10,638 nucleotides of DNA, taken from contig JBDRKP010000024.1 of the NCBI GenBank assembly GCA_043813875.1, positions 1 through 10,638 on the forward strand. Reading direction: 5' to 3'. Both the position numbers and the translations under genes were made by a program. This document shows, in pieces, positions 1 to 10,638 of this stretch (the stretch's first letter is position 1; each line of letters opens with the position of its first letter). Below the pieces are notes generated by a model. It searched no databases and was not told where the DNA came from. It saw nothing but the letters and a program-made list of their open reading frames with translations. This DNA is from an archaeon. GTDB taxonomy: Archaea; EX4484-52; B79-G9.

Positions 1-29
1 ATACGATCGACGTACTGGCAGGAAGGGTA

Positions 30-1607
30 TTGGAATCATACATCCATACAAAAGAAAGAGAGTCAAAAGACCCTGCATGGAAAAACAGGATATACACCAA
101 CAGGAAAAAGCTTGCCCGCCATATCGAGGCATTCCACAGGAATTCAGGCACCCTGACTGAAGGCGTAAAGGAAAAGATAGGGCACCTCTGCGACAAGAAA
201 GACTGCATATTCCTCATGACAGCCCACCAGACAAACTTCCTTCCCTATTCAGGCATAATCAGGAAAACCACGCTCATGCATGCCATAAAAGAAAAGCTTA
301 AGGGCCTTTGCGGCACCGAGGTGATCGAATTCTACGGCATCGCCAACCAGGACATGGCATCATCATGGCCATGGCTAAGAACCACGCAGCTTCCAAGTGT
401 CTTTCATAAAAACGGCATTTTCGAACTTTCACACGACCAAAAAAAGGAATTTGATATGAAGATACACGCCGCAGTCCCGAAACCGGAAAGGCATGACATT
501 GGAAGATGGGGAGCAGGCATAAAAGAATGGATGAGCGTCTGCCAGGCCGCGATAGAAAGTCACGGGCATAAGATCTCACCGCAAAAGAAAAAAGAACTGT
601 ACCGCAATTACGAAGATTTCATGGAGCTCATGAATAAGTCAAATGACCGGGCGCGCAACTTCGCAGAATTCAACGCGATCTCGCTCTCAAAAATCGTCAA
701 TGATCATTTTCATCACGATACGCTCTTTTCACTGTTCACGGACAGCCAGAAGATCTTCGACAGGGAATTCCTGTTCCTGCTTGAAAATCACAAGGCATAT
801 CACTCCTGCCTTGGAAGTGCCAGTCGTACAGAAGACTGCGCGATTGCCCCGTTCTGGTATCACTGCGAATGCCTTGGCAAAGTCGGGCTCATGATAACAG
901 AAACCAAAACATCGCTTGAACTGTCCGGGAAATGCCCCTCGTGCAGCAAGATTCACGCATTCCGGCTTGAGAAAGACAACTCATATTCCGGGTTCAGGAA
1001 GATATCGAACCACATCTCCGCAAGAGCGCGTCCCATGACGCTCGTCTTTTTTCATGGCCTTGCAGCGAACATGTACGTAGGTGGCGCTCTTGCAAACAAG
1101 TGTTATCTCAAAGACGCAGAGCGCATGGCAGAGAAGATGGACCTGAACTTCCCCCCCGTCGCAGTCTGGCGCCCCAGGGAAAGATACGATGGCCTTGGCC
1201 AGCTCTCGTGCGAACTGATAAAAAAAAGCGAATGTGATGGCCATACCCTGGAAGGCGCCATACGCCGGCTGGAAGATGAACTGAGTGCCATAAACACAGA
1301 AATCGAAAAGCTCGATGCGCTCATAAGGCGCACCACATCCGCGCACGAGCGCATGAGGCTGATCGCAGAAAAGAACAGTATCCGAAAAAACTCCAACACC
1401 ATGGCGATCTCAAAAAAAATATCATGCTTAAAGAAAATACCTGGAACCGAATCAGTTATCCCGTCGATACTGGACTACGCGATAAACATCGGGCTCAAAA
1501 AGACGCGCGACGGGTGGTTGGACCACCTTCTGGGTTGCGGCGACCTGAAAAAGGAGCTGGCGCTAAGGTCAATAATAGGGCGGGGTAATGGCGATGAGAC
1601 ACAATGA
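30..1607 (+). CDS. Divergent BshC-like putative amide ligase with Cys-rich (probable Zn-binding) insert and C-terminal coiled coil; probably 5'-truncated
   Basis: 525-aa ORF. Motifs occur in BshC order: LMTAHQTNFLPYSGIIRK (cf. BshC VVTGQQxGLxxGPLYTxxK), EFYGIANQD (cf. PVFWxAGEDHD), MYVGG...FPPVAVWRP (cf. YxGGPGE...MPPxxPR), then a heptad-rich helix LEGAIRRLEDELSAINTEIEKLDALIRR. Insert PFWYHCEC...KCPSC lies at nt ~849-944. The frame is open from nt 3 to the TTG at 30, so the real start may lie before the window. Confidence 0.6.
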   Translation: MESYIHTKERESKDPAWKNRIYTNRKKLARHIEAFHRNSGTLTEGVKEKIGHLCDKKDCIFLMTAHQTNFLPYSGIIRKTTLMHAIKEKLKGLCGTEVIEFYGIANQDMASSWPWLRTTQLPSVFHKNGIFELSHDQKKEFDMKIHAAVPKPERHDIGRWGAGIKEWMSVCQAAIESHGHKISPQKKKELYRNYEDFMELMNKSNDRARNFAEFNAISLSKIVNDHFHHDTLFSLFTDSQKIFDREFLFLLENHKAYHSCLGSASRTEDCAIAPFWYHCECLGKVGLMITETKTSLELSGKCPSCSKIHAFRLEKDNSYSGFRKISNHISARARPMTLVFFHGLAANMYVGGALANKCYLKDAERMAEKMDLNFPPVAVWRPRERYDGLGQLSCELIKKSECDGHTLEGAIRRLEDELSAINTEIEKLDALIRRTTSAHERMRLIAEKNSIRKNSNTMAISKKISCLKKIPGTESVIPSILDYAINIGLKKTRDGWLDHLLGCGDLKKELALRSIIGRGNGDETQ

Positions 1608-2211
1608 ATACGTGAATGAGAAATACAATCAATGGATAAGCGAAAATTCAGGTGTGAGCATAATGGGCTACGGGAACAAGTCCTCACAGGATACAAGGTT
1701 CGACGCGCTCATGAAGATCGGCGGCATGTCAGGCAAAACCGTTCTCGATATCGGATGCGGCAGGGGCGACTTTGCAAGGAGAGCCACAGAGAAAGGCATC
1801 ATGTTCAAAAAATACCTGGGCACAGACATTGTCCAAAAGATGATTGACATCGCAAAAGAGATGAACAGCATGAACAACACCGAATTCAGGGTTCTTGACA
1901 TTCTTGATACACAAGAGTTGCTGTCATTCGATTATGTGCTGATGTCAGGTACCCTGAACCTGAATGTCCCGGACACGCTCAACATAGCCAAATGCCTGAT
2001 AAGAAAGGCATATGAGATCGCAGGCATCGCCGTCGGCTTCAACATGACAAGCACGCTTGGAGACCCCGGGTGCAGGACATCTCACACATACTACTTCGAC
2101 CCGTTTGAGATATTGAGATTCTGCAGCACCTTGACAAGAGACCTCTGCTTCGACCACACCTACCTGCCCCACGATTTCACGATCTTCATGTACAAGAAAG
2201 CCAACAGATGA
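1588..2211 (+). CDS. Class I SAM-dependent methyltransferase
   Basis: Motif I VLDIGCGRGDF, acidic YLGTDI, FDYVLMSG and C-terminal DHTYLPHDFTIFMYK. Overlaps the upstream gene by 20 nt, suggesting an operon. Confidence 0.9.
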   Translation: MAMRHNEYVNEKYNQWISENSGVSIMGYGNKSSQDTRFDALMKIGGMSGKTVLDIGCGRGDFARRATEKGIMFKKYLGTDIVQKMIDIAKEMNSMNNTEFRVLDILDTQELLSFDYVLMSGTLNLNVPDTLNIAKCLIRKAYEIAGIAVGFNMTSTLGDPGCRTSHTYYFDPFEILRFCSTLTRDLCFDHTYLPHDFTIFMYKKANR

Positions 2212-2241
2212 TGTCACGAGAAAATGCCAGGAAGAGCCCTG

Positions 2242-2392
2242 CTGGAATCGGCATTGCGATATCTAAAAAAAGAAGCCCGGAATTCCGAAAAAAAAGATTT
2301 CATCCCGGATAATCTCATCTGGCCACCCCAAAATATAAAAAAAGAAAGCCATAGGCCGTTTTGCTGCCGTATTCTCCTCTCATGCGCCCCAT
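2242..2392 (+). repeat. Degenerate direct-repeat copy (pseudogene fragment) of 4177-4328
   Basis: Aligns by eye to 4177-4328. The last 65 nt (2328-2392 vs 4264-4328) match at 57/65 without gaps and include an exact 18-mer, TAGGCCGTTTTGCTGCCG. It encodes LESALRYL (cf. LASALEYL) and then has a +1 frameshift in an A run. Confidence 0.9.
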
Positions 2393-2513
2393 CGATATAT
2401 CTTGTTTTCAGTATTTTTGTGCATAAAACATTCCGGCTAAAGCCTGAATTCCCGGATTTCTCAGCCTGCTTGCAGGAAATCTGTTGCATGCCTTTTTTCA
2501 ATCGCAATCGTCT

Positions 2514-2744
2514 TCAGTCAATGAGCCTCAAAAACTCTTCGCGTGTCAGGCCAAGCTGCCTGATGATCGCTCTCAACGTGCCTTTTGCGATCCCGGCATG
2601 GTTAGGTACGGTGATTCTTCGGTGCGGCTCATCTTTTTGCCTTAGGATTATGTGGCTGCCGGTCTGGTGGTCTGCCTCGTAGCCCAGCCGGACTATAGCC
2701 CTGACTATGTCTTTTGAACAAAGAGAGGCAGGCAATTTAGGCAC
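2514..2744 (-). CDS. hicA: HicA family toxin (type II TA, dsRBD-like mRNA interferase)
   Basis: 76 aa, GTG start. LGYEADHQTGSHIIL contains the catalytic GSH; ITVPNH and IAKGTLRAIIRQLGLTREEF are typical HicA motifs. Overlaps hicB by 8 nt. Confidence 0.95.
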   Translation of the reverse strand: MPKLPASLCSKDIVRAIVRLGYEADHQTGSHIILRQKDEPHRRITVPNHAGIAKGTLRAIIRQLGLTREEFLRLID

Positions 2745-2952
2745 TCACATCGACCACGTCTTCAGTGATTGTTGGGGGTATAGGCTCATTGTGTTTTTTC
2801 AGGCTCGCAAGATATCCCGCTACCGCCTCTTTGATGTTCTCAAGCGCTTCTTGTCTTGTCTTTCCCTGCGAAATGCATCCTGGCAGGGTTGGACATTCTG
2901 CCACATAAATCCCGTCTTCATCAAGTTCTATGATTATCCTGAATTTCATCAT
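2737..2952 (-). CDS. hicB: HicB family antitoxin (short form, no C-terminal DNA-binding domain)
   Basis: MMKFRIIIELDEDGIYVAECPTLPGCISQGKTRQEALENIKEAV is a classic HicB N-terminal domain. Start moved from 2976 to ATG 2952 (or 2949) because of the GTGAT SD-like motif and the TATA box at 2980-2987. Confidence 0.93.
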   Translation of the reverse strand: MMKFRIIIELDEDGIYVAECPTLPGCISQGKTRQEALENIKEAVAGYLASLKKHNEPIPPTITEDVVDVSA

Positions 2953-2979
2953 GATCACTAAAATAATAGGTATCATTGA

Positions 2980-2987
2980 TATTTAAA
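2980..2987 (-). promoter_or_regulatory. Putative archaeal TATA box for hicB-hicA
   Basis: TTTAAATA on the minus strand, about 28 nt upstream of ATG 2952. Confidence 0.6.
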
Positions 2988-3052
2988 AATTTGCTGTCAT
3001 CTTCAGCAAAGCCATCAGATTAAATCCTATTGTTCTGTATATGCCCGTGGCC

Positions 3053-3135
3053 ATGAAGGAAAGAACCTGATGGTGATGATCCCGGCCTGCAACGAAAAAA
3101 AGACAATATAATTGGCGATTAAAAAGATTCCGGCC
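3053..3135 (+). pseudogene. N-terminal remnant of a GT2 glycosyltransferase
   Basis: The frame from 3061 reads KNLMVMIPACNEKKTI*LAIKKIP, matching the GT2 N-terminus xSVxIPAYNEExTIxxVIxxIP. In-frame TAA at 3109-3111; the ATG at 3053 is out of frame; no further GT2 similarity downstream. Confidence 0.75.
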
Positions 3136-3382
3136 GCCGGGACGTTCTATTCCTTATCCTGGTTTGAAGATACAAACTTGCCGAAAACCGGCTATTTCAG
3201 ATACCATATCTGCTCAGGAATTGCAGGATCAGCGTCACCACGGTCATGCACAACACATCCAGGGCTCTTTCCTTCACATATCCCTGCCTACGTATTTGGC
3301 AATCTCCATGTCACGTCAAACCGCAGCTGGTGGCAAAAAATAAGCAGTCATATCCCGTAGAGCTCAGCGCCGCCATCATCAA

Positions 3383-3670
3383 TTATTTCAAGCCAATTAG
3401 TTTCCGGAATTTGTTTGTGATCTTGTCTGCCTTTTCTTCGCTGGGGGCAATCACCCTAAAGGAAAGATAATCTTCACCAGGATAGTTAGATATTAGAATA
3501 GAGTAACCATGCCCCGTTAATCTGTATCTTCCATCTTGAGGATCAAAATCACTTTTAAGATATTCAGGGCATTCTTTCAATTTTTCTTCCAAATCTGTAT
3601 CAGGAACGACTGTGCCCTCAGTTAAAAACGAGTATCTGCCGTTTTCTAAACAGGACTTATACGTATGCAT
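3383..3670 (-). CDS. Hypothetical protein (95 aa)
   Basis: ATG preceded by a strong SD (AGGTGAT) and an AATATAAA box at ~3716-3723. Normal globular composition. Divergent from the gene at 3805. Confidence 0.75.
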   Translation of the reverse strand: MHTYKSCLENGRYSFLTEGTVVPDTDLEEKLKECPEYLKSDFDPQDGRYRLTGHGYSILISNYPGEDYLSFRVIAPSEEKADKITNKFRKLIGLK

Positions 3671-3804
3671 ATGATATCACCTGCGCATTCTTTCTATTGC
3701 TAATGCACCGATAGGTTTATATTGTTTCATGTTCACCGGCATGTGGCAGCCCCAAAATATTTAAAAGCGTGTCTGCTTTAGGATGTTGTTCTCAGGTGTC
3801 TTAT

Positions 3805-4290
3805 ATGTCCAGTGATATCAGCGAAGCCATATCCTGTATCGATAAGTTCTTTGAATACAAAAAGGATAAACTGAAAAACAACGATAAGCTCTATCATCTC
3901 TCTGTTGCAGTCGCGTACGCCGTCCATGAGATAGACAAGGATAACTATTCATCTCCGCCCTGCTGCGTTGCCGGAGTAATACTGATGACAGCAAGGGACA
4001 TCACAGGCATAGAATCTCTCGATTATGTGATCAATCCAAGAGAGCTTGAAAAAGAAGGCCTCTGCAATTCACGCAAAATAAGATATGACTACGATAGGTT
4101 CAGGAAGGACACAAAGAAGCTCTCCATCAATGATATCCTGGATCTTTGCAGGCACAGGTCAGATGAGGATTTCCGCCTGGCATCGGCATTGGAATATCTT
4201 GAGAAGAAGCCCGGAGTTCCGCCAAAAAAAGATATCCTCGAGGGTTATCATTGTCCGCCCGCTCCAAAATACAAAAAAAGAAGGCTCTAG
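3805..4290 (+). CDS. Hypothetical protein (161 aa) resembling a single TFB/TFIIB cyclin-box repeat, with a basic C-terminal tail
   Basis: Start moved to ATG 3805 (SD AGGTG at 3794-3798; TTTAAAA at 3760-3766). SSPPCCVAGVILMTAR and NPRELEKEGLCNSRKIRYDYDRF align by eye with the TFB repeat motifs KSPxGxAAAALYIA and [23 protein letters not shown]. The CDS is well supported; the fold call is tentative. Confidence 0.6.
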   Translation: MSSDISEAISCIDKFFEYKKDKLKNNDKLYHLSVAVAYAVHEIDKDNYSSPPCCVAGVILMTARDITGIESLDYVINPRELEKEGLCNSRKIRYDYDRFRKDTKKLSINDILDLCRHRSDEDFRLASALEYLEKKPGVPPKKDILEGYHCPPAPKYKKRRL

Positions 4291-4406
4291 GCCGTTTTGC
4301 TGCCGCATTCCCCTCTCGGGCGCCCCATGAGTCCGCGCCAGAACATATTTAATGCTTCAGGAAAAATAACAATCCTGCCGGCGTCTATGAGCGACAGAGT
4401 GATGAT

Positions 4407-4844
4407 ATGATGGAACAAAAAATACTGACATTTGAAAATGATGCCATGCCGGGCATTGAAAAATATTTCGCCATGAAACAGAACTACTACCCGGATCTGT
4501 GCGAAGTCAGGAAAGATACTGTCCTGACGCTCATCAGCATCTATCGTGAAGACAAAAATAGATGGGTGATCACGCCTGACATTGTCGATTTTATCAAAAT
4601 GAATGATCAGGATCTGTACAGTAAATATGATAACTGCGACAGCATGCATCAGGAAAAATATCTGATCAGGAGCGTAGGGCAGAACCTGCAATTGACATCG
4701 AAGCTGGGATTCATAAAAAAAGACGGGTTTGTATCTCAATATAGATTGAAAGACGAATACAGACACATGATCGATGAGATAGAGAAATGCGTGAAAGGCA
4801 CCGTATGCGGGGACGATAAATCAGAAATTTGCCGGAAGGGCTGA
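4407..4844 (+). CDS. Hypothetical protein, probable winged-helix DNA-binding domain
   Basis: 145 aa with SD GAGTGATGAT. Helix VLTLISIYRE, WVITPDIVDFI, recognition-like helix IRSVGQNLQLTSKLGFIKK and wing DGFVSQYRL fit a wHTH pattern. Confidence 0.6.
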   Translation: MMEQKILTFENDAMPGIEKYFAMKQNYYPDLCEVRKDTVLTLISIYREDKNRWVITPDIVDFIKMNDQDLYSKYDNCDSMHQEKYLIRSVGQNLQLTSKLGFIKKDGFVSQYRLKDEYRHMIDEIEKCVKGTVCGDDKSEICRKG

Positions 4845-5061
4845 TTCTGGCCACAGGGTGCTTTTGTAAAGACCATCTTGAATGCGCCAAAGGACCCGGC
4901 GCAGTACATGTGAAAGAGAATCGCAGGCGATTTTTTGCGCGTGACGCGGAGAGCATCAACAAATCTTCTTTGCGGATATGTCCGGGCATCACCCCCCTTT
5001 GTGAGAAAGATATGCAACGGCTGTGTCTGTTGAAAATTCCCTGTATGTTGTAAAGGGCAGT

Positions 5062-5377
5062 CTACATTTCTTCAAGGATTGCATTGATTTTTGTTTTTAA
5101 ATAAGGGATCTCATCTTTTATGACAGTCCAGACGCGTTCAAGATTCACATCGAAATACGCATGAATCAGCTTGTCTCGCATCCCTGCAATGTCTTTCCAC
5201 GGGATTTTCGGATACTTATCTTGTTGCTTCGCCGATTATCTCTATCCCTCTCATGACTCCATACTGTGTTTTAGCATCTGCCATAAACTGCTCTTTGCTC
5301 ATATCAGATGTAAATTCCTCTATCAGAGCGATGTTTTTCAAGATATCTTCAAGGAATATTGTGATATCTTTTTTCAT
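5062..5377 (-). pseudogene. hepT: HEPN/DUF86 (HepT-like) ribonuclease toxin, frameshifted
   Basis: ATG 5377 gives MKKDITIFLEDILKNI...RGIEIIGEAT, then TAA at 5218-5216. Another frame from 5220 continues DKYPKIPWKDIAGMRDKLIHAYFDVNLERVWTVIKDEIPYLKTKINAILEEM* (TAG 5064-5062) with an intact RX4HXY motif. The usual KxIPxxxK linker is missing at the break. Confidence 0.92.
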
Positions 5378-5673
5378 AACATCGATACCTCTTCTCTTAG
5401 TATCTGGTCTTTTAACCGCGGATGTATAGTGCAATACTCAACAATATCTACCTTCTTTCCAACACGCTCTTCCAACTCTCTCTCAATCCTCACGATATCA
5501 AGCAGGCTTTTCTTCCCCCTTATCTCGACAAGGATATCGATATCGCTTCCTTTCTTCTGTTCCCCGCGCGCATAAGACCCGAAAATGCCTGCCCTTACGA
5601 CGCCGTTCTTTTTGAGGATGGGAATAATCGCTTTCCTGATCTCGTCTAATCTTTCGTCATTTTTGATCGTCAT
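5374..5673 (-). CDS. mntA: Minimal nucleotidyltransferase (MNT, MntA-like antitoxin)
   Basis: 99 aa. GIFGSYARGEQKKGSDIDILVE is an exact GSX10DXD motif; also VGKKVDIV. ATGA overlap with the HEPN gene. Confidence 0.93.
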   Translation of the reverse strand: MTIKNDERLDEIRKAIIPILKKNGVVRAGIFGSYARGEQKKGSDIDILVEIRGKKSLLDIVRIERELEERVGKKVDIVEYCTIHPRLKDQILREEVSML

Positions 5674-5863
5674 GCATTCTAGTTGTCCGCGCTCATTAAC
5701 AAATCTTGACAGCGCCCTTCCCGTCCGTGCCTAAAAATATCCTGCATATCAAGGGCAAAAAAAGCACACATTGACATTACGGACTTGCATGATGACTCGT
5801 GCAATATCAGAAAAGCAGGAAAAACCGCAGATATTGGCCTGTTAGCCTTGCAAGAAAGTGATT

Positions 5864-6013
5864 TTATTCCTTGATTGTGCCATTGGGCTTATAGAATGAT
5901 TCGAACACAGACACTTCTTCTGGCGTTTTGCCTGGACCAAGCCTGCCCTGGAAGTATTTTTCCAGCCCGATTTCTTTCATTGTCTTGTAAACAACACGGT
6001 TACTATGAGTCAT
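5864..6013 (-). CDS. Small hypothetical protein (49 aa), absent from the ORF track
   Basis: MTHSNRVVYKTMKEIGLEKYFQGRLGPGKTPEEVSVFESFYKPNGTIKE*. SD-like GTGATGAT just upstream (same motif as before ORF 4407) and TATATATA at 6057-6064 with an A-rich BRE-like flank. Confidence 0.6.
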   Translation of the reverse strand: MTHSNRVVYKTMKEIGLEKYFQGRLGPGKTPEEVSVFESFYKPNGTIKE

Positions 6014-6035
6014 AGTATCATCACTTTTGTGATGA
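6001..6035. promoter_or_regulatory. Two adjacent perfect inverted repeats (candidate operators or RNA hairpin)
   Basis: TACTATGA-G-TCATAGTA (6001-6017) is immediately followed by TCATCAC-TTTT-GTGATGA (6018-6035). Together they cover the start codon and SD of the 49-aa ORF. Confidence 0.55.
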
Positions 6036-6122
6036 GTATTATTTCATTAGAACGGGTATATATAGTTTATCTGTTCCATCCCATCCGCCATGCTGAAGTG
6101 TAACTGCGGTTGGAAGACGGGT

Positions 6123-6536
6123 TTAACGGCTGGGCCGTCTCTGGGGTATGAGCGCTACAACCTCTTTTGGCGCGCCGTAACAGGAGACAAACTCAAAGAA
6201 GTCGCGTTCAGGGATATCCGGTGCATTGACAGGGGTTTCCCCTGGACTGTATGCCTCGGATCCGACTGGTTTTTTCTCTCTTAATTTGATGCCTGCACTG
6301 TCAGTTTGATCGATAATTATGGGATATTCCGGATCCATGCCGTTTTGCAGGATATACGCCTCGTCGAAGACATACGGGTTCATCGATACTCTTCCTCTGT
6401 CTGTCGGCCTTGCTATGATCAATAAAAGGTACGAATTATCCACTGCATGCAGTTGATCCGGCAACATTGCGGTTGCTGGCCGGATCTGCAAGCTCTCATG
6501 CAAAGATGCCTTCCTTCGCCAACCGTCACCAATCAT
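6123..6536 (-). CDS. Hypothetical protein (~137 aa)
   Basis: Open frame with protein-like codon use in the 3' half. ATG 6536 follows GAGTGGTG (alternative GTG start at 6542). No recognisable motif. Confidence 0.5.
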   Translation of the reverse strand: MIGDGWRRKASLHESLQIRPATAMLPDQLHAVDNSYLLLIIARPTDRGRVSMNPYVFDEAYILQNGMDPEYPIIIDQTDSAGIKLREKKPVGSEAYSPGETPVNAPDIPERDFFEFVSCYGAPKEVVALIPQRRPSR

Positions 6537-6556
6537 CACCACTCACAAGTGAAACA

Positions 6557-6564
6557 TTTATAAA
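6557..6564. promoter_or_regulatory. Palindromic TATA box (TTTATAAA) between divergent genes
   Basis: Preceded on the plus strand by BRE-like GTGAAACA. Lies about 50 nt before the flippase ATG and about 20 nt before the minus-strand ORF start. Confidence 0.55.
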
Positions 6565-6614
6565 GATACCCACATAAATCTCCACAGTCATTATATGGCG
6601 CCACAGGTGTAAAT

Positions 6615-7865
6615 ATGCCGAAAAGGATAATACATAAACTCAAAAACGACTCGCTTTTGCGCGACTCAGCAGTCCTTTTCAGCGCAGGCATCATCGTCAA
6701 CATCCTCAACTACGCCTTCCAGCTATACATGGGGCGCTCTCTCGGACCGGCCGATTACGGCATTTTCGCATCGATTGTTTCTTTGTTATACATAGTATCG
6801 GTCCCCGCAGGCACGATCAACATATCGATCGCCCGGTTCGTGTCCGGCTTCCTTGGAAGAAAAGAGCTTGGCAAAGCGAAATACCTCTTCTTCAAGGGAC
6901 TGGGGAAGGTCACGATATTCGGAGCCGCCGGTTTTGCGGCAATCTCGCTCATCTCGCCATACATCGCGTCATTCTTAAACATCCCGGCCATATCGCCTGT
7001 TGTCATCCTCGGCCTGGTATTTTTCATGTCGATGATCGGGCCCGTCGCTAACGGCACCCTCCAGGGCCTCCAGAGGTTCAGGAAGCTCGGCGCTGTGCAG
7101 GTCGCGAATGCATCGGCAAAGCTGATCCTCGGCATAGCGCTCGTCAGCATAGGCTTCGGCGTCAACGGGGCCCTTGGCTCACTCGCCCTGGCAGGCTTCT
7201 TCGGTTTCGGCCTGTCAGTGTATTTCCTGCGCGACATCCTGAAAAAAGAGAGCGCCCGCTTCGACAAGAACCGCCTCATCTCGTATTCCTACCCGGTCTT
7301 CATCTCATTGTTTCTGATAAACGTCATGTCAAACATCGACGTGATCCTTGTCAAGCACTATTTCACAGAAGCACAGGCCGGCCATTACGCCGCCGCGGCG
7401 CTTATCGGCAAGCTCGTGCTGTTCGCCTCGGGAGCAGTGACAGGCGTGATGTTCGCAAAGGTGGCGGAGCTGAAGGCGATCGGGAAGCCGGCAAAAAAGA
7501 TGCTTTATGAGTCCATGTTCTACATTTTCGCCATATCTTTTGCGGCAGTCACAGTATATTTCGTTGCCCCGCATTTCGTCCTGAGCCTGCTTTTCGGGAG
7601 TTCATACATCCCGGCAGTCCCCCTCATCGGCCTTTTCGGCCTCGCGATGGGCTTCTTCGCTCTCGCGAACGTCCTTGTCCAGTACAATCTAGCGGTGAAA
7701 GAGAAGAAGTTCATCTGGATACTGGCCGTGGCAGCAGTAGCAGAGGTAGCGATGATAATCATGTTCCACGACAGCCTGATGACGGTCCTGAAGATCCTGA
7801 CAGTCACGATGGCCCTCATCTTCTCATCATTACTGATCATGGCAGGAAAGGAGATAATAGAATGA
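6615..7865 (+). CDS. Oligosaccharide flippase (Wzx/MOP superfamily polysaccharide biosynthesis protein)
   Basis: 416 aa with many hydrophobic helices. Signature-like segments GRSLGPADYGIFASIVSL, LQGLQRF, GFGVNGAL and NIDVILVKHYF...AGHYAAA. SD AGGTG at 6605-6609. Confidence 0.92.
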   Translation: MPKRIIHKLKNDSLLRDSAVLFSAGIIVNILNYAFQLYMGRSLGPADYGIFASIVSLLYIVSVPAGTINISIARFVSGFLGRKELGKAKYLFFKGLGKVTIFGAAGFAAISLISPYIASFLNIPAISPVVILGLVFFMSMIGPVANGTLQGLQRFRKLGAVQVANASAKLILGIALVSIGFGVNGALGSLALAGFFGFGLSVYFLRDILKKESARFDKNRLISYSYPVFISLFLINVMSNIDVILVKHYFTEAQAGHYAAAALIGKLVLFASGAVTGVMFAKVAELKAIGKPAKKMLYESMFYIFAISFAAVTVYFVAPHFVLSLLFGSSYIPAVPLIGLFGLAMGFFALANVLVQYNLAVKEKKFIWILAVAAVAEVAMIIMFHDSLMTVLKILTVTMALIFSSLLIMAGKEIIE

Positions 7866-8587
7866 AATTTACAGCCATAATGCCCGCATACATGAAAGAG
7901 GACGTCATAAAGATAGCACTCTTTGAGACAGAAAAAGTCCTGAAGACCTTCGGCATGCCCTACGAGATAATAGTGGTAGACGACGGATCGAAAGACCAGA
8001 CAAGGAAGAAAGCTTCAGGATACAAATCAAAACACGTAAAAGTAGTAGGCTACAAGAAAAACCGCGGCAAGGGCGCCGCCCTGAAATACGGCTTCAAGTA
8101 CGCGAAAGGCGACCTCATAGCCTTCATCGACGCTGACACCGACTTAAGGCCTGATCAGCTGGAGCATTTCCTCTACTACATGTCGATAGCAGATGCCGAC
8201 GTAGTCATAGGATCAAAAGTCCACCCATACTCGAAAGTCAAATACCCTCCTGTAAGGAGATTCCTCTCAGGCGCATACAGGACCTTGAACAGGATCCTCT
8301 TCAACCTGGACGTCCACGACACCCAGGTAGGCCAGAAGGTCTTCAAAAGAAAAGTCCTGGAAGACATCCTGCCAAGAGTGTTAGTCAAGCGCTACGCCTT
8401 CGACCTCGAGCTCCTTGTAAACGCGCACCACAGGGGCTACAAGATTGTGGAGGCGCCGATAACCCTGAACTATGATTTCAGCCAGAGCGCAGTAAACCTG
8501 CGCGCAATCTGGCACATATTTGTAGACACGTGCGCAATATTCTACAGGCTGCGTATCCTCCATTACTACAACGGCAGGAAAAAATGA
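7862..8587 (+). CDS. GT2 glycosyltransferase (dolichyl-phosphate hexose synthase-like)
   Basis: AIMPAY, EIIVVDDGSKDQT, NRGKGAALKYG, IAFIDAD (DxD), DTQVGQKVF and YAFDLELL. ATGA overlap with the flippase. Confidence 0.95.
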   Translation: MKFTAIMPAYMKEDVIKIALFETEKVLKTFGMPYEIIVVDDGSKDQTRKKASGYKSKHVKVVGYKKNRGKGAALKYGFKYAKGDLIAFIDADTDLRPDQLEHFLYYMSIADADVVIGSKVHPYSKVKYPPVRRFLSGAYRTLNRILFNLDVHDTQVGQKVFKRKVLEDILPRVLVKRYAFDLELLVNAHHRGYKIVEAPITLNYDFSQSAVNLRAIWHIFVDTCAIFYRLRILHYYNGRKK

Positions 8588-8672
8588 AAATCATCTCATT
8601 CGCTTCGCTCATTCGAAGCTTTCCGACGTGTGGTCGTAAATCATCTCATTCGCGTCATTCATTCTAAGCTTT
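8588..8672. repeat. Imperfect 35-bp direct repeat (2 copies, 50-bp period)
   Basis: AAATCATCTCATTCGCTTCGCTCATTCGAAGCTTT (8588-8622) vs AAATCATCTCATTCGCGTCATTCATTCTAAGCTTT (8638-8672): 31/35 identical, with a 15-bp spacer. Confidence 0.9.
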
Positions 8673-8935
8673 TCTTGTCATGCTGGGAAATCCGCCAAAA
8701 CATATTAAATTTGCCTGCGCTAAATATGCATTATGGACATTGAAAAATTGGTCTCAAATGGGGAATCCGATACACTTGAATTCAAGGAATCCCTTTCCTT
8801 GAAAGACGAGATAGGAGAGGGAGTGTCTGCGCTCTCCAATACAAGCGGCGGGATGATTCTTGTCGGAGTTACTGATAGCAGGGAGATTATCGGGGTAGAG
8901 ATCGGCAAAAAGACGCTTGAGGATCTGGCCAATTA

Positions 8936-9036
8936 TAGTTGACGTCGTTACTAGCTGGACAAATATGACCAATAAACCAACAGACGTCAATCTATATGGA
9001 AAAGTCATGTAGTCTAAAAAGTTATGACTTTTACTA
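8936..9036. mobile_element. 101-bp TA-flanked palindromic insert (MITE-like; possibly two tandem mini-units)
   Basis: Flanked by TA at 8934-8935 and 9037-9038; ends TAGT...ACTA. Unit 1 (8936-8994) has arms TAG-TTGACGTC-GTT / AAC-A-GACGTCAA-T-CTA. An internal TA follows at 8995-8996. Unit 2 (8997-9036) has arms AAAAGTCAT / ATGACTTTT. Confidence 0.75.
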
Positions 9037-9150
9037 TACATCAAGACACATACCGACAACCACGTTTTCCCGAAAATATCTCTTGTGAACATAGAGTGGA
9101 AGGAGATTGTCGTTATCGAGGTAAAGGAGAGCGATGAAAAGCCTGTTTTT

Positions 9151-9218
9151 TTCATTGTATTATATGCCGACAATGAAAAAGCTTGAAATCCACTAATTGC
9201 ATCAAAATTTCATGATTC
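9151..9218. mobile_element. 68-nt hairpin-rich insert bounded by a TTCA direct repeat
   Basis: TTCA at 9151-9154 and 9219-9222. Perfect 11-bp inverted repeat TTTTTCATTGT (9148-9158) / ACAATGAAAAA (9170-9180). CTTGAA (9182-9187) is complementary to TTCAAG (9219-9224). Removing it restores KPVFFKGRAY. Confidence 0.65.
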
Positions 9219-10280
9219 TTCAAGGGCCGGGCATACGTCCGGGTGGGAAAATCAAGGCACAAGCTATCAGCCTCCGAAATAAGAAATCTGGCAAAGGAAT
9301 CCGGGCAGAAAGTACATTGGGATGAACAAGCGTGCAAAGACGCCACCATGGATGATATTGATTGGAATTTTGTAAAAGACTTTTTCGTAGCAAGATACGA
9401 GTCTTTGAGCGCGGCAAAGGTTACAGGAAACGGGAATGATTTACTTCGGGCGCTAAACTGCATCAGGGATGGCAATCCGACAAATGCGGGAATTCTTTTG
9501 TTCGCCAAAAACCCTCAGAAGTTTTTTGCAAATGCATATATTGCTATGGCCAGATACAAAGGAAAGCATGAAGGAATAGAGCGCATGGACTATAAGGAAT
9601 TTGCAGGCAATTTGTTTAGCCAGATTGACGGTTGCGACAGCTACATAAAAGAACATACTGCGATGATGTCGCGCATTCTGCCGCAAAGGGTTGAGAGGGA
9701 GGATATACCGGAATACTCATGGTTTTCTGTCAGGGAACTGGTAACAAATGCCGTCTGCCACAGGGATTACTCAGATCAGGGCTCAAAAACCATAGTCAAG
9801 ATGTTTGGCGACAGGATTGAATTCTATAACCCGGGCGGCCTGCAAAAGGGCATAACCCCGAATAATATCGCTGAGAGGCAATATTCAAGAAATCCTGTGA
9901 TCACAAAAGTTCTTGCAAAGGTCAAATATATTGAAGATCTCGGCGAGGGCTGGGACAAAATTCTAAAGGAGCATAAAGCGCATCCTCTTAGTCCGAAATT
10001 GCCGCTGATAAAGGCGGATGAGTACAGTGTTCTTGTGGCAATGTACTCCACCAGGGATAAATTCGAAAAAGGCAGTTTTGGGCTTAACGACAGGCAAAAG
10101 CTGGCAATCGGGTATGCAAGGGGCAAAGGGAAAATCACTAATGAAGAATATCAGAAAGCGGGAAATACTACCAAAAAAACAGCTACCCGCGATTTGCAGG
10201 ACATGGTAAAAAGAAGCATCTTTATCAGGACGGGCAGGACAGGAAAAGGCGTATACTACACTCTGAATCCCTCATTTAAA

Positions 10281-10310
10281 GGGGACATAAGGGGACAAAA
10301 GGAGACATAG
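10281..10310 (+). repeat. Three imperfect 10-bp tandem repeats at the 3' end of the AlbA gene
   Basis: GGGGACATAA GGGGACAAAA GGAGACATAG; the last unit supplies the stop codon. Confidence 0.8.
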
Positions 10311-10346
10311 TTTGAAATGGAGGTATGATGGCAAGGCTTTCAGCAA

Positions 10347-10638
10347 GATTGGGACAGGATTATTGAAGAAACCAGGAACCATCCCTTAAAGCCGCCAATG
10401 CCCAAAATTGAGGATACCGCTGCAGGCGTTATCTGCAAAGCTTCCGGTACGTGTTGGCGAAGTTGCGGTTAACGCGAAGTTGCTGGAAGCGAAACTTAAT
10501 GAGCGGCAAAAGAAGCTTGTGGAGCTTGTAAAGAAAAAATATGAATTAGGCATTGCTGATTATAAAGACATTTTTCCGCTCATCCCTGAGCGAACTTTAC
10601 GCAGCGACCTTGAAACTCTCGTTAAGCTCAAAATATTA
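10347..10638 (+). pseudogene. Frameshifted C-terminal fragment of a second AlbA/RecG-like paralog (runs off the window)
   Basis: DWDRIIEETRNHPLKPPMPKIED (cf. GWDKILKEHKAHPLSPKLPLIKA upstream). After a frameshift near 10430-10460 it reads LNERQKKLVELVKKK...DYKDIFPLIPERTLRSDLETLVKLKIL (cf. LNDRQKLAIGY...TATRDLQDMVKRSIF). No N-terminal portion or in-frame start. Confidence 0.85.

Follow-up and report, generated by a model that had tools for sequence, protein, structure and literature searches.

The window analysed here, a stretch of 10,638 nucleotides, is the complete contig C24 of an archaeal genome of 1.64 Mb (90 contigs, 91.5% complete). Its 3' part contains a gene that is split into three pieces by two short inserts, here named E1 and E2 after the repeat families to which they belong, and a fragment of a paralog follows. 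The features are these:

8733..8935, plus strand: gene piece 1, the start codon, 67 codons and 2 nt of codon 68, with the SLFN_AlbA_2 domain
8934..8935, no strand: left TA, the target dinucleotide of E1; the empty site in paralogs has a single TA
8936..9036, plus strand: E1 core, 101 nt, hairpin A and hairpin B, termini TAGT...ACTA
9037..9038, no strand: right TA, either the duplicated target or the element's own end; net gain 103 = 101 + 2
9039..9150, plus strand: gene piece 2, the remaining part of AlbA_2, in frame +1 relative to piece 1
9148..9154, no strand: T-run and CA target of E2, TTTTTCA, part of the T7CA at 9146-9154 and pre-existing
9155..9222, plus strand: E2 copy, 68 nt (nhmmer E 3.1e-17), equivalent to 9151-9218 through the TTCA ambiguity
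9219..10310, plus strand: gene piece 3, a linker, HATPase_c_4, a winged-helix-like C-terminal tail and the stop
10329..10638, plus strand: 3' fragment of a paralog, frameshifted (tblastn and blastn)

Removal of 8936-9038 (103 nt, insert 1) and 9151-9218 (68 nt, insert 2) joins pieces of 203, 112 and 1092 nt (8733-8935, 9039-9150 and 9219-10310) into one frame of 1407 nt, which encodes 468 amino acids followed by a stop and has no further stop. The junctions of the reconstructed protein read LEDLANY-IKTHTD and EKPVF-FKGRAYVRVG, and the host gene is free of any stop or frameshift other than those brought by the two inserts. The original prediction of a 468-residue frame with natural junctions after two deletions is confirmed by this reconstruction and by the gap-free paralog alignment described below, and its description of the inserts as AT-rich is borne out by GC contents of 33% (insert 1) and 29% (insert 2), against 45% in the joined gene. 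Piece 1 matches the Pfam family SLFN_AlbA_2 (E 8.8e-14, 52.5 bits against a cut-off of 25.3), piece 2 holds a second, weak match to PF04326, and piece 3 matches HATPase_c_4 (E 2.3e-16, 60 bits against a cut-off of 26); with AlbA_2 followed by HATPase_c_4, both above the curated cut-offs, the host gene is a member of this family. Within piece 3, a frame of 355 codons remains open, with GTG at 9243, and the best relatives of this piece outside the genome are 53-57% identical at the protein level. The insert lengths do sum to 171, a multiple of 3, as had been pointed out, but we read this sum as a coincidence because stops are present in each insert. The tryptophan of the IEWKE motif, previously suggested to signal early decay, is indeed unique to this copy; however, the same column varies in the other paralogs, which have D or E, so it may be at most a weak sign of decay.

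The genome contains 12 matches to AlbA_2 (PF04326). In a protein alignment with nine paralogs from the same genome, no gap occurs at either junction, and the closest two paralogs read LEDLANYIKT... and EKPVFFKGKAY... at these points. At the DNA level, identity to the paralogs on contigs C37 and C38 is ~85% across the first ~395 nt (334/394 and 332/395), and the inserts appear as clean gaps of 103 and 68 nt. The alignment to homologs that had been proposed for the two junctions thus leaves both of them gap-free against intact paralogs, in protein and in DNA. Protein identity among these paralogs is 80-92% in the first ~120 residues and ~30% beyond. Contigs C37 and C38 both start with a sequence identical to the final 120 nt of contig C24, and the end of C37 is a 97.6% match to 10429-10638; because of these matches, this gene, the intact C37 and C38 paralogs and a C38 paralog broken by E1 probably form a single tandem array. 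The host gene would then be one of an array of about 12 AlbA_2 and HATPase_c_4 paralogs in a small-genome archaeon, and such an array is a place where insertions would be expected to persist. A dN/dS comparison with intact orthologs had also been proposed; the closest DNA match in the family is 70% identical (no close ortholog was found there), and only a branch count among three paralogs was possible. Across the N-terminal 170 columns, branch-specific nonsynonymous to synonymous changes stand at 12:11 on the branch of this copy, 11:12 on that of C37 and 8:22 on that of C38, which gives no clear relaxed selection in a test of little power.

At the empty site of insert 1, the C37 and C38 paralogs read AAY-TA-CATC with one TA, whereas the filled site is flanked by TA on both sides, and the boundary is accordingly ambiguous by 2 nt (the TA repeat). 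The net insertion fits duplication of TA or, equally, an element that has its own terminal TA and makes no duplication. The insert brings in-frame AGT-TGA, with the stop two codons downstream, and causes a +1 frameshift. When 11 copies of E1 were aligned with their flanks, all began with TATAG, and their likeness spanned TATAGT to ACTATA, with unrelated sequence outside. These ends form a terminal inverted repeat that is perfect over 6 nt and then matches at ~8/11 positions, read by eye; with a perfect repeat of only 6 nt, a MITE of the TA-duplicating kind is a tentative assignment.

BLASTN of the inserts against the genome, a check that had been suggested, identified both as multi-copy repeats, a fact that the original prediction could not see. 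For E1, 49 profile (nhmmer) hits were found in the 1.64-Mb genome, 20 of them full-length, at 43 loci. Full-length BLAST matches lie on eight other contigs at 89-100% identity, and the copy in the window is identical to C57:31864-31968 at 105/105 positions. The copies at C38 and C20 are also identical to each other when aligned, with different flanks; because identical copies sit in different flanks, the sequences indicate that the E1 family moved recently. Among 41 genomes searched, E1 is present in 16, comprising 7/7 others of the genus, 11/15 of the family and some in two other families of the order; the relatives of the source genome have genome sizes of 0.5-2.2 Mb. E1 is short, non-coding and multi-copy, as MITEs are.

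Both inserts had been described as able to fold into two adjacent hairpins, and both do so. For E1 the fold has an energy of -27 kcal/mol (z -3.9, 0/200 shuffles as good), but for insert 2 the energy alone is not significant (z -1.7, 12/200 shuffles as good). The stems of E1 also covary. Across 29 distinct copies, drawn from 31 rows (20 of this genome and 11 of relatives, including 2 duplicates), pairing is seen in 90% of stem cells, against 29-41% when the partners are shifted by 1-3 columns. In 11/34 stem pairs both partners have changed, whereas the shifted controls give 2-5. These figures are somewhat overstated, since one of the rows supplied the structure and the copies are related to one another, but the alignment plainly contains many different stem sequences. 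Longer forms of E1 exist as well, all with the same two end-hairpins: a form of ~155 nt carries an extra two-hairpin segment of ~50 nt at the central TA, in a form of ~145 nt a further small hairpin module has entered loop B at TAAAAA, and forms of 203-217 nt combine the central segment with the loop B module.

The boundary of insert 2 is ambiguous by 4 nt (TTCA). In the C37 and C38 paralogs the empty site reads GTTTTTTTCAAG, whereas here T7CA is followed by 68 nt that close with TTCTTCA. The insert consists of hairpin 1, hairpin 2 and this terminal TTCTTCA, and its ends are compatible with a target plus the element's own end or with a 7-nt duplication; the 3' repeat has one mismatch (TTCTTCA against the target TTTTTCA), a point that counts against the reading proposed below. 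The T7CA that was hit lies within codons for V-F-F-K, and the insertion shifts the frame by +2 and has its own stop. The absence of the insert is not confined to this genome, as C37, C38 and G012:C119, a homolog from another genus, all align on both sides of insert 2 with an overlap of 5-7 nt and no insert. In the genome, E2 has 45 profile hits at 37 loci, and its best relatives, on many contigs, show 86-91% identity over 57 nt. The family unit of ~70-77 nt comprises a T-run, hairpin 1, an A-run, GCTTG, hairpin 2, CATGA and a T-run with Y-A; units are often in tandem, and the stem of hairpin 1 shows compensated variation by eye. Most copies are preceded by T5-Y-A, and E2 also ends in T5-Y-A. 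The hairpin-2 half reaches up to 96-98% identity in genomes of a sister genus. E2 has palindromes near both termini, likewise E1, a feature that the two elements have in common with PATEs.

The two families are nested in each other: some E1 variants carry an E2-like module in their loop B, and one match to E2 falls within a long E1 variant. As for the order of the two insertions, E2 probably came first and E1 later, because the E2 copy has diverged from all of its relatives (at most 91% identity, a loop 6 nt shorter and an altered end) while E1 is identical to another copy. A diverged E2 source copy could mimic this order.

When the elements are excised exactly, an uninterrupted long frame results at 3/20 full-length E1 copies:

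This gene: 70 + 49 codons, the right side being cut by E2
C38:5540-5643, a second AlbA_2 paralog: 162 + 288 codons
C11:9489-9591: 88 + 107 codons

The protein interrupted on C11 is PD-(D/E)XK / DUF1016-like, named by eye only. By a looser criterion, which asks for 60 or more open codons on each side and on the same strand, 3/43 E1 loci look genic (two flagged loci plus this gene), and 3/37 E2 loci are flanked on either side by long open frames, compared with 1321/2000 random positions (~66%); the other flagged E2 loci, at C20:12195 and C23:35722, are possibly genic. Among the 12 E1 hits in relatives (11 loci), none is inside a gene; the only one flagged occupies the TA of a TAA stop codon, between two genes. 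Both element families are thus kept out of genes and strongly depleted from ORFs. In the second AlbA_2 paralog E1 lies at residue ~162, against ~68 here, so that the insert lacks the conserved position expected of an intron. All three genic E1 copies are sense-oriented and two of them interrupt AlbA_2 paralogs, which could hint at more than chance.

We propose that two MITE-like insertions, from two families, made a pseudogene of a dispensable paralog in a tandem array, and we put the probability of this reading at about 0.85. Both elements would have been moved by trans-acting enzymes: E1 would have landed on a TA dinucleotide, with the TGA and the +1 shift as the result, and E2 in the T7CA of the V-F-F-K codons, with the +2 shift and a stop of its own. 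The host gene would tolerate such hits since its paralogs make it dispensable, and the second hit would have been neutral after the first had killed the gene. It is also observed that, apart from the inserts, there is no stop or frameshift, so decay is not otherwise visible, which speaks against a pseudogene. The original prediction that very small palindromic elements had hit this gene twice stands in that the inserts are dispersed repeats whose empty sites are found in paralogs; the idea of a new class does not, since two different families of a known kind are present, MITEs or small mobile repeats, as far as these are covered in the relevant parts of PMC2229807 and PMC3119063.

The sections of PMC2229807 on small prokaryotic MITEs describe them as <200 bp, AT-rich, with TA at their ends and mainly intergenic; among them, Correia elements occur in forms of ~107 and ~155 bp, and RUP is tied to an IS630 transposase and TA targets. 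According to the portion of PMC11602168 that deals with archaea, the MITEs of archaea are 88.9% intergenic, and the genomes with the highest MITE density include those of DPANN. E1 resembles Correia/NEMIS of Neisseria and RUP of Streptococcus pneumoniae, as these are presented in the part of PMC2229807 used here, in its length of ~105 nt, its ~155-nt form, AT-richness, TA ends or target, multiple copies, mostly intergenic placement and stable fold, and RUP is linked there to an IS630-family transposase, while an IS630-type element is also resident in the present genome. By the same account (PMC2229807), Correia and RUP differ in having bacterial rather than archaeal hosts, and Correia elements have an inverted repeat of 24 bp rather than a perfect one of 6 nt; E1 folds as two side-by-side covarying hairpins in place of one long end-to-end stem; the likeness is one of form, and no sequence relation is claimed.

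A second likeness is to the PATEs and SMR-A of Haloquadratum walsbyi, which, in the sections of PMC3119063 concerned with them, are archaeal, transposase-free, ~110 bp or less, with near-terminal palindromes and a strong target preference, as are E1 and E2. They often lie inside other mobile elements (PMC3119063, same sections), as E2-like modules lie within E1 variants, and the position of E2 3' of a fixed oligonucleotide, T5-Y-A, adds to the likeness. PATEs and SMRs are described there (PMC3119063) as making no duplication, whereas E1 is flanked by TA on both sides, and, in contrast to what is set out for PATEs and SMR-A, the hairpins here are unrelated to the single IS200-type fragment of the genome, in which no TnpB was found. 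The palindromic elements of Rickettsia (RPEs), in the passage of PMC2229807 devoted to them, are likewise small palindromic repeats inside protein-coding genes; however, RPEs are in frame and are translated with the host protein (PMC2229807, same passage), whereas both E1 and E2 cause frameshifts and contain stops.

The resident IS630-type transposase, encoded at C62 (DDE_3, with a frameshifted or overlapping two-ORF layout), is a candidate for mobilising E1. Its element has at least 4 copies and the ends CTAGTACC... and ...GTCACTAG, which fall within CTAG, the context that TA duplication would give, and at least 4 other contigs terminate in copies of it. BLAST of E1 against the genome gave no match on C62, and the ends of E1 share little with those of the IS630-type element beyond a TAGT-type start; this comparison of ends is not convincing for the IS630-like element as the parent of E1. 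Pairs of E1 end-modules in the genome lie no more than ~460 nt from each other, and no transposase-bearing copy that could be an autonomous parent was seen. The sole Y1 transposase match, located where contig C84 ends, is fragmentary, and its GC-rich hairpin is unrelated to those found here; TnpB (PF07282) has no match in the genome (91.5% complete). A relation of the hairpins to a resident IS605-type transposon is thus not supported. For E2, the search of the genome gave no candidate enzyme.

The covarying hairpins suggest recognition of structure, in single-stranded DNA or RNA, which would fit PATE-like elements, as portrayed in the relevant part of PMC3119063, more closely than classic MITEs. 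A plain DDE-transposon model does not call for the covarying stems or the conserved loops of E1. It is conceivable, although we regard it as improbable, that E1 and E2 are structure-recognised hairpin elements moved by an enzyme outside the known IS200/IS605 or DDE types, and that their clean excision or bypass would make them reversible switches in defence-type paralog arrays. The features behind this reading are the covarying stems, the conserved loops, a shared theme of GCTTG, hairpin and CATGA, the T5-Y-A or TA targets and the mutual nesting.

Sequence data from the environment bear on the question of whether the inserts are ever lost. We examined Logan contigs of public runs labelled groundwater metagenome, at a depth of ~2-8 (largest run share 0.32). 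A 212-nt contig from an RNA library, X3 (8881-9092), keeps E1 and both gene-specific flanks; a contig of X4 (8894-9098) also bridges E1 and both flanks; and a contig of X1 (8975-9249) runs from inside E1 through piece 2 and across the entire insert 2, each with 0 differences. Insert-bearing molecules therefore occur in the RNA library, which may also contain DNA. A search for insert-less junctions had been proposed, and the contigs were examined for them: no such joint is present among the listed contigs of 4 runs aligned to 8500-9700, but these are only contigs at a depth of ~2-8, with large parts uncovered and rare variants dropped, from which rare forms could escape.

These data weigh on the possibility that the inserts form a reversible DNA switch, lost precisely by transposase excision or by deletion between direct repeats, so that the gene would cycle off and on. 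Direct repeats do flank both inserts (TA/TA and TTTTTCA/TTCTTCA), recombination between them restores the exact ORF, and the remaining ORF is intact; trace-free removal of transposons by repeat-mediated deletion has been proposed in the Haloquadratum comparison, in the section of PMC3119063 on this point. However, deletion works poorly on a repeat of only 2 nt, the gene would need to revert twice, the joint is absent from the contigs listed above within the limits of their depth and their loss of rare variants, and the strong depletion of both families from genes means that genic insertions are not readily tolerated. A switch of this kind is accordingly improbable.

Archaeal introns with a bulge-helix-bulge (BHB) motif occur in protein-coding genes such as cbf5, and the original prediction had raised mRNA introns, or a removable switch, as an explanation of the inserts. 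The genome encodes a tRNA-splicing endonuclease (PF01974 at C67, E 1.4e-27), and splicing is therefore possible in principle; as in the cbf5 case, a short insert breaks an archaeal ORF and an endonuclease gene is present. Bypass at translation would formally be possible too, by ribosome hopping between matched codons, and such pairs are available (TAT 8934 to TAC 9037, and TTC 9151 to TTC 9219), although any target duplication yields matched codons automatically. Both inserts are strongly structured as well, with the reservation on the energy of insert 2 given above. In contrast to cbf5-type introns, the inserts lack a BHB and a conserved position, they belong to dispersed repeat families whose copies have unrelated flanks, and E1 is kept in the RNA-library contig. 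The missing canonical BHB motif had already been conceded, and the scan agrees: of 18 registers per junction, tested register by register around the 5' junction with the partner set by the insert length, none reached the 4-bp central helix, the best having 3/4 with flanking helices of 0-2 bp. An Rfam search of 8850-9300 gave five matches, all far under the gathering scores. The positions of the inserts differ between paralogs, and because the copies of each family have unrelated flanks, exon-intron pairing cannot be a family property. The 212-nt RNA-library contig retains E1 with both junctions. Both families avoid ORFs, which counts against splicing or bypass because tolerated genic copies would then be common. 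These results give no support to the proposed mRNA introns or to removal as a switch, and excision from the RNA or bypass in translation is very improbable.

An assembly artefact, in which repeats were mis-threaded into one of several near-identical paralogs, might be suspected from the ~85% identity of the N-terminal 400 nt to two paralogs, the overlapping contig ends and the repetitive nature of both inserts, but its probability is close to nil, because independent contigs from three runs and at least 2 studies bridge E1 and insert 2 with their flanks at 0 differences.

The tempting claim that this archaeal gene contains mRNA introns, or micro-elements of a new class, is unsupported, and it is removed by this analysis. 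In its place, two cases of filled against empty sites fix exactly where the elements of two MITE-like families end and which sites they target; both families are abundant in small-genome groundwater archaea and may be undescribed. The covarying hairpins and the mutual nesting are the only features that go slightly beyond the textbook. For annotation, knowledge of these elements avoids split-gene calls and explains contig breaks, and it is useful for anyone seeking the enzymes that move such elements.

E1, the 101-nt TA-flanked two-hairpin repeat, is present within or between genes other than the one under study, both in the genome containing the window (G000) and in that of a relative (G001):

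G000:C38:5540-5643, E1 copy splitting a second AlbA_2 paralog (162 + 288 codons)
G000:C11:9489-9591, E1 copy splitting an ORF of 88 + 107 codons
G001:C58, L016:1501-1603, E1 copy between two adjacent genes

In the second AlbA_2 paralog, E1 lies at a different residue from the E1 in the window's gene, and this copy is identical to that at C20:16535-16638. The product of the C11 ORF, judged by eye, looks like a PD-(D/E)XK or DUF1016-type nuclease. In the relative, the insertion used the TA within a TAA stop codon; E1 takes the place of this stop, and the ORF upstream thereby grows from 293 to 295 codons.

E1 itself also contains other elements, as seen in the following copies:

G000:C4:5516-5660, E1 variant
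G000:C83:11340-11484, E1 variant
G000:C30:12707-12855, E1 variant
G000:C26:8070-8529, E1 variant

These variants carry a small GCTTG-hairpin-CATGA module at a TAAAAA site within the loop of the second E1 hairpin, and a 460-nt variant contains a match to E2, the ~70-77-nt double-hairpin repeat; they are elements nested inside elements.

Transposase sequences were located at two sites in the same genome:

G000:C62:11787-12995 (L022), IS630-type element with two overlapping ORFs
G000:C84:3171-3335, IS200-type Y1 transposase fragment at the edge of its contig, with a GC-rich hairpin after it

The ends of the IS630-type element fall within CTAG, and its overlapping ORFs likely reflect a programmed frameshift. 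Because contigs C63, C47, C46 and C82 terminate in copies of it, this element is multi-copy and assembly-breaking. The 142-nt stretch adjoining the Y1 fragment occurs again on C86 and C18.

Within the window, both strands of 2224-6542 contribute to a group of six ORFs, 134-173 aa long, flanked by a methyltransferase and a polysaccharide-synthesis/glycosyltransferase pair; a Pfam search of these ORFs at E <= 0.01 returned no match. Downstream of the gene under study lies a further partial gene:

window 10329-10638, frameshifted 3' fragment of a further paralog

The contig end (10519-10638) is the same as both C37:1-120 and C38:1-120; therefore, the AlbA_2 paralogs probably form a single tandem array, which broke the assembly. 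Sequence comparison of three paralogs (window 8733-9150, G000:C37:1311-1800 and G000:C38:3341-3830) revealed 80-92% protein identity across the first ~120 residues, falling to ~30% beyond, which suggests that recombination or gene conversion placed a common N-terminal cassette on divergent C-terminal halves.
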